A model generated the notes under the pieces. That model was not told where the DNA came from, made no database searches, and saw nothing but the letters and a program-made list of their open reading frames with translations. From NCBI GenBank assembly GCA_036259475.1, contig DATABS010000094.1:11801-75800 (forward strand): DNA of 64,000 nt, in the 5' to 3' direction. Positions 1-64,000 of the stretch are shown one piece after another; within the stretch, counting starts at the first letter, position 1, and each line of letters begins with the position of its first letter. The stretch comes from Acidimicrobiia bacterium. GTDB taxonomy: Bacteria > Actinomycetota > Acidimicrobiia > Spongiisociales > ZC4RG35. The position numbers were made by a program, and so were the translations under genes.

Positions 1-88
1 AGCTCGCGGCCGGCTCCTTGACGGAGCTGGCGTGCCAGGTCGTCGAGCTCCTCAGACACGCTTTTCGCGCTTCCCGTCATCGCGCACA
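1..88 (-). CDS. partial hypothetical CDS (5' end only; MTGSAKSVSEELDDLARQLRQ...) running off window start
   Basis: reverse-complement ATG at 88-86 followed by open frame to window edge; divergent from cpaB; too short to classify. Confidence 0.25.
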
Positions 89-118
89 ACTTCAGCGTAG
101 GTTCATCAGTGCCATGGA

Positions 119-784
119 GTGGGCGTGAGCGTCGGGCTGCGGACGGATGACGGGACGGTGGCTCAGGAGGCGGCTCGGCGGCGGCCGCTTCGCAGGTGGA
201 GCATCGGACACGTGGCCGTGGCGGTCGCGGCCATGCTGGCCTTCGTCGCCAATCTCGGCTTTCTCCGCTCACGGGACGATGCCACCCGGGTCGTTGTCGC
301 CGCCCGGACGATCGAGGCCGGCGAAGTGATCGGGTCGGGAGCGCTCACGACCACGATGCTGCGCGCCGATGCCGGCATCCTGGCAACCCTTCTCACTTCC
401 GTGGATAGTGGCGTCGGCCGGGTAGCCCGACGGCCTCTGGCGAAAGGCGAACTGGTGGGATCCGGCGATCTCCTCTCCACGGCCGCCCCGGACGGCTTGG
501 CATCGATGTCGGTTCCCATCGATCCCTCCCACGCCGCCGGGGGGACAATCCGCGTCGGGGATCTCGTGGATGTCGTGGACGTCGATGACGATGGAACGGG
601 AGAATATGTGGTGCGCGACGCGCCGGTTTTGGCAGTGAGCGATGCACCGACCGGTGCCCTGGCGGGCGCCTCTCGCAGCCACGTCGTCTTGGGTTTGGCG
701 GAGGATCAGGTGCTGGCAGTCGCCGAGGCGATCGCCGACGGAGAGATCGACGTTGTCATCACCACCGGGCTGAGCGATGGCTGA
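119..784 (+). CDS. cpaB: Flp pilus assembly protein CpaB/RcpC (N-terminal TM helix plus SAF-like domain)
   Basis: GTG start at 119; hydrophobic N-terminus VAVAVAAMLAFVANLGF; position directly upstream of tadZ/tadA; 8-nt overlap with next gene. Confidence 0.65.
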   Translation: MGVSVGLRTDDGTVAQEAARRRPLRRWSIGHVAVAVAAMLAFVANLGFLRSRDDATRVVVAARTIEAGEVIGSGALTTTMLRADAGILATLLTSVDSGVGRVARRPLAKGELVGSGDLLSTAAPDGLASMSVPIDPSHAAGGTIRVGDLVDVVDVDDDGTGEYVVRDAPVLAVSDAPTGALAGASRSHVVLGLAEDQVLAVAEAIADGEIDVVITTGLSDG

Positions 785-1895
785 GGTGGAGTTGGCCCTG
801 GCCGCCTCGACTCGTCCCTGGGTCGATTCCCTCCACCGCTTTCTCGCAGACCATGGCGGGGCCCGGGTTCGGACGGTGCTCATGGGTGCCGAAGACGCTC
901 TCAGCGAGTCCTACGACGCCCTCATCATCGACGACGTCTGCTCATTTCTGACTCCTCGTCTGGTCGAACAGGTGCGCCGACGAGGACGGCTGGTTGTGGG
1001 TGTTTTCGACTCGCGAGACGGGGCGGACGCCAAGCGTCGCCTCCTCGAGTGCGGAGTCGACGACGTTGTCGAGGACGGCGCCTCTCCGGACGAGTTCGTC
1101 GCCGTGGTGCGGAGGGTCCTGGAGCTCGCCCCGCCCACCGCCGCGCCAATGCTTCCATCGGTCGGCTCACGAACCGGGGGACGGGTCGTGGTTGTCGGCG
1201 CGCCGCCCGGCGGTTGCGGAGCGACCGAGGTGGCGGTGGGCCTTGCGATCAGCGCCCATGCCATGGCGGTCGACGCGGACGACGTCGCTCCCTCCCTCGC
1301 TCAGAGAGTTGGGGCGCCCCTTCACCCCAACCTGCGCACTGCCATCGACATCGTCCATCACCAGTCCGGTTCGGTTGAGGACGCGGTGATTGAGACTGAT
1401 TCCCTTCGTCTTGTCGCCGGGCTCGTGAACGGTGACGACTGGGCGCAACTCCATCCTGGCGAGGTCGAGGCCGTAATCGATGAGGTGGTGATCGAAAACC
1501 GAGCGGTGGTCGTCAACGTCGGCTCGGGTCTCGAGCGACCCCAGCTCGGGGAAGGACGCTTCGGACTCGCCCGCGGATTGGTAGTGAAGGCAGACGCCAT
1601 CATCGCCGTCGGGCTGCCTCATCCGGTCGGCTTGACCCGATTGGTCCGTTGGGTTCTCGAGGCGGCGGACCTCGCTCCGGAGAGTCCCGTGATCGCGGCC
1701 GTCAACCGAATCGGTCGATCGCCTTATCAACGGACCGAGGTGGCGACCGAGCTGGCCAGGGCGTTGCCCGGCGTTCCGGTGCACTTCCTGCCCGAAGACA
1801 AGCGCGTCACCGAGGCGGCGTGGGCGGGGACGTCCGTTCCCTCTGGGCCGTTCCGGCGTTCCATCCGCAAGCTTGCGGCCGAGGTCGGTCTGTGA
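777..1895 (+). CDS. tadZ: TadZ/CpaE-like pilus assembly ATPase-like protein (receiver-like N-domain plus MinD/ParA-like domain with degenerate Walker A GAPPGGCGATEV)
   Basis: domain order and P-loop-like motif read from translation; operon context between cpaB and tadA; stop overlaps the tadA GTG (GTGA). Confidence 0.65.
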   Translation: MAEVELALAASTRPWVDSLHRFLADHGGARVRTVLMGAEDALSESYDALIIDDVCSFLTPRLVEQVRRRGRLVVGVFDSRDGADAKRRLLECGVDDVVEDGASPDEFVAVVRRVLELAPPTAAPMLPSVGSRTGGRVVVVGAPPGGCGATEVAVGLAISAHAMAVDADDVAPSLAQRVGAPLHPNLRTAIDIVHHQSGSVEDAVIETDSLRLVAGLVNGDDWAQLHPGEVEAVIDEVVIENRAVVVNVGSGLERPQLGEGRFGLARGLVVKADAIIAVGLPHPVGLTRLVRWVLEAADLAPESPVIAAVNRIGRSPYQRTEVATELARALPGVPVHFLPEDKRVTEAAWAGTSVPSGPFRRSIRKLAAEVGL

Positions 1896-3160
1896 GCGAC
1901 GCCTACGAGGAGATCCGCCGCCGGGCCGTCGTCATGGTCGAGGAGAAAGGAATCGACGCCGCCACGGACCGGGCTGGTGTGCGGGCGGTGGTCGGCGGTG
2001 CCGTCGACGACTACCAGCGGAGGGCGCATCTGGGCCGGAGTCGGGCATTGGCCGACCCGTCGGGGATGGTCGAGCGGGTAATGCGCTCGGTCGCCGACTT
2101 CGGGCCATTGACCGACCTTCTGACACGACCAGACCTCGAGGAAGTGTTCATCGAGGGAAGCCGTGTCACGTATATCGACGGCGGCGGGAGGCTGCGGGCG
2201 CTGGATCAGCCGACCTCGGAGCGGGAGAACCGTCAGGTATTAGACCGGTTGCTGGCCGATTCCGACCGCCGTCTCGACGCCTCCTGCCCGCTGGTCCAGG
2301 CGCGTGTACTCGAAGACTCGGCCCGTCTCACCGCCGTTATCCCGCCCGTGGCAGACCGTCTCTCTGCCACCATCCGCCGCTACGCACTTCGCCGCGAGAC
2401 CCTGGACACCATGGTCGAGCGCTCTTCCGTCTCTTCGTCGGCTGCCCGCTTCTTGTGGGCCGTGATGCAGGCCAGCACCTCCCTGGTCGTGTCGGGCCCT
2501 CCCGGCGCGGGCAAGACCTCGCTGCTCTCGGCTCTCATTGCTGCTGTCCCGGCGGCTCACTGTGTTCGTTGTTGCGAGGAAGTGCGGGAGCTGCACGTCC
2601 CTCTGGTGCATGGGTCTTTCTACGAGGCCCGCCCCGCGGCCCTCGACGGCAGCGGAGAGATCAACCTTCGGGAGCTCGTGAAGCTGGTGCTGGCGATGAG
2701 GCCGGATCGGATCATCGTGGGTGAAGTGCGCGGCGCCGAGTCCTTCGAATTGACTCGGGCGGTGAACGCCGGTTGCGGGTTTGCCTGCACCGTCCATGCC
2801 AACTCGGCGGCGGATGCCCTCGACGCGCTCGTCAACGCCGCTCTGATGGCCGGCGAGAACATCACCGAGGCCGTCGTCAAGAAGGTATTCGCCTCGGCCC
2901 TCGACTTCGTGGTGCATCTCGACCGCGATACCGCCGGAGACGGCCCTATCCGGCGCCAAGTGATTGAAATCCTGGCGGTGGTCCCCTCGTTGCGGGAGGA
3001 CTTCTCGACGCAGCCGATCTTCGTCCGGGAAAGGCTGGGCGCGCCGATGGAATGGACGGGTGCCCTTCCTCCCGCTGCCGTGGTCGACCGGATAGATCGA
3101 TCCCTACCGGATGGCAGCCGTCTTCGGTCGATCCTCGGAGCGCGGGAGGGAGTGGCGTGA
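1892..3160 (+). CDS. tadA: Tad/Flp pilus secretion ATPase TadA/CpaF (type II/IV secretion NTPase)
   Basis: Walker A GPPGAGKTS, Walker B/His-box region (RIIVGEVRG, CTVHANSA); GTG start at 1892 overlapping the tadZ stop; the longer ORF-track start at 1649 is rejected as GC-rich read-through. Confidence 0.85.
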   Translation: MSDAYEEIRRRAVVMVEEKGIDAATDRAGVRAVVGGAVDDYQRRAHLGRSRALADPSGMVERVMRSVADFGPLTDLLTRPDLEEVFIEGSRVTYIDGGGRLRALDQPTSERENRQVLDRLLADSDRRLDASCPLVQARVLEDSARLTAVIPPVADRLSATIRRYALRRETLDTMVERSSVSSSAARFLWAVMQASTSLVVSGPPGAGKTSLLSALIAAVPAAHCVRCCEEVRELHVPLVHGSFYEARPAALDGSGEINLRELVKLVLAMRPDRIIVGEVRGAESFELTRAVNAGCGFACTVHANSAADALDALVNAALMAGENITEAVVKKVFASALDFVVHLDRDTAGDGPIRRQVIEILAVVPSLREDFSTQPIFVRERLGAPMEWTGALPPAAVVDRIDRSLPDGSRLRSILGAREGVA

Positions 3161-4014
3161 GATTGGCGGTTGCCCTCATGACGGCCGCAGCCGCCGGCGG
3201 GGTGGTGGCGGCATTTCTCGGCCTGCTGCCGCGCGGCCGCAGCCGGCGTCGGCGGTCTGGCCGGGCGACCGAGTGGCTGGTGCAGGCGGGCGTGTCTACG
3301 ACTCCATTCCAGTTCTGGGCCACGTCGACCACGGCAGCGGCTCTGACGTTCGTCACGGTGTCGTTCCTGACGGGCAGCTGGGCCGTGGCTGCCGTGCCCT
3401 CCGTCCTCGTGGGCATGCTGCCCCGCGTCTACTTCGGTGCTCAGCGGCGCAAGCGACTCGGTGAGGTCCGCCAGGCGTGGCCAGACGGCCTGCGAGACCT
3501 GGTGGCGTCCATTTCCGCCGGGCGTTCGCTGGCCCGTGCCATCGAGGAGTTGGCCGAGTCGGGGCCGGCGCCGTTGAGGCGAGCCTTCGCCCGGTTCCCG
3601 TTCCTCTCCCGCAGCCTGGGAGTCGTGGCCGCGCTGGAGACGATACGTGACGAGACGGCCGATCCGACCACCGACCGGGTGATCGAGGTGCTGATCGTGG
3701 CGCAGGAGCGTGGGGGTGCAATCGTCCCTCAAATCCTGGGCGACCTGTCGGAGGCAACGGCTCGAGATGTGTGGGCAGCCGAGGAGATCGAAGGAGCCGC
3801 CCTCGAGCACAAGATCAACGCCCGGGCAGTGTTCATCCTCCCCTGGTTGGTGCTCATCGCCATGACGATCAGGGACGGTCCGTTCCGCGAGTTCTACACC
3901 ACTCCGCTGGGAGTCGGCGTGATAGTCGTCGGTGGGATGCTGTCGCTCAGCGGGTCCTTCCTCGTGAGTCGGTTCGGTCGCACGCCCGATGAGCCGCGGG
4001 TGCTGGGGCCGTGA
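3157..4014 (+). CDS. tadB: TadB (type II secretion system F-domain inner membrane protein)
   Basis: GTG start at 3157 overlapping the tadA TGA; multiple TM segments; T2SS-F-like context. Confidence 0.7.
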   Translation: MRLAVALMTAAAAGGVVAAFLGLLPRGRSRRRRSGRATEWLVQAGVSTTPFQFWATSTTAAALTFVTVSFLTGSWAVAAVPSVLVGMLPRVYFGAQRRKRLGEVRQAWPDGLRDLVASISAGRSLARAIEELAESGPAPLRRAFARFPFLSRSLGVVAALETIRDETADPTTDRVIEVLIVAQERGGAIVPQILGDLSEATARDVWAAEEIEGAALEHKINARAVFILPWLVLIAMTIRDGPFREFYTTPLGVGVIVVGGMLSLSGSFLVSRFGRTPDEPRVLGP

Positions 4015-4928
4015 CTCCGCTGATGGTCTTGGCGGCGACCGCATCGGCGGTGGTGATAGGTGCTCTGATGTGGCTCCTCGTCCCGCCGACTCCCCGGCTG
4101 GCGGGTCGCGTCCGTCCCTACGTGTCGCCTTCGGAGGCGTCTCGCTCCAACCATCCGAGATCCGCCGTGGCTCGGATCTTCGGGCCGATAGTCATCCGGC
4201 TCGCCACGGCTTTGGGCCGGCGTCTCGACCCCTCGGGAGATGAGGCCCTGGCGGTGCGTCTGCGTCAGGCCGGTGTCTACCCGGACCTGAGCGACGCCGA
4301 CCGCGTTGGCGCCTTCCGCCTTCGTCAACTCCGCTCGCTGCTGATCGGAGGAGTTGGAGGCGGGCTCGTTGCGACCGCCCTGGGGTTCTCGACCCAGGGA
4401 GTCGTGGGCTTGGTGATGGTCGGCGGCGTTGCCACTTTGGGTCGCACGCGGGGAAGGGTGGAGCGGCTGCTGGAGGATCGTCGCCTGCGGATGAGGATCG
4501 AGATCTACACCATCGATCAGCTCCTCGCCCTGCGGGTGAGGGCCGGAGGGGCGGTCATGCAAGCGGTCGCCCAGGTGGTCAACCGGGGCCGAGGGGAGGT
4601 GGTGACGGAACTTGCCGAGGCGGCGCGGCTTCATCGTGCCGGAATGACGGTGGCTGAGGCGTTCGGGCGAATCGCCGATCTCAGCGCAGAACCGGCCTGC
4701 GCCCGGACCTACCGCCTCCTGGCGATCGCCGACGAGCGCGGTGTCGACCTGGCGGCGGGTCTCCTGGCGCTGGCGGAGGATGTACGCGAAACGCGCCGGG
4801 AAGCGATGAAGCGAGCGGCCACGCGCCGTCGGGCGGCGATGCTCGTGCCGACGATTGCACTCCTAGCCCCCACCCTCATGCTGTTCGTCGCCGCTCCCCT
4901 TCCCTATCTCCTGACCGGCTGGCGATGA
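4011..4928 (+). CDS. tadC: TadC (second T2SS-F domain inner membrane protein)
   Basis: GTG at 4011 overlapping the tadB stop (GTGA); N- and C-terminal TM helices; paralogous position after tadB. Confidence 0.7.
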   Translation: MTPLMVLAATASAVVIGALMWLLVPPTPRLAGRVRPYVSPSEASRSNHPRSAVARIFGPIVIRLATALGRRLDPSGDEALAVRLRQAGVYPDLSDADRVGAFRLRQLRSLLIGGVGGGLVATALGFSTQGVVGLVMVGGVATLGRTRGRVERLLEDRRLRMRIEIYTIDQLLALRVRAGGAVMQAVAQVVNRGRGEVVTELAEAARLHRAGMTVAEAFGRIADLSAEPACARTYRLLAIADERGVDLAAGLLALAEDVRETRREAMKRAATRRRAAMLVPTIALLAPTLMLFVAAPLPYLLTGWR

Positions 4929-4942
4929 AGAAAGGAGCAGCC

Positions 4943-5134
4943 ATGCAGGATGTGATCCAGTCGTTCGTTCGGCTGATCGAAAAGGCCCACCGTGACGAGC
5001 GAGGTCTCAACACGGCCGAGTTGATGGGCAATGCCGCCCTCGCCATCGGCGCCCTGGTCGTTATCTGGGCCGCCCTCGAGGTGCTCGGCGTTGACGTGGT
5101 GAATTGGATCCGCGGCCAGCTTCTAGGCGGCTGA
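4943..5134 (+). CDS. flp: Flp-family pilin (prepilin with ...DERG|LNTAEL... processing-site-like motif and hydrophobic helix)
   Basis: 63-69 aa; aaaggagcagcc SD directly before the ATG at 4943 (an alternative ATG at 4925 overlaps the tadC stop); motif RDERG-LNTAEL-MGNAALAIGALVV resembles the Flp G/xxxxEY cleavage region. Confidence 0.6.
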   Translation: MQDVIQSFVRLIEKAHRDERGLNTAELMGNAALAIGALVVIWAALEVLGVDVVNWIRGQLLGG

Positions 5135-5502
5135 GCGGCGAAGGTGGCCTCGCCACCCTCGAGTTCGTGCTCGCCGCTGCCCTGGCGATGTTGATGGTGG
5201 TGGGACTGGTCCAACTGATCGCCTACCAATACGCCCGCGGGGCGGTGATGGCCGCGCTCGAGCGAGGTGTGCGAGCCGGAAGCATTGCCGGGACCGGCGC
5301 GGAGGAGTGTGACGCGGCAGTCGCCGATTCCCTGAACGACGTCCTGGGCGGTCAGGTGGGCGAGTCGCTGTCTTACGGCTGCCATGCCGACAGAGAAGCG
5401 ATCGCCGCCTGGGCGACGGGCACCGTGCCGGCGTGGACAGTCGGCGGACCTCACATGATGTTCGACCTGGAAGCCACCGCTCAGAGGGAACTCGAGCCGT
5501 GA
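5104..5502 (+). CDS. TadE-like pseudopilin (LATLEFVLAAALAMLMVV N-terminal motif)
   Basis: TadE/TadG N-terminal hydrophobic motif; TTG start assumed at 5104 (uncertain; overlaps the flp 3' end). Confidence 0.55.
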   Translation: MDPRPASRRLSGEGGLATLEFVLAAALAMLMVVGLVQLIAYQYARGAVMAALERGVRAGSIAGTGAEECDAAVADSLNDVLGGQVGESLSYGCHADREAIAAWATGTVPAWTVGGPHMMFDLEATAQRELEP

Positions 5503-5900
5503 AAGATCGAGGGTGGGCCTCGTTGGAACTGGCGCTGGGTATTGCGCTGATGGTGATTCCGGCCCTGATCGCGGTGCTGTCCTTTGCGCCGTGGCTGGAA
5601 GCGAGGGCTTTCGTCCGGGCGGCGGCGGCGGAAGGTGCTCGGGCAGCAGTCCTCGCGTCGGCGGATCCGTCAGCCGCCGGGGCGGAGGTGATCGCCGACA
5701 TGGCGGCGGTCCGGGGATATGAAGCCGTCGTGATCGAGATGTGTGGCGGTTCCCAATGTGTCCTCGTACGGGGTGCCTATGTGACGGCGGCCGTCTCGGT
5801 CGAGGTGCCGCTCGTGGCGACGCCGTGGGGAGACGTCGGAGGTCTGACGGTGGAAGGGGCCCACGCCGAGCCGGTGGATGCCTACCGGAGCCTGCCGTGA
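5499..5900 (+). CDS. TadE-like pseudopilin (WASLELALGIALMVIPALIAV)
   Basis: GTG at 5499 overlapping the upstream TGA (GTGA); TadE-type N-terminus. Confidence 0.55.
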   Translation: MKDRGWASLELALGIALMVIPALIAVLSFAPWLEARAFVRAAAAEGARAAVLASADPSAAGAEVIADMAAVRGYEAVVIEMCGGSQCVLVRGAYVTAAVSVEVPLVATPWGDVGGLTVEGAHAEPVDAYRSLP

Positions 5901-6310
5901 AGCGGGACGAGGGCTCCATAACTCTGTGGATGGTCGGTCTGGTGATGGTGGTGTTCGCCGTTGGGGGTATCTCCATCGACCTCTGGAGGGGTCTGGCCGC
6001 CCATCGCCATGTGGCGTCCGTGGCTGATGCCGCCGCGGTGGCGGCCGGATCAGGGATCGACGAGACGACATGGCGGCTCGAGGGTCGTCTGATTCTTGAG
6101 CCGGCTCACGTCGCCGAGAGAGTGGCGGCGGCCGTCGCGGCGCAATCCGGCGAAGGGATCGTCGACTACCGAGTGACCACGGTTCCCGATGGCTCGCGGG
6201 CGACGGTGACAGCATCGACCCAAGTGGAACTGACGCTGTTGGCGCTGCTCGCCGACGGTCCGATCGAAGTCTCAGCGCATGCGAGCGCTTCACCCACCTT
6301 GTCCCCGTGA
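5897..6310 (+). CDS. TadE/TadG-like pseudopilin (SITLWMVGLVMVVFAVGGISIDL)
   Basis: GTG at 5897 overlapping the upstream stop; TadG-like N-terminal TM and motif. Confidence 0.5.
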   Translation: MKRDEGSITLWMVGLVMVVFAVGGISIDLWRGLAAHRHVASVADAAAVAAGSGIDETTWRLEGRLILEPAHVAERVAAAVAAQSGEGIVDYRVTTVPDGSRATVTASTQVELTLLALLADGPIEVSAHASASPTLSP

Positions 6311-6873
6311 TGCGCGCCTCTCGCCTGGCGGCCGTGGCCGTGGTTGCGGCTCTGGGTGGAGCTGTGGCGATGATGGCGGAGAATCCGGCCGTCGAATCGG
6401 TGCCCGATGAGCCCTCTCGCTCCGCCACCACGGCGACTGCGCTCCGACTCTCCGCTTCGTCGACCCGCCCGATCGCCACCACGACGATCACTGCCGTCGC
6501 CACGCCGTCGACGGACGATCCAGTGCAGACGGTGGTCGAGGGGTTGGCCGCCTGGGGCCGCTTCGCCGTCACCGGAGACCTCGATCAGGTAGAGCCCTGG
6601 TTTTGGGTGGACGGACCGCAGTACGCTCGCTTCGTCCAGGAGGCGAAGGACTTGGCGGCGCAACCGGTCGGGGGGCAGGCATACACGGTGACGGTCGAGC
6701 CGGCCGACGTGTCAGCTGCCGAGGAGGACGCCCACGTCTCGGGACGAATCGTGTTCGCCCGCACCGGTGAGCCCTCCCAGTCCTTCTCCTGGGTTGTAGT
6801 TCTACGGCGGGGCAGTGGTATGTGGAAGATCTGGACCGTGGACGATCAAGAGACGCCCGACGGTCGAGGGTGA
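6307..6873 (+). CDS. secreted hypothetical protein (signal peptide, Thr/Ser-rich linker, about 110-aa C-terminal domain), last gene of the tad operon
   Basis: GTG at 6307 overlapping the previous stop; signal peptide MMRASRLAAVAVVAALGGAVAMMA; low-complexity ATTATA...TTTITAVATP linker. Confidence 0.45.
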   Translation: MMRASRLAAVAVVAALGGAVAMMAENPAVESVPDEPSRSATTATALRLSASSTRPIATTTITAVATPSTDDPVQTVVEGLAAWGRFAVTGDLDQVEPWFWVDGPQYARFVQEAKDLAAQPVGGQAYTVTVEPADVSAAEEDAHVSGRIVFARTGEPSQSFSWVVVLRRGSGMWKIWTVDDQETPDGRG

Positions 6874-6880
6874 AGGCCGG

Positions 6881-7258
6881 TCAGGCCGAATCGAACGGTG
6901 AGGTAGGGGTCGTCGGGAGTTGGGTTCCGCAGAACTGGCAGGCGGCGAGCCCGGCGGCCACCTTGGAGCCGCAGCTCCGGCAGGTTGCGGGCGGCGGGGT
7001 GCGTCGGCCGTCGAAGGTCCCGTCGGACTGGTCGAGTTCGGCGAGGCGGGTGGCGAATTCCTCGTCGGAGAAGCCCTGTTCGCGGAGTAGGGACCACATC
7101 GCCTCGACGAGCAGTACCAGACGGTCGATGCGTTCGTCGACGTCGATCATGCGCATTTGAGACGTCATGGCGTCGGCGGTGCCCGCCGAGCGGGCCAACG
7201 ACGCCGCTTGGGCGGCGGATTTGTGGCCCATCACGTATCCCCACATGAAATCGAGCAT
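6881..7258 (-). CDS. hypothetical protein with C-terminal zinc-ribbon (CRSCGSK...CQFCG)
   Basis: convergent with the tad operon; CxxC...CxxC motif at the C-terminus; no recognisable family. Confidence 0.35.
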   Translation of the reverse strand: MLDFMWGYVMGHKSAAQAASLARSAGTADAMTSQMRMIDVDERIDRLVLLVEAMWSLLREQGFSDEEFATRLAELDQSDGTFDGRRTPPPATCRSCGSKVAAGLAACQFCGTQLPTTPTSPFDSA

Positions 7259-7299
7259 GCCGACACGCTACCCGGAGTGGGCCGTCGCCGTCGGTAGGC

Positions 7300-7330
7300 G
7301 GCTATGACGACGTCGCTTCGATCGGTTACA
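7300..7330 (+). promoter_or_regulatory. candidate sigma70-type promoter for the tRNA-Gln/tRNA-Glu pair (TGACGA-16/17-TACAAT)
   Basis: hexamers read directly from sequence about 40 nt upstream of tRNA-Gln; spacing appropriate. Confidence 0.3.
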
Positions 7331-7371
7331 ATATGGGTCTCCCGCTGCTCGACCATTCGGTCGGGTCGCGT

Positions 7372-7446
7372 TCGGGGGTGGTGTAATAGGCAACACGGCA
7401 GGTTCTGGCCCTGTTATTGAGGGTTCGAGTCCTTCCCCCCGAGCCA
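7372..7446 (+). tRNA. tRNA-Gln (anticodon CUG)
   Basis: hand-folded cloverleaf: acceptor TCGGGGG/CCCCCGA, D-stem GTGT/ACAC, anticodon loop TTCTGGC, T-loop TTCGAGT, encoded CCA. Confidence 0.8.
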
Positions 7447-7471
7447 TCGGCCCTCCTCGGAGGGCCGTCCT

Positions 7472-7547
7472 GGCCCCGTCGTCTAGCGGCCTAGGACGCT
7501 GGCCTCTCAAGCCAGTAACGGGGGTTCGAATCCCCTCGGGGCTACCA
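7472..7547 (+). tRNA. tRNA-Glu (anticodon CUC)
   Basis: acceptor GGCCCCG/CGGGGCT, anticodon stem CTGGC/GCCAG with loop CTCTCAA, T-loop TTCGAAT, encoded CCA. Confidence 0.8.
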
Positions 7548-7554
7548 GGCACAC

Positions 7555-7582
7555 GAACCCCCGCTGCGGCGGGGGTTCGGTC
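7555..7582 (+). terminator. GC-rich stem-loop after the tRNA pair (gaacccccgc-tgcg-gcgggggttc)
   Basis: perfect 10-bp inverted repeat with 4-nt loop; no U-tract. Confidence 0.4.
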
Positions 7583-7614
7583 AATTCTGGCTGGCTCCTC
7601 GGTTGCGCTCTCTG

Positions 7615-7963
7615 TCAGATGGCACGCATCCGGTTGTTGCGCGGGTTGTGTTCCACCTCGGCCAGACCGAGCGCTTCGAGGACCGGCGGAATGTAGTTGC
7701 CGACCCGGCCCCGGAGGCCCTTCTTCAAGCCGTTACCATCCGCCGATCGGATTGTCGGGGGACCGGGCCCACGCTTCGACGGTGCCCTCGGTGGCCGGCT
7801 TCTGTTCATCGGCGTTCCCGAGGGGCACCCAATCGCCCTGCTCCTTCAGCATCTGGTGGAGATCGTCGCTTACGGTGACCGGGCAGCCGGACGCCGCGAT
7901 CGTCTTCGAGCCGTTTTCCGGGGGCAGGATCTGCGAGCAGGCCGCCGACGGTGCCCAACACAC
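7615..7963 (-). pseudogene. frameshifted gene remnant (two overlapping minus-strand ORFs in different frames, 7733-7963 and 7615-7809)
   Basis: two partial ORFs overlap across 7733-7809 in different frames (...GTVEAWARSPDNPIGGW then ...GNYIPPVLEALGLAEVEHNPRNNRMRAI); no intact reading frame; sits beside tRNA genes. Confidence 0.4.
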
Positions 7964-8069
7964 CTGGGGCGAAGTACTGCTCTGGCAGCTGAGTCTGTCA
8001 GCTCTAAAGTTGACGTACGTATGCTTTAGAAATAGAGTGCCTCTCTAGCCATACAGCGAGAGGTGAACT

Positions 8070-9626
8070 GTGGCAGGAGCGAACGGTCCGACCGGACCGG
8101 ATCTGGGAACCGAGGGTCTGTCGGCCGACGAGTTGGCCGGTGGCGTGTGCCGGGTGGGACATTTCGACGGCAAGCCCGTCGTCGTCGTCCGGACCGCAGA
8201 CGGTCTTCGCGCCGTTGGCGGGAGCTGCACTCACTATGGCGGCCCGCTCGGCGAGGGCCTGTGTGCCGAGGGACAGATCCATTGCCCGTGGCATCACGCC
8301 GCCTTCGATCTGACCACCGGCGAGGCGGTAGGTGCACCCGCGCTCAATTCCATCCCCGTATACGAACTCGACGAGCGGGACGGGCGTGTCTTCGTCGCCG
8401 GCCTCAGAGAGCGGCCGGATGTCGAACGCGTCCCGCCGGCGGTACCGGAGTCGGTGGTGATCGCCGGTTCGGGAGCGGCCGGGGCGGCGGCCGCCGAGGC
8501 GTTGCGTCGCTACGGCTACGAGGGGCCAATCTCACTGATCGGTCGGGAGGCGCCGGTCGACCGGCCCAATCTCTCGAAGGACTATCTCGCCGGGACGGCG
8601 CCGGAAGAATGGTTGCCGCTCCGATCCGAAGCCTTCTACTCCGACGCGGGGATCGATCTGATGACGGGCGTGGAAGTGGTTTCGATCCACCGCGCCGAGC
8701 GAGTCGTGCAACTCGACAACGGTGAGCGGGTGGGATACGGAGCCCTGTTGCTGGCCCTCGGGGCGGAGCCCCGCCCTCTCCCCGTCGCCGGTGCAGACCA
8801 GCCCCATGTCCACATGCTGCGCACACTCGAGGATAGCCGTCGGATCATCGCCGCCCTCGGCCGGGCGGAGCGGGTAGTGGTGATTGGAGCGGGCTTCATC
8901 GGCCTGGAGGTGGCGGCGTCGATGCGTCACCGCGAGATCGACGTGACCGTCGTCGCCCCAGAGGAGATCCCTCTGGCGGGCGTGATCGGCGAGTCGTTGG
9001 GCCGTTTCGTCCTCGATCTCCATCGTTCCAAGGGCGTCGAGTTCCGCCTCGGGCGGGGAGTGACCGAGATCGGCGAGAGGGCGGTGGTTCTCGACGACGG
9101 GTCCACCGTGCCGGCGGATCTGGTGGTGGTAGGCATCGGCGTCACGCCCCGGACCCAGATCGCCGAAGCCGCCGGACTGGAAGTCGACAACGGTGTGGTC
9201 GTCGATGCACTCCTGCGAACCAGCGATCCAAGGATCTGGGCGGCAGGAGACATCGCCCGATTTCCCAGCAATGACGGGCGACATGTGCGCGTAGAGCACT
9301 GGGTCCTGGCGGAGCGGCACGGTCAAGCCGCGGCGCGCAACATCCTGGGCCACGACCTTCCCTTCACGGATCCACCGTTCTTCTGGAGCCAGCATTACGA
9401 CGTTCCGATCAACGTCACCGGCCACCTGGCGGGATGGGACGCCGAGACGGTGGTGGGAGATCCCGCCAACCGTGATGTGATCGTCGGGTTCCGGCACGGT
9501 GGCAAGATCGCCGCCGTGGCGTCCATCTATCGGGACAAGGACAGCCTGGTCGCCGAGCAAGCACTCGCGCGAGGCGACCAGGAGACCCTCGAGGGCCTCC
9601 TGAAACAGGATCGGGTCGCCCGATGA
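8070..9626 (+). CDS. Rieske [2Fe-2S] domain fused to FAD/NAD(P)-dependent pyridine nucleotide-disulfide oxidoreductase (ferredoxin-reductase-like)
   Basis: Rieske motifs CTHYGGPL...CPWHHAAF at the N-terminus; GSGAAGAAAAE and VVIGAGFIGLEVAA dinucleotide-binding motifs; GTG start. Confidence 0.8.
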   Translation: MAGANGPTGPDLGTEGLSADELAGGVCRVGHFDGKPVVVVRTADGLRAVGGSCTHYGGPLGEGLCAEGQIHCPWHHAAFDLTTGEAVGAPALNSIPVYELDERDGRVFVAGLRERPDVERVPPAVPESVVIAGSGAAGAAAAEALRRYGYEGPISLIGREAPVDRPNLSKDYLAGTAPEEWLPLRSEAFYSDAGIDLMTGVEVVSIHRAERVVQLDNGERVGYGALLLALGAEPRPLPVAGADQPHVHMLRTLEDSRRIIAALGRAERVVVIGAGFIGLEVAASMRHREIDVTVVAPEEIPLAGVIGESLGRFVLDLHRSKGVEFRLGRGVTEIGERAVVLDDGSTVPADLVVVGIGVTPRTQIAEAAGLEVDNGVVVDALLRTSDPRIWAAGDIARFPSNDGRHVRVEHWVLAERHGQAAARNILGHDLPFTDPPFFWSQHYDVPINVTGHLAGWDAETVVGDPANRDVIVGFRHGGKIAAVASIYRDKDSLVAEQALARGDQETLEGLLKQDRVAR

Positions 9627-10240
9627 CGACTGCAAAGAAGCTAGATGCGTCGATCCCCGACCTGCGGGTCGTCGCGGGCGGGACGACGATGGATTTGGAG
9701 GCGGCGGAAGGGGCCGTTGCCGGACTGCTCGAGGCCCTCGGCCAGGATCTCGGTGATGAGCACACTCGTGACACCCCGCGGAGAGTGGCGGCCGCCTTCG
9801 CCGAGATGCTCACCCCGCGTCCATTCAACGTGACCACCTTTCCCAACGACGAGGGCTATGACGAGCTGGTGCTCGCCCGCGATATTCCATTCCACTCCCT
9901 GTGTCAGCACCATCTGCTGCCGTTCCATGGGATCGCCCACGTCGGCTACCTGCCCGGGCAGCGGATCCTGGGTTTGTCCAAGCTCGCCCGGGTCGTCGAG
10001 CTGTTTTCCCGCCGTTTGCAGGTCCAGGAGCGACTCACCCAACAGGTGGCTGACTGGCTCCAGGACGAGTTGCAGCCCAAAGGCGTGGGCGTGGTGCTGA
10101 GTGCCGAGCACCTCTGTATGTCGCTTCGGGGGGTGAAAGCGGACGGCTCTACCACCGTGACCTCGGCTCTCCACGGCTTGGTGCGCAGCGACCCGCGCTC
10201 GCGAGCCGAGTTCTTCTCACTTACCGGTCTGAGAAGCTGA
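9623..10240 (+). CDS. folE: GTP cyclohydrolase I
   Basis: conserved motifs TPRRVAAAFAEM, SLCQHHLLPF, VLSAEHLCMSLRGV; ATGA overlap with the upstream stop. Confidence 0.85.
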   Translation: MTTAKKLDASIPDLRVVAGGTTMDLEAAEGAVAGLLEALGQDLGDEHTRDTPRRVAAAFAEMLTPRPFNVTTFPNDEGYDELVLARDIPFHSLCQHHLLPFHGIAHVGYLPGQRILGLSKLARVVELFSRRLQVQERLTQQVADWLQDELQPKGVGVVLSAEHLCMSLRGVKADGSTTVTSALHGLVRSDPRSRAEFFSLTGLRS

Positions 10241-10335
10241 CGCGGGACAGGTCCGAGCCCGTCCGGGCGGGCACCACGGTTTCTCCCCGCGCCAGCGTGT
10301 CGCTCAGCTCTACGCCCGCCTGATAAGAAGCCGGA

Positions 10336-11046
10336 TCATGCCCGGCCGTAGACTCGGATCGTGGCGCCGTTCATCACCGAGGACTCGTCGGTGAGGACGA
10401 ATGAGGCCACGGCGGCGATCTCGTCGGGGGTGGGCCAGTGCACGTAGTCGGCATAGGGGAGGGCGGCGCGAGTCGCCGGAGTGTCGATCACCGAAGGCAT
10501 GAGCGCGTTGGCCGTCACCCCCGAGCCCTCCAGCTCCTGGGCGACGGTCTTAGCCAGGGCGACCACCCCGGCCTTGGCGACGTTGAACGCCGCCTGACCG
10601 GGAGGCGTGTCTTCCACCGCCCGGCTTCCGATCAGGAGAACTCTGCCCCAGCCGGCCTGGCGGAGATAGGGGACGGCCGCCCGTACGGCGTAGAAGGCAG
10701 AGCGGAGGTTGAGATCGATCATTCGCTCGAAGCGGACGTCGTCGGTCTCCTCGACGTCGCGGCCCCCGGCCCAACCGCCGACCAACGACACGAGATGATG
10801 TACGCCGCCCCAGGTGTCGGAAACCTCCTTGACGAACGAGTTGATCGACTCCGGATTGGTGGCGTCGACCCGCCGCAGGATGAGCCGATCGTCGTCGAGA
10901 TCGAAGGTGTCTTCGAAGGCGGCCGCCTCGTCGGGGAGGAGGTAGGTGACGGCGAACTTCAGATCCCGGTCGACCAGTCGCTTGACGAGCGCCGTGCCCA
11001 GACCCCCGGTTCCCCCGGTTATCACCGCCACTCGCTCGGCCACCAT
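10336..11046 (-). CDS. short-chain dehydrogenase/reductase (SDR) family oxidoreductase
   Basis: N-terminal TGGTGGLG Rossmann motif; length 236 aa. Confidence 0.8.
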   Translation of the reverse strand: MVAERVAVITGGTGGLGTALVKRLVDRDLKFAVTYLLPDEAAAFEDTFDLDDDRLILRRVDATNPESINSFVKEVSDTWGGVHHLVSLVGGWAGGRDVEETDDVRFERMIDLNLRSAFYAVRAAVPYLRQAGWGRVLLIGSRAVEDTPPGQAAFNVAKAGVVALAKTVAQELEGSGVTANALMPSVIDTPATRAALPYADYVHWPTPDEIAAVASFVLTDESSVMNGATIRVYGRA

Positions 11047-11131
11047 TCCTCCAGTTCTTGGGCGCTTACCCGGCCAACCTCGAGCCAGTCATGCTAGGTT
11101 GAGACGTGCCCTCGCGGAAGGAGACCCACGT

Positions 11132-12328
11132 ATGGCTTCGATCACCTTTGACAACGTAGGCAAGGTCTACCCAGGGGGGACACGGGCCATCTTTGGCGTC
11201 GACATCCACGTCGAAGACGGTGAGTTCGTCGTGCTGGTCGGCCCGTCGGGCTGCGGCAAGTCGACTCTGCTGCGGATGGTGGCCGGCCTGGAAGAGGTGA
11301 CGGAGGGCAAGCTGAGCATCGGCGATCGGGTGGTGAATGACGTGCCTCCCAAGGATCGGGACATCGCGATGGTGTTCCAGAACTACGCCCTCTACCCGCA
11401 CATGACCGTCTACGACAACATGGCGTTCGGGCTGAAGCTGCGCAAGATGGCCGACGACGAGATCGACCGGCGGGTGAACGACGCCGCCCGGGTTCTGGAA
11501 ATCTCCGACTACCTCGACCGCCGTCCGAAGGCTCTGTCGGGCGGCCAGCGTCAGCGGGTGGCGATGGGCCGGGCCATCGTGCGTGAGCCGGCCGCCTTCC
11601 TCATGGACGAGCCGCTGTCCAACCTCGATGCCAAGCTCCGTGTGCAGATGCGCTCCGAGATCGGACTGCTGCAGGAGCGCCTCGGCACCACCACTCTCTA
11701 CGTGACCCACGACCAGGTAGAGGCGATGACGATGGGCGATCGGGTGGCGGTGTTGCGCAAGATCTCCGCCGAGCAGGGCAACCTCCAGCAGATCGACAGT
11801 CCCCGGAACCTGTACGACAACCCCAACAACCTCTTCGTGGCCGGCTTCATCGGCAGTCCGTCGATGAACTTCGTCTACGGGACGCTGCAGGAGGAGAACG
11901 GTTCGCTGGGTGTGAAGTTCGCCGGCAACACCCTCAAGGTGAGCCGCGAGGCGGTGAGCAACCGTCCCAACCTGGCCTCGTATGCCGGCAAGGAGCTCGT
12001 CATCGGCCTCCGGCCCGAGGCATTCGAGATCGAGAGTGCCGCGCCCCAGGCAGAGAACAAGATCCCGATCAAGGTGAACCTGACCGAGCAGCTCGGTTCC
12101 GAGGCGTTCGTCCACTTCGACCTCGACTCGCCGCCTGTCATAACCCCGGACATCCAGGAGCTGTTGGAGGATCAGGGAGCCGATGCCGAGTCGCTCGGCT
12201 CGAGCACCAAGTTCACCGCCCGGGTCAACCCGGATCTGGCCCCTCGCGCCGGTGAGGAGGCCCGTCTCGCCGTCGAGACCTCTAAGCTGCACTACTTCGA
12301 CCGGGACACCGGATCTGCTATCCGATAG
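11132..12328 (+). CDS. msiK: sugar ABC transporter ATP-binding protein (MsiK/UgpC/MalK type) with C-terminal TOBE-like domain
   Basis: Walker A GPSGCGKST, signature LSGGQRQRV, Walker B FLMDEPLSNLD; ATG at 11132 preceded by ggaaggaga SD (the longer ORF-track start is rejected). Confidence 0.85.
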   Translation: MASITFDNVGKVYPGGTRAIFGVDIHVEDGEFVVLVGPSGCGKSTLLRMVAGLEEVTEGKLSIGDRVVNDVPPKDRDIAMVFQNYALYPHMTVYDNMAFGLKLRKMADDEIDRRVNDAARVLEISDYLDRRPKALSGGQRQRVAMGRAIVREPAAFLMDEPLSNLDAKLRVQMRSEIGLLQERLGTTTLYVTHDQVEAMTMGDRVAVLRKISAEQGNLQQIDSPRNLYDNPNNLFVAGFIGSPSMNFVYGTLQEENGSLGVKFAGNTLKVSREAVSNRPNLASYAGKELVIGLRPEAFEIESAAPQAENKIPIKVNLTEQLGSEAFVHFDLDSPPVITPDIQELLEDQGADAESLGSSTKFTARVNPDLAPRAGEEARLAVETSKLHYFDRDTGSAIR

Positions 12329-12344
12329 GAGAGCGGGCTAACGT

Positions 12345-12375
12345 GATCGAGGGCGGCAGCGGCCGCCCTCGATCG
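12345..12375. terminator. perfect 13-bp GC-rich hairpin (gatcgagggcggc...gccgccctcgatc) between convergent msiK and the MBL gene
   Basis: inverted repeat read from sequence, followed by gattttc. Confidence 0.5.
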
Positions 12376-12390
12376 CGTCCAGTCTGATTT

Positions 12391-13083
12391 TCAGCCGGTG
12401 TCGACCAGGTCGCCGACGCGGGCGGAGGCGTTGCCTTCGACCGGTTTCCCGTGTCCGAACACCACCGTGTCGAAGGAGAGCTCGGCCAGTTTGGCGACCG
12501 AGCCGACGGCGACGGCCATGTCGTCGGAGAACCGGGGATCGGGACCGGCCACCCCCCCATCGGCGCCGACCAGGGCGTCACCCGCCAAGAGTAGATCGAG
12601 CTCGGAATCGAGAAACGAAAGGTGGCCGGGGGTGTGGCCGGGCGTCTCGATGACCTGGAGGCCCATCACTTGGTCCCCGTCTCCCACGGTCGACAGCGGT
12701 CGCGGGGACGTCACGGCATCGGCATCGCCGGCACCGACGTAGCCGGTAGCTTCGGGGGCGGCTTCGAGCACCTCGGCCAGTGAGCCGACATGGTCGGGAT
12801 GAGCATGGGTGAGGGCGACGTATCCCACGTCGCTCCAGGTGAGACCCAAGCCGCCGACGGCCGTCTCGATCGAGCCGGCGCTGCCTGCCACACCGGTGTC
12901 GACAACCACCGCTTCTCCATTGCGGGCGATCACGTACGCCGATACCGAGCCGAGATCCACCCGCCGCCACGGGTCTCCTCCTTCGGCGGCCGGTTCGGAG
13001 CACGCGACGCCGAGCACGGCCACCGCCAAACCGGTCTTGCCCAGATCGGTCAAGAAGACCCGGCGAGTGAGCCTGAGGGACAT
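12391..13083 (-). CDS. MBL-fold metallo-hydrolase, Tat/Sec-exported (TRRVFL twin-arginine-like signal)
   Basis: THAHPDHVGS (HxHxDH) motif; N-terminal MSLRLTRRVFLTDLGKTGLAVAVLGVACS. Confidence 0.75.
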   Translation of the reverse strand: MSLRLTRRVFLTDLGKTGLAVAVLGVACSEPAAEGGDPWRRVDLGSVSAYVIARNGEAVVVDTGVAGSAGSIETAVGGLGLTWSDVGYVALTHAHPDHVGSLAEVLEAAPEATGYVGAGDADAVTSPRPLSTVGDGDQVMGLQVIETPGHTPGHLSFLDSELDLLLAGDALVGADGGVAGPDPRFSDDMAVAVGSVAKLAELSFDTVVFGHGKPVEGNASARVGDLVDTG

Positions 13084-13102
13084 GAATCCGAGGGTACCCG
13101 GG

Positions 13103-13852
13103 TCAGGGACGGATCAGCTTGAACGCTTCAGCGGATGCCAGCTCGACTGGTTCGCCGTGACGGCGGGCGAGATCACGCAACCGTTCGGCGAAGGCGGCCC
13201 GGGCCTCCGGTGAGCGGGCGGCGTCGCCCATCGTCGTCGCCGTCTGGCTGGAGTGGCACAACAACGCCTGGATCTTCGTTTCGAAGGTTGCCGCGATGTC
13301 CTCGAAGTGGTCTGGTTCGTCGGCCTGCCACAGGAGAACGGCGTCGGGACGATGCTTGTCGAGCCCCTGCTCGGGGAAGAACAGGTGGTCTCGGGCCGCC
13401 ACCACGCCGTCGATCAGCGCCCAGCCGGCCGCCCGATGGTCGGGATGGAGCATGTATCGGCGCCAGGGATCGTGGCCCAGCACCACGCCGGGACGGACGG
13501 TTCGGATCCATCGGCACACCTCCTCACGGAGGGCGAGGGAGCTCTCCAGTTCGCCATCGACGTGATCCAGTTGGACGACTCGCTCCGCTCCGATGACCGA
13601 AGCGGCTTGCTCCTGTTCCCGACGGCGGGACTCGATGAGCTCGCCGACTGGGCGGTCCTCCTCCCAGGTTCCCTTTGAGCCGTCGGTGAGGACGAGCATC
13701 GTCACCCGGCAGCCGGCGGCCGCCCACCGGGCCAGCGTACCGCCCGCTCCGAACTCGGCGTCGTCGGGGTGGGCGCCCACGCTGAGGGCCGACGCCGGGA
13801 CCTCGAGGCCGCCGGAAAGCGGGGGCCGAGCGTCGTCGTAGAGGTTGGTCAC
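13103..13852 (-). CDS. PIG-L/LmbE-family N-acetylglucosaminyl deacetylase
   Basis: AHPDDAEFGAGG motif; GTG start at 13852 overlapping the cofC stop (GTGA); the Arg/Pro-rich ORF extension upstream is rejected as GC artefact. Confidence 0.65.
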   Translation of the reverse strand: MTNLYDDARPPLSGGLEVPASALSVGAHPDDAEFGAGGTLARWAAAGCRVTMLVLTDGSKGTWEEDRPVGELIESRRREQEQAASVIGAERVVQLDHVDGELESSLALREEVCRWIRTVRPGVVLGHDPWRRYMLHPDHRAAGWALIDGVVAARDHLFFPEQGLDKHRPDAVLLWQADEPDHFEDIAATFETKIQALLCHSSQTATTMGDAARSPEARAAFAERLRDLARRHGEPVELASAEAFKLIRP

Positions 13853-14445
13853 ACCTTGGGAGGGTATCGCCGGAGCCAGGCGCCTCGGGGCGCGGCACTG
13901 GCGGCTCGCCAGTCGGAAGGACTGTCGAGATCCAGCGCCAGTCCGAGGCGCACGAGGACACGGGGCGATGCCATTCGACCCAGATGGCGCTGGAAGCTGC
14001 CCGCCCCGTAAGAGAACTGGAAGGATCCGATCCCTCCGATCAGCGACGTCCCCCCATCGTCGCTGGGAGCGATGGGGTGATCTCCTCCGTCGATGGCCTC
14101 GAGAGCGAGGATGATGTCTTCGGGGCGAAGGAGTGGCAGATCGGCATGGACGATGAGCCACGGCATTCCTCGCGAGGTCGCCCGGTCGACGGCGGCGAGG
14201 GCGGCTCCGTCGAGGCCGCCTCCGGCGTCGACCCACGCTTCCCATCCCTGCCGGCGGGCCCACGTCGCCACCTCCTCGTCAGATGCCAGGGCCACTACGT
14301 CGGCTCCTGCCTTCGCCACCGTTTCCAGCGTGTGAGCTGCCAGATCGCGACCGAGCCGGGAACGGGCACCGGCGTCGAGGACGGGTGACAGCCGCTGTTT
14401 GGCGACATAGAAGCGCTTGACGGGTACGGCAGCGAGGACCGGCAT
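13849..14445 (-). CDS. cofC: 2-phospho-L-lactate guanylyltransferase (coenzyme F420 biosynthesis, CofC/FbiD)
   Basis: N-terminus MPVLAAVPVKRFYVAKQRL and HADLPLL / DGGTSLIG motifs typical of CofC; only the last 198 codons of the 493-aa track ORF are coding. Confidence 0.6.
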   Translation of the reverse strand: MPVLAAVPVKRFYVAKQRLSPVLDAGARSRLGRDLAAHTLETVAKAGADVVALASDEEVATWARRQGWEAWVDAGGGLDGAALAAVDRATSRGMPWLIVHADLPLLRPEDIILALEAIDGGDHPIAPSDDGGTSLIGGIGSFQFSYGAGSFQRHLGRMASPRVLVRLGLALDLDSPSDWRAASAAPRGAWLRRYPPKV

Positions 14446-14477
14446 TTGGTGCAGCGTATCGGTGGAGGATTGCTTGG

Positions 14478-15266
14478 TCAGCGGCCCGGGTCGAGGATCC
14501 GCGCCATCTGGCGGCTGCGTGCGACCAGTTTTCCTTGGGAGTCCCACAGGTCTGCGGATTCGTCGTGGTAACCCCCTTCGACCACATCGGTTCGTAGCCA
14601 CGCCGTCACCGGTCCGGCGGCGGGGTGATTCCAGAAGTGGATCGTCAACTCGAGCGTTGGAGTCCAGGCCATGTAGCCCAGGTTGAAGGCGACCGGGGCG
14701 AACCCGTCGGCGAACACCGGCAGGGCGAGCAGGTCCGGTGGGCGTCCGTCGGCGAAGGCGATAGTCCCGCCGATTTCGGGCTCGCCGGTGGGCCGGCCCA
14801 GGGCGCCGCCGGCCACCGCAGTCGGAATCTGATACTCGAAGTTCTCGGGAAACTCCTGGATGAGAAGGCTCCGTTCCGTCTCGAAAGGACCTGTCAGGTC
14901 CGGCGGAGCCAGGAAGCTCTGCGAGGGCCCGTCGCGGTCCAGCTGGCCGAGTGTCGCAAGCATCCGTACCCGTTCCCGGTCGCCCTGGGCGAGCGCCAGC
15001 ATGAGAATGGTCGTCGATCGACCGTCCTTGACCACCTGAGCGCTGATCTCGACCGGTCCGGGGACCGTGGGGGATAGGAAGTGGGCCGTGACCGTCAGAG
15101 GGTCGGGATGGTCGGATACCGCCTGGGCGGCCCGAAGCATCATGGCCATCACATAGCCCCCGTTGGGCACCTTCTCGATCGTCCACCGCTCGTGCACCAC
15201 AGCCGAGAACCTGCCGTCGGCAACTGCCTCGACCGCAGTGTCGACGTCGAACCGAAAGCCCTCCAT
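14478..15266 (-). CDS. acyl-CoA thioesterase family protein (double hotdog fold)
   Basis: about 260 aa with two hotdog-like halves; weak family assignment from sequence. Confidence 0.5.
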   Translation of the reverse strand: MEGFRFDVDTAVEAVADGRFSAVVHERWTIEKVPNGGYVMAMMLRAAQAVSDHPDPLTVTAHFLSPTVPGPVEISAQVVKDGRSTTILMLALAQGDRERVRMLATLGQLDRDGPSQSFLAPPDLTGPFETERSLLIQEFPENFEYQIPTAVAGGALGRPTGEPEIGGTIAFADGRPPDLLALPVFADGFAPVAFNLGYMAWTPTLELTIHFWNHPAAGPVTAWLRTDVVEGGYHDESADLWDSQGKLVARSRQMARILDPGR

Positions 15267-15332
15267 GGCCGCAGGCTAACCGGCCCACCCACCGGTTTTC
15301 GCTCGCCGTCCCGGCATGACGACAATCCACTC

Positions 15333-16913
15333 ATGCAACCCAAGGTCGTCGTCGCCGAGAAGATCGCCGATTCGGGCATCGAGACCCTCCAGGCCTCATG
15401 CCGCGTGGAAATGGCGGTCGGGGTGGAGCGGACCGAGCTCCTTTCCCGGATGGGCGATGCCGAGGGGCTGGTGGTCCGCTCCGCTACCCAGGTCGACGCC
15501 GAACTGATCGCCGCCGCGCCTCGACTTCGGGTGATCGGGCGAGCGGGCATCGGAGTCGACAACATCGACGTCGGCGCAGCCACCGAGGCGGGCATCGTGG
15601 TGGTCAACGCGCCTCAGGCCAACATCATCTCGGCTGCCGAGCACGCTCTCGCCCTGATGCTCGCCCAGGCGCGCAACGTGCCGAGGGCCGACGCCACGCT
15701 CCGCTCGGGCGTGTGGGATCGGTCCCGGTTCGAGGGCGTCGAATTGCACGGCAAGACGCTGGGGGTGATCGGCCTCGGCCGGATCGGAACTTTGGTCGCC
15801 CAGCGGGCGCTGGCCTTCGGCATGCGGCTCACCGCCTATGACCCCTACGTGTCGGAGGAGAGAGGGCGACGACTCGGGGTGGAGATGGTCGACCTCGACT
15901 CGCTTCTCGCCGAATCGGACTTCATCACCATCCACCTGCCGATGACGTCCGACACCGAGGGGCTCATCGGCAAGGAGGCGTTGAGCAAGGTCAAGCCAGG
16001 CGTCCGGATCGTCAACGCCGCCCGAGGCGGGATCCTCGACGAGGATGCGCTGGCCGAAGCCATACGAGAAGGAAGGGTGGCGGGCGCCGCCCTCGACGTC
16101 TACTCCGCTGAGCCGCTGACCGAGTCGCCCTTGTTCCATGAGGACCGTGTGGTAGTGACGCCTCATCTCGGCGCTTCGACCGCCGAGGCCCAGGACAAGG
16201 CGGGAACTGACGTCGCCGAAGCGGTGGCCGCAGCGCTGCGCGGCGAGCTCGTTCTCTCCGCAGTCAACGTCGACATGGGGTCGTCCGTCCCAGACGAAGT
16301 CGCCGCCTATCTCCCCGTCGCCGAACAGCTAGGCCGGGTATTCACGGCTCTCGCCGGGGGGCTGCCCGAGCGGCTCACCGTCCGGGTCGCGGGCCGAGTG
16401 GGGTCCGGAGAAGTCCGGCCGCTGACGCTCGCAGTCATGAAAGGAGCCCTCTCCTCGGTGTCGTCGCGAGCCGTCACCTACGTCAACGTCCCGTCTCTCG
16501 CCGACCAGCACGGCATCTCGGTCGACCAGGAGACATCGGCCGAAGCCCAGCATTACCAGTCGGTGGTCAGCGTGCGGGGCAGCGTGGGAGGGAGAGAGGC
16601 CTCCGTGTCCGCGACCCGCACCCGCAAGGGTCCCACTCTGGTTGAGATCCTCGGCCATGATGTCGAGCTGCCCGTGTCGTCCCGGATGCTCATCGTCCGG
16701 AATGCCGACGTGCCCGGTGTGATCGGCCGGCTCGGGTCATTCCTCGGCGATCAAGGAGTCAACATCGCCAACATGGTGGTCGGCCGTGCGCCGGGCACCG
16801 GCGACGCCGCCATGATGGGTCTGAACCTCGATGACTCTCTGACCGACGACCAGTTGGCCCAACTCCGCCGGCTGCAAGGTATAGAAGAAGCCCGCTACGT
16901 GTCGCTCGGCTAG
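15333..16913 (+). CDS. serA: D-3-phosphoglycerate dehydrogenase with C-terminal ACT domain
   Basis: NAD-binding GVIGLGRIGTLVAQR, catalytic region, 526 aa; ATG at 15333 (the upstream ORF-track extension is rejected). Confidence 0.9.
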   Translation: MQPKVVVAEKIADSGIETLQASCRVEMAVGVERTELLSRMGDAEGLVVRSATQVDAELIAAAPRLRVIGRAGIGVDNIDVGAATEAGIVVVNAPQANIISAAEHALALMLAQARNVPRADATLRSGVWDRSRFEGVELHGKTLGVIGLGRIGTLVAQRALAFGMRLTAYDPYVSEERGRRLGVEMVDLDSLLAESDFITIHLPMTSDTEGLIGKEALSKVKPGVRIVNAARGGILDEDALAEAIREGRVAGAALDVYSAEPLTESPLFHEDRVVVTPHLGASTAEAQDKAGTDVAEAVAAALRGELVLSAVNVDMGSSVPDEVAAYLPVAEQLGRVFTALAGGLPERLTVRVAGRVGSGEVRPLTLAVMKGALSSVSSRAVTYVNVPSLADQHGISVDQETSAEAQHYQSVVSVRGSVGGREASVSATRTRKGPTLVEILGHDVELPVSSRMLIVRNADVPGVIGRLGSFLGDQGVNIANMVVGRAPGTGDAAMMGLNLDDSLTDDQLAQLRRLQGIEEARYVSLG

Positions 16914-17728
16914 GCGGCTCGGTCGGCGAAGGTCACGTCGGCCTCGAAGCCGGCCCTCCCGCCGACCCGGCGGACGCTCCTCAGCACCACGCCGCCCACC
17001 AGCGCGATCATGCCCGCGGTGGTGACCGCCCGACCGAGATCCCAGCCGAGCGACGTCGCCAGGCTGAAGCCGAGGAATCGGCCCAAATTGTCGGTGACCG
17101 GAGCGCCGGGAACGAACGACAGGGAGGTGCCTGGACCGAGGGTGAAAGGCCAGAACGAGAGGTTCATCAACAGGCCGAAGACCAGAGAGGACAACGCTCC
17201 GTAGGCGGCCAGAAGGGCGAGTTCCTTACGGCCGCCGAGGGCCGGCAGCAGCCCCGCTCCCATTCCGACCCACGAGGCGGCCAGCATCTGATACGGCAGC
17301 CACGGACCCACCCCGCCGGTGATGAAGGCCGAGACCACCAGCGTGGTGGAACCCAGAACGAATCCGAAGCCCGGCCCGAAGGCTCTCCCCCCCAGCACGA
17401 TCATGAAGAAGACGAGCTCGACCCCACCGGCACCGGCCCCCAGAGGTCGGAGGGCGGCGCCGAGAGCGGAGAGCACTCCCAGCATGGCCACCGTCTTGGC
17501 GTCGAGGCCGCCACCGGCGATTTCCCCGATGACGACCGCCCCGACCAGTGGCAAGACGAGCGCGAACAGGAGCGGGGCGACGTCCGTCTGGGCCAGGGAG
17601 CTGTCCGAGGAGATGAACAACGGCCAGGCGAAGGCGAGGATGCTGGCGACCGCGGCCAGGCCGAGTGTGATTCCCGACCGAGATCGAACCGGGATCACAC
17701 TTCGGCGGGCCGGCATCGATGCGGTCAT
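16910..17728 (-). CDS. ECF transporter S (substrate-capture) component, candidate corrinoid-specific
   Basis: multi-pass membrane protein; ATGA overlap with the ecfA stop; last gene of the riboswitch-controlled operon. Confidence 0.6.
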   Translation of the reverse strand: MTASMPARRSVIPVRSRSGITLGLAAVASILAFAWPLFISSDSSLAQTDVAPLLFALVLPLVGAVVIGEIAGGGLDAKTVAMLGVLSALGAALRPLGAGAGGVELVFFMIVLGGRAFGPGFGFVLGSTTLVVSAFITGGVGPWLPYQMLAASWVGMGAGLLPALGGRKELALLAAYGALSSLVFGLLMNLSFWPFTLGPGTSLSFVPGAPVTDNLGRFLGFSLATSLGWDLGRAVTTAGMIALVGGVVLRSVRRVGGRAGFEADVTFADRAA

Positions 17729-19323
17729 GCCGGCTCCAGGGCAACGGCCACCTGATTCACCGTGAGCCATGCCCCCGGTGCGAAGATCTTGGCCACCTGG
17801 GGGGCGAAGATGGGCGATGACACCACCACCTCGCCGGTGGGGCCGTCGGCCACGATCTCGCCGTCCGCCAGGACGATGACTCGATCGGCCGCCTCGGCGA
17901 CGAACTCGACGTCGTGGGTGGCGATCATCACCCCGGCGCCTTGTGCCGCAACCCGGCCAATGATCGATGCGAGCCGCTCCTTGGCCGCGTAGTCCAGGCC
18001 ACGGGTGGGTTCGTCGAGGAGGAGCAGGCTCGGGCCGGCGGAGAGCTGGATGGCGAGCACCAACCCCAGCTTTTCGCCTTCCGACAGGTCGGCCGGGTGC
18101 GACCCGAGGTCGACCGCTTCGAGGATCCGTTCCACCAGACGGAGGGTGGTTCCCGGCGCCGCCTCGCTCGTCTGGTCGGACCGGTCGCACTCTTCGGCGA
18201 CTGTCTCCATGAACAGGAGGTCGGATGGCGTGTGGGGAACGAGGCCGACCAGCCGCCGGGCAGCCGCCGGATGCATGTCGGCGGGATCCCTGCCGGATAC
18301 TCTGACGCTGCCCCCGGTGCGAGTTCCGCTCCCCTGGATCGCCCACAGGAGCGACGACTTGCCAACCCCGTTGCGACCCATCACGGCGACGACTTCTCCG
18401 GCGCCGAGCCGGAAGGTGGTGGGCTGAAGCGCTTCCACCGGACCGTAGCCGACCGACAGGTCCCTGACTTCCAGGCACGGCTCCGGCTCGGTGCGTGTGG
18501 GGGGGACGAAGGCGGCGAGCCGGCCGGCGACCTCGGCGGACCGGCGGCGGGCATCACGCACCGACAGCGGTAACGGCTTCCATCCCGCCAGGCGGCCGAG
18601 ATGGACGACGGGCGGAGCCACCAGAGACTGTTCCATCATCGACGATGGGTCGCCGGTTGTCGCCCGGCCGTATGAATCGAGATGAACGATCCGGTCGGCG
18701 TACTGGACGACCCGCTCGAGGCGATGCTCGGCCATCAGCACGGTGGTGCCGAGATCGTGTACCAGTCGGGTGAGGGCGGCGAGCACCTCCTCGGCGGCGG
18801 CTGGATCCAGTGCCGAGGTCGGTTCGTCGAGCAGCATCACCCGGGGATGGGCCGTCAGCACGGCTCCGATCGCTACTCGCTGGGCCTCACCTCCGGAGAG
18901 TTCCGCCAGCCGACGCGAACGCAGCCGGGAGAGTCCCATCAGGTCGAGCGTCTCCTCCACTCTCTTGCGCATCACCTGGGGAGCCAGTCCCAGCTGTTCC
19001 ATCGTGTAGGCCAGCTCCTCCTCCACGGTGTCCGTGACGAAACCGGTGGTCGGATCTTGGGCAACGAGTCCGACGATGTCGGCCAGCTCCCGGACCGCCA
19101 CCCGGCTGGTGTCGTAGCCCGCCACGACGACGCGACCGGTCAGAATTCCACCGCTGAACCTGGGCACCAGACCGTTGACGGTTCGGAGGAGCGTCGTTTT
19201 GCCCGATCCGGTCGGGCCGATGACCAAGGCCAGCTCGCCCTCGGTAATCCCCAGGTCGACCCCATCGAGTGCCGGATGGGAGGCGCCGGGATATCGGAAC
19301 GAGACGCGCTCGAAGCGGATCAT
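17725..19323 (-). CDS. ecfA: ECF transporter fused tandem ATPase (EcfA1-EcfA2, two ABC domains)
   Basis: two Walker A motifs (GPTGSGKTT, GRNGVGKSS) and two signature motifs (LSGGEAQRV, LSEGEKLGL). Confidence 0.85.
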   Translation of the reverse strand: MIRFERVSFRYPGASHPALDGVDLGITEGELALVIGPTGSGKTTLLRTVNGLVPRFSGGILTGRVVVAGYDTSRVAVRELADIVGLVAQDPTTGFVTDTVEEELAYTMEQLGLAPQVMRKRVEETLDLMGLSRLRSRRLAELSGGEAQRVAIGAVLTAHPRVMLLDEPTSALDPAAAEEVLAALTRLVHDLGTTVLMAEHRLERVVQYADRIVHLDSYGRATTGDPSSMMEQSLVAPPVVHLGRLAGWKPLPLSVRDARRRSAEVAGRLAAFVPPTRTEPEPCLEVRDLSVGYGPVEALQPTTFRLGAGEVVAVMGRNGVGKSSLLWAIQGSGTRTGGSVRVSGRDPADMHPAAARRLVGLVPHTPSDLLFMETVAEECDRSDQTSEAAPGTTLRLVERILEAVDLGSHPADLSEGEKLGLVLAIQLSAGPSLLLLDEPTRGLDYAAKERLASIIGRVAAQGAGVMIATHDVEFVAEAADRVIVLADGEIVADGPTGEVVVSSPIFAPQVAKIFAPGAWLTVNQVAVALEPA

Positions 19324-20418
19324 CTAGGCGGCCTTCTCGACGATCGGCCGCGGTGCCCGGGCGGCAACCTGCGGAGCGGAGATGGCCGGCAGAGCCGCGA
19401 GGAGAAGTGAAAGAAGGGCAACAGGGCCGGCGCCCGGCCATTCGAGCGGCTGGAGTGATGGGTTGAGTGTGGTCGGCTGCATGACACCGGCTGCCGCCAA
19501 CCCCACCGCGGCAGCTCCACCTGCCAGAGTCACCAGCCACTCGCGGCCGCCCCACGCATCGGGCCGGTAGCGAGTGCGCGCCACATTGCGGCCGAGCTGG
19601 CTGAGCCCCAGGGCAGCGAGCGCGGCGCCGGCGGTCATCGTCCCTCCCGAGACCGCGACGTCGCCTCCAGAGAGAAGCCCGAAGAGGCCGACGCAGACCG
19701 CTCCGAGTCCCAGCCAGGCCGCGAGCCCGACGATCACAGAGTGTTGCGCCCTCCCGGCGCCGGATCGGCCATAACCCCTCGAGTCCATCGACGCGGCGAG
19801 GGCGATCGACCGATGGAGGGCGTCCTCCAGGACCGGAACGAGAAGCGACCGCACGGATCTCAGGCCTCGGCCGCTCTCTCCCCTCAGACGACGGGCTCTC
19901 CGCACGCGAGCGAGCGACTCGACCAGCTGGGGGGCGAGCGAGAGTGCCACGACGGCCGAGGTGGCCACACCGGCTAGAGAGCGGGGCAGTGAGGGAAGCA
20001 GCCGCCGGGGATCGGCCAGCGAGTTGGCGGCTCCTATGACCACCACGATCGTGGCCAGGCGGAGCCCGTCGTAGAGGCCGGCCAGCAGCTCCTCGACGGT
20101 GACCGTGCCGCCCAACTCGACGCCCGCCGGAAGGCTAACTCGGGGGAGGTCCACGAGAGGCGTGCGGCCGAAGTCACCGCCCAGCAAGAGTCGGAATCCA
20201 ACCCGGATGGCGATCACCACCAACCCCACCACCAGGTACATCCGGTATCCCCCTGCCCACCGAATCTGCGTCCTACGGGATGCCACCACCAGAGAGGTCA
20301 CGGCGACGATCAGCCCGAGCAGCAGCGGATTCCTGGTCTGGGTGGCGGCGGCGACGAGTCCCAGTGCCCACAGCCACCAGGCAGCGGCATGGAGCCGTCT
20401 CGCTCGGCGCCTTCTCAT
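19324..20418 (-). CDS. ecfT: ECF transporter T component (EcfT/CbiQ family)
   Basis: CbiQ-like TM protein with conserved Arg-rich cytoplasmic loop (ARVRRARRLRG); ATG at 20418 forms ATGA with the DUF4430 gene stop. Confidence 0.8.
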   Translation of the reverse strand: MRRRRARRLHAAAWWLWALGLVAAATQTRNPLLLGLIVAVTSLVVASRRTQIRWAGGYRMYLVVGLVVIAIRVGFRLLLGGDFGRTPLVDLPRVSLPAGVELGGTVTVEELLAGLYDGLRLATIVVVIGAANSLADPRRLLPSLPRSLAGVATSAVVALSLAPQLVESLARVRRARRLRGESGRGLRSVRSLLVPVLEDALHRSIALAASMDSRGYGRSGAGRAQHSVIVGLAAWLGLGAVCVGLFGLLSGGDVAVSGGTMTAGAALAALGLSQLGRNVARTRYRPDAWGGREWLVTLAGGAAAVGLAAAGVMQPTTLNPSLQPLEWPGAGPVALLSLLLAALPAISAPQVAARAPRPIVEKAA

Positions 20419-21218
20419 GCGGCGCCTCCGCCCCGGCGCCACGCCACTACCGCGGCGGTGGTGGCCACCGCCGCGATCACCAGAGCGCCGGCGAGGAAGC
20501 CGCCGGCGCCGTTCCCTGGCTCGCCCGCCGCGAGCGGCATGCTGGTCGCCGAGCTGGGCGACGGCTCCGTGGTCGGGGGAACGGTCGTGGTTGGGGCCAC
20601 AGTGGTGGTCGGGATGAGGGTCGTGGTCGGCGCAGAGTCGCTCGACACCGAGGACGAGGGAGGCACCGTGGTGGTCGTGCTCGTCGTGGTCGTGCTCGTG
20701 CTCGTCGTGGTGGTGGAAGTAGTGCTCGTCGTCGTGGAGCTGGTGGTCGTGGTCGTGCTACTCGTCGTGGTGGTGGCTGGCGCCGGGATCGGAAAGTCCG
20801 GAGGGTCGGTGTGTGAAGTGGCGAACGCCCACCCTTCGAAGTCGCCCGGGATGGTGGCGGCGGCTCCACTGGAGTTGAACCGCCAGGTGCCGCCCAGATC
20901 GGCCGTCCAGTACGACCAGAACGCGTCGGCCGGGGGCGTGTCGGCGCAGTCCTCGGTCTCCGGACCGGGCTGGCCGTCGATCCGACAGACGAACGCCGCC
21001 CCGGTCTGGACCCGGTCGACGTCGAAGCCGGCCTGGGCGAGCGCCTCCAATCCGGTACTCGCCGTCGGGGCGCATCCGACGACCACACCTCCACCGAGGT
21101 CGGCGAAGTCGACCACCACCGTCGTCCCCGCGCCCGGATCACAGGCGGCAGCCGCGGCTGGAGTGGCCGCCGCCCCCACCAAGAGGGCCGCCGCCAGGAT
21201 CCGCTCCGACCACCTCAC
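20415..21218 (-). CDS. DUF4430 (transcobalamin beta-domain-like) lipoprotein with Thr/Ser-rich stalk and C-terminal hydrophobic anchor
   Basis: signal plus lipobox-like AAAAC; motif FWSYWTADLGGTWRFNSSGAAATIPGDFEGWAF matching the DUF4430 YWMY..NG....GA....DGD.I.W.Y pattern; long (T/S)n linker; C-terminal GGFLAGALVIAAVATTAAVVAWRRGGG; GTG start at 21218. Confidence 0.6.
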   Translation of the reverse strand: MRWSERILAAALLVGAAATPAAAAACDPGAGTTVVVDFADLGGGVVVGCAPTASTGLEALAQAGFDVDRVQTGAAFVCRIDGQPGPETEDCADTPPADAFWSYWTADLGGTWRFNSSGAAATIPGDFEGWAFATSHTDPPDFPIPAPATTTTSSTTTTTSSTTTSTTSTTTTSTSTTTTSTTTTVPPSSSVSSDSAPTTTLIPTTTVAPTTTVPPTTEPSPSSATSMPLAAGEPGNGAGGFLAGALVIAAVATTAAVVAWRRGGGAA

Positions 21219-21223
21219 CTCTG

Positions 21224-22513
21224 TCAGTCCCCCAACGCCCGGAAGAGGAACGCCGCCATCTCTCCACGGCTGACGGAGTCGCCGGGGCAGAACCGGTCGT
21301 TGGCGGGCGGGTTGCAGCCTCGGGTGATGCCGGTGGCGGCGAGCCATCGGATGTCGGTGTGGAACACCGAGTCTGCGGTGTCGGTGAAGTCGCCGGACTG
21401 GCCGGTGGGCAGGGTGTCGCCGAGCGCCCGGTGGAGGAAGGCGGCCATCTGCCCGCGGGTGACGGAGTCGCCCGGGCAGAACCGGTCGTTGGCGGGCGGA
21501 TCGCATCCTCTCGTCACGTCGGAGTCGCCCAGCCAGTCGGCTTCCCGGGCGAACAGGTGATCCCAGGTGACGTCGGCAAACGGGTCGACATCCAAGAGGT
21601 GATAGGGGCCGCCGCCGAGGGCCAGCACGCCCTGCAGGGTGGCGAACCCGTTGGGCACCGTATCCGCTTCGGTGAAGCGGATACCGCCGTCGGCAGTCTG
21701 GAGCGACATGACGAAGTCCGCCGCCAGGTCGGCGGCGGCGGTCTCGCCGGCGGCGCGCAATGCCTGGCCCGCTACGCCGGCCGTGTTGGCGTTCGGATCA
21801 CCAAAGGGGCTGGCCCACGAGCCGTCGGCGTTCTGCTCACCGATGAGGAAGTCGGCCGCCAGCGCCGCGACCTGGCTGTGGCCAGCCGCAATCGCCGCCT
21901 GCAGGGCGAGGGCGGTCACGTCAACATCCGGGGCGCCGGGATCGAAGGGACTCGACCAAGACCCGTCGGAGTTCTGCTGGGCGGCGAGCCAATCGCCGGC
22001 ATCCGTCGGACTCCCATCGAGGGTGGATGCCAGGGCCAGCATTGCCAGAGAATGGGTGAACATGTCGTCGGCGAAGCTGCCGTCGGCCCGTTGGAGGGCA
22101 CGGAGCTCAGATTCCAGGTGGCGGCCCGGCAGGAAGGAGGCCGGGTCTTCGCGGTTGACGAGCACGGCCAACAGCACCTTGGCCAGGGCGCCGGGGTTGG
22201 GTGCATCGGCCGGTCCGACGTAGTCGGCGGCGCCTTCGACGAGTTCGGCCAGCGCTTGACGGGCGGACCCCTCCCTTACACCGGCTGAGGCGAGGGCGAA
22301 GATGACGTCGGTGCGGGCGGCGGCCTTGCCGAACTGGTCGAAGCCAGGCTGAGAGGAGTCGAGCTCGGCGGCTATCCAATCCGCCGCCGCGGTCGAAGCG
22401 TTCTCTTGCCCCTCATCGGCCTGTGCCAGCGAAGGCATTGCGACGGCTCCGACGAGAAGGATGGTCAGGAATACGCCTGCGAGTCGCCCGGGGAGGCGAG
22501 TGGATGAAGTCAT
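21224..22513 (-). CDS. secreted alpha/alpha-toroid (prenyltransferase/squalene-cyclase-like QW repeat) protein with two C-terminal SLH cell-wall-anchoring domains
   Basis: signal peptide MTSSTRLPGRLAGVFLTILLVGAVAMPSLAQA; four Q..(A/S)DGS(W/F) repeats about 45 aa apart; two about 55-aa C-terminal repeats F.D....F...I.WLA..GITRGC.PPANDRFCPGDSV(T/S)RG(Q/E)MAAFL.RALGD resembling SLH. Confidence 0.65.
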   Translation of the reverse strand: MTSSTRLPGRLAGVFLTILLVGAVAMPSLAQADEGQENASTAAADWIAAELDSSQPGFDQFGKAAARTDVIFALASAGVREGSARQALAELVEGAADYVGPADAPNPGALAKVLLAVLVNREDPASFLPGRHLESELRALQRADGSFADDMFTHSLAMLALASTLDGSPTDAGDWLAAQQNSDGSWSSPFDPGAPDVDVTALALQAAIAAGHSQVAALAADFLIGEQNADGSWASPFGDPNANTAGVAGQALRAAGETAAADLAADFVMSLQTADGGIRFTEADTVPNGFATLQGVLALGGGPYHLLDVDPFADVTWDHLFAREADWLGDSDVTRGCDPPANDRFCPGDSVTRGQMAAFLHRALGDTLPTGQSGDFTDTADSVFHTDIRWLAATGITRGCNPPANDRFCPGDSVSRGEMAAFLFRALGD

Positions 22514-22555
22514 GTCGATACGGTGTCCTTCCTCTCGCGGTCTGGTTAGCGACCC

Positions 22556-22790
22556 AGCGACGAGGTGGTTCCGATCGACGGTCCGCCGAAGGCGGTGCTG
22601 GTCGGGCTTTCGTCCCGGGCCCCGCCCGTAGACCTCGACGGGTTCGATGGAGCCGCAGCCATGTCTGGTATCCCGGCTCGCCGTCCCATTGAGACGGCCT
22701 ACGGTTGCGGGTCAGCGCCGGATTTCGACCGGCTTCCCCAGACAGGGCCCGATTCGGTTGTCACCCGGACCCTACCACCCCCGCGTCCCG
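22556..22790 (-). ncRNA. cobalamin (B12) riboswitch in the 5' leader of the SLH/DUF4430/ECF operon
   Basis: minus-strand core GGGGAAGCCGGTCGAAATCCGGCGCTGACCCGCAACCGTAGG (22738-22699) matches the Cbl riboswitch core AGGGAA..GGUGAAAAUCC...GCUG.CCCGCAACUGUAA; downstream GGGACGGCGAGCCGGGATACC resembles the B12-box; possible anti-SD CCTCGTCGC pairing with GCGAGAGG before the ATG at 22513. Confidence 0.6.
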
Positions 22791-22796
22791 GACGAC

Positions 22797-23249
22797 TCAG
22801 ATGAGCGCCTGGACGATCCACCCCGCAGCCAGGCCGTAGACGCCGGCCACCAGGTCGTCGGCGGTGACCCCCAGGCTCCCGGTCAGATGCTCGGCGGGAG
22901 CGACCCCGGGGAAGGCCCGCTTGAAGATGTCGGCGGCCCGAAACACGGCCCAGGCGACGAGGGCTGCCGGGAGGGCCAGACCGAGCGTGGCGAGGAAGGT
23001 CCCCGCCGCTTCGTCGATGACGACCCAGCCGGGGTCGCCTTCGATGCTGGCGAAGGGACGCACCGAGATGATCGAAGCCGCTGTCAGGGCAACCAGAGCC
23101 AGTGCCTGCGCCCAGGCACCGAAGGCTCCCAGCCATACGGCAAAGGGCAAGGCGAATAGCGAGCCCACCGTTCCCGAACCGATGTCGGCCCCACGAATCT
23201 GTCGGAGGATGAGGCCGGTCCCGAAGAACGAAGCGACGACACGTGACAC
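22797..23249 (-). CDS. pgpA: phosphatidylglycerophosphatase A
   Basis: PgpA-family small membrane protein, 150 aa; family assignment moderate. Confidence 0.6.
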   Translation of the reverse strand: MSRVVASFFGTGLILRQIRGADIGSGTVGSLFALPFAVWLGAFGAWAQALALVALTAASIISVRPFASIEGDPGWVVIDEAAGTFLATLGLALPAALVAWAVFRAADIFKRAFPGVAPAEHLTGSLGVTADDLVAGVYGLAAGWIVQALI

Positions 23250-23293
23250 TGCGGGGGAAGGGTAGGGTCTCCCCGGCCCCGCTCAGGAGAATC

Positions 23294-25174
23294 ATGGACC
23301 AGCGCCTTCACGGCATGAGCTATCCCTCCACGCCGGCCGTTTCGCCCGACGGCTCCCGGGTCGCCTTCGTCGTGACGGCGATCGACAGCGAGGCGGACCG
23401 CTATCGCAACGGGATATGGCTGACGGATGGCCGGGATACGGCCCGATTCACGGCCGGGGAAGGCGACACCTCCCCCGCGTGGTCACCGGATGGGTCGCGT
23501 CTTGCCTTCATGCGCAAGGAAGACGACCGGGCGCAACTGGCCGTCATTCATGTCGACGGGGGGGAAGCGAGCATCCTCACCGACTTTCCTCTCGGTGCGT
23601 TCGGTGAGCCGTCCTGGTCGCCCGACGGCAGCACGATCGCGGTGGTGGGCGGAGTGTGGCGCCCGGCGTGGGCCGACCTCGATGAAGACGCCCGGCAGGC
23701 CAAGCCACGACGCATCACCCGACGGGTCTATCGAGCGGACGGTCGAGGCTGGGTCCACGACCGGAGCCTGCTCATCCACCTGGTCGATCCGACCGGACGA
23801 TCCGGTGTGCGCCGGCTGACAGACGGAGAGGAAGACGAGACAGGACCGGCCTGGTCGCCCGACGGCTCGCGTATCGCCTACTTGTCCGACACGTCCGATC
23901 GCCCCGGCTACCAGCCGGGAACCGACATCCTGGTGGTGCCGGCCGACGGCGGTGAAGGCAAGCCGGTGGTGCCCCGCGGCATGTGGTACACCCTTGCCTA
24001 CCGACCGGACGGCATGCTCCATGCGATCGGGTATCCCGGCGACGACTTCCCGGACCATTCTCTCCTGTGGCGATTGCAGCCGGCTCCGGAGTGTGTCAAT
24101 CCCCAATCCGACCGCTCCCTGTTCTCCCTCACCGGAGGGAGCCGTCTGCGATTCGACGGTCAAAGGGCCGTCACCGAGTTGGTGGACTCGGGAGCAGTCC
24201 GGCTGGTCGCCGTCGCACCAGGCGGCGAAATGACAGACGTCCTGGGCGAACGCTCCGTGGTGACGGGATTCGATGTCGCCGCCGGCACCGTGGCGGCCAC
24301 GGTCTCCACCTTCGACACTCCCGCCGAGCTGGTGATCCACCGGGAGAGTGGAACTCAATCGCACGGCGACTTCGGCGGTCGACGGCGTGACGTCGCCGAA
24401 CCGCACCACATCGTGGTGGAGGGACCGGGAGCCCAGCTGGACCTGTGGGTGTATCTGCCGGCTGGTGACGCCCGGGTTCCCCTGCTGCTCAACATCCACG
24501 GGGGTCCCGCCGCCCAGTACGGATGGGGATTCTTCGACGAGTTCCAGGTCTACGCCGAGGCGGGGTACGGCGTGGTGGCCACCAACCCGCGTGGTTCCGG
24601 GGGCAAAGACCGCGAGTTCCTTCGCGCCGTGCGGGGCGAGGGCTGGGGAACCGTCGACGTCGAGGACATCGACGCCGCGGTGGCCGTTGCCCTCGAGCGG
24701 TTTCCTCGCCTCGACGCCGACCGCATGGGGGTGATGGGAGGCTCGTACGGCGGGTTCCTCACCGCCTGGCTCGTCGGGCACCAAACCAGATGGCGGGCGG
24801 CGGTCGTCGAGCGGGCGCTCCTCTCGTGGCCGAGCTTCGCAGGCACATCCGACATCGGCGGCTGGTTCGCCGGGAGCTACCTCGGCGGCCCGGAATTGGC
24901 CTGGGAGCGAAGTCCCTTGCGAGTGGCAGAAAAGGTGAAGACACCGACGCTGATCATCCACTCCGAAGACGACTTCCGCTGCCCCATCGAGCAGGCGGAG
25001 CAGTATTTCGACGCCTTGCTCCGAGCCGGGGTGGAGACCGAGTTCGTGCGGTTTCCCGGCGAGGGTCACGAGCTGTCGCGCAGCGGCAAGCCGCGCCATC
25101 GCGAGGAGCGTTTCGAGATCATCCTCGAGTGGCTGGGCCGCTGGCTCGGGGATGGCAGCGGTTCGCCGTCGTGA
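23294..25174 (+). CDS. S9 family serine peptidase (N-terminal beta-propeller with TolB-like WSPDGS repeats plus C-terminal alpha/beta hydrolase)
   Basis: repeated PAWSPDGSR(I/L)AF motifs; GGSYGGFL nucleophile elbow; ATG at 23294 with caggaga SD. Confidence 0.8.
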   Translation: MDQRLHGMSYPSTPAVSPDGSRVAFVVTAIDSEADRYRNGIWLTDGRDTARFTAGEGDTSPAWSPDGSRLAFMRKEDDRAQLAVIHVDGGEASILTDFPLGAFGEPSWSPDGSTIAVVGGVWRPAWADLDEDARQAKPRRITRRVYRADGRGWVHDRSLLIHLVDPTGRSGVRRLTDGEEDETGPAWSPDGSRIAYLSDTSDRPGYQPGTDILVVPADGGEGKPVVPRGMWYTLAYRPDGMLHAIGYPGDDFPDHSLLWRLQPAPECVNPQSDRSLFSLTGGSRLRFDGQRAVTELVDSGAVRLVAVAPGGEMTDVLGERSVVTGFDVAAGTVAATVSTFDTPAELVIHRESGTQSHGDFGGRRRDVAEPHHIVVEGPGAQLDLWVYLPAGDARVPLLLNIHGGPAAQYGWGFFDEFQVYAEAGYGVVATNPRGSGGKDREFLRAVRGEGWGTVDVEDIDAAVAVALERFPRLDADRMGVMGGSYGGFLTAWLVGHQTRWRAAVVERALLSWPSFAGTSDIGGWFAGSYLGGPELAWERSPLRVAEKVKTPTLIIHSEDDFRCPIEQAEQYFDALLRAGVETEFVRFPGEGHELSRSGKPRHREERFEIILEWLGRWLGDGSGSPS

Positions 25175-25283
25175 TGAGCCACCGGGCCGACCGGCACGGG
25201 AAAGCCTCGGACGGGCAGCGGCCTCGGGCACTCGGTTCGATCCCCCCGACCTGCCGCACCCTCGACCATGCCACAATGAGGCG

Positions 25284-26198
25284 ATGGACAAAGCCACCAC
25301 CATTTGGATGGACGGTGAGATGGTTCCGTGGGACGACGCCCAGGTCCACTTTCTCACCCATGCGCTCCATTACGGCACCGCCGTGTTCGAGGGCATTCGG
25401 GCATACCAGACTCCCGACGGCACTGCCATCTTCCGTCTTCGCGAGCACATCGAACGGCTCCGCCGTTCCGCCCAGGCCTACGCCATCCCCTGGAACCACG
25501 ACGTAGAAGAGCTGATGGAGGCGTGCCGTCAGGTGATGCGAGCGAATCGCCTGGAAACCGGCTACATCCGGCCGCTCGTCTATTACGGCGTCGGTGCCAT
25601 TGGCCTCAACCCAGCCGCGGCCGAAGTCAAGACCGGCATCGCGGCGTGGGAGTGGGGCGCCTACCTCGGAGAAGAGGGAATCCAGAACGGAATCCGGGTG
25701 CGTATCTCGTCGTGGCGGCGGATAAGCGGCCAGAGCTTCGTCCCCATCGCCAAGGGAAGCGGGCAATACCTGAACAGTGTCCTCGCCAAGCAGGAGGCGG
25801 TGGCTACGGGCTACGACGAAGCGCTGATGCTCAATGTCGACGGCAATGTGGCGGAGGGGTCGGGGGAGAACCTGTTCCTGATCCGTGACGGAATCGTGTA
25901 CACGCCGCCCGTCTCGACCGGAATACTCGATGGCATAACCCGCGCCTCGGTCATCGCCCTGCTGGAGGCGGAGGGAGTCGACGTTCGGGAGGCGGGGCTG
26001 ACACGGGGGGATCTCTATGCGGCGGACGAGCTGTTCCTGACAGGTACCGCCGCCGAAGTCACTCCGATTCGGGAGGTCGACGACCGGCCCATTGGAACCG
26101 GCAAGCCGGGTCCGCTCACCCGCCAGGCTCAATCGCTGTACGCCGACGCCGTCACCGGCAAGGTCGAGGCACGGAGCGGCTGGCTCGACTTCATCTGA
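25284..26198 (+). CDS. ilvE: branched-chain amino acid aminotransferase (class IV)
   Basis: about 304 aa class IV aminotransferase pattern (FEGIRAY..., EALMLNVDGNVAEGSGENLF); ATG at 25284. Confidence 0.85.
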   Translation: MDKATTIWMDGEMVPWDDAQVHFLTHALHYGTAVFEGIRAYQTPDGTAIFRLREHIERLRRSAQAYAIPWNHDVEELMEACRQVMRANRLETGYIRPLVYYGVGAIGLNPAAAEVKTGIAAWEWGAYLGEEGIQNGIRVRISSWRRISGQSFVPIAKGSGQYLNSVLAKQEAVATGYDEALMLNVDGNVAEGSGENLFLIRDGIVYTPPVSTGILDGITRASVIALLEAEGVDVREAGLTRGDLYAADELFLTGTAAEVTPIREVDDRPIGTGKPGPLTRQAQSLYADAVTGKVEARSGWLDFI

Positions 26199-26207
26199 GG
26201 AAACGAC

Positions 26208-26681
26208 ATGGCTCAGCAACCCAACGTCGAGCTCTCCCCGGCCGATCTGCCGGCGCCGGTTCTGGAGCCGGCACCGGCCCGACGCCAGAAGATACCCCGG
26301 CCCGGCGTCATCACCACCCCGGCCGAGAAACCTTCCGGGCCGGGATTCGGCAATCCCGGACCCGACACCGGGTGGGCGCTGCGAGTGATCGCCGAATCGG
26401 AGCTACCCGCCGAAGCCACACCCCGGGTGCGTCGGCTTCTGGCCGCCCTCATGGGGGCCCGGGCGGCTCACTACGGCCGGGCGCCGACCTACGGTGACCT
26501 CCGGGTCGCCCTCGACCTCGTGGGGCTGGGTGACAACCGCTCCGATGAGGACGATGCCCGCCGGCGGCGCTGGCTCGAGGCCATGTCGCATGAGAGGACC
26601 CCGGGTGGTCGGGCGGTGGCCGAAGCGGGGCCCGATCTCTATGCCGGTCCCCGTCGTATCGAGTCCCCGTCGTCGCAGTAG
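26208..26681 (+). CDS. hypothetical protein (Pro-rich N-terminus)
   Basis: ORF with ATG start; no recognisable motif. Confidence 0.35.
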   Translation: MAQQPNVELSPADLPAPVLEPAPARRQKIPRPGVITTPAEKPSGPGFGNPGPDTGWALRVIAESELPAEATPRVRRLLAALMGARAAHYGRAPTYGDLRVALDLVGLGDNRSDEDDARRRRWLEAMSHERTPGGRAVAEAGPDLYAGPRRIESPSSQ

Positions 26682-27205
26682 TGGCTTTCAAGTACCTGAC
26701 CGGCACGGTCGTACCCATAGAGGACCGGGCTTGGGCCGAGATGATGCCACTCGAGCATCTTCCCACCTGTTTCGGCTGCGGCTCGGAGAATCCCGACCGG
26801 CTGGGACTCAAGCCCACGGTCGAAGGCGACAAGATCGTCGCCGAGCTGGAATTCGAGCCGCGGTTCGAGGGCGGTCCCGGTCTCGTCCACGGCGGGGCGA
26901 CGGCGGCGTTCTTCGACGACCTCATCGGGTTCGTGGCGATGGCCCACCAGAAACCAGCCGTGACGGGAAACCTCCATGTCGACTACCTCAAGCCGATCCC
27001 GCTCGGCGTGAGCGTGAGGGGCGAGGCCTGGCTGACCGGTGTCCAGGACCGAAAGCTCTACACCGAGGCCGTCGGCTACCTGCCTGACGGGACCCGATGT
27101 GTCGAGGTGCGCGGCCTGTTCATCCAGGTGGATATCGATCATTTCCAGCAGATCGCCGGCCCCGAGGCTCTGAGCCCGTATCAGTCCGACGAGTACTACC
27201 CGTGA
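26681..27205 (+). CDS. PaaI/4HBT-type hotdog thioesterase
   Basis: LVHGGATAAFFDD motif; GTG start sharing 1 nt with the upstream TAG. Confidence 0.6.
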   Translation: MAFKYLTGTVVPIEDRAWAEMMPLEHLPTCFGCGSENPDRLGLKPTVEGDKIVAELEFEPRFEGGPGLVHGGATAAFFDDLIGFVAMAHQKPAVTGNLHVDYLKPIPLGVSVRGEAWLTGVQDRKLYTEAVGYLPDGTRCVEVRGLFIQVDIDHFQQIAGPEALSPYQSDEYYP

Positions 27206-27239
27206 TCCCTCCGGAGAAGGACTCGACGCGGGAAGATCG

Positions 27240-28463
27240 GTGCGAGAGTCGGGGATGATCGGCACCACGCCGTTCCATCCACGAACCGAAGCCGCCAATC
27301 GGACCGGGCTGTGGGGCCACTGGGCCGGTTACCTGGCGGCCGAGAAGTACCAGCTTTCGGAGAAGGCCGAGTACTTCCTGATCCGCAACTCCGCCGGTCT
27401 CTTCGACACGTCACCCCTGTACAAGTACCGCGTCACCGGCGCCGAGGCGGAGCGGTTCCTGGCCGGTGTGCTCACCCGCGACATCCGCCACTGCCACCCT
27501 GGCCACGCCCAGTACACCGTTTGGTGCGACGACGACGGCCATGTGATCGAGGACGGGATCGTCATGCGTCTCGCCGACGACGAGTTCTTCCTGACGTCGG
27601 CCCGTCCCAACCTGGCCTACTTCCGGGGATTGGTCGGACGGCTAGAAGTCGAGGTAACCGACGTCACCGCCGATCAGGCCGCCCTGGCGGTGCAGGGTCC
27701 GCGCTCCCGTCGCCTGCTGACCAAGCTGGGGGACGGAACCGCCGAGCTGGATTACTTCGGGGTCGCCAAGTCCGAGGCGGCCGGTATCTCGGTGACTGAG
27801 TCACGTACCGGGTTCACCGGCGACCTGGGATACGAGATCTGGGCGCCCGCGGACGAAGCTCTCGCCTTGTGGGACGCCGTCACGGAGGCCGCCGAAGGGG
27901 AAGGAGCGGGCCCGGTCGGACAACAGGCGTTGCTGATGGCCCGGATCGAGGCCGGACTGGTCCTAATCGACGTGGACTACCGGTCAGCCAGGTTTGCCTG
28001 GACCCACAACGAGCGATCCACCCCCTCCGAACTGGGACTGGATTGGATGTTGAGGGATCTGGGCGACGATCGGCCATTCGTGGGACGGCGGGCTCTCCAG
28101 CTCGAAGCGGACCGGAACACCACCCGCAGGCGACTGGCCGGACTGATCGTTGACTGGGAGGACTGGGATGCCCGCCATGTCGAAGCCGGGCTGATTCCCG
28201 CCAAGGACCACCGCCCCGTCCACCAGGAGATGATGGTCTACTCCGGGGGCGATCCGGTCGGGTGGGCCTCCAGCTTCATGTACTCGCCGATCCTCCAACG
28301 CCACATTGCGTTGGCGCGAGTCCGCCCGGACCTGGCGGTTCCGGGTAACCGGGTCGGTCTCGAGGTGACGATCGACCACGCGTATCACACCGTTGGGGCC
28401 GTCGTCACCCGACTTCCGTTCTACGCTCCGGCGCACCGGACGGGCCGAGGTGATGTGCCATGA
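27240..28463 (+). CDS. GcvT-family (aminomethyltransferase-like) tetrahydrofolate-binding protein; candidate THF-dependent demethylase
   Basis: glycine-cleavage T-protein fold pattern (FDTSPLYKYRVTG, folate-binding region, C-terminal barrel); 407 aa. Confidence 0.7.
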   Translation: MRESGMIGTTPFHPRTEAANRTGLWGHWAGYLAAEKYQLSEKAEYFLIRNSAGLFDTSPLYKYRVTGAEAERFLAGVLTRDIRHCHPGHAQYTVWCDDDGHVIEDGIVMRLADDEFFLTSARPNLAYFRGLVGRLEVEVTDVTADQAALAVQGPRSRRLLTKLGDGTAELDYFGVAKSEAAGISVTESRTGFTGDLGYEIWAPADEALALWDAVTEAAEGEGAGPVGQQALLMARIEAGLVLIDVDYRSARFAWTHNERSTPSELGLDWMLRDLGDDRPFVGRRALQLEADRNTTRRRLAGLIVDWEDWDARHVEAGLIPAKDHRPVHQEMMVYSGGDPVGWASSFMYSPILQRHIALARVRPDLAVPGNRVGLEVTIDHAYHTVGAVVTRLPFYAPAHRTGRGDVP

Positions 28464-30055
28464 CCGACACCAATCGATACGACGCCATCGTGGTGGGGGG
28501 CGGCCACAACGGCCTGATCAACGGCGCCTACCTCGCCCGGGCCGGATTGCGCACACTGATTCTCGAGCGGCGGCATCTCGTCGGCGGGGCGGCGATCACC
28601 GAGGAGTTGTATCCCGGGTTCCACTTCACGACCTTCTCCTATGCCCTCAGCCTCCTCCGCCCCCAGATCATCCATGAGCTCGAGCTCACCAAGCACGGCT
28701 TCATGCCACTCCTCATGCCGACCAGTTTCGCTCCGTCCGAGACCGGCGACTACCTGCTGCTGGGCCAGGACGAGGGACACAACATGCGGGAGATCGCCCG
28801 TCACTCGCCAGCCGACGTCGACGCCTACAAGCAGTACAAGCACGACCTGGCCGCGGTGTGCCGGGCAGTTAAGCCGTTGCTCGACGAAATTCCCCCCGAT
28901 CCGTTCTCCGACGACCCCGGGGAACGAGTGAGGATGGCGGAGTTGGCCGGCCGCTTTCGCACCCTCGACAAGCGGACCTTTCACAATGCGGTGCGACTCC
29001 TCACCGGCAGCGCCGCCGACTTCCTCGATCACTACTTCGAGAGTGACCTCATCAAGGGATACCTGGCCAGCTCCGGCACAATCGGCAGCAAAGTCGGTCC
29101 CCGTTCTCAGGGCTCCGGCCTGGTCCTGCTCTATCACGTCATCGGTGAGCACGACGGTTCGTTCGGGTCCTGGGCGTTCCACAAGGGCGGAAATGGCGGC
29201 TTCGCCGAAGTGCTGGCCCGGGCGGCTCGGGCCTACGGGGCTGAGATCCGGCTAGAGTCTCCTGTCTCGACGGTGGTCACCGAGCAGGGTCGGGCGACCG
29301 GGGTCGCCCTGACCGACGGCACGGAGTTCGCCGCCGATCTCGTCGTGTCCGCTCTCGATCCCCGCCGGACCCTCCTCGAGTTGGTGGATCCGCGGCTACT
29401 ACCCGCCGATCTCGTGGAAGACATCCACCGCCTTCGTTTCGAAGGCGTCTCCTCGAAGGTCAACTTCGCACTGGCCGGCCTGCCGTCGTTTCCTGCGCTG
29501 GGACAGGGCGGCGATCACCTGCGCGGTTTCACCAACATCGGGCCATCGATGGATTACCTCGAGCGGGCCTTCGATGAGGGCAAGTACGGCTGGTACTCGT
29601 CACGACCCTACATAGACGCCGCTGTCCAGTCGACCATCGATCCCGACATGGCGCCGCCCGGCAAGCATGTGATGTCATGTTTCGTCCAGTACACGCCCTA
29701 TCACCTGAGAGAAAGCGACTGGGACACCGAGAGCGACAACCTGGGCGACCTCGTGGAGGCGACCCTGGAGCGCTTCTTCCCCGGCTTCGGCGATCTGGTG
29801 CTGCACCGGGAAGTGGTGACGCCGCTCGACATCGAACGCGTGGTGGGTCTCACCGAAGGCAACATCTTCGCCGGGGAGTTGCTTGCTCCGCAGATGTTCT
29901 TCTTCCGGCCGGCTCCGGGATGGAGCCAGTACAGGACGCCGATCGACGGCTACTACCAATGCGGCTCGGGCACCCATCCGGGCGGCTGCGTCATGGGGGC
30001 CCCCGGACGGCTCGCCGCACGCCAGATCCTCGACGACAGGGCGCGGAGCGCCTAA
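28460..30055 (+). CDS. NAD(P)/FAD-dependent oxidoreductase (phytoene desaturase/amine-oxidase-like)
   Basis: N-terminal YDAIVVGGGHNGLINGAYLARAGLRTLILERR dinucleotide-binding motif; ATGA overlap with the GcvT-family gene. Confidence 0.75.
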   Translation: MTDTNRYDAIVVGGGHNGLINGAYLARAGLRTLILERRHLVGGAAITEELYPGFHFTTFSYALSLLRPQIIHELELTKHGFMPLLMPTSFAPSETGDYLLLGQDEGHNMREIARHSPADVDAYKQYKHDLAAVCRAVKPLLDEIPPDPFSDDPGERVRMAELAGRFRTLDKRTFHNAVRLLTGSAADFLDHYFESDLIKGYLASSGTIGSKVGPRSQGSGLVLLYHVIGEHDGSFGSWAFHKGGNGGFAEVLARAARAYGAEIRLESPVSTVVTEQGRATGVALTDGTEFAADLVVSALDPRRTLLELVDPRLLPADLVEDIHRLRFEGVSSKVNFALAGLPSFPALGQGGDHLRGFTNIGPSMDYLERAFDEGKYGWYSSRPYIDAAVQSTIDPDMAPPGKHVMSCFVQYTPYHLRESDWDTESDNLGDLVEATLERFFPGFGDLVLHREVVTPLDIERVVGLTEGNIFAGELLAPQMFFFRPAPGWSQYRTPIDGYYQCGSGTHPGGCVMGAPGRLAARQILDDRARSA

Positions 30056-30058
30056 GCC

Positions 30059-31747
30059 CTACCAGTACTTCTCGGTGTGGACGTTGCCGACGTGGCCGTG
30101 CCGGTCGAGGTCGAAGCCCCTCTCGTGGAGTAGCTGGCAGGCGCCGGTCGGCTCGGGGAAAGTCGGGACGTCGTCGTTCCAGTGGGGGATGCCGATCATG
30201 GCGGGGTTGCCGCATAGGAAGACGTGCGATGTCTCCGGGTCGAGAGCCACGCCGAACTCCTCGCGCATCAGGTCACGGGTGATCACGTCCTGGACGTACA
30301 ACTTCTCCACGTCCGGTTCGCGAGTGACGATCGGGAGATAGTGATAGTTGGTGAAGCGGCTCGCCAGCTCTCGGTGGACGTCGAGGTATGCGAGGTCGGC
30401 CCGATAGCGGACACAGACGACCGAAACAATGGGCCCGTGGTGGCCTCGGCGCAGGAGGTCGGTGACCATGGCGTTGTGGGGAGCCTCGCCGGTGCCCGTG
30501 GCGAAGAAAACGGCCGTGGCGTCGGGCCGCCGGAGTGGAGCCAGCGTGTAGCGGCCGACGATCCTGGGACCCACGTAGATCCGATCACCCGGATTGGTCA
30601 GCGCCAGGCGGGGGGTGAGGCCCGGCACATGGTCTCCGCTGGCCGGGACGAGGACGACATAGAACTCGAGGGTTCCGGCCCGGGTCGGGTCGAACAGGTA
30701 GCCGTCTTCGTCGAAAACCGGGCTCGATATCGAATACGAGCGACGGACTAGATTCTCCCATTTCCGCTCGAGATCAGGATCGCGGGCCCCATCGGCCCTC
30801 GGTTCCCAATAGCCCAGCCCGAGAGAGGCGTACTGACCGGGATGAAAAGAGACGTCTCCCTGGTCCGGTTGGACCCGCACCACCCACAGATCCGAGTGGG
30901 TACGTTCGAAATGGGTGATGGTGGCGTTGTAGTGGCGACGCCGCAGCTCGGCGACCTTCTCGTCGGCGCCGACATGGGGGACAGGTGGCACGCCGTCGGC
31001 GGTCAGATGAGAGAAAGCATCCGATCGAATGCGATCCCAGGCACGGCCGGGCGCCAGGTCGGCGTCACCCACTTGCCACACCGGTCCCTGGACGGCGTCC
31101 CCACCGGCAGGCTCTGAGTCGTCGACGAGGACGACGTCGTCGAACACCAGGTCGGGCGTCCCCACGTCGTCGAAAGCCACGAGCGGCTCACCTTCGATGT
31201 CGGTGATCGTGGTCGGTCGGGAGTGCCACAGGATGGTGAGGCGTCGCTCGGCCTCCCGGAGGAGCAGCGCGCTACGGGTCAATCGGGATAGGTCGGAAGG
31301 GCTGCGGTTGCCGCGGGCGAGAACCACGCCGGCTCCGGCTTGGGACAGCTCGAGAGCGACCTCCGCCGCCTTCTCCGAACCTCCGGCGACCAGGATCTGA
31401 CGACCCCAGGTCTTGGTCGGGGGCTCGCGGTGCACCCGGCTCTGGAGAGAGCGGGGGACGCTGATCGCCGGCCCCTCGAGGGGTGAGCCACCCTCCACGA
31501 GGGCGACGGCTCCCGCCGCGGTCACTGTCCCGTCGACCTCCACCGTGACCCCATCATCCGACGGAGTCATCTCTCCGATCGGACCTCGCCATACCATCAG
31601 ATCGGGATGCGAGTCGGGTGGAACGGTGACAGGACCAGGTCGCGTCTCGACGAGCGCCACCGACTCGAGGCCGGCGTCGCGGGCTTCCATCGCCAGCGAG
31701 ATCGCGGCCCGGGAACTTCCCACTACCACCAGATCGACGCGTTCCAT
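30059..31747 (-). CDS. fusion of an NAD(P)-binding Rossmann oxidoreductase domain with ferredoxin-NADP+ reductase (FNR) domain
   Basis: N-terminal VDLVVVGSSRAAISLAMEARDAG; C-terminal FNR motifs RSYSISS (RxYS) and GTGEAPHNAM. Confidence 0.65.
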   Translation of the reverse strand: MERVDLVVVGSSRAAISLAMEARDAGLESVALVETRPGPVTVPPDSHPDLMVWRGPIGEMTPSDDGVTVEVDGTVTAAGAVALVEGGSPLEGPAISVPRSLQSRVHREPPTKTWGRQILVAGGSEKAAEVALELSQAGAGVVLARGNRSPSDLSRLTRSALLLREAERRLTILWHSRPTTITDIEGEPLVAFDDVGTPDLVFDDVVLVDDSEPAGGDAVQGPVWQVGDADLAPGRAWDRIRSDAFSHLTADGVPPVPHVGADEKVAELRRRHYNATITHFERTHSDLWVVRVQPDQGDVSFHPGQYASLGLGYWEPRADGARDPDLERKWENLVRRSYSISSPVFDEDGYLFDPTRAGTLEFYVVLVPASGDHVPGLTPRLALTNPGDRIYVGPRIVGRYTLAPLRRPDATAVFFATGTGEAPHNAMVTDLLRRGHHGPIVSVVCVRYRADLAYLDVHRELASRFTNYHYLPIVTREPDVEKLYVQDVITRDLMREEFGVALDPETSHVFLCGNPAMIGIPHWNDDVPTFPEPTGACQLLHERGFDLDRHGHVGNVHTEKYW

Positions 31748-31827
31748 CTCCGGAGATTCTGGCAGGGGCGGGGTAGCCGGGCGGCAACGCGCTCGCTAAG
31801 TTCCGAGCCGCATCTACAGGAGGACCA

Positions 31828-33591
31828 ATGGGCTCGCCCATCGCCGCCGACATCGACATCGCCCGCGCCGCCCGATTGCAGCCGCTGGGGGACATCGCCG
31901 AGCGAATCGGCCTTCTCCCTGACGAGCTGATTCCGTACGGCCCCAGCAAGGCCAAGGTCCATCTGGATGCGCTCAAGCGGCTCGCCTCGCGGCCGCGGGG
32001 CAAGTACGTCGACGTGACGGCCATCACCCCCACACCGTTGGGAGAGGGCAAGTCGACCACGACCGTAGGCCTGACCCAGGGCTTCGGCAGGATCGGCAAG
32101 GAAGCCATCGCCTGCATCCGTCAGCCCTCGATGGGCCCTACCTTTGGCATCAAGGGCGGGGCGGCCGGGGGTGGTTACAGCCAGGTCGTGCCGATGGACG
32201 AGTTCAATCTCCACCTCACAGGTGATATCCACGCCATCACCGCCGCCCACAATCTGGTGGCAGCCGCAATCGACGCTCGCTGGTATCACGAGACCCGCCT
32301 GGCGGATGAGCAGCTGACCGAGGTCGGTCTCGAGCGACTCGGGATCGACGTGTTCAATCTCCAGTGGAACCGAGTGGTCGACATCAACGACCGGGCCCTG
32401 CGCAACATCGTGGTGGGGCTGGGTGGCAAGGCAGACGGACGTCCACGGGAAACCGGATTCGACATCGCCGTCGCTTCCGAGCTGATGGCGATCCTCGCCC
32501 TGGTCGACGGTGACTCCTACGCCTCGGCTCTCCGCAACCTCCGGGAAAGGGTCGGGCGGGTCGTCTTCGGTACGTCGAAGGACGGCGACCCCCTGACGCT
32601 CGAAGACCTTGGGGTGGCAGGGGCGGTAGCCGTGCTGATGAAGGACACACTCCACCCCAATCTCATGCAGACGCTGGAAGGACAGGCAGCCTTCGTCCAT
32701 GCCGGGCCCTTCGGCAACATCGCCCACGGCAACTCATCCATCCTCGCCGACCGCATGGCTCTCCACCTGGGGGAGTACGTCGTGACCGAGTCGGGTTTCG
32801 GCGCCGACATGGGGATGGAGAAGTTCATGGACATCAAGTGCCGTACTTCGGGTCTCAAGCCCGACTGTGTGGTGCTCGTAGCCACGGTCCGGGCACTGAA
32901 GACCCACGGCGGAGGGCCGAAGGTGGTTCTGGGGCGACCGCTCGACAAGGCATACACCGAGGAGAACCTGTCGCTGCTGCAAGCCGGCATGCCCAACCTC
33001 GAGGCACACATCCGCAACGCCCAGCGCTTCGGAGTCCCGGTCGTGGTAGCTATCAACTCGTTCCCGACCGACACGTGGGCCGAGATCGATTTGATCAAAC
33101 AGAAGGCGCTCGAGGCCGGCGCCCTCGATGCCGTGATGGCCGACCACTGGGCCAGGGGAGGAGAAGGAGCGTCTGCCCTGGCAGAGGCCGTTGTGAAGGC
33201 ATGCGAGGAACCGAGCAACTTCTCCTACCTCTATCCCCTCAACATGGCCATCAAGGAGAAGATCGAGACCATCTGTCGCGAGGTCTACCGGGCCGACGGA
33301 GTCGAGTACTCACCGGCCGCAGAGCGCCAGATCGCCGGCTTCGAGAAGGCCGGCTTCGGATACCTGCCCATCTGCATGGCCAAGACCCACCTCTCGATCT
33401 CCCACGACCCGGCCCTCAAAGGAGCTCCGAGCGGTTTCACCGTCCCGGTGCGCGAGGTGCGGGCGTCGGTCGGCGCCGGCTTCATCTACCCGATCCTGGG
33501 TGAGATGAGGACGATGCCGGGCCTCGGGACCACCCCCTCATTCATGAAAGTCGATATCGACGAAGACGGAAACGTCGTCGGGCTCTTCTGA
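31828..33591 (+). CDS. fhs: formate--tetrahydrofolate ligase
   Basis: 587 aa; [17 protein letters not shown]-loop region and overall FTHFS pattern. Confidence 0.9.
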
Positions 33592-33650
33592 GTCGGAAGT
33601 CCGAAAGCCCGGGGGCGGGTGCCTGACCCACCCCGCCTACTCTTCGCTCA

Positions 33651-34418
33651 ATGAAGATCGTTCGATTCAAGGCCGGTGACGACATCGCCTACGGGCTGGC
33701 AGAGGCGGACGGGGTCACCCTCTACCAGGGAACGCCCTTTGTAGCCTGGGAGCCGACGGAAACGCTCATCCCCTGGGAGTCGGTACAGCTGCTGGCCCCG
33801 GTCTTGCCCTCCAAGGTGGTGGCGGTGGGCAAGAACTACGCCGACCATGCCGAGGAGATGGAGTCGGATATCCCCGAGGAGCCGATCATCTTCCTCAAGC
33901 CGGCCACCGCCGTCGTGGGCCCCAACGTTCACGTCGTCAAGCCGTCCGAGAGCGACGCGGTCCATCATGAGGCCGAACTGGCCGTAGTCATGGGCCGGGT
34001 GGCACGGCGAGTCCGGGCGGAGGACGCCTCCCAGTACGTCTTCGGGTACACCGCCGCCAACGACGTCACCGCCCGCGATCTCCAGCGGAAGGACGGCCAG
34101 TGGACCAGGGCCAAGGGCTTCGACACCTTCTGCCCGCTCGGGCCGGCCATCGAAACAGAACTCGACCCGCTCGAGCGGCTGGCGGTCATCGCCCGGGTGA
34201 ACGGTGAGGTGCGCCAGGCCGGATTCACCGTAGACATGGTCTTCGGCGTCGCCGAGCTCCTCGAGTTCATCACCCGGGTCATGACGCTCCTCCCGGGCGA
34301 CGTCGTGCTCACCGGTACGCCCTCCGGCGTGGGGCCGGTGGAGGTCGGCGATCTCATGGAGATCGAAGTCGACGGGATCGGTGTGTTGGCCAACCGGCTG
34401 GTGGCAGGCGGACAATGA
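33651..34418 (+). CDS. fumarylacetoacetate hydrolase (FAH) family protein
   Basis: FAH-fold motifs ([38 protein letters not shown]). Confidence 0.8.
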
Positions 34419-35824
34419 CGGTCCGAGTCAGAGTGGCTCCCTCGCCGACCGGCAACCTCCACGTCGGAACTGCTCGGGCCGCCCTGTACAACTGGCTTTA
34501 CGCCCGTCACACCGGCGGCACGTTCATCGTTCGTGTCGATGACACAGACGTCGCCCGCTCGACTCCTGAGTTCGAGTCCAACATCCTCGCCAGCCTCCGC
34601 TGGCTCGGCCTCGACTGGGACGAGGGGGTGGAGATAGGAGGCTCCCACGGCGACTATCGGCAATCGTCGCGCTTCGACCGGTACCGCCAGGTCGCCCACC
34701 AACTGGTTGCGGAAGGCGCTGCCTATTTCGACGACCGTTCATCCGACGAGCTCGACATCTTGCGCACTCGAGCGCAGCAGGAAGGCAAGCATCCGGGCCA
34801 CTACATCCGCCCTCCGGACGAGCCGAGGTCGGAGGGGGTCATCCGATTCGCCGCGAACCAGGCGGTGGAGTTCCAGGATCTCATCCGCGGCGACATGCGC
34901 TTCGACGGCGATTCGATCGACGACTTCGTGATTCTTCGTAGCGACGGCACACCCACCTACCACCTGGCATCCACTGTCGACGACGTCGACTACGGCATCA
35001 CCCACGTGGCCCGGGGCGAGGACCTTCTGTCGTCGACGCCCAAGCACATTCTGATCACGCGGGCAATGAGTGTAGAACCGCCGGTCTACGCCCACCTGCC
35101 ACTCCTGTTCGGCGCCGACGGCAAGAAGCTGTCGAAGCGCCACGGTGCCACCGCGGTGGACGAGTTCCGCCAGATGGGGTTTCTGCCCGACGCCATGGTC
35201 AATTACCTGGCACTCCTGGGATGGTCGCCCGGTGACGACCTGACCGTCTTCGACCGTCAACTGGCAGTCGACCGTTTCGACCTCTCAGATGTTCAGAAGA
35301 ACCCGGCAGTGTTCGATCTCGACAAGCTGACCTGGCTCAACGGCGAGTACATCCGGGCGATGGATCCGGCCGAATTCGCCGCTGAGGTCCGTCCACTGGT
35401 CGAGGACGCCGTCGGTTCGCTCACCGACGAGAAGTGGGCCGCCTTCGAAGCGCTGGCTCCACTCGTCCAGGAGCGGACCAAGCTCCTTCCCGAAGCAGCC
35501 GACCAGGCGCGGTTCCTCTACGTCGATGACCTGGAATACGACGAACAGTCCTGGAACAAGGTGATGGACAGGGAAGGCGTGTCAGAGGTCCTCGACGCAT
35601 CGCTCGCTGCCCTGACCGCGCTGGACGAGTGGGACACCGAATCGATCGAAGCCACGCTACGCCGGCTTCCAGACCGTCTCGAGCGAGGCGCGGGCAAAGT
35701 GTTCCAGCCGATCAGGGTGGCGGTGACCGGCTCGTCGGTCAGCCCGCCGCTGTTCGAGTCGGTCGCCGCCCTGGGACGCAACCCGTCGCTGGAGCGACTC
35801 CGGGAGGCTCGCCGTCGCCTCTAG
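34415..35824 (+). CDS. gltX: glutamate--tRNA ligase
   Basis: class I HIGH-like ([10 protein letters not shown]) and KMSKS (KLSKRHG) motifs; ATGA overlap with the FAH gene. Confidence 0.9.
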
Positions 35825-35830
35825 GCGCCA

Positions 35831-35859
35831 TTGGTGAACCCGACCGGGTGGGATACCAT
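35831..35859 (+). promoter_or_regulatory. candidate promoter for tRNA-Glu(UUC) (TTGGTG-17-TACCAT)
   Basis: hexamers read from sequence about 12 nt upstream of the tRNA 5' end. Confidence 0.3.
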
Positions 35860-35870
35860 TCGCAAGGCAC

Positions 35871-35943
35871 GGCCCCGTCGTCCAGCGGTCTAGGACGCCG
35901 GCCTTTCAAGCCGGTAACGCGGGTTCGAATCCCGTCGGGGCTA
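35871..35943 (+). tRNA. tRNA-Glu (anticodon UUC)
   Basis: acceptor GGCCCCG/CGGGGCT, anticodon stem CCGGC/GCCGG with loop CTTTCAA, T-loop TTCGAAT; CCA not encoded. Confidence 0.8.
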
Positions 35944-36124
35944 CACCAATACAGCGTGTCGGGACGCCGGGCTCCATTCATGGCCGGTAACGCGGGTTTC
36001 GAATCCCGTCGGGGCTACACCAACCCTTCGTGTCGGGACGCCGGGCTCCATTCGTGGCCGGTAACGCGGGTTCGAATCCCGTCGGGGCTACCCCAACCTT
36101 TCGTATCTTGTCGGGGGCTACCCC
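35944..36124 (+). repeat. tandem array of 2.5 degenerate tRNA-Glu-derived copies (about 73-nt period), pseudo-tRNAs lacking the 5' acceptor strand
   Basis: copies at 35944-36017, 36018-36090 and partial 36091-36124 share the 3' half GGCCGGTAACGCGGGTT(T)CGAATCCCGTCGGGGCTAC with the tRNA but have a rearranged 5' half GTGTCGGGACGCCGGGCTCCATTC(A/G)T. Confidence 0.6.
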
Positions 36125-36193
36125 TCCGAATGTCCCAAGGCGGATTCGATATCCGAATCGAGGCAGGCCGGTGATGGCGGGGTCCATCTCGTT

Positions 36194-36448
36194 TTGAGCG
36201 GCGAGCTCGGCCTGTCCTCAGTCGATCGGTTGCAGTCGGTGATTCTCAACCATCTCGACGGTGCGGTCTTGGTGATCGACACGACGGACTTGGCCTTCCT
36301 CGACTCCACCGGCCTCGGAATACTCGTCTCTGTTGGCAAGCAACTCGGACCGGACCGGTTCCAGCTGATCCCCGGCGATGCGACCCTGCGAATCCTCGAG
36401 CTGTCTGGCACCAAGGACTATCTTCTTGACTCTGCCGATCACGAGTAA
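36194..36448 (+). CDS. STAS-domain anti-sigma-factor antagonist (SpoIIAA-like), apparently N-terminally truncated
   Basis: LDSTGLGILV STAS core; the in-frame sequence upstream back to 36065 encodes the expected first beta-strand (GVHLVLSGELGL) but contains no ATG/GTG/TTG; first possible start is TTG at 36194. Confidence 0.45.
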   Translation: MSGELGLSSVDRLQSVILNHLDGAVLVIDTTDLAFLDSTGLGILVSVGKQLGPDRFQLIPGDATLRILELSGTKDYLLDSADHE

Positions 36449-36469
36449 CGGTCGAATGTAGACCTGGGC

Positions 36470-37189
36470 CTAGGAGGCGGCGATCCGCAGCCGTTCCAGG
36501 CCGTCGAGAATCAAGTCCAGCCCGAACTCGAACTCCGACTGGTCGTCGCACCAGCCCAGCGTCGCATCGGGATCGTCGTGGGCTATCTCGGCCAACATGC
36601 CCGTGAGGTTGGGAAATTGGCCTGCCATTTGCTCGAGCATCGCCGCCGTGTCGTCGTCCTCCTCGTCTCCATCCCCGCTGCTGTTGGCAGGAACGAAGAG
36701 CTCCTGGGTGAACCCGAGGGCGCGGCTTCCGAGGGCGTGCATACCGTGATGAGCCAGGTCGTAGGAGAAACCACCCTGGCGGAGCAATCCCAGTACAGAG
36801 TCGATGTACGCCATGATCGCCGGGCTGACACTGGTGCGCGATTCGATCACACCGGGTGCCCATGGGTGCCGCAGCAAAACGGCGCGGGCGGTCAGAATCC
36901 TTTGTCTGACAGCATCCTTCCATCCCCCGCTGGGCTGCCTGGCTTCGACTTTCTCCGCCTCGGCGATGATTTCTTCGACTACGACGTCCACGACGCCATC
37001 GAGAATCTCCTCCTTGTTGGCGATGTGGTAGTAGAGCGACATCGCCTCCACGCCGAGCTCGTGGGCCAGCTTGCGCATCGTGAGTGCCTCGACTCCGTCC
37101 CGATCAGCCAGTCTGACGGCGGCCTGGAGAACTCGCTCCTTGCTGAGCGGAGTCCGGGCGGGGGGGCGGTCTTCGGATCGAGCGGCCAT
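36470..37189 (-). CDS. TetR/AcrR family transcriptional regulator
   Basis: N-terminal HTH (LTMRKLAHELGVEAMSLYYHIANKEEIL), about 240 aa. Confidence 0.8.
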   Translation of the reverse strand: MAARSEDRPPARTPLSKERVLQAAVRLADRDGVEALTMRKLAHELGVEAMSLYYHIANKEEILDGVVDVVVEEIIAEAEKVEARQPSGGWKDAVRQRILTARAVLLRHPWAPGVIESRTSVSPAIMAYIDSVLGLLRQGGFSYDLAHHGMHALGSRALGFTQELFVPANSSGDGDEEDDDTAAMLEQMAGQFPNLTGMLAEIAHDDPDATLGWCDDQSEFEFGLDLILDGLERLRIAAS

Positions 37190-37236
37190 ATCACGTGCTT
37201 CGTCGGCGTCGACGGTCAGTCTACCGGGGCAGGTTG

Positions 37237-37280
37237 ACGACCTTACGTTGTCAGTCTATTCTGTCTTACGACGTAAGTCT
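37237..37280. promoter_or_regulatory. candidate TetR operator: 13-bp palindrome CTTACGACGTAAG plus upstream half-site CCTTACG in the divergent intergenic region
   Basis: perfect 6-1-6 inverted repeat at about 37265-37277 between divergent tetR and the DUF4389 gene. Confidence 0.4.
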
Positions 37281-37301
37281 CTCTTGAGAAAGATATGGAA
37301 C

Positions 37302-37937
37302 ATGGAAAGCCCGCTTTACCCTGCCCGCCTGGACGTCGACTATCCAGCCAGCCTCGATCGAGTGAGCAGCCTCTTCAGAGTCATCTGGGCGGTTCCCATC
37401 CTGGTGATACTCAGCCTCCTGACGGCTACCGGCAACGAGACCGTTGTCACCGAAGCTGGAGAGGAGATCCGCCGTACCGGTGGGGGCGTAACCGGAGGGC
37501 TGTGGGCGGCCACCGTCCTGATGATCGTCTTTCGCCTGCGTTATCCCCGTTGGTGGTTTGACTTCGCCCGGGAGCTCGCCCGCTTCAGTGCTCGTGTCGG
37601 TGCCTACCTGGCTCTTCTCACCGACAGATACCCCTCCACCGTTGACGAGCAGGCGGTGCACCTCGATATCGATTATCCAGACGTCGAAGAGGACCTCGAC
37701 CGGATACTGCCGTTGTTCAAGTGGCTTCTGGCCATACCGCACTACGTCATCCTGGCCTTTCTCTGGTTGGGCGCCATCGGGGCGGTCTTGATCGCCTGGT
37801 TCGCAATCCTGTTCACCGGTCGGTACCCCCGGGGCCTGTTCGACTTCGTCGTCGGCGTGGGCAGATGGACACTGCGAGTGCAGGCGTACGCATTTCTCCT
37901 GGTGACCGACCGGTACCCGCCGTTCAGCCTCCGGTGA
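37302..37937 (+). CDS. DUF4389-family membrane protein
   Basis: conserved RYPRWWFDF and RYPRGLFDF duplicated motifs with TM segments; ATG at 37302. Confidence 0.6.
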   Translation: MESPLYPARLDVDYPASLDRVSSLFRVIWAVPILVILSLLTATGNETVVTEAGEEIRRTGGGVTGGLWAATVLMIVFRLRYPRWWFDFARELARFSARVGAYLALLTDRYPSTVDEQAVHLDIDYPDVEEDLDRILPLFKWLLAIPHYVILAFLWLGAIGAVLIAWFAILFTGRYPRGLFDFVVGVGRWTLRVQAYAFLLVTDRYPPFSLR

Positions 37938-38100
37938 TCTCAGTCGTGTCGTTCCTCGACGACTGAAGAACGCGTCAAGTCGAACGCCGGCGTCGTGGAT
38001 GATTGCTGGAGGCGGTCCGGCCACGGGCTCGACGTCGAGTCAGGCTGGAATGACGGGAGAGCGATATTTTCCTGGGGTCTCTACGATTCCCTCGATTTCC

Positions 38101-38634
38101 ATGGACGAATTCGCTTACTCGACGTTCACCGCCGTTATGGCGTTGGTAGCACTCGGTCTGGCGGTCGTCGCCGTCGCCGTTCGGGCCACCGCGCCACCCG
38201 ATACCCGGATTGCCCTGGCCGAGCCCGCCCGGTGGCTGGCATGGATGGTGGCGGCGGCTGCCATGATCGGTTCGCTCATCTACTCCGAGATCTACCATTT
38301 CGAGCCATGTCGGCTGTGCTGGTTCCAACGCATCGCCATGTACCCGATGGCGGCGGTCCTCTTGGTCGGTGCCATCCGCCGGGACCCTTCCATCCGACTG
38401 TACGGGCTGCCACTGTCGGTCATCGGTCTCGCCATCAGCATCTGGCACTACACGATTCAGAACTTCCCCAGTCTGGAAGGCGGCTCGTGTGACCCAGCCA
38501 ATCCTTGCTCGGCAAAGCTCGTGGACATGTTCGGGTTCGTGTCGATACCCTTCATGGCCGGGGCAGGATTTCTGTTAATCACGGTTCTCTTGGCAAGCTT
38601 CACCCACCCCACCCAACATGTGAGTCGACAATGA
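38101..38634 (+). CDS. dsbB: disulfide bond formation protein B (DsbB/BdbC family)
   Basis: CRLCWFQRIAMYP motif and second Cys pair (GGSCDPANPC); 4 TM segments; ATG at 38101. Confidence 0.7.
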   Translation: MDEFAYSTFTAVMALVALGLAVVAVAVRATAPPDTRIALAEPARWLAWMVAAAAMIGSLIYSEIYHFEPCRLCWFQRIAMYPMAAVLLVGAIRRDPSIRLYGLPLSVIGLAISIWHYTIQNFPSLEGGSCDPANPCSAKLVDMFGFVSIPFMAGAGFLLITVLLASFTHPTQHVSRQ

Positions 38635-39251
38635 ACAACAAGCTGCTTCTCTATATTCTCGGCGGTGTCCTCGGTCTGGGCCTGGTGATCGCCATCGCCA
38701 TCTCCGCCGTCAGCGGCGGCTCAGACCCCTCGGAGGCCTTCGGCGAGGTGACGGTCGAGGGAGAGGACCTTCCCGTCTTTGCCGGTGATGCCGCCTCCGA
38801 TCTCGCCCCTGGGATGACCGCCCCCACAGTGACCGGCGAGGGTTTCGATGGCAGCCCGGTGACGATCGGCCCCGACGGCACTCCCAAGGTCGTTCTGTTC
38901 CTCGCCCACTGGTGTCCGCATTGCCAGGCCGAGGTTCCGAGGGTGGTGGACTGGCTGGAAGAGGGCAATAAGCCGGAGAACGTCGATTTCTACGCCGTGT
39001 CGACCCTTCAGCAGCGGGTGAGGGGCAACTGGCCGCCGGAGGAGTGGCTGGCAACCGAGGGATGGACGGTTCCCACCATCCAGGACAACAGCAGCAGTTC
39101 CGCCAGTCGGGCTTTCGGCATGGCCGGTACGCCTTTCTGGGTCGTGCTCGACGGCAACAACGAAGTGTTGTTCCGAGTCTCGGGCGAGATCACCCAGAGC
39201 GGGATGGACGTCGTGAACGGCATGTTCCAAACCGCAGCCCAGTCGGCCTGA
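38631..39251 (+). CDS. membrane-anchored thioredoxin-like thiol:disulfide oxidoreductase (TlpA/ResA/BdbD-like)
   Basis: WCPHC active site; N-terminal TM anchor; ATGA overlap with the dsbB stop. Confidence 0.75.
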   Translation: MNNKLLLYILGGVLGLGLVIAIAISAVSGGSDPSEAFGEVTVEGEDLPVFAGDAASDLAPGMTAPTVTGEGFDGSPVTIGPDGTPKVVLFLAHWCPHCQAEVPRVVDWLEEGNKPENVDFYAVSTLQQRVRGNWPPEEWLATEGWTVPTIQDNSSSSASRAFGMAGTPFWVVLDGNNEVLFRVSGEITQSGMDVVNGMFQTAAQSA

Positions 39252-39274
39252 CGCCCTGCTGCGTGGGCGGCCTG

Positions 39275-39715
39275 TCAGTTCTCCAATGCCCGAATCTTGT
39301 CGAGGCGCCGGCGGTGGCGTTCCTCGCCCGTGAACTCGGCGGCGATGAACTCCTGAACCACGGCTTCAGCCACCTTCACACCGACGACGCGTGAACCGAG
39401 ACAGAGCACGTTGACATCATCGTGTTCCACCATCTGGCGGGCGGTGTAGGTCTCCTGGGCCACCGCCGCCCGGATCCCGTTGAACTTGTTGGCGGCAACA
39501 CATGCTCCTGCGCCGGATCCGCAAACCACGATCCCGCGGTTGGCGCGACCGTCGAGCACTGCCCGGGCGGCCGAAGCGGCAGAGTCCGGATAGTCCACCG
39601 GCTCGGGAGAGTGCGTCCCGAGGTCATAGACCGCGTGACCGGCGTCGGAGAGGAAGCGGGAGAGGTGTTCCTTGAGGTCGAATCCGGCGTGGTCGGCGGC
39701 CAAGGCAATACGCAT
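39275..39715 (-). CDS. rpiB: ribose-5-phosphate isomerase B
   Basis: RpiB/LacAB pattern (MRIALAADHAGFDLKEHL..., VVCGSGAGACVAANKF). Confidence 0.85.
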   Translation of the reverse strand: MRIALAADHAGFDLKEHLSRFLSDAGHAVYDLGTHSPEPVDYPDSAASAARAVLDGRANRGIVVCGSGAGACVAANKFNGIRAAVAQETYTARQMVEHDDVNVLCLGSRVVGVKVAEAVVQEFIAAEFTGEERHRRRLDKIRALEN

Positions 39716-39791
39716 CGCCTCAGGCTAACGGACGCCGAGAGGCGGACAGGTGAGGCGGGGTTCGAACCCGCCGGGCGTACACTGCCGACCA

Positions 39792-41042
39792 ATGGGTCAG
39801 ATCATCGTCGAGGGCGGGCCCGCCCTCCACGGAACCGTCGGCGTCCTCGGCGCCAAGAACGCCGCCCTCAAGGAGATGGCTTCGACCCTGTTGGCGCCCG
39901 GACGCCACCGTTTGGGCAACGTCCCCGACATCCTCGACGTCCATTTGATGGCCGAGGTGCTGGAGCACGTCGGCTGTCACGTGCAGCGCTCGGGTCATGA
40001 TCTGCACATCGTGGTTCCGGATGAGATACGGCCGGAAGCACCGCTCCACCTCGTTCGCCAGATGCGCGCCTCGATCGTGGTGTTGGGCCCGCTGCTCGCT
40101 CGCTGCGGTACCGCCCGGGTCGCCCAGCCGGGAGGCGACGATCTCGGAGCCCGACCGATCGACTTCCATCTGGAGGGGCTCGAGCGCATGGGAGCGTCGT
40201 TCGAACTCGTCCACGGTGAGCTGATCGGAAACGTCTCCGGGTCGCTGACCGGTGCCGACATCGAGCTGCCCTTCCCCTCGGTGGGAGCGACCGAGAACCT
40301 GCTCTTCGCCGCTGTGCTGGCCAAGGGAGAGACGACGATCGTCAACGCGGCCCGCGAGCCCGAGATCCAGGACCTGGTCGTCCAGCTCCAGGCGATGGGC
40401 GCCGACATCAGTGGAGACGGGGGGGCCATCATGCGCATTTCGGGAGTCGGTGGTCTCGATCCGGCCGAGCACCAGGTGGTGCCGGACCGACTGGAGGCCG
40501 GTACGTACGCCGTGGCCGGCGCCATCACCGGAGGAGACGTCACGGTCACCGCATGCGTCCCCGAGCATCTGCGAATGGAACTTAGAAAGCTGGAGGAAGC
40601 CGGCGTCGAGGTGGATCGGGGAGACGGCTGGCTCAGGGTCCGCGGCCCCGATCGTCCGGAAGCAGTCGATTTCGCCACACTGCCGTTCCCCGGCTTCCAC
40701 ACCGACATGCATCCCCAGATGGTGGCGCTCCTCACCATTGCCCACGGGACCTCCGTCATCACCGAAAACATCTACGACGCCCGCTTTCGCTACATCGGCG
40801 AGCTGACCCGGATGGGCGCCGACATCACCACCGAGTGGCAGCATGCGGTCGTCCGCGGGGTGGACCAGCTCTCCGGGTGTCCCGTGCTCGCCCACGACAT
40901 CCGCGCCGGGGCGGCCGTCGTCCTTGCCGGGCTTCGGGCGGACGGCAGCACGGTCGTCGACGAGATCCATCACATCGACCGCGGCTACGAGGATTTCGTC
41001 GGTCGCCTCACGGGGCTCGGGGCGAAGATCCGTCGAACGTGA
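39792..41042 (+). CDS. murA: UDP-N-acetylglucosamine 1-carboxyvinyltransferase
   Basis: 417 aa; EPT-family pattern (GAKNAALKEMAS..., DIRAGAAVVLAGL...). Confidence 0.9.
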   Translation: MGQIIVEGGPALHGTVGVLGAKNAALKEMASTLLAPGRHRLGNVPDILDVHLMAEVLEHVGCHVQRSGHDLHIVVPDEIRPEAPLHLVRQMRASIVVLGPLLARCGTARVAQPGGDDLGARPIDFHLEGLERMGASFELVHGELIGNVSGSLTGADIELPFPSVGATENLLFAAVLAKGETTIVNAAREPEIQDLVVQLQAMGADISGDGGAIMRISGVGGLDPAEHQVVPDRLEAGTYAVAGAITGGDVTVTACVPEHLRMELRKLEEAGVEVDRGDGWLRVRGPDRPEAVDFATLPFPGFHTDMHPQMVALLTIAHGTSVITENIYDARFRYIGELTRMGADITTEWQHAVVRGVDQLSGCPVLAHDIRAGAAVVLAGLRADGSTVVDEIHHIDRGYEDFVGRLTGLGAKIRRT

Positions 41043-41043
41043 C

Positions 41044-42594
41044 ATGAGCCGGCAGGCGAACGCCCTGCTCGTGATTCTCACATTCCTGGCGACGGCCGTC
41101 CCGGTGTCGGCCCAGGAAGAGACCCCCGCGCCGGAGACGGTCCGGGCGGGGATCGTGGAGGTCACTCCGGTAGAGGAGGGAGCGGCGGTGGTGGTCAACG
41201 GCCGCCGCTACGGAGGGCCGGTGAGGGTCACCGGCCACGGCTCTGGCCTGGCCGTGGTCGAATCCGTGCCGCTGGGCGGATATCTGGCCGGTATCCAGGA
41301 GGTCCCATTTTCATGGGAGCCCGCCGCCCTCGAAGCCCAGGTGATCGCAGCCCGCACCTATCTGGCATGGACACTGGCGCGCGGGCGTACCGAGTCGGGG
41401 CGGGCATACGATTACGACATCTGCGCCACCGACGCGTGCCAGGTCTACGCCGGTCTCGAGCCGGCGGCCGGACCTGGCGGCGAAGATTGGTTGCGGGCCG
41501 TGGCTGCCACCGATTCCCAGATCTTGCTGTACGAGGGTGAGCCGGCCCAGACGTACTACTCCTCTACCAGCGGGGGGAGGACCCGTACCGTGTCGGACGT
41601 GTGGCCTGAAGTCGACTTGCCGTATCTGAAGGCCGTGGAGTCCCCGGGTGAAGAGTCTCCCTTCGCCGAGTGGTCGTGGAGACTTCCGGCCCGGCACATG
41701 GATGAACTCGTGGCCGAGGCCGGACTCTCGACGGGGGATCTCGTCGACATCTCTACGACTGTGCGGGACGACGGCGAAGGTCCCTGGACGGTCACGGTCG
41801 ACTCGACCGGCGGTGCGGAGACAATCGACACATGGCAGTTGCGCGGCATGCTCAACGCAGCCGGACCCTCAGCCCATCCCCAGCACCTCCCGGCGGTGCG
41901 GCCCGACGGGCCTCGCTACCCCCAGACCATCCTGTCGCCGACTTTCACCATCGATGCGATTCACCTTCCGCTCGCCGGTCCACCAGGCCGCCTCACCATC
42001 TACCAGGTCAACGGCCGAGGATGGGGGCACCTGGTGGGAATGAGCCAGTACGGTGCGCAGGCCATGGCGGAACGGGGCGCATCGGCCGCCGAGATCCTGG
42101 AGCACTACTACGCGGGGCTCACGCCGACCGAGGCGCCCGCCTTCGTTCCAGAGACGGTCGAGGTGGCTCTGATGCTGGGGGCGGCGGAGTTCGACCTGGA
42201 GGTGACCGGGGCGGTTTCGGTGGAGATCGATGGTCGTGAGGTGGCGGCCGAGGAACTGGGAAGCTGGTCGATGGTGGCCGATCGGGGATCGATCGAGGTG
42301 ACGTCGCCCGTCGGGCTCGGGCTTCCGCCCACGTTGCGGCCCGGGACCATCGCGTTGGAGCGGGGGCGCCTGGTGTTCCGTCCCGAGCTGACAGCCGCCG
42401 CCGAAGTGCGCTGGCGGTTCAGCGTCGGAGGCGAGGAGAAGGCGTCGTTCGGGCCCGAGCCGCTGGACGCAGGTTTCTTTTCCATCCCGGTCCCCCTCCA
42501 CGACTCCTTCATGCTGGAGATCGAGGCCAGCAACGCCCACGGTTCGGATTCTGTCGAGCTCGCCGGTGCCGGAGCCGCCCCGCATCCCGGTTAG
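41044..42594 (+). CDS. SpoIID/LytB-domain secreted protein (peptidoglycan lytic transglycosylase-like)
   Basis: signal peptide MSRQANALLVILTFLATAVPVSAQ; SpoIID motifs (AQVIAARTY, YDYDICATDACQVY, SSTSGGRT, MSQYGAQAMAERG). Confidence 0.75.
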   Translation: MSRQANALLVILTFLATAVPVSAQEETPAPETVRAGIVEVTPVEEGAAVVVNGRRYGGPVRVTGHGSGLAVVESVPLGGYLAGIQEVPFSWEPAALEAQVIAARTYLAWTLARGRTESGRAYDYDICATDACQVYAGLEPAAGPGGEDWLRAVAATDSQILLYEGEPAQTYYSSTSGGRTRTVSDVWPEVDLPYLKAVESPGEESPFAEWSWRLPARHMDELVAEAGLSTGDLVDISTTVRDDGEGPWTVTVDSTGGAETIDTWQLRGMLNAAGPSAHPQHLPAVRPDGPRYPQTILSPTFTIDAIHLPLAGPPGRLTIYQVNGRGWGHLVGMSQYGAQAMAERGASAAEILEHYYAGLTPTEAPAFVPETVEVALMLGAAEFDLEVTGAVSVEIDGREVAAEELGSWSMVADRGSIEVTSPVGLGLPPTLRPGTIALERGRLVFRPELTAAAEVRWRFSVGGEEKASFGPEPLDAGFFSIPVPLHDSFMLEIEASNAHGSDSVELAGAGAAPHPG

Positions 42595-42630
42595 CCTGGA
42601 TGGAACAGGATCGCTGCCGATGATGTTGAT

Positions 42631-42930
42631 ATGACCGACATGGGAGACACAACCACCGAATCCGTCCCGGTACGGATCAGCTCGGCCCTCGACGCCGACG
42701 CCGAGATCGATCGCGACCTTCTCGAGTCCACGCTCGACTACATCCGGCCCGCCATCCAGATGGACGGGGGCGACATCGTGCTCCAAGAGATCGAGGAGGG
42801 GGTGGTGACGCTTCAGATGGTCGGGGCGTGTGGCGGCTGCCCCCTGTCGATGATGACTCTCAAAGCAGGTATCGAGCGTATCCTCAAAGATCGCGTGCCC
42901 GGAGTTCTCTCCGTCGAAGCCGTGGCCTGA
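42631..42930 (+). CDS. NifU-like (Nfu-type) Fe-S cluster scaffold domain protein
   Basis: CGGCPLS motif in a 99-aa protein. Confidence 0.7.
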   Translation: MTDMGDTTTESVPVRISSALDADAEIDRDLLESTLDYIRPAIQMDGGDIVLQEIEEGVVTLQMVGACGGCPLSMMTLKAGIERILKDRVPGVLSVEAVA

Positions 42931-42969
42931 ACCCGAAGAGGCAACGCCCTTCTCACTAGCCTCCGCTCA

Positions 42970-43890
42970 GTGGAGCCATTGCAACTTCTGGAATCCGCCG
43001 TCGAAGGTGATCGTCGTGCCCTGGCCCGATTGCTCCGTATCGTCGAGGACCGGGGCCCAGGTTCGGCAGAGGTGCTCGCTGAAGCATGGAAGAAGGCGTC
43101 GACGCCTCATCTGGTTGGAATCACCGGTGCGCCGGGCTCTGGCAAATCGACGTTGACCAATGCCCTGATCACCGCGTGGCGGGCGGTCGACCGTCGGGTG
43201 GCGGTGGTGGCGGTCGATCCGTCGAGTCCCTTCACCGGCGGGGCGCTGCTCGGCGACCGGATCCGCATGCAGGACCACGTTGCCGATCGAGACGTCTTTG
43301 TGCGCTCCATGTCGAGCCGGGGCCGCCTGGGGGGGCTGGCAGAAGCGACCGCCGGGCTCGTCACCCTCTTCGAAGCCGCCCGTTTCGATCCGGTAGTGGT
43401 GGAGACGGTCGGCGTGGGTCAGTCGGAGGTCGACGTGGTGTACCACACCGACACCGTGGTGGTCGTCGTGACCCCCGGGTGGGGAGACGGCATCCAGGCC
43501 GATAAGGCGGGGATCCTCGAGGTCGGCGACGTCTTCGTGATCAACAAGGCCGACCGAGCCGGCGTCGCCGAATCGCGCCGTTCGCTCGAAGCCATGCTTC
43601 AGATGGCTTCGCCCGACGGCTGGACGCCTCCCGTGATCGAGACGGTGGCGACCGCCGGGACCGGTATCGAAGAGCTAGCCGATGCCCTGGACCGCCACCG
43701 CCGTCATCTCGTGGTTGGCCAACGGTGGCGAGAGCGTCGCCGTCTGAGGTCCCGGGCTTACATCGAGTGGGCGGTCGGCGCCGAAATCGCGAGCCGTCTC
43801 GATCAGCCCGACCTCGACGGCGCGGTCGAGGCCGTCACGGCCCGCCGTGTCGACCCGTGGACGGCGGCCGCCGAGTTCCTCGACCACTGA
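42970..43890 (+). CDS. meaB: MeaB/ArgK-type G3E-family GTPase (methylmalonyl-CoA mutase-associated chaperone)
   Basis: P-loop GITGAPGSGKST, switch regions, NKADR motif. Confidence 0.8.
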   Translation: MEPLQLLESAVEGDRRALARLLRIVEDRGPGSAEVLAEAWKKASTPHLVGITGAPGSGKSTLTNALITAWRAVDRRVAVVAVDPSSPFTGGALLGDRIRMQDHVADRDVFVRSMSSRGRLGGLAEATAGLVTLFEAARFDPVVVETVGVGQSEVDVVYHTDTVVVVVTPGWGDGIQADKAGILEVGDVFVINKADRAGVAESRRSLEAMLQMASPDGWTPPVIETVATAGTGIEELADALDRHRRHLVVGQRWRERRRLRSRAYIEWAVGAEIASRLDQPDLDGAVEAVTARRVDPWTAAAEFLDH

Positions 43891-43923
43891 CATCCCCGAT
43901 CTCCACTTGCCGAAAACGTGCCC

Positions 43924-46560
43924 TCAGGCGCCGAAGGTCTCACTTTCGCGTTTGAGTGCCGCTTGGGCGGCGGCCAGACGGGCGCCCTCGACCCGCGGCG
44001 TGCTGGCCGACACGTAGTCGAGCCCTATCTCCATGCAGAAGGCGATCGATGCCGGATCGCCGCCATGTTCACCGCACACACCCACGACGAGGTCGGGATT
44101 GCCCTGCCGACCCTCATGGGTCCCCACCCGCACCAGTCTGCCGACACCCTCGGTGTCGAGGGTCTGGAACGGGTTGAACGAGAGGATCCCCTTTTCGAGG
44201 TAATCGCCGAGGAACAGTCCCTCGGCGTCGTCGCGACTCAACCCGTACGTCATCTGGGTGAGGTCGTTGGTGCCGAACGAGAAGAAATCCGCGACCCGGG
44301 CTATTTCGCCGGCGGTGAGCGCGGCCCTGGGAAGCTCGATCATCGTCCCGATCGGGACGTGCAACTCGATTCCGCTGTGGGAGCCAACGGCGGCGATCTC
44401 CTCCTCCACCATCTCTCGCATCCGCTCCAGCTCGGTGGTGGTCGCCACCAGCGGGATCATCACCTCGAGGTGAGGGTCGCCTCCCGCCCGGATCCGGCGA
44501 ACCAGGGCCTGAGCGGCTGCTCCCGCCTGCAGGCGGTACAGCTCCGGGAACATCAGGCCCAGGCGGACGCCGCGGAGGCCCAACATGGGGTTGTCTTCTT
44601 CCCATCGGGCCACCTCGGAGGACATCCTCTGCAAGTCGGCCACCGACCGGTTGGCCCAGACCCGACGCAGGATCTCACGTTCCAGCTCGCGCCGGTCGGG
44701 AAGGAATTCGTGGAGGGGTGGGTCGAGCAGTCTCACGATCACCGGGAGACCGTCCATCGCCTCCAGGAGCCCTTCGAAATCGTCGACCTGCTGGCGCTCG
44801 AGACGCTCCAGCGCCTGCTTGCGCTCGGCGGGATTCTCCGAGAGGATCACGCGCTGGACGATCTCCAGCCGCTCCCCCATGAACATGTGCTCGGTGCGGG
44901 CAAGGCCGATCCCTTCGGCGCCGAGAGAGCGGGCCAGGGCGGCGTCCTCCGGCGTGTCGGCGTTGGCGCGGATCCCCAAGGTCCGTACCTCATCCGCCCA
45001 GCCGAGCAAGGTTGCCAGCTCCGGGGTCTCCTTGGGCTCCACCAACGGGACCTCGCCGACGTAGACCGCACCCGTGGTGCCGTCGATGGTGATCGTGTCC
45101 CCTTCGCGGATGTCGTGGTCGCCGCACAGTGCCGTACGGGTGGACATGTCGATCACGAGGCCGCTCGCCCCGGTGACCGCCGGCTTGCCCATCCCCCGCG
45201 CCACCACGGCGGCATGGGAAGTCTTGCCTCCCTGGGCGGTCAAGATCCCCCGGGCGGCGGCCATCCCGTTTATGTCGTCGGGAGTCGTCTCGGGCCGGAC
45301 CAGGATGACGTCTCCCTCGGAAGCCATCTCAACTGCCCGGACGGCGTCGAACGCCGCCCGGCCCGACGCCGCTCCGGGTGAGGCGGCGATGCCGTTGGCG
45401 ACGGACTCGCCGTCGGCGGTTTCGTCGATTCGCGGCCGGTGGAGCTGCTCGATCGTGTTCGGGTCGACCCGCATGATGGCGTCATCCCGATCGATCAGGC
45501 CGTCCTCCACCATCTTCACGGCCAACCTCACCGCCGCCTGGGCCGTCCGCTTGCCGACCCGTGTCTGGAGGATGAACAGCTCGCCCTTCTCGATCGTGAA
45601 CTCGATGTCGAGCATGTCCCGGTAGTGCTGCTCGAGCCGCTTCATGACATCGATCAGCTCGGCGTGAGGACCGGGATGCAGGTCCGCCAGTTCCTCCAGC
45701 GACAGGGTGTTGCGGATACCGGCGACCACATCTTCGCCCTGCGCATGGGGAAGGTAGTCGCCGTACGGCTCCGAGAGGCCCGTGCCGGGGTCGCGGGTGA
45801 AGCACACACCCGTACCGGACGAAGGGCCCAGGTCCCCGAACGCCATCATCTGCACGTTGCAGGCGGTTCCCAGCTCGTGGGGAATGCCGTGGATCCGGCG
45901 GTAGTCGATCGCCCGCTGGTTGTCCCATGAGTGGAAGACCGCCTCGATGGCCCCCTTCAGCTGCTCACGCGGGTCGGTCGGCACCGGACGATGCGAGTGT
46001 TCGCGGACGATGGCGATGAACCGGTTGGCCGCCTCCTCGAGGTCGTCGGCCGTCAGATCGGCGTCGCTTTCCACTCCTCGCTTCCCGCGAAGCTCCGACA
46101 AGACCGATTGAAAATGGCGGTCGGGCACACCGAGGACCACATCGGCGTACATCTGGATGAAGCGGCGGTAGACATCCCAGGCGAAATGGCGATCTCCCGA
46201 CCAGTCGGCCAGCACGGCCACCTGGCCCTCGTTGCTACCCAGATTGAGGACCGTGTCCATCATGCCGGGCATCGACGCCACTGCTCCCGAGCGGACGGAG
46301 ACGAGGAGCGGCACCGGGCCACCGCCGAAGGAACGGCCGGTCCTTTCTTCCAGGCGGCTCACCGCCTCGTCGACCTCGTCCCACAGCTCATCGGGTAACG
46401 AGTCCTCTGCCATCATTCGACGGCAAGCCTCAGTGGTGATGGTGAAGCCGGGAGGTACGGGCAACCCGAGGTTGGTCATCTCGGCCAGGCCGGCCCCCTT
46501 GCCGCCGAGAAGATGCTTGTCGGCTTCCTCGGTGGCACCGAAATCGAACACATAAGGCAC
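43924..46560 (-). CDS. ppdK: pyruvate, phosphate dikinase
   Basis: 878 aa; PEP-utilizing enzyme pattern including catalytic His region (GGKTSHAAVVARGMGKPAVTG) and N-terminal ATP-grasp. Confidence 0.9.
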   Translation of the reverse strand: MPYVFDFGATEEADKHLLGGKGAGLAEMTNLGLPVPPGFTITTEACRRMMAEDSLPDELWDEVDEAVSRLEERTGRSFGGGPVPLLVSVRSGAVASMPGMMDTVLNLGSNEGQVAVLADWSGDRHFAWDVYRRFIQMYADVVLGVPDRHFQSVLSELRGKRGVESDADLTADDLEEAANRFIAIVREHSHRPVPTDPREQLKGAIEAVFHSWDNQRAIDYRRIHGIPHELGTACNVQMMAFGDLGPSSGTGVCFTRDPGTGLSEPYGDYLPHAQGEDVVAGIRNTLSLEELADLHPGPHAELIDVMKRLEQHYRDMLDIEFTIEKGELFILQTRVGKRTAQAAVRLAVKMVEDGLIDRDDAIMRVDPNTIEQLHRPRIDETADGESVANGIAASPGAASGRAAFDAVRAVEMASEGDVILVRPETTPDDINGMAAARGILTAQGGKTSHAAVVARGMGKPAVTGASGLVIDMSTRTALCGDHDIREGDTITIDGTTGAVYVGEVPLVEPKETPELATLLGWADEVRTLGIRANADTPEDAALARSLGAEGIGLARTEHMFMGERLEIVQRVILSENPAERKQALERLERQQVDDFEGLLEAMDGLPVIVRLLDPPLHEFLPDRRELEREILRRVWANRSVADLQRMSSEVARWEEDNPMLGLRGVRLGLMFPELYRLQAGAAAQALVRRIRAGGDPHLEVMIPLVATTTELERMREMVEEEIAAVGSHSGIELHVPIGTMIELPRAALTAGEIARVADFFSFGTNDLTQMTYGLSRDDAEGLFLGDYLEKGILSFNPFQTLDTEGVGRLVRVGTHEGRQGNPDLVVGVCGEHGGDPASIAFCMEIGLDYVSASTPRVEGARLAAAQAALKRESETFGA

Positions 46561-46689
46561 TCTCGAAAGGTCTCCTGGTCGGCTCCTGCTCGAACGGTAT
46601 CAGAACCAACGGTCGTCTTTCTCCGTCGCCGACCGAGTGGAGCGGATAGCCTACGGAGCGGCGACTCGACGCCGGATGAGGAGTACGAG

Positions 46690-47337
46690 GTGAAGGTCAA
46701 GGTCCGTGACGTCATGACCCGTGACGTCATCACCATCACTCCGGACACCGCCCTCAAGGAGGCGGCGGTGACCATGACGCGTCATCATGTCTCCGGTCTC
46801 CCCGTCGTGGAAGGAGGGCGTCTGGTCGGCATAATCACCGAGGCCGATTTCGTCACCAAGCTCGCCGAGGACGGCGACGGCCTGCTTTCGCTGGTGTTCG
46901 GCCGCCGCGATTCGGAGATGACAGGCCGAGTGAGTGAGGCGATGTCCCGGGGCCCCCACACCATCGGCCCCGACGAGCTCGCCACGGTCGCCGCCCGTCG
47001 AATGGCCGAGTTGCACGTGAAGCGGCTTCCCGTCGTGGACGACGCCGGACGGTTGGTCGGCGTCGTTTCCCGGTCCGATCTGATGTCGATATTCGCCCGT
47101 CCCGACGAGAACATCGCCGCCGACGTGGTCAACGACGGGGTCGTGCGCCTGCTGGGCGTCGCCCCCGACGGCGTGACGGTTTCCGTGGATCGCGGTGTGG
47201 TTCACCTGTCGGGAACCGTCGGGTCTTTCACCGAAAAGCGGATGCTGGAGGAGTTCACGCGTCAGGTTGCGGGCGTGGTCTCGGTGGAGAGCCAACTGGA
47301 GGCGTCCTTCGACGATCGGCGCCTCCCTCCCATGTGA
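46690..47337 (+). CDS. CBS-domain protein (two CBS pairs)
   Basis: four CBS-like repeats (DVMTRDVITI..., VSGLPVV, LHVKRLPVVD); GTG at 46690. Confidence 0.65.
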   Translation: MKVKVRDVMTRDVITITPDTALKEAAVTMTRHHVSGLPVVEGGRLVGIITEADFVTKLAEDGDGLLSLVFGRRDSEMTGRVSEAMSRGPHTIGPDELATVAARRMAELHVKRLPVVDDAGRLVGVVSRSDLMSIFARPDENIAADVVNDGVVRLLGVAPDGVTVSVDRGVVHLSGTVGSFTEKRMLEEFTRQVAGVVSVESQLEASFDDRRLPPM

Positions 47338-47383
47338 CGTACCCCGGGCTGTCTGACCAGCCAGTCAGTTAGGCTTCGGGCTC

Positions 47384-47992
47384 ATGACGGATTCGGCGGA
47401 GCAGGAGAGAGGCGATCGCCGGTCGGAGTTGCTACGGACGGTGTACCGGGTGATGGCCCGTGGAGGTGTTCACCGGGTGCCGTTGCAGACCATCGCCGAG
47501 GAGGCGGGCGTCTCCAAGGGCCTACTCCTGTATCACTTCGATACCAAGGACGCCATGGTGGTGGAGGCGATGCAGTGGGTCCTGGAGGCGACGGAGGCGC
47601 GGATCCGTCAGCACATCAAGGAGGCGGAGGGGACCGACCGGATCCTGGAAGCGATTCTCGAGGCCATTTGGATCGACGCCGAGGCCAACCGGGACTTCTT
47701 CCGGTTCTATCTGGATGGCGTCGAGCATCAGGCGCGATCCCCCCAATTCGAAGAGTTCGGAGACCGCGGGAGGAGTGTGATCAATCGTCTCTATGAGGAG
47801 GTGATCTCCGATGGGGCCGCCCGGGGTCTGTTCTCGGTTACCGACGCCGCCTCGGCGGCGACCGAGATGCGGGCGGTGATCGAAGGGATGTTCCTGCAGT
47901 GGCTTCAGCGCCGCGACTGGAGGGAGGCGCATGCCGGCTACAAGCAGATGTGTCTGGAAGCCGTGTCGACCCTGCTAGGACCGCCGGGATGA
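47384..47992 (+). CDS. TetR family transcriptional regulator (likely regulator of the downstream box/pob/pca operon)
   Basis: HTH LQTIAEEAGVSKGLLLYHFDTKDAMV; position heading the aromatic catabolic operon. Confidence 0.8.
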   Translation: MTDSAEQERGDRRSELLRTVYRVMARGGVHRVPLQTIAEEAGVSKGLLLYHFDTKDAMVVEAMQWVLEATEARIRQHIKEAEGTDRILEAILEAIWIDAEANRDFFRFYLDGVEHQARSPQFEEFGDRGRSVINRLYEEVISDGAARGLFSVTDAASAATEMRAVIEGMFLQWLQRRDWREAHAGYKQMCLEAVSTLLGPPG

Positions 47993-48038
47993 GCCTCGGC
48001 CGCTTGTCCTGACTGTCCGGTCAGTCTAATCTCGGCGG

Positions 48039-49688
48039 GTGATCGATTTCCAGACTCACCCGGACGATTATCGACACTGGAGGCTCCAGGTGGTGGGTCG
48101 AGTCGCTTACCTGAACATGGCGGTCGATGCGAACGCCGGGCTCCACCCGGGCTACGAGCTGAAGCTCAATTCCTACGACCTCGGAGTGGACATCGAACTG
48201 GCCGACGCCGTCCAGCGACTGCGCTTCGAGCACCCCGCGGTCGGCGCAGTGGTGATCGGATCGCAACTCGACCGGGTGTTTTGCGCCGGTGCCAACATCG
48301 GGATGCTGGCTGGCGCCGCTCATGCGCTAAAGGTCAATTTCTGCAAGTTCACCAACGAGACCCGAACTGCCATCGAAGACGCCACTGCCAACTCCGCGCA
48401 GCGCTATATCGCCGCCGTCAACGGCAACGCCGCCGGAGGTGGTTACGAACTGGCGTTGGCCACCGACCACATCATGTTGGTGGACGATCGCAGTGCATCG
48501 GTGTCCCTTCCGGAGGTGCCGCTGCTCGGCGTGCTTCCCGGCACCGGTGGCCTCACCCGCCTGACGGACAAGCGCCACGTCCGTCGCGATAGGGCCGACA
48601 TCTTCTGCACGCTCGAAGAGGGCATCAAAGGATCCAAGGCCCTCGAGTGGGGGCTGGTCGACGAGCTGGTGCCGGCGCCCTCCTTCGCCGAGGTGGTGGC
48701 AGACAGGGCCTTCACCTTCGCCGAGGAAAGCCCCCGTCCAGTGGTCGCTGAGGCAGTCAGCTTGACGCCACTCGAACGCGACATCGCCGACGACGCCGTC
48801 ATCTACTCCTCAGTCAGCTGCGAGATCGATCGTTCCCGGCGGACGGCATCGATCGTCCTGCGGGGGCCGACCGAGACGCCGCCCGTCGACGGGGATGAGG
48901 CGGTTGGACGAGGGGCCGAATTCTGGCCACTTCGACTGGCGAGGGAACTCGACGACCTCATCCTGCATCTGCGCGTCAACGAACTCGAGATCGGAACCCT
49001 GCTCCTTCGGTCAGAAGGTGACCTCGACGTCGTGCTCGCCCACGACGCCTTCTCCCTCCAAAATATCGACCACTGGTTCGTCAACGAGGTGACGTTGCAC
49101 TGGGCCAGAGTCCTGCGGCGCCTCGACATGACGTCGCGGACGATCATTGCGTTGGTCGAGCCGGGCAGCTGTTTCGGCGGCATGCTCGCCGATCTCACCC
49201 TGGCGGCCGATCGCTCCTACATGCTGGAGGGCTCGTGGTCGGGTGAAGGCGGCGCCACGGCGAACCTGGCCTTCACCGAGACGAGCCGAGGGCGCCTTCC
49301 CATGGCCAACGGGCTCTCCCGCCTCGCCACCCGCTTCTGGGGCAACGATGAAGGGCTCGACCGGGCCGAGGCGGCGATCGGTGAGAAACTCGACGCCGTC
49401 GCCGCCGCCGAGGCGGGTTTGGTGACCGACATCATGGACGACCTCGATTGGGACGACGAGCTGCGCATGCTGATCGAGGAGCGCGCCGCCTTCTCTCCCG
49501 ACGGCCTCACCGGACTCGAGGCGAACCTGCGTTTCGTAGGCCCCGAGACGATGGACACGAAGATATTCGGCCGCCTCACAGCATGGCAGAACTGGGTGTT
49601 CCAGCGACCCAACGCATCTGGAGAGTCCGGGGCCCTGCGTCGCTACGGAACCGGAATCCGGCCGGAGTTCGACCCGAGGAGAGTCTGA
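48039..49688 (+). CDS. boxC: benzoyl-CoA-dihydrodiol lyase-like (BoxC; double crotonase-fold, 549 aa)
   Basis: crotonase motif AAVNGNAAGGGYELALATDH; N-terminal FQTHPDDYRHWRL...LKLNSYDLGVDIEL; size about 550 aa; immediately followed by a BoxB-like di-iron protein. Confidence 0.7.
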   Translation: MIDFQTHPDDYRHWRLQVVGRVAYLNMAVDANAGLHPGYELKLNSYDLGVDIELADAVQRLRFEHPAVGAVVIGSQLDRVFCAGANIGMLAGAAHALKVNFCKFTNETRTAIEDATANSAQRYIAAVNGNAAGGGYELALATDHIMLVDDRSASVSLPEVPLLGVLPGTGGLTRLTDKRHVRRDRADIFCTLEEGIKGSKALEWGLVDELVPAPSFAEVVADRAFTFAEESPRPVVAEAVSLTPLERDIADDAVIYSSVSCEIDRSRRTASIVLRGPTETPPVDGDEAVGRGAEFWPLRLARELDDLILHLRVNELEIGTLLLRSEGDLDVVLAHDAFSLQNIDHWFVNEVTLHWARVLRRLDMTSRTIIALVEPGSCFGGMLADLTLAADRSYMLEGSWSGEGGATANLAFTETSRGRLPMANGLSRLATRFWGNDEGLDRAEAAIGEKLDAVAAAEAGLVTDIMDDLDWDDELRMLIEERAAFSPDGLTGLEANLRFVGPETMDTKIFGRLTAWQNWVFQRPNASGESGALRRYGTGIRPEFDPRRV

Positions 49689-51130
49689 TGGCGTGGCAAG
49701 ATGTGGACTATGCGGCGTTGATCCCCAACAACGTCGGGCTGGGCGAGGACCCCAAGCTGCAGCGGGCTCTCGAAGCGTGGCATCCCGGCTACATCGACTG
49801 GTGGATGTCGATGGGCCCGGAAGGGTTCCAGATGAACGACGTCTACCTCCGGACCGCCGTCAGCGTCGAGAAGGAAGGGTGGGCGAAGTTCGACTTCGTC
49901 AAGATGCCGGAGTACCGATGGGGGATACTGCTCGCCCCCGAGGTCGAGGACCGGCGCATCCCCTGTGGGGAGCACGTCGGAGAGCCGGTCTGGCAGGAGG
50001 TGCCGGGCGAATACCGTTCGATGCTGCGCCGCTTGATCGTCATCCAGGGTGACACCGAGCCGGCCTCCGTAGAACAGCAACGCCACCTGGGAAGCACTGC
50101 TCCCTCCCTCTACGACATGCGCAACCTGTTCCAGGTGAACGTCGAGGAGGGCCGTCACCTGTGGGCGATGGTCTACCTGCTCCACAAGTACTTCGGCCGC
50201 GACGGGAGGGCCGAAGCCGACGATCTGCTGCGGCGTCAATCCGGTAGCGAAGAACAGCCCCGCATGCTCGGTGCCTTCAACGAGGAGACTCCCGACTGGC
50301 TCTCGTTCTTCATGTTCACCTACTTCACCGACCGGGACGGCAAGATGCAGCTCGAAGCTCTCGCCCAATCGGGCTTCGACCCGTTGTCGCGCACGTGCCG
50401 TTTCATGCTGGCCGAGGAAGCCCACCACATGTTCGTGGGCTACACGGGCGTCAAGCGGATCGTGGAGGCGACTTCCCGGGCCATGGCCGAGGCCGGGATA
50501 GACGATCCATATGACACCGAGCCGATCCGCGCTCTCGGAGTGATCGACCTCCCGACCATCCAACGCAAGACCAACCTGCACTATTCGCTCACCCTCGACC
50601 TCTTCGGCTCCGAGGAGTCGACCAACGCCGCCAACTTCTTCAACGCCGGGGTGAAGGGGCGCTTCCACGAGCACCGAATCGACGACGACCATCAGCTGCG
50701 GGATTCGACCTACCCGGTGGCCAAGCTGGTGGATGGAGAGCTTCGCTCTGTCGAGGTTCCCGCCCTCAACGCCCTCAACGCCCGCTTGCGCGACGACTTC
50801 ATGGACGATTGCCTCGGTGGCATCGCGCGCTGGAACCGCGCCATCGCCGACCTCGGTATCGAATTCGAGATCACGCTGCCCCACGTCGCCTTCAATCGGA
50901 TGATCGGTGAGTTGGCTGATCTGCATGTCTCACCCGACGGCCGGGTGTTGAGCGGCGAAGAGTTCACCGCCTCGCGGGACAACTGGCTGCCGACTGCCGA
51001 TGATCGGGCTTTCATCGAGAGCCTGATGCAGCCTCATTTCGAGCCGGGTAAGTTCGCTCCATGGATCGCCCCGCCGAGCCGTGGGATCAACAACCAGCCG
51101 ACCGATTACGAGTACGTGAAGCTCCCTTGA
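49688..51130 (+). CDS. boxB: benzoyl-CoA 2,3-epoxidase subunit B-like di-iron oxygenase (BoxB)
   Basis: about 480 aa with di-iron carboxylate ligand motifs (EEGRHLWAMVYLL, LAEEAHHMF); ATG shares 1 nt with the boxC TGA. Confidence 0.7.
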   Translation: MAWQDVDYAALIPNNVGLGEDPKLQRALEAWHPGYIDWWMSMGPEGFQMNDVYLRTAVSVEKEGWAKFDFVKMPEYRWGILLAPEVEDRRIPCGEHVGEPVWQEVPGEYRSMLRRLIVIQGDTEPASVEQQRHLGSTAPSLYDMRNLFQVNVEEGRHLWAMVYLLHKYFGRDGRAEADDLLRRQSGSEEQPRMLGAFNEETPDWLSFFMFTYFTDRDGKMQLEALAQSGFDPLSRTCRFMLAEEAHHMFVGYTGVKRIVEATSRAMAEAGIDDPYDTEPIRALGVIDLPTIQRKTNLHYSLTLDLFGSEESTNAANFFNAGVKGRFHEHRIDDDHQLRDSTYPVAKLVDGELRSVEVPALNALNARLRDDFMDDCLGGIARWNRAIADLGIEFEITLPHVAFNRMIGELADLHVSPDGRVLSGEEFTASRDNWLPTADDRAFIESLMQPHFEPGKFAPWIAPPSRGINNQPTDYEYVKLP

Positions 51131-52308
51131 CCACCTCCTCCGCAACGAAGGTCGTCATCGTTGGCGGGGGGCCGGCCGGGACTTTGCTCTCCCACATCCT
51201 CGACAGCCACGGCATCGACAACGTCGTCCTCGAGTTGCGAAGCCGGGATTACGTTCTCGGCAGGATCCGGGCCGGAGTGATCGAGCAGGGCAGCGCCGAC
51301 CTGCTCCGCAAATACGGTGTCGCGAACAGGATGGATCACGAAGGCTTTTCCCACGAGGGGGTGAACCTGGCCTGGGCGGGACGCCTCTTCCGCGTCGACT
51401 TCGTCGGTTTGACCGGGTCCCTGGTCACGATCTACGGGCAGACACAGATCCAAAGGGACCTCTACGAGGCCCGGGACGCCGCCGACGCCACCGTGGTGTT
51501 CGAGGCCGAGAACGTCACCCTCCACGATCTCGACACCAACCGGCCCTCCGTGACATACGAGGTGAGAGGAGAGCGCCAGACCGTCCAATGCGAGTTCGTC
51601 GCCGGTTGTGACGGAACCCACGGCACGTCGAGTTCTTACATCCCCGCCGAGCTGGTCAAGACTTATGAGAACGTCTATCCGTTCGGCTGGCTCGGGATCC
51701 TGTCAGAGACGCCTCCCATCAACGATGAACTGATCTACGCCAACCATCCTCGCGGTTTCGCCCTCTGCTCGATGCGCGACCCTCTCCTGAGCCGCTATTA
51801 CATCCAGTGCCCCCTCGACACGGACCTGGAGGCGTGGCCCGACGACCGTTTCTGGGAAGAGCTGGGGAAGCGTCTCCCGGCGCAGGTGGCCGAGACGCTC
51901 GTGACGGGGCCTTCGATCGACAAGTCCGTCACCCCGCTGGCGAGCGTGGTGAGAGAGCCGATGCAGCACGGGAAGCTGTTCCTGGCGGGTGACGCCGCTC
52001 ATGTGGTGCCACCCACCGGTGCCAAGGGGCTCAACCTGGCGATCTCGGACATCTATCACCTGTCTGCCGCCCTGATCGAGTACTACGAGAGCGGATCCAT
52101 GGCCGCGCTGGACTGCTACACGGAACGTGCACTGACGCGCGTCTGGAAGGCGGTGCGCTTCTCGTGGTGGATGACCAACCTCATGCATCAGTTCCCCGGC
52201 GAAGGCGCCTTTGCCTTGAAGATGCAGGAGGCCGAGCTCGGCTACCTAGCGTCATCGACGGCTGCGCAGACTGCCCTCGCCGAGAACTACGTTGGTCTTC
52301 CCTTCTGA
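51127..52308 (+). CDS. pobA: 4-hydroxybenzoate 3-monooxygenase
   Basis: very close match to the canonical PobA pattern (VVIVGGGPAGTLLSHIL, DYVLGRIRAGV(I/L)EQG, YPFGWLG(I/L)L, ANHPRGFALCS, GDAAH(V/I)VPPTGAKGLNLA, ENYVGLP(F/Y)); TTG start overlapping the boxB stop. Confidence 0.85.
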   Translation: MTTSSATKVVIVGGGPAGTLLSHILDSHGIDNVVLELRSRDYVLGRIRAGVIEQGSADLLRKYGVANRMDHEGFSHEGVNLAWAGRLFRVDFVGLTGSLVTIYGQTQIQRDLYEARDAADATVVFEAENVTLHDLDTNRPSVTYEVRGERQTVQCEFVAGCDGTHGTSSSYIPAELVKTYENVYPFGWLGILSETPPINDELIYANHPRGFALCSMRDPLLSRYYIQCPLDTDLEAWPDDRFWEELGKRLPAQVAETLVTGPSIDKSVTPLASVVREPMQHGKLFLAGDAAHVVPPTGAKGLNLAISDIYHLSAALIEYYESGSMAALDCYTERALTRVWKAVRFSWWMTNLMHQFPGEGAFALKMQEAELGYLASSTAAQTALAENYVGLPF

Positions 52309-52319
52309 GAGAGGCATGG

Positions 52320-52688
52320 ATGGACGCATACGAACGCGGCATGGTGACCCGGCGAGAAGTGTTGGGCGACGCCCATGTCGATCGAGCAGTGGCCGCCACC
52401 GATGATCTGGACGCCGGCTTCCAGCGCTGGATCACGGAGAACGTCTGGAACGGTGTCTGGTCCCGCCCCAACCTCGACCGGCGCACCCGCAGTCTGGTGA
52501 CTATCGCCATCCTCGCTTCCCTGGGGGCAGACGAACTGCGCCTTCACCTGGAGGCGGCCACCAACACCGGTACGACCCCCGAGGAGATCGCCGAGGTGCT
52601 GATGCACGTCGGGGTTTACGCTGGCGTCCCCGCGGCCCACTCGGCGTTCAAGCTGGCCAAGGAGATACACGGAGGCACAGATGACTGA
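52320..52688 (+). CDS. pcaC: 4-carboxymuconolactone decarboxylase
   Basis: CMD-family 122-aa protein (WSRPNLDRRTRSLVTIAILA, HVGVYAGVP). Confidence 0.8.
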   Translation: MDAYERGMVTRREVLGDAHVDRAVAATDDLDAGFQRWITENVWNGVWSRPNLDRRTRSLVTIAILASLGADELRLHLEAATNTGTTPEEIAEVLMHVGVYAGVPAAHSAFKLAKEIHGGTDD

Positions 52689-53400
52689 ACAGGCGCTGAG
52701 GCGCTACCGGAGCCGGGACTACAGCGACCACCCCCCGTTTTCGTATCCGGAGTACAAGTCCACGGTCAAGCGTGCGCCGCAGAAGAGCATGGTTTCGATC
52801 ATCCAGACCCTCACCGAGACGACGGGACCGGGACCGGTCTGGAGCGAGGTCGCCGAAGAAGACTCCGACCTCACGACTAACGCCGGGACCGGCCATCCCG
52901 CCATCGGCGAACGGATGATCCTGACCGGCCGGGTGCTCGACGAGGACGGGCAGGCCGTCCCGTCCACTCTGGTGGAGATCTGGCAGACGAACGCCGCCGG
53001 ACGCTACGTCCACTGGCGCGAATCGGAGTTCCCGGCGCCCCTCGATCCGAACTTCCTCGGTGTCGGGCGGGCCCTCACCGACAGCGACGGCGTCTACCGG
53101 TTCACCACCATCCGCCCCGGGGCGTATCCCTGGGGCAACCACCCCAACGCCTGGAGGCCCTCCCACATCCACTTCTCGCTCATGGGTCCTTCCCTCGGCA
53201 GTCGCCTCATCACCCAGATGTACTTCCCCGGTGACCCGTTGCTGGCACTCGACCCCATTTACAACTCGGTGCCCGCCCACTCCCGGGAACGGATGGTCGC
53301 CACATACGACCACGACATCACCCAAGAGAACTTCGCGCTCGGGTACCGCTGGGACATCGTGCTGCGTGGCTCGGGAACGGCGCCGGCAGGGGAAAGATGA
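52681..53400 (+). CDS. pcaH: protocatechuate 3,4-dioxygenase beta subunit
   Basis: intradiol dioxygenase pattern (GRYVHWRE, WRPSHIHFSL, YFPGDPL). Confidence 0.9.
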   Translation: MTEQALRRYRSRDYSDHPPFSYPEYKSTVKRAPQKSMVSIIQTLTETTGPGPVWSEVAEEDSDLTTNAGTGHPAIGERMILTGRVLDEDGQAVPSTLVEIWQTNAAGRYVHWRESEFPAPLDPNFLGVGRALTDSDGVYRFTTIRPGAYPWGNHPNAWRPSHIHFSLMGPSLGSRLITQMYFPGDPLLALDPIYNSVPAHSRERMVATYDHDITQENFALGYRWDIVLRGSGTAPAGER

Positions 53401-53401
53401 G

Positions 53402-53974
53402 ATGACCGTCGGCCTCACCCCTTCCCAGACCGTCGGGCCATACTTTTCGATGGCCCTGGCACATCCGGGCGAGAATTTGTTGGTCGGCCCCGACGATGAC
53501 AGCCGAATCAGGATCGAAGGATTCGTCTACGACGGCGAGGGAAACCACGTCGAAGATGCCCTGCTCGAGATCTGGCAGGCCGACGCCAAGGGCAACTATC
53601 GGCATCCCGACGACGCCGGCCCGCAGGCGGCCGACGGGTTCCGCGGCTTCGGACGGGCGTTGAGCGACTTCGAGACCGGCCGCTACTTCTTCGAGACGGT
53701 CAAACCGGGGCCCGTGCCAGACCCGGAAGGCGAGATGCAGGCTCCGCACATCGCGCTCGTCGTCCAGGGCAGGGGAATCCTCAATCCTTACTTCACCCGG
53801 ATCTACTTCGCCGACGAGGCGGACGCCAACCAGCACGACCTCGTGCTGGGGATGGTGCCTCGGGATCGCCGCTCCACCCTCATCGCCCGGCCGGTGGAGA
53901 ACACCACCCCACCCTGCTACCGGTTCGATATTCGACTACAGGGCGAGGGCGAGACCGTCTTCTTCGATTTCTGA
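53402..53974 (+). CDS. pcaG: protocatechuate 3,4-dioxygenase alpha subunit
   Basis: TPSQTVGPYF N-terminus and intradiol alpha-subunit pattern; ATG at 53402 just after the pcaH stop. Confidence 0.85.
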   Translation: MTVGLTPSQTVGPYFSMALAHPGENLLVGPDDDSRIRIEGFVYDGEGNHVEDALLEIWQADAKGNYRHPDDAGPQAADGFRGFGRALSDFETGRYFFETVKPGPVPDPEGEMQAPHIALVVQGRGILNPYFTRIYFADEADANQHDLVLGMVPRDRRSTLIARPVENTTPPCYRFDIRLQGEGETVFFDF

Positions 53975-54783
53975 TGGCGGAGTTCGTCTCACTCCAGGAG
54001 GCAATAGCCTCTTGGGTTACGGACGGGGACGTCGTCGCCCTCGAGGGATTCACCCACCTGATCCCATTCGCGGCGGGCCACGAGATCATCCGGCAGGGCA
54101 GAAGAGATCTCACCCTGATCCGGATGACACCCGACCTCGTCTACGACCAGATGATCGGGATGGGATGCGCCCGCAAACTCGTCTTCTCATGGGGCGGAAA
54201 CCCGGGGGTCGGCTCACTGCATCGCTTTCGGGACGCGGTGGAGAACGGCCATCCGGTACCGCTGGAGATCGAGGAACACAGTCACGCCGCCATGGCCGAC
54301 GCCTGGGCGGCGGGAGCGTCCGGCCTCCCGTTCGCCTTGCTTCGGGGATACCGAGGGACCAGCCTGACCGAGTTAGGCTCCACGGTCCGCTCGGTGACCT
54401 GCCCTTTCACCGGCGAAGAGCTGGCGGCAGTGGCTGCCCACCGTCCGGATGTCGGCATCATCCACGCCCAGCGAGCCGACCGACGGGGCAACGTCCTGGT
54501 GGAGGGCATAGTCGGAATCCAGAAGGAAACCGTGTTGGCTTCGGCTGCCTCGGTCGTCACGGTCGAGGAGGTGGTGGACGAACTGGCCGCTCCGAGCCTC
54601 AACAGCGTCGTGATCCCCGGATGGACGATCGACGCCATTGCCGTGGTGCCAGGTGGCGCCCGCCCCTCCTATGCCCACGGCTACTACCCGCGGGACAACT
54701 CCTTCTATCAGGAGTGGGACGCCATTTCGCGGGACCGGAATCGATTCGACCGGTGGATGCAACAGAACGTGATCGGGACATGA
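53974..54783 (+). CDS. pcaI: 3-oxoadipate CoA-transferase subunit A (GctA-type CoA-transferase alpha)
   Basis: CoA-transferase family I alpha subunit pattern; operon position. Confidence 0.75.
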   Translation: MAEFVSLQEAIASWVTDGDVVALEGFTHLIPFAAGHEIIRQGRRDLTLIRMTPDLVYDQMIGMGCARKLVFSWGGNPGVGSLHRFRDAVENGHPVPLEIEEHSHAAMADAWAAGASGLPFALLRGYRGTSLTELGSTVRSVTCPFTGEELAAVAAHRPDVGIIHAQRADRRGNVLVEGIVGIQKETVLASAASVVTVEEVVDELAAPSLNSVVIPGWTIDAIAVVPGGARPSYAHGYYPRDNSFYQEWDAISRDRNRFDRWMQQNVIGT

Positions 54784-55553
54784 GCGAATGGACCGCCCCC
54801 GAGATGATGGTGGTCGCCGCCGCCCGGGCACTCACCAACGACGATGTGTGTTTCGTCGGCATCGGGACCCCGTCGGAAGCATGCAACCTGGCCCGCTTGA
54901 CCCATGCCCCCCACCTGACGCTCATCTACGAGTCGGGGACGATCGGGGCGCGACCCGACGTGCTGCCTCTTTCCATCGGCGACGGCGATCTGTCGGAGAC
55001 GGCGGTCACGACCGTGTCGGTGCCGGAAATGTTCCGATATTGGCTTCAGGGCGGCCGCATCACGATCGGTTTCCTGGGAGCAGCCCAGATGGACCGATTC
55101 GGCAACATCAACACCACCGTGATCGGCGACTACGACCGGCCGTCGGTCCGGCTTCCCGGCGGAGGCGGTGCGCCGGAGATCGCCACGTCGTGCGGCGAGG
55201 TCTTTATCACGGCGAGCCACTCGCCTCGCGCCCTCGTCGAGAAGGTCGACTTCATCACGTCACTCGGCTTCGGGCGCGACGGCCGGGAGCGGGAGCGGCT
55301 CGGGATCACCACCAAGGGGCCGACCCTGGTCGTGACGGACCTGTGCACCATGCGGCCCGAGCAGGGGACCAATGAGCTGATCGTCGAGAATCTCCATCCC
55401 GGAGTCAGCCGCTCGGATGTCATCGACGCCACCGGGTGGAAGGTGCGCTTCGCCGACCAAGTGGGGGAAACACCGCCCCCGACTGTCGAAGAGCTGGAGG
55501 TCTTGCGTGATCTCAAGGCGAGGACCGAAGCGGCCCACGGGGGCGCATCATGA
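54780..55553 (+). CDS. pcaJ: 3-oxoadipate CoA-transferase subunit B
   Basis: beta-subunit pattern (GIGTPSEACNLA..., ESG..G); ATGA overlap with pcaI. Confidence 0.75.
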   Translation: MSEWTAPEMMVVAAARALTNDDVCFVGIGTPSEACNLARLTHAPHLTLIYESGTIGARPDVLPLSIGDGDLSETAVTTVSVPEMFRYWLQGGRITIGFLGAAQMDRFGNINTTVIGDYDRPSVRLPGGGGAPEIATSCGEVFITASHSPRALVEKVDFITSLGFGRDGRERERLGITTKGPTLVVTDLCTMRPEQGTNELIVENLHPGVSRSDVIDATGWKVRFADQVGETPPPTVEELEVLRDLKARTEAAHGGAS

Positions 55554-56656
55554 CGATCGACCCCGGATTCACGACTCAAGAAATGAGGCGTGTCTTCTCC
55601 GCCGAGTCGCGGATCTCACTGATGTGCCGGTTCGAGTCGGCGCTAGCCGAGGCGCAGGCGGAACTGGGCATCGTCCCGGCGCAAGCAGCCCGGGCGATCG
55701 CCAATGCCTGCTCCAACCCGCGGGGAGATGCCGACGCCATTCTGAGGCGGGGCTGGGAGACGGGGACACCGGTCCTGGCGTTGCTCGACGACCTTCGAAC
55801 TGGACTCTCCGAGGAGGACGGCAGATGGCTCCACCACGGCGCCACCACCCAGGACGTGGCGGACACTGCGCTGATGCTCCAGTGCCAAGCCGCCCTGCAG
55901 AGTCTCGATGGTGACCTCACCGCCGCCGCCGACCGCCTGGCGGAGCTGGCCGACGTCTACCGGGAAACCGCCGCCCTGGCCCGCACGTTCTATCAGCCGG
56001 CGGTGACGACGAGCTTCGGTAGCCGCGTGGCCGGATGGCTCCATCCGCTGGTACTGGTCCGTCGCGACTCTCGTCGACTGTCAGAGCGGCTCCCCATCCA
56101 GCTAGGAGGTCCGGTGGGTGACCTGGTCTCTTACGGCGACGGCGCCTTCACCCTCGGCGACCGGGTTGCCGCCCGTTTGGGGCTGGTTGGGGCGGTGCCC
56201 TGGCACACCGATCGATGGCCGGTCCAGGAAGTGGCTGGGTTGCTGGCGCGGGCCGCATCCGCCTGCTCCAAGATCGCCACCGACGTGGCGGTCCTGGCTG
56301 CCGACGGTGAGGTACGGGTTCGATCGGGAAGGTCGTCCTCCATGTCGGGCAAGGAGAACCCGGTCGACGCGATGCGGTCGGAGGCGGCGGCGCAGGTGTG
56401 CAAGGTGGTCGTGTCGGGGCTCGTGGCTCCACCGTCCCACGTACTCGAGCGGGGGATGGGGCCCTGGCATGCCGAGTGGGCCCTGATTCCCCTCGCCTTC
56501 CAAACCGCCGGGGCATCGGCCGCAGCGATCGCCCTTTGCCTCGATTCCCTCGAGGTCGGTGTGGAAGCCATGAAAGCGGCGGCCGGCGGTGAGGCGCCCG
56601 CCGACGCCGGACTGATCGAGCGGGTCGTTACCGCCCACCGGGAACTCGAAGGATGA
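55550..56656 (+). CDS. pcaB: 3-carboxy-cis,cis-muconate cycloisomerase (fumarate-lyase superfamily)
   Basis: lyase class II signature region GRSSSMSGKENPVDAMRSE; ATGA overlap with pcaJ. Confidence 0.75.
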   Translation: MTIDPGFTTQEMRRVFSAESRISLMCRFESALAEAQAELGIVPAQAARAIANACSNPRGDADAILRRGWETGTPVLALLDDLRTGLSEEDGRWLHHGATTQDVADTALMLQCQAALQSLDGDLTAAADRLAELADVYRETAALARTFYQPAVTTSFGSRVAGWLHPLVLVRRDSRRLSERLPIQLGGPVGDLVSYGDGAFTLGDRVAARLGLVGAVPWHTDRWPVQEVAGLLARAASACSKIATDVAVLAADGEVRVRSGRSSSMSGKENPVDAMRSEAAAQVCKVVVSGLVAPPSHVLERGMGPWHAEWALIPLAFQTAGASAAAIALCLDSLEVGVEAMKAAAGGEAPADAGLIERVVTAHRELEG

Positions 56657-57438
56657 AGCTGACCTCCACGGCAGACGGGACGCGCCTGGCCTGGGTGGAG
56701 GGGGGCAGGGGCCCCGCACTGGTGCTCCTCCACTCGCTGGGAACGGCCTCGGCGATGTGGTCGGCCCAGGCCACAGCCCTCGAAGACCGGTACCGGGTAC
56801 TCCGGGTAGATCTTCGCGGTCACGGCGAGTCGGACGCCCCGCCCGGACCCTACGCCATCGAGATGTTGGGGCGCGATCTGCTGGAGGTGGCCCAAGCTGC
56901 CGGGCTCGACCGGTTCCATCTCGGCGGGATCTCGCTCGGCGGACAGATCGCCCAGTGGGTCGCCATCCACCATGCCGAGCACCTGAAATCGGTGATTCTC
57001 TCGAACACCGCCGCCCGCATCGGCAGCGAACAGGGATGGACCGACCGGATCGCCGCCGTGCGCCAGCGCGGCCTCTCCGGGATCTCCGGGATGGTCGTCA
57101 GCGGCTGGTTCAGTGAAGGTTTTACCGACGACGAAGCCCGATCCCGGGCGACAGCGATGTTCGAGCAAACCGACCCCGAGGGCTACATCGGCTGCTGTCA
57201 CGCGCTGGCCACCGCCGATCTACGGGACGCCGTGGAGGAGATCTCCATGCCGACGTTGATCATCGCCGGAGAGGTCGATAGATCGACTCCACTCTCCGAC
57301 GCCGAGTGGCTCCATCAACGCATCCCCGGCAGTCGCCTCGAGGTGTTGGAGGGCCGCGCCCACCTCCCCAATCTCGAGGAGCCGGAGGAATACAGCGGCC
57401 TGCTCACCGATTGGTTGAGTCACGCGTCGTCTCTGTGA
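56653..57438 (+). CDS. pcaD: 3-oxoadipate enol-lactonase (alpha/beta hydrolase)
   Basis: nucleophile elbow GGISLGG; ATGA overlap with pcaB. Confidence 0.8.
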   Translation: MKLTSTADGTRLAWVEGGRGPALVLLHSLGTASAMWSAQATALEDRYRVLRVDLRGHGESDAPPGPYAIEMLGRDLLEVAQAAGLDRFHLGGISLGGQIAQWVAIHHAEHLKSVILSNTAARIGSEQGWTDRIAAVRQRGLSGISGMVVSGWFSEGFTDDEARSRATAMFEQTDPEGYIGCCHALATADLRDAVEEISMPTLIIAGEVDRSTPLSDAEWLHQRIPGSRLEVLEGRAHLPNLEEPEEYSGLLTDWLSHASSL

Positions 57439-57475
57439 GGATCCCTGCACCGAAGCTGTGCGCAGATCCTCACAG
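57433..57475. repeat. hairpin-forming repeat (CTGTGAGGATCCCTGCAC-cgaagct-GTGCGCAGATCCTCACAG) containing the pcaD stop codon; left copy of a pair flanking the DUF559 element
   Basis: 15/18-bp imperfect stem read from sequence; the 18-nt 3' arm recurs at 58232-58249 with 17/18 identity. Confidence 0.5.
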
Positions 57476-57543
57476 AAGTGTTGTGTCCCCCGGGTTTGGC
57501 GGGATGGCCCTCCATGAAGCGGATAGACCTCTAGGTAGGGCGC

Positions 57544-58212
57544 TTGCCCGCCGACCGCTTCCGGCTACTCCTGGACCGCCTCCAAACAGCGATCCTGGAG
57601 ATCACCGTTCCGTACCACCCACGGTCCGGTGCCGAAAGGTGTGATCGTCTACCGAACGAGGCGCGACCTCGTTGGAGCAGACATCAGAGGTATCAGAGCA
57701 ACGAGTGTGGAGCGCACGCTCCTCGATTCTGCCGGACTACTTCCTCGCCTGTGGTGGCCAAGGGGATCGACAGTGCGGTCCGGCGGGGCTTGACGTCTCC
57801 TCGATCTCTGTGGGAGACGATCCAGAACCAGGGTGGCCGCGGGGTCCGCGCCAGCAAGCCGCTGGCGGCCCTGGTGGCAGCGTTGGACGCCTCACGGGCG
57901 ACGGGGAGCCCGGCCGAAACGGAGTTGCTCCATGAGATGAGAAGTCAGAGCCTGCCCGAGCCGGTTCTACAGTTCGAAGTCGTGTTGGAGGACGGGCGCC
58001 GGTACCGGGTCGACTTCGTCTGGCCGCAACTCGGGAAAGGTGTCGAAGTAGACGGTCTGGATGCTCACGCCGGTGCGGAGGCGCTCGAACGAGACCTGCA
58101 ACGTCAGAACGCTGTTATGAACGCCGGGATCCAGTTGCGCCGTTACACCGCTCGGGAAGTGAGACGGGACCCGAAGTCAGTTGTGGCCGAGATCGCCAGG
58201 TTCCTTCTGTGA
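57544..58212 (+). pseudogene. frameshifted DUF559 / REP13E12-like (AbiEi-N plus endonuclease-like C-domain) gene
   Basis: C-terminal YRVDFVWPQLGKGVEVDGLDAHAG...NAGIQLRRYTAREV is the DUF559 core; the expected N-terminal motif TSVERTLLDSAGLLPRLW is encoded in a different frame (about 57700-57770), implying a frameshift. Confidence 0.55.
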
Positions 58213-58249
58213 GCGTCAGCGCACGGAACCGGTGCACAGATCCTCACAG
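58207..58249. repeat. second copy of the hairpin repeat (CTGTGAG...GTGCACAGATCCTCACAG), containing the DUF559 stop codon; possible bidirectional terminator
   Basis: shares CTGTGAG and 17/18 nt of the 3' arm with the 57433-57475 hairpin. Confidence 0.45.
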
Positions 58250-58257
58250 TTGTTTGC

Positions 58258-59382
58258 TCATCCCGGCTCGTAGCCCCACACGTCGGAGGCCACCTCGACG
58301 GTGCGGCCTAGCTTGCGCCACTGGTCGTCGGGTTCGATCGTGTTGCCGTGAGCGGTGGAAGAGAACCCGCATTGGTGGCTGAGGCACAGCTGCTCGAGGG
58401 GCGCATATTGGGCCGCCTCGTCGATGCGCCGCTTCACCTCGTCGGCGTCCTCGACCCGAGCGTGCTTGGAGCTCATCAGACCCAGTACCACCGTTTTTCC
58501 TTCCGGTAGGAAGCGCAGGGGCGCGAAGTCGCCCGACCGCTCGTCGTCGTACTCGAGGAAGAAGCCGTCGACCTCCATCTCGTTGAAAAGGGTCTCGGCG
58601 ACCGGTTCGTAGCCTCCCTGTGACACCCAGGCGCTCTGGAAGTTTCCCCGGCACAGGTGAACGCAGGCCACCATGTCGTCGGGACGGCCTTTGATGGCGT
58701 CGTTGATGAGGCGGCAGTAGAGGCGCGTGAGATCGTCGGGGTCGTCGCCCCGGGCGGCGGTGCGTTCCCGCACTTCGGGGTCACAGAGGTAGGCGAGGTT
58801 GGTGTCGTCCAACTGGACGTACGTGCAACCCCGGGAGGCCAGATCGGCGATCTCCTCCCGATAAGCGGCCGTGAGGTCGTCGAAGAACTGGTCGAGATCG
58901 GGATAGATGTCCTCGCCTATCGCCTTGCGCCCGCCCCGGAAATGGAGCATCGAGGGTGCCGGGATGCATACCTTGGGGGTGCGCGTGACCTGGGAGGCGA
59001 GAAAGTCGAAATCGTCGCCCTGGATGGGATGGGAGTGGCGGATCGGGGCGTCGACCAGCATCGTTGGGGGCTTGAACTCGATCTCGGTGCCGTTGTCGCG
59101 CTTGAACTTCGCCAGGAAGTCTCCCTCGGTCACGGTCACACCGTCGAGCTGTTGGAGAAAGTCGACGTGGAACATGAAGCGTCGGAACTCGCCGTCGGTG
59201 ATGCCCCGAAGCCCGACGTCTTCCTGTCTCTTGACCACCTCTGCGATCGCCTGATCCTCCACGCCGCGCAATTCCTCCGGTTCGATCACACCTGTCTCGT
59301 GTCTCTCCCGGGCGTCGATGACGGAGGGCGGTCGCAGGAAGCTCCCAACATGGTCGGCTCGGAATGGCGGTCGTTCTGTCAC
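58258..59382 (-). CDS. cobalamin-independent methionine synthase (MetE) C-terminal-domain-like methyltransferase
   Basis: about 374 aa single-domain UROD/MetE-like pattern (RADHVGSFLRPP, conserved Zn-site region HLCRGNF). Confidence 0.7.
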   Translation of the reverse strand: MTERPPFRADHVGSFLRPPSVIDARERHETGVIEPEELRGVEDQAIAEVVKRQEDVGLRGITDGEFRRFMFHVDFLQQLDGVTVTEGDFLAKFKRDNGTEIEFKPPTMLVDAPIRHSHPIQGDDFDFLASQVTRTPKVCIPAPSMLHFRGGRKAIGEDIYPDLDQFFDDLTAAYREEIADLASRGCTYVQLDDTNLAYLCDPEVRERTAARGDDPDDLTRLYCRLINDAIKGRPDDMVACVHLCRGNFQSAWVSQGGYEPVAETLFNEMEVDGFFLEYDDERSGDFAPLRFLPEGKTVVLGLMSSKHARVEDADEVKRRIDEAAQYAPLEQLCLSHQCGFSSTAHGNTIEPDDQWRKLGRTVEVASDVWGYEPG

Positions 59383-59417
59383 CTTGTCAGCACCTCGTCT
59401 CGTGTCTCGTTCCCAGC

Positions 59418-60428
59418 CTAGGCCGGTCGCTGCCCGCCGAATCTGCCAAACAACCGGGTTATCGCCGTGATCACGCCCTGCTTGAAGCCGAGGAACAAGA
59501 CGACGATGAGGCCGCCGTAGATGAGGACCCGCAACTGGCCGAACTCGACGAGCACTTCGTCCAGCACCGTGAACACCACCGCTCCCAGCAGAGGGCCGAG
59601 CAACGTTCCGATACCCCCGAATGCCAGCATGACCAGGACCCGAACGTCCACCTCACCGAACGAATAAGTCGAGGGCCCGATGTATCCCTCGGTATGGGCA
59701 TACAGCGCCCCCGCCAGTCCGAGCATCGCCGAACCGATGATCCCGGCGTAGATGCGGTAGCGGGCGACGTCGACGCCCGCCAACTCGGCCGTCGTCTCGT
59801 CGTCGCGCAGGGCCCGGAAGGCCCAGCCGATGTGAGACATCTGGAGCAGCCGGTAGACGATGAGGTAACCGACGACCAGCGCCAGGAGGCCGTAGTACGG
59901 CGGCACCAGCTCTCGCAAGAGGCTTCCCTCCCCTGCCTGGATCACCAGCCCCGTCTCCCCGCCAGTCAGGTCGCGTTGGCCCAGCAGGAGATTGTGGAAC
60001 GCAAGCGAGAAAGCCAGGGTGATGATGCCGGTGAAGATGACACCGAGTGAGCGACTCACTGCGATCCAGCTGATGACACCGCCCACGGCTGCGGCGACTA
60101 CCGCAGCCACCACCATCGCCAGGGGCATCCCCACCCCGGCCCGGTCTGCCAGGATCCCCGATGTGTAGCCGCCGATGCCCGCCAGGGCGCCGACGCAGAG
60201 GAACAGCTGGTTGGTGCTGCCGAAGATCACGTTGAAGGCGATGGCGTAGGCGGCGAACAGGAGACCCCCTACAGCCAGTCCCATCAGAAGCCGCGACTCT
60301 CCAATCGAGAGCGGCACCAGCGCCAACAGCGCGCCGGCGATGCCGATCGGGGCGTATGCCGCCAGGAGAGAGCGCCGAGCTCTCGATCCGGCGGCCGGGA
60401 CGGTCGGCTCCGACTTAGTGGACGTCAC
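59418..60428 (-). CDS. livM: branched-chain amino acid ABC transporter permease (LivM-type)
   Basis: multi-TM permease; overlaps the livH stop. Confidence 0.8.
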   Translation of the reverse strand: MTSTKSEPTVPAAGSRARRSLLAAYAPIGIAGALLALVPLSIGESRLLMGLAVGGLLFAAYAIAFNVIFGSTNQLFLCVGALAGIGGYTSGILADRAGVGMPLAMVVAAVVAAAVGGVISWIAVSRSLGVIFTGIITLAFSLAFHNLLLGQRDLTGGETGLVIQAGEGSLLRELVPPYYGLLALVVGYLIVYRLLQMSHIGWAFRALRDDETTAELAGVDVARYRIYAGIIGSAMLGLAGALYAHTEGYIGPSTYSFGEVDVRVLVMLAFGGIGTLLGPLLGAVVFTVLDEVLVEFGQLRVLIYGGLIVVLFLGFKQGVITAITRLFGRFGGQRPA

Positions 60429-61282
60429 CTTCGCCTGCCCAACAGGCCGGCAGGTCGGAAGAGGATGGTCAACGCCGCCGCCAACAAGAGCATGATCGTC
60501 GTGATGTAGGTCCCGATGTAGAAGGAGCTGATGGTGTTCACGATCCCGAGGAGGATGCCGGCCAAGAACGCCCCCAAGACGCTGCCCAGGCCCCCCACCA
60601 CCGTGACGATGAGGGCGAGGATGGTGAAGTCGATACCGGCGGTGACCTGGACCGGGGAGGTCATCGACCGGGTGATCGCGACCAATCCAGCCAGCACCGC
60701 GCTGAGCCCGAAGATCAGGCGGCGGGCGGCGACCGGATTGACCCCGACCAGTTGTGCCCCTTCTTCGTCCTGGATCACCGATCTGATAGCCCTACCCATC
60801 CGCGACCACCGGAAGAAGACCACCAGCAGGACTCCCACCAGAATCGAAACCACAGACGCCAGCAGGCTGCCCGAGCGCATCCGAACACCGAGGATCGAGA
60901 TCGCCTCGCCCCCGATATTGAGACTGAGGCCGCGGAGAGGGAATCGCCAAACCAGGAAGCCGTCGATCATGAACGCCACTCCGAGCGTCAGCAGCAGGCC
61001 CAAGAGGACCCGTTCTTCCCCCGTCTGACGGTACACGGGACGCATGAGGGTGGAGTCGATCAGGAGTCCCAAGGCTCCCGCCACGGCCAGCCCGGCAGCA
61101 ACGCCCGCGCCGGCGGGGAGACCGGCATCCATCAGGAGAGCGACCACGGTCGCCGCCACCACGGCGAGAGCGCCGTGGGCGAGGTTGAGCACGCCGCCCA
61201 GTCCGTAAACGAGAGTGAGTCCCACGCCGAGTAGGCCGAACTGGAGGCCCAGGACCAGCCCGTCGAGGACGGCCGCCTTCAC
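60425..61282 (-). CDS. livH: branched-chain amino acid ABC transporter permease (LivH-type)
   Basis: multi-TM permease, 285 aa. Confidence 0.8.
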   Translation of the reverse strand: MKAAVLDGLVLGLQFGLLGVGLTLVYGLGGVLNLAHGALAVVAATVVALLMDAGLPAGAGVAAGLAVAGALGLLIDSTLMRPVYRQTGEERVLLGLLLTLGVAFMIDGFLVWRFPLRGLSLNIGGEAISILGVRMRSGSLLASVVSILVGVLLVVFFRWSRMGRAIRSVIQDEEGAQLVGVNPVAARRLIFGLSAVLAGLVAITRSMTSPVQVTAGIDFTILALIVTVVGGLGSVLGAFLAGILLGIVNTISSFYIGTYITTIMLLLAAALTILFRPAGLLGRRR

Positions 61283-61977
61283 GCTACGCCCAGATAAGCC
61301 CGGCGGACGTCGGGGTCGTTGGCGAGCATCTCGGTCGTTCCCGTTTTGTGGATCCGACCGTTCTCGACCACATATCCCCGATCGGCCAGCTTCAGCGCCA
61401 GGGGGACTTGCTGTTCGGCGATGAGAAGGGTCATTCCCCGCCTGCGGAGGACTTCCAATGCGGCATAGGCCTCCTGCGCCAGTTTCGGGGCCAGACCGGT
61501 GCTGGGTTCGTCCAGCATGAGGAGCCGCGGCCGCGACATCAGGGCCCGGCCGACCGCCAGCATCTGCTGTTCACCGCCGCTCATCGTCCCGGCGTGCTGG
61601 TTCTGACGTTCGGCCAGCCGGGGGAACAGGTCCAGGACGAATTTCAACGTGGCCGGATCTGGTGCCCGGGGAAACGCTCCGAGGCCGAGGTTCTCCCCGA
61701 CCGACATCTGGGGAAAGAGGTGGCGCTCCGCCGGCACGTAGGCCAAGCCGGACCGGGAGATCTTGTGGACGGGCATCGCGGTGATCGACTTTCCTTCGAA
61801 TGTCACCGTGCCGGTCGAGACCGGTCCCAGGCCGCAGATCGCCCGGAACAGGGTGGTCTTGCCCGCCCCGTTCGAGCCGATGATGATCACCGCCTCGCCG
61901 GAAGCGACTGAGAAGTCGATCTCATGCACCACGTCTTCGCCGTGATATCCGGCCGAGAGACCGCTCACTTCAAGCAT
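61279..61977 (-). CDS. livF: branched-chain amino acid ABC transporter ATP-binding protein (LivF-type)
   Basis: Walker A GSNGAGKTT, signature MSGGEQQMLAVGRAL. Confidence 0.85.
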   Translation of the reverse strand: MLEVSGLSAGYHGEDVVHEIDFSVASGEAVIIIGSNGAGKTTLFRAICGLGPVSTGTVTFEGKSITAMPVHKISRSGLAYVPAERHLFPQMSVGENLGLGAFPRAPDPATLKFVLDLFPRLAERQNQHAGTMSGGEQQMLAVGRALMSRPRLLMLDEPSTGLAPKLAQEAYAALEVLRRRGMTLLIAEQQVPLALKLADRGYVVENGRIHKTGTTEMLANDPDVRRAYLGVA

Positions 61978-62707
61978 TGGCCCCGGTCCCGAGATATGCG
62001 TCGATCACGTCGGGATGGCGCATCACGTCCCCGGGCTGGCCTTCGGCGAGCATCGTCCCGAAGTTGAGCACGATGACGCGCTCGGCCAGGGTCATGACCG
62101 CCTTCATCACATGCTCTACCCAGATCACGGTGACGCCCAGCCGGTCGCGAACCGTCCGGACGATATCGATCGACGCCCGCAGCTCGGTGTCATTCAGGCC
62201 GGCCATAACTTCGTCGAGAAGCAGCAGTCGCGGGTGACCGGCGAGCGCCCGGGCTAGATCGAGGAAGCGTTGCTGGTGAAGGTTGAGCGTCCGCACCGCG
62301 TTGTGCTCCCTGGCGCCCAGCCCGACGAAGTCCAGCGCTTCCCGTGCCCTCTCGAGCGCTTGTTCCTCGGCGAAAAGGCCACTCGGGCTGCCGAACATCG
62401 CCCCGAGGGCGGCGTTCTCGAGCACCGTCATCGACGCGAACGCCTGCGGAGTCTGCGTCACCATTGCGATCCCCCGCCGACGGATGCGATGAGGCGCCAC
62501 CCCGTCGACACGACCATCAGCGAACCGGATACCGCCCGAGGTCGGCGCCTCCAGACCGCTGACGGCTTTCAAGAGTGTGCTCTTACCGGCGCCGTTGGGG
62601 CCGACGCCGGCGAGAATCTCGCCGTCGTCGACCTCGAACGTCACCCCGTCCAGGGCGGGTAGCCCGCCGAAGTGCTTCTCCAGGTTGTCGATCTCTAAGA
62701 GCGCCAC
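61970..62707 (-). CDS. livG: branched-chain amino acid ABC transporter ATP-binding protein (LivG-type)
   Basis: Walker A GPNGAGKST; GTG start at 62707 preferred over the longer ORF-track start. Confidence 0.8.
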   Translation of the reverse strand: MALLEIDNLEKHFGGLPALDGVTFEVDDGEILAGVGPNGAGKSTLLKAVSGLEAPTSGGIRFADGRVDGVAPHRIRRRGIAMVTQTPQAFASMTVLENAALGAMFGSPSGLFAEEQALERAREALDFVGLGAREHNAVRTLNLHQQRFLDLARALAGHPRLLLLDEVMAGLNDTELRASIDIVRTVRDRLGVTVIWVEHVMKAVMTLAERVIVLNFGTMLAEGQPGDVMRHPDVIDAYLGTGANA

Positions 62708-62717
62708 CCTGGTGGGG

Positions 62718-64000
62718 CTAGGAACCCGGCACGTACGGTTCGAGCGGCTCGGAGACGAACAAGCGCTCGGGATACCAGTCGCCGGCGCTATTCGTTCCTT
62801 CCGGTGCGGGACCTTCACCGACGATGTCGAATGCGATCGTCGCGTTGGACAGCTCGCCCCACTCGGTCCACGCCATCTCGAACATGTATCCCGGAAGGTC
62901 GAAGGACTGCCCGTGGAGGTACTCGGCGATTGCCACCGGGTCGTCTCCCGCCTCGCCGACGGCCTGGGCCACCATGGTCACGATGCCGTAGCCCGCGACG
63001 GCGTCATCGTCCATGAACGGGTTTTCTGACATCTCGACGTAGCGCCGGGCCAGCTCCTGGTAGTCCTCCGACGTGTGATCGGCGCACTTGAAGTCGGCGT
63101 AGCGGGCGACGGCGGCTTCCGCCACGCCGCCGCCCATGATGAGCGAGAAGGGGGTGTAGGCGCCGGTGACCGGGACGTCGAAGCCTAGGTCGGCGGACTG
63201 GATCGTGATGGCGCCGGAGCCGGGCGGATGCCCCGTGGCGACGATCATCTCAGGGGCGATGCCCTCCAGGCTGCGCAGGTACGTCGTGAAGTCCTGCTCT
63301 GGAACCGGAGCCACCTCGATTTGCAGCTCGATCTCGCTGGCCTCGGCGAAGGTGTCCTCCAACGAGGCACTCATGGCCTGGCCCCAGGCGTAGTCGGCGA
63401 TGATGGCGCCGATCGAGGTCATTCCTTGGTCCTGGGCGTACTGCAGGATGGGATCGCCCACCATCGGGGCGGAGGGGAGGCAGGTACGGAATGTGTAGCG
63501 GCTGTCCTGCGTGAGGATCTGCTCCGAACCGGCCTTGATGAGGAAGAGCGGCATCTCGAGTTCCTCGGCGGCCCGGCTGGTGGCAAGGGCCACGTCGCTC
63601 GAAATGATTCCGCCGACCGCCACCACGCCGTCTTGTTCGACCATCCGCTCCAACGCCTCGACCCCGGCTTCGGGATTGGACTGGTCGTCGGCGAGGACGA
63701 GCTCCAGCATCCGGCCGTCAACACCTCCCTGAGCGTTGATCTCGTCCACCGCCAGTTGCATCCCGTCACGGACATGGACGCCCCATGGGGTGAAGGTTTC
63801 GGTGAGCGAGGTGAGGGCCCCGATACGGATCGGCTCACCGTCGGACGGCGCCGGCGTCGTGTCGGTCCCGGCGGTGGTGTCGGGCGTGGTTGCCGCCGTG
63901 TCGTCGGGTGTCGTGGCGGTGGTCTCAGCCGTTGTGTCGTCGGCGCCGCCCGTCGTGGTGTCCGGCGCGGCGTCGTCACCGCAGGCGGCCACCACCAGGG
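62718..64000 (-). CDS. branched-chain amino acid ABC transporter substrate-binding lipoprotein (LivJ/K-like), partial (5' end beyond window)
   Basis: type I periplasmic binding protein pattern; Thr/Asp-rich low-complexity N-terminal linker; ORF continues past 64000. Confidence 0.75.
   Translation of the reverse strand, partial: LVVAACGDDAAPDTTTGGADDTTAETTATTPDDTAATTPDTTAGTDTTPAPSDGEPIRIGALTSLTETFTPWGVHVRDGMQLAVDEINAQGGVDGRMLELVLADDQSNPEAGVEALERMVEQDGVVAVGGIISSDVALATSRAAEELEMPLFLIKAGSEQILTQDSRYTFRTCLPSAPMVGDPILQYAQDQGMTSIGAIIADYAWGQAMSASLEDTFAEASEIELQIEVAPVPEQDFTTYLRSLEGIAPEMIVATGHPPGSGAITIQSADLGFDVPVTGAYTPFSLIMGGGVAEAAVARYADFKCADHTSEDYQELARRYVEMSENPFMDDDAVAGYGIVTMVAQAVGEAGDDPVAIAEYLHGQSFDLPGYMFEMAWTEWGELSNATIAFDIVGEGPAPEGTNSAGDWYPERLFVSEPLEPYVPGS

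What the first reader, a model, noticed from the sequence alone, without database searches (positions are those of the whole stretch)
57433..58249. Frameshifted DUF559/REP13E12-like element bracketed by near-identical hairpin repeats that each swallow a stop codon
The 222-aa ORF ends in the DUF559 endonuclease-like core, but its canonical N-terminal motif (TSVERTLLDSAGLLP) lies in another frame, so the gene is broken. It is flanked by two 43-nt hairpin-forming sequences (57433-57475 and 58207-58249) sharing CTGTGAG and a 17/18-identical arm GTGC(G/A)CAGATCCTCACAG. The pcaD TGA and the DUF559 TGA both sit inside the CTGTGAG arm. This resembles the mycobacterial REP13E12 repeat family, which serves as phage attachment sites. 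Here it marks the 3' boundary of the aromatic catabolic operon and may be a recombination hotspot or a terminator-embedded mobile unit.
Basis: seen in the sequence. Interest (0 to 1): 0.55.

Follow-up and report, generated by a model that had tools for sequence, protein, structure and literature searches.

The report
Decayed hairpin-bounded nuclease gene cassette
This is a dead copy of a small mobile cassette, a DNA-binding nuclease gene carried between two copies of a 43-base palindrome, and it exposes an apparently undescribed palindrome-plus-nuclease system in Acidimicrobiia that resembles the REP/RAYT repeat systems of other bacteria.

Summary
Two 43-nt hairpins (57433-57475, 58207-58249) bracket a broken DUF559 gene, and the stop codons of pcaD and of the DUF559 gene both lie in the CTGTGAG arm.

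The damage is worse than one frameshift. Against intact 300-aa homologues, the gene has a nonsense codon, a 68-codon in-frame deletion, a +1 insertion and a -1 deletion.

The REP13E12 comparison fails: 13E12-family proteins carry HNH domains. This protein is an AbiEi-type winged-helix module fused to a Vsr/DUF559 nuclease.

In at least 36 other loci, almost all from Acidimicrobiia MAGs, intact homologues sit between two copies of the same 43-nt palindrome family (consensus CCGTTCTGTGA-N-TCACAGAACGG). Stem pairing is kept by compensatory changes.

Related genomes have empty sites without any family hairpin, both at this site and at a second site. The hairpin subtype follows the protein between sites, so hairpins and gene move as one unit.

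The same palindromes also occur alone at gene 3' ends, and near-identical copies lie at unrelated sites.

Best reading: a decayed copy of a REPIN/RAYT-like system built on a different enzyme. How it moves is inferred, not shown.

The parts
56653..57438 (+). pcaD (3-oxoadipate enol-lactonase), the last gene of the pca cluster. Its last five codons and its TGA (57436-57438) come from the inserted block.
   Evidence: TIGR02427 gives 268.5 bits against a cutoff of 255.85. The C-terminus reads ...DWLSHASSL*, against ...RWLD* in the empty-site relative L090.
57425..58270 (.). Block that is absent from relatives (approximate limits). It replaces a 41-nt intergenic hairpin of another kind.
   Evidence: L090 and L091 carry the metE-like gene (91% aa identity) and pcaD convergent and 41 nt apart. 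Model R1 scores that hairpin 4.9 bits, E = 7.7. Homology with the window resumes at about 58271.
57433..57475 (+). Upstream 43-nt palindrome (hairpin 1), a member of the CCGTTCTGTGA...TCACAGAACGG family.
   Evidence: R1 hit 57427-57481, 48.9 bits, E = 2.6e-13 with filters off. MFE -26.8 kcal/mol, z -5.5.
57476..57513 (+). 38-nt leader between hairpin 1 and the ATG. It is a degenerate copy of the conserved leader motif TGTCACA-N5-6-TGGCA, which is probably the promoter or operator region.
   Evidence: Alignment with the leaders of L086, L087, L005 and L001. Spacer length read from the sequences: 38 nt in the window, L086 and L005, 37 nt in L087.
57514..58212 (+). Pseudogene of a 300-aa AbiEi (winged helix) + Vsr/DUF559 nuclease protein.
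   Evidence: The reconstructed product is 77% identical to P0001 and P0002, both 300 aa. DNA alignment with L086 gives 73% identity over 836 columns. It is the only family copy in the window.
57532..57534 (+). Nonsense codon: TAG at codon 7, where the intact homologue has GAG.
57570..57571 (+). Junction of an in-frame 204-nt (68-codon) deletion. It removes residues D19-G86, which include the winged-helix (AbiEi_4) region.
   Evidence: protein comparison; AbiEi_4 lies at residues 13-53 of P0001 and P0002.
57615..57616 (+). +1 insertion (an extra C) that shifts the frame at VPY|THG.
57750..57751 (+). 1-nt deletion that restores the original frame at LPRL|VVAKG.
57754..58212 (+). Residual 152-aa ORF with a GTG start, which public annotation calls 'DUF559 domain-containing protein'. 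The nuclease core is still intact (VEVDGLDAH, RQN).
   Evidence: P0003 is 99% identical and is annotated as MAG TPA Acidimicrobiia bacterium. The Pfam DUF559 match covers residues 118-221 of the 222-aa ORF. Family-invariant residues are listed.
58207..58249 (+). Downstream 43-nt palindrome (hairpin 2). It contains the pseudogene's TGA (58210-58212).
   Evidence: R1 hit 58201-58255, 40.7 bits, E = 1.2e-10. MFE -20.8 kcal/mol, z -2.8.
58258..59382 (-). Convergent metE-like gene (cobalamin-independent methionine synthase family). Its original stop is lost and the ORF is extended by 4 codons into the inserted block.
   Evidence: NF005085 gives 452.7 bits against a cutoff of 313. The C-terminus reads ...VWGYEPG*, against ...VWA* in L090.

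Best explanation
**What it is (shown).** Window 57425-58270 is a decayed copy of a roughly 0.85-1.1-kb single-gene cassette. An intact cassette has three parts:
- a 43-nt palindrome (53 nt with its conserved extension; consensus CCGTTCTGTGA-N-TCACAGAACGG);
- a 37-38-nt leader in the window's subclade, followed by a 300-aa gene for an AbiEi-type winged-helix DNA-binding module fused to a Vsr/DUF559 PD-(D/E)xK nuclease;
- a second copy of the palindrome at or over the stop codon.

The cassette entered the spot between the convergent pcaD and metE-like genes in this lineage. It brought both hairpins with it and replaced the resident intergenic hairpin. The gene was then inactivated by a nonsense codon, a 68-codon deletion and two frameshifts, and the two hairpins drifted to 80% identity.

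**How the family works (inferred).** Three steps are proposed.
1. The AbiEi module of the encoded protein binds the conserved outer half-sites of the palindromes. AbiEi antitoxins bind inverted repeats in their own promoters in this way. At the upstream copy this would give autoregulation.
2. The nuclease domain cuts or nicks at the palindromes.
3. That cutting drives movement, inversion and duplication of hairpin-bounded DNA. This would include solitary palindromes, which spread to gene 3' ends the way REPINs do under RAYT transposases.

The palindromes sit where transcripts end, so insertion between convergent genes is tolerated.
For: **Identity of the window copy.**
- Intact 300-aa homologues exist, and the lesions are mapped against them.
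- The protein matches AbiEi in PADLOC at E = 1e-22 over residues 21-176, and Pfam AbiEi_4 + DUF559 + MTES_1575.
- The AlphaFold model has mean pLDDT 89.9. Foldseek matches AbiEi (6y8q), Rv2827c (1zel) and, more weakly, the I-Bth0305I homing-endonuclease catalytic domain (3r3p) and 3hrl.

**Hairpins go with the gene.**
- In 36 measured loci the gene has one family hairpin upstream and one downstream.
- All R1 hits in 651 kb of those loci abut the gene, with one exception, and the window has only its two.
- 20 of 23 stem pairs show compensatory changes. 82.5% of cells are paired, against 35-48% when the partner column is slid.
- Interior identity averages 0.80 within a locus and 0.39 between loci.

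**The cassette moves.**
- Empty sites without a family hairpin exist for this site (L090, L091).
- They also exist for the SIS/oxidoreductase site (L215-L220, only 16-20 nt between the stop codons), next to occupied L213, L001, L005 and L086.
- The window's hairpin subtype (GAGGATC..GCACCG-loop-CGGTGC..GATCCTC) is the one seen in its closest protein relatives, which sit at that other site.
- One MAG has one site occupied and another empty (L012 and L215).
- Another MAG carries two copies with different hairpin subtypes (L013 and L028).
- The cassette occurs in both orientations between the same neighbours.

**REPIN-like behaviour.**
- An unbiased hairpin-pattern scan of metagenomes hit at least 120 contigs. 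Only 5 of the 51 well-flanked hairpins adjoin a homologue.
- 45% of these hairpins lie between convergent ORF ends, against 4.5% of random positions.
- Hairpins whose interiors are at least 85% identical lie at sites with no flank homology, in 26 of 27 and 21 of 21 pairs for the two largest clusters.
- The AbiEi-DUF559 family is the largest cluster of hairpin-adjacent proteins (6 loci, next 5 and 4), and no transposase- or integrase-like family appears among the eight largest.
- More distant homologues (31-36% identity) carry their own types of palindrome pair.

**Precedents from the literature.**
- AbiEi binds inverted repeats for autoregulation (PMC7319586, PMC3985639).
- REPINs have conserved ends and a variable spacer that still forms a hairpin, and RAYT genes are flanked by them (PMC3337134).
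Against: - No biochemical link between the protein and the palindromes has been shown. Their co-variation could come from simply travelling together.
- A nuclease alone cannot carry out strand transfer, so host repair or recombination would have to complete any movement.
- No solitary family hairpin occurs in the 64-kb window, and only one (in L034) occurs in the roughly 350 kb that flank the GTDB copies. The link between solitary hairpins and nuclease-bearing genomes therefore rests on metagenome contigs of unknown genome membership.
- The cassettes keep the same syntenic site across many species-level MAGs. Flank identity and gene identity are weakly positively correlated. Movement is therefore rare.
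- Near-identical hairpin pairs also flank unrelated genes: pirin, an S8 protease and an MFS transporter. The model does not yet explain this.
- Stem mismatches show no clear strand asymmetry: 91 G-T against 65 A-C, p = 0.045. This does not separate a DNA-level from an RNA-level role.
Confidence: 0.65

Rival explanations
1. This is an insulated defence or toxin-type cassette. The AbiEi-nuclease would be a self-regulated toxin or anti-phage effector, a one-protein relative of AbiE. The palindromes would serve only as its operator (upstream copy) and as transcript-end insulators. The cassette would spread by ordinary horizontal transfer and recombination, and the nuclease would play no part in moving DNA.
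For: - The match to AbiEi is strong in sequence and fold.
- AbiEi proteins autoregulate through inverted repeats.
- The upstream hairpin lies 37-38 nt from the ATG, next to a conserved leader motif.
- The hairpins sit at gene 3' ends.
- The cassettes stay at the same site for long periods.
Against: - There is no AbiEii (DUF1814) partner. The cassette has a single gene.
- It does not explain why near-identical solitary palindromes lie at unrelated sites.
- It does not explain the tandem arrays with a fixed 72-73-nt period.
- It does not explain why the downstream copy stays matched to the upstream one.
- No relative was found in viral contigs or plasmids. This is neutral for a defence role.
Confidence: 0.22
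2. The hairpins are ordinary lineage-specific bidirectional terminators or RNA-stabilising stem-loops. They would have been duplicated locally, and the DUF559 gene would be an ordinary resident gene that happens to be decaying here.
For: - The hairpins lie between convergent ORF ends.
- The stems are kept by compensatory change.
- There is a weak excess of G-T wobble on the sense strand.
Against: - The length is exactly 43 nt and the end motif CGTTCTGTG/CACAGAACG is conserved while the interior varies freely.
- There is no T-tract.
- Empty sites lack any family hairpin.
- The hairpin subtype follows the protein to a new site.
- Nearly every family gene has a hairpin on both sides, although solitary copies are sparse elsewhere.
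Confidence: 0.08
3. This is a homing-type insertion with target duplication. A family palindrome would already have been present at the site, and the nuclease gene would have inserted into it and duplicated it, giving a 43-nt target-site duplication.
For: - The two hairpins of a locus are near-identical, whereas different loci differ.
- Both orientations occur at one site.
- Solitary palindromes are common between convergent genes.
- The nuclease fold is shared with a homing endonuclease.
Against: - Empty alleles at both sites examined carry no family palindrome.
- The window's hairpins are of the same subtype as those of its closest relatives at a different site. A duplicated local target could not give that result.
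Confidence: 0.04
4. This is a REP13E12-like repeat that serves as a phage attachment site. Alternatively, the gene is intact and the frameshift is a sequencing error.
For: Only the general resemblance supports the first idea: a nuclease-type ORF of about 1 kb within a repeat. For the second, the source is a short-read MAG, in which single-base errors are possible.
Against: - 13E12-family proteins carry HNH domains. This protein has AbiEi_4, DUF559 and MTES_1575 and no HNH hit.
- There are no viral relatives and no integrase nearby.
- A nonsense codon plus a 204-nt deletion cannot be explained as homopolymer or indel errors.
Confidence: 0.02

Closest known systems
REP/REPIN-RAYT systems (REPtrons) of Proteobacteria
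   Same: - Short extragenic palindromes have conserved ends, and their variable interior still forms a hairpin.
- The palindromes sit at gene 3' ends.
- One associated protein gene is flanked by the palindromes.
- Each protein subfamily has its own palindrome type.
- Residence is long-term and largely vertical.
(PMC3337134.)
   Different: - The associated protein is not an HUH/Y1 (IS200-like) transposase. It is an AbiEi winged-helix module fused to a Vsr/DUF559 PD-(D/E)xK nuclease.
- The unit is a single 43-53-nt palindrome, not a REP doublet.
- The gene-plus-hairpins unit is itself present or absent between genomes.
- Copy number per genome is unknown and seems low.
IS200/IS605-family insertion sequences
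   Same: - The element is very small, with one gene between two similar subterminal hairpins.
- No long terminal inverted repeats or obvious target duplication were seen at the junctions examined.
   Different: - There is no TnpA (Y1) or TnpB.
- The hairpins are near-perfect palindromes and occur in either relative orientation.
- The mechanism is unknown.
AbiE type IV toxin-antitoxin / abortive infection systems (AbiEi antitoxin)
   Same: The N-terminal 180 or so residues match AbiEi in sequence (E = 1e-22) and fold (6y8q, 1zel). AbiEi binds inverted repeats upstream of its own gene.
   Different: - There is no AbiEii (DUF1814) toxin gene.
- The AbiEi module is fused to a nuclease.
- A second palindrome lies downstream of the gene.
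Vsr-like (EDxHD) homing endonuclease I-Bth0305I and free-standing homing endonuclease genes
   Same: - The C-terminal domain has the same nuclease fold (3r3p, TM-score 0.60-0.70 normalised to the target).
- Vsr, DUF559 and this homing endonuclease are grouped together (PMC3424549).
- The gene is present or absent at fixed sites, and decayed copies exist (window, L001), as in a homing cycle.
   Different: - The gene is not inside an intron or intein.
- The insertion does not split a recognisable target.
- Full palindromes flank the gene on both sides.
Mycobacterial REP13E12 repeats
   Same: Both are roughly kilobase-sized repeated units that contain a nuclease-type ORF.
   Different: - 13E12 proteins carry HNH domains, and the repeat holds a putative prophage attachment site.
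- Here the protein family is different, there is no phage link, and the host class is different.
Integron gene cassettes with attC sites
   Same: Single-gene units end in an imperfect palindrome that has conserved ends and a variable interior. Some non-nuclease genes are also flanked by matching hairpins.
   Different: - No integrase or attI recurs next to the hairpins.
- The palindrome has a fixed length of 43 nt.
- Cassettes are isolated, not in arrays.

Membership tests
Pfam DUF559 (PF04480) / Vsr-like PD-(D/E)xK nuclease | Profile match above the gathering score | tested here: met
   29.2 bits against 20.6 for the window ORF, and 30.7-31.7 bits for P0001 and P0002.
Pfam DUF559 (PF04480) / Vsr-like PD-(D/E)xK nuclease | Vsr-type nuclease fold with conserved acidic and His residues | tested here: met
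   Foldseek matches 3r3p, 3hrl and the PvuRts1I/AbaSI nuclease domains at weak E-values (0.03-0.12) with probability 0.96-1.00. D235, E246, D248, H253 and R265-Q266-N267 are invariant in 46 sequences. The window copy retains VEVDGLDAH and RQN.
AbiE type IV TA system | AbiEi-type antitoxin module (winged helix plus C-terminal domain) | tested here: met
   PADLOC AbiEi at E = 2e-22 over residues 21-176, Pfam AbiEi_4 at or above its cutoff, and Foldseek 6y8q and 1zel. This holds in intact homologues only. The window copy has lost residues 19-86.
AbiE type IV TA system | Adjacent AbiEii (DUF1814 nucleotidyltransferase) toxin gene in a bicistronic operon | tested here: not met
   The cassette has one gene. 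Its neighbours are pcaD and the metE-like gene in the window, and SIS, Mo-oxidoreductase or others elsewhere.
REP13E12 (M. tuberculosis complex) | Encodes a 13E12-family protein with an HNH domain | tested here: not met
   [quoted passage not shown] Pfam finds only DUF559, MTES_1575 and AbiEi_4 here.
REP13E12 (M. tuberculosis complex) | Contains a prophage attachment site, and phage integrates there | tested here: not met
   No relative was found in IMG/VR. No integrase or phage gene is adjacent. Empty and occupied alleles differ only by the cassette.
REP13E12 (M. tuberculosis complex) | Several copies of about 1.4 kb per genome in mycobacteria | not testable with these tools
   The host is an Acidimicrobiia MAG. 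The window has one copy. The whole genome is not available.
REP/REPIN-RAYT system | Extragenic palindromes with conserved ends and a variable interior that forms a hairpin | tested here: met
   Alignment A2 has 66 copies. T8, G9, G11, C45, C47 and A48 are invariant, and 20 of 23 pairs show compensatory changes. 122 of the 124 metagenome 43-mers are distinct.
REP/REPIN-RAYT system | The associated protein gene is flanked by the palindromes, with a specific palindrome type for each protein lineage | tested here: met
   36 loci have flanking pairs. Distant subfamilies have their own palindrome types. Two paralogues in one MAG have different subtypes (L013 and L028).
REP/REPIN-RAYT system | The associated protein is an HUH/Y1 tyrosine transposase related to IS200 | tested here: not met
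   Pfam, PADLOC and fold search give AbiEi plus a Vsr-like nuclease. No Y1 transposase family recurs beside the hairpins.
REP/REPIN-RAYT system | Many dispersed copies within one genome | tested here: inconclusive
   Near-identical hairpins lie at non-homologous sites in metagenome contigs. However, no solitary copy occurs in the 64-kb window, and only one occurs in about 350 kb of MAG flanks. Genome membership of the contigs is unknown.
IS200/IS605 | TnpA (Y1) and/or TnpB between hairpin-bearing ends | tested here: not met
   Hairpin ends are present, but the only ORF is the AbiEi-DUF559 gene.
Intrinsic (Rho-independent) terminator | GC-rich stem-loop followed by a T-tract | tested here: not met
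   No terminator-like site was found in 57300-58400. The hairpins are followed by AACGG, AAGTG or TTGTT.
Rfam RNA families | Match to a curated covariance model | tested here: not met
   The only hit is a chance-level one that does not overlap the hairpins: Cis52, 19.2 bits against a gathering score of 56, E = 0.45.

The most novel reading that the evidence does not exclude
The AbiEi-Vsr/DUF559 protein would be the mobilising enzyme of a REPIN-like population of 43-nt palindromes in Acidimicrobiia and other Actinomycetota.

That would be a second, HUH-independent origin of REP/RAYT-type systems, one in which a winged-helix-guided PD-(D/E)xK nuclease replaces the tyrosine transposase.

It would also give a first function to a 300-aa protein architecture found in more than 4,000 50%-identity clusters.
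Probability: 0.35. Interest if true: 0.85.

Novelty: new variant of a known kind. Interest (0 to 1): 0.68.

Why it matters
AbiEi_4 + DUF559 proteins of about 300 aa form a large family with no known role. The profile finds 4,271 clusters at E <= 1e-30 and 19,631 at E <= 1e-10. None of the 25 papers in the searched library that mention DUF559 has a title or abstract pointing to flanking palindromes, and I opened only one of them, a superfamily survey.

Showing that they travel between matched palindromes, and that the same palindromes spread alone to gene ends, turns 'unknown function' into a testable hypothesis. The hypothesis is that a nuclease recognises and acts on its own flanking hairpins.

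If that is right, REP/RAYT-like repeat systems arose more than once, with unrelated enzymes.

There are practical gains too:
- The covariance model and the hairpin consensus let annotators find these cassettes in MAGs.
- They help to recognise decayed copies, such as the 152-aa 'DUF559 domain-containing protein' annotated here.
- They flag sites of gain, loss and inversion between convergent genes.

Tried and rejected
- **Look-ups of window proteins.** Exact look-ups of pcaD, the metE-like protein and P0003 found nothing on record.
- **Window-specific hairpin pattern.** Scans with CTGTGAG-N7-GCACNGAA-N15-CTCACAG found nothing in genome contigs or metagenome contigs. That interior is specific to the lineage, and the end-motif pattern was the one that worked.
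- **Other collections.** There was no relative in viral contigs, no tblastn hit in plasmids at 1e-10 and no Rfam family.
- **Vertical or horizontal history.** I compared pairwise identity of flank proteins and cassette proteins. Spearman correlations of 0.18-0.55 were inconclusive, and the ORF clusters may include shadow ORFs.
- **DNA or RNA role.** Wobble asymmetry in the stems was 91 against 65, p = 0.045, which is inconclusive.
- **Possible remnant of the old terminator.** Window 57482-57491 (TGTGTCCCCC) resembles an arm of the L090 terminator. I judged this chance: 3 matches were seen against 3.7 expected. The stretch aligns better with the cassette's own leader.
- **Integron-cassette reading.** Set aside, because no integrase recurs beside the hairpins.
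- **Target-duplication reading.** Set aside after the empty sites were found.
- **Simple promoter and terminator scans.** They found nothing. This says little for a high-GC actinobacterium.
Full report
**1.

- The window holds a 44-nt direct repeat, 57432-57475 and 58206-58249, at 80% identity.
- Each copy folds into a long hairpin: -26.8 kcal/mol (z -5.5) and -20.8 kcal/mol (z -2.8).
- CTGTGAG-N20-40-CTCACAG occurs only at these two places in 64 kb, and never in 100 shuffles.
- pcaD (56653-57438; TIGR02427 above its cutoff) ends at a TGA inside the left arm of hairpin 1. The DUF559 ORF ends at a TGA inside the left arm of hairpin 2.
- The 222-aa ORF matches Pfam DUF559 above the gathering score. 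The TSVERTLLDSAGLLP stretch lies in another frame.

**2. The gene is a pseudogene with four lesions**

A search with the frame-merged product found 300-aa homologues. P0001 and P0002 are 77% identical. A 152-aa entry, P0003, is 99% identical and annotated 'DUF559 domain-containing protein [Acidimicrobiia bacterium]'. It is evidently the C-terminal remnant of this same locus.

Aligned with the intact gene in L086, the window copy starts at the native ATG (57514). It then has these lesions:
- a TAG at codon 7 (57532-57534);
- an in-frame 204-nt deletion that removes residues 19-86 (junction 57570/57571);
- an extra C at 57615/57616;
- a missing base at 57750/57751.

A nonsense codon plus a 68-codon deletion cannot be a sequencing artefact. 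The nuclease core (VEVDGLDAH, RQN) is still intact.

**3. What the intact protein is**

- Pfam finds AbiEi_4 at residues 13-53 and DUF559/MTES_1575 at the C-terminus.
- PADLOC AbiEi profiles match residues 21-176 at E = 2e-22.
- An AlphaFold model built on 46 homologues has mean pLDDT 89.9.
- Its N-terminal two-thirds superposes on the AbiEi antitoxin (6y8q) and on Rv2827c (1zel).
- Its last 100 or so residues superpose more weakly (E 0.03-0.12, probability 0.96-1.00) on the I-Bth0305I homing-endonuclease catalytic domain (3r3p), on 3hrl and on the PvuRts1I/AbaSI nuclease domains.
- Vsr, DUF559 and that homing endonuclease are grouped together in the PD-(D/E)xK survey (PMC3424549).
- The architecture is common. 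A profile search finds 4,271 50%-identity clusters at E <= 1e-30.

**4. The hairpins belong to the gene, and this holds across the family**

I fetched 80 loci from species-representative genomes. The closer half, at 41-58% identity, are almost all Acidimicrobiia MAGs. I also fetched Logan contigs for the closest relatives.

- Nearly every copy with sequence on both sides has one 43-nt hairpin 40-140 nt upstream of the protein match, and another at or just after the stop.
- An ungapped alignment of 66 copies gives the consensus nCCGTTCTGTGA...TCACAGAACGGn, with invariant T8, G9, G11, C45, C47 and A48.
- For a 23-bp stem, 82.5% of cells pair, against 35-48% when the partner column is slid. 20 of 23 pairs show compensatory changes.
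- A covariance model, R1, finds only the two copies in the window with filters off. Their E-values are 2.6e-13 and 1.2e-10, and the next best hit has E = 0.62.
- In 651 kb of related loci, every R1 hit abuts the gene. The single exception is a hairpin in L034.
- Interior identity is 0.80 on average within a locus and 0.39 between loci. It is only 0.37-0.48 between loci that share the same neighbours.
- The two copies of a locus can be direct repeats (L025 and L032, 100%) or exact inverted repeats (L028, 100%).
- About half of the more distant homologues (31-36% identity) carry their own palindrome pairs. These come from Thermoleophilia, Solirubrobacterales, other Actinomycetota and one Myxococcaceae. 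Examples are GTTTTGGCG...CGCCAAAAC and GGGTGCAACG...CGTTGCACCC.

**5. The unit is an insertion that brings its own hairpins**

*This site.* Contigs L090 and L091 encode a MetE-like protein 91% identical to the window's. There, the metE-like gene and pcaD are convergent and 41 nt apart. Between them lies an unrelated GC-rich hairpin, which R1 scores at 4.9 bits. Relative to that allele, window positions about 57425-58270 are new. pcaD has gained ...SHASSL*, and the metE-like gene has lost its stop and gained four codons.

*A second site.*
- The window's closest relatives (L086, L087, L005, L001, L213) lie between a SIS-domain gene and a molybdopterin oxidoreductase.
- BLASTP confirms that L086 and L001 have the same neighbours, at 87% and 79% identity, with the cassette in opposite orientations.
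- Six contigs (L215-L220) have this site empty. Their two stop codons are 16-20 nt apart, with no hairpin.
- L213 holds a 1.1-kb insert with three hairpins exactly between the stops.

*What this shows.*
- The window's hairpins have the same interior subtype (GAGGATC..GCACCG-loop-CGGTGC..GATCCTC) as those at this other site. Hairpins therefore travel with the gene and are not duplicated local targets.
- One MAG has one site occupied (L012) and another empty (L215).
- Another MAG has two copies with different subtypes (L013 and L028).
- Both orientations occur between the same neighbours in three synteny classes.

**6. The palindromes also live on their own**

- All 124 hits are real hairpins, with 13-23 of 23 pairs formed. 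Only 5 of the 51 with at least 1.1 kb on both sides adjoin a homologue.
- Of 86 hairpins, 45% lie between convergent ORF ends, against 4.5% of random positions. Another 41% lie at one ORF end.
- 122 of the 124 sequences are distinct, yet a few outer-stem subtypes dominate and overlap those beside the genes.
- Hairpins whose interiors are at least 85% identical lie at sites with no flank homology. This holds for 26 of 27 pairs and 21 of 21 pairs in the two largest clusters. That pattern indicates dispersal, not shared ancestry of a locus.
- The AbiEi-DUF559 family is the largest cluster of hairpin-adjacent proteins (6 loci, against 5 and 4 for the next two). No transposase or integrase family appears among the eight largest.

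**7. Interpretation**

*Shown.* The window feature is a decayed copy of a hairpin-bounded, single-gene cassette that inserted between convergent genes.

*Inferred.* The closest analogue is the REPIN/RAYT relationship. In that system the palindromes have conserved ends and a variable spacer that still forms a hairpin. Each associated gene is flanked by its own palindrome type, and residence is long-term (PMC3337134).

Here the enzyme is different. AbiEi proteins bind inverted repeats upstream of their own genes (PMC7319586, PMC3985639). The upstream palindrome lies 37-38 nt from the ATG, next to a conserved leader motif.

I therefore propose that the AbiEi module recognises the conserved half-sites and that the nuclease acts there. 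That action would cause movement, inversion and duplication.

*Not established.*
- The biochemistry.
- How strand joining would occur.
- Whether solitary palindromes and cassettes share genomes.
- Whether the hairpins act as DNA or as RNA.

**8.

- REP13E12 is a different thing. Its proteins carry HNH domains, and the repeat holds a putative prophage attachment site.
- Here there is no HNH hit and no viral relative.
- No integrase family recurs next to family hairpins, and none is listed among the genes of the related loci looked up.
- The idea of a mobile unit at the operon boundary is right.

**9. Novelty and limits**

- The 25 library papers that mention DUF559 were screened by title and abstract, and none points to flanking palindromes. 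The three other searches found nothing either.
- The library lacks most subscription journals, so earlier work cannot be excluded.
- I rate this a new variant of a known kind.

Noticed in passing
L005 3049/3121; L087 564/636; L015 3815/3887 and 4908/4981; L009 3813/3886; L121 2062/2135/2207; L184 3144/3217/3290; L213 5018/5090: Where hairpins are tandem, the period is always 72-73 nt: a 43-nt hairpin plus a 29-30-nt spacer. The spacer sequence is not conserved between loci. TRF gives period 72 at 98% match in L121 and period 73 in L184. The fixed length suggests a mechanistic ruler.
   Followed up: partly
L132 3901-5050; L191 5462-7112; L121 571-2261; L133 1268-2215; L109 168-3633: Pairs of near-identical family hairpins (interior identity 0.90-1.00) flank genes that are not the nuclease. 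These are a pirin, an S8 protease, an MFS transporter, a secreted protein and a 3.4-kb multi-gene stretch. They may be passenger cassettes or the result of gene conversion.
   Followed up: partly
L049, L055, L056, L060, L064-L069, L071, L073, L075, L078-L080: Distant homologues (31-36% identity) come from Thermoleophilia, Solirubrobacterales, other Actinomycetota and one Myxococcaceae. They are flanked by their own palindrome pairs with different end motifs, such as GTTTTGGCG...CGCCAAAAC and GGGTGCAACG...CGTTGCACCC. The gene-palindrome association therefore reaches well beyond this subfamily.
   Followed up: partly
L001-L004 (P0013), e.g. L001 3836-4790: This is another decayed copy at the SIS/oxidoreductase site. 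Its upstream hairpin has collapsed to TTCTGT|CACAG. A deletion has fused the 3' end of the gene into the right half of the downstream hairpin, and there is a frameshift. The same allele was found in four sequencing runs.
   Followed up: partly
L034 3876-6697: This cassette has an upstream hairpin, and only a right-arm remnant after the gene. A full family hairpin lies 1.7 kb further on, after an adenosine deaminase gene and a GNAT gene and next to rpoC. It is the only family hairpin in the GTDB flanks that does not abut the cassette gene.
   Followed up: no
window 57476-57513; L086 621-658; L005 3164-3201; L087 679-715: A conserved leader motif, TGTCACA-N5-6-TGGCA-N2-AT, lies between the upstream hairpin and the ATG. 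The spacing is 37-38 nt. The motif is degenerate in the window copy (TGTGTCC...TTTGGC). It is probably a promoter or operator.
   Followed up: partly
L012 and L215 (both from MAG CAZTXD01, GCA_964617995.1): The same MAG has a cassette at one site (class A, L012) and an empty SIS/oxidoreductase site (L215). Occupancy therefore varies from site to site within one genome.
   Followed up: yes
window 57420-57438 and 58258-58275: Both flanking genes have altered C-termini compared with the empty-site relative L090. pcaD ends ...WLSHASSL* instead of ...WLD*. The metE-like protein ends ...VWGYEPG* instead of ...VWA*.
   Followed up: yes
window 57222-57308 (- strand): There is a weak Rfam hit to Cis52 sRNA inside pcaD: 19.2 bits against a gathering score of 56, E = 0.45. 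I judge it to be chance.
   Followed up: no
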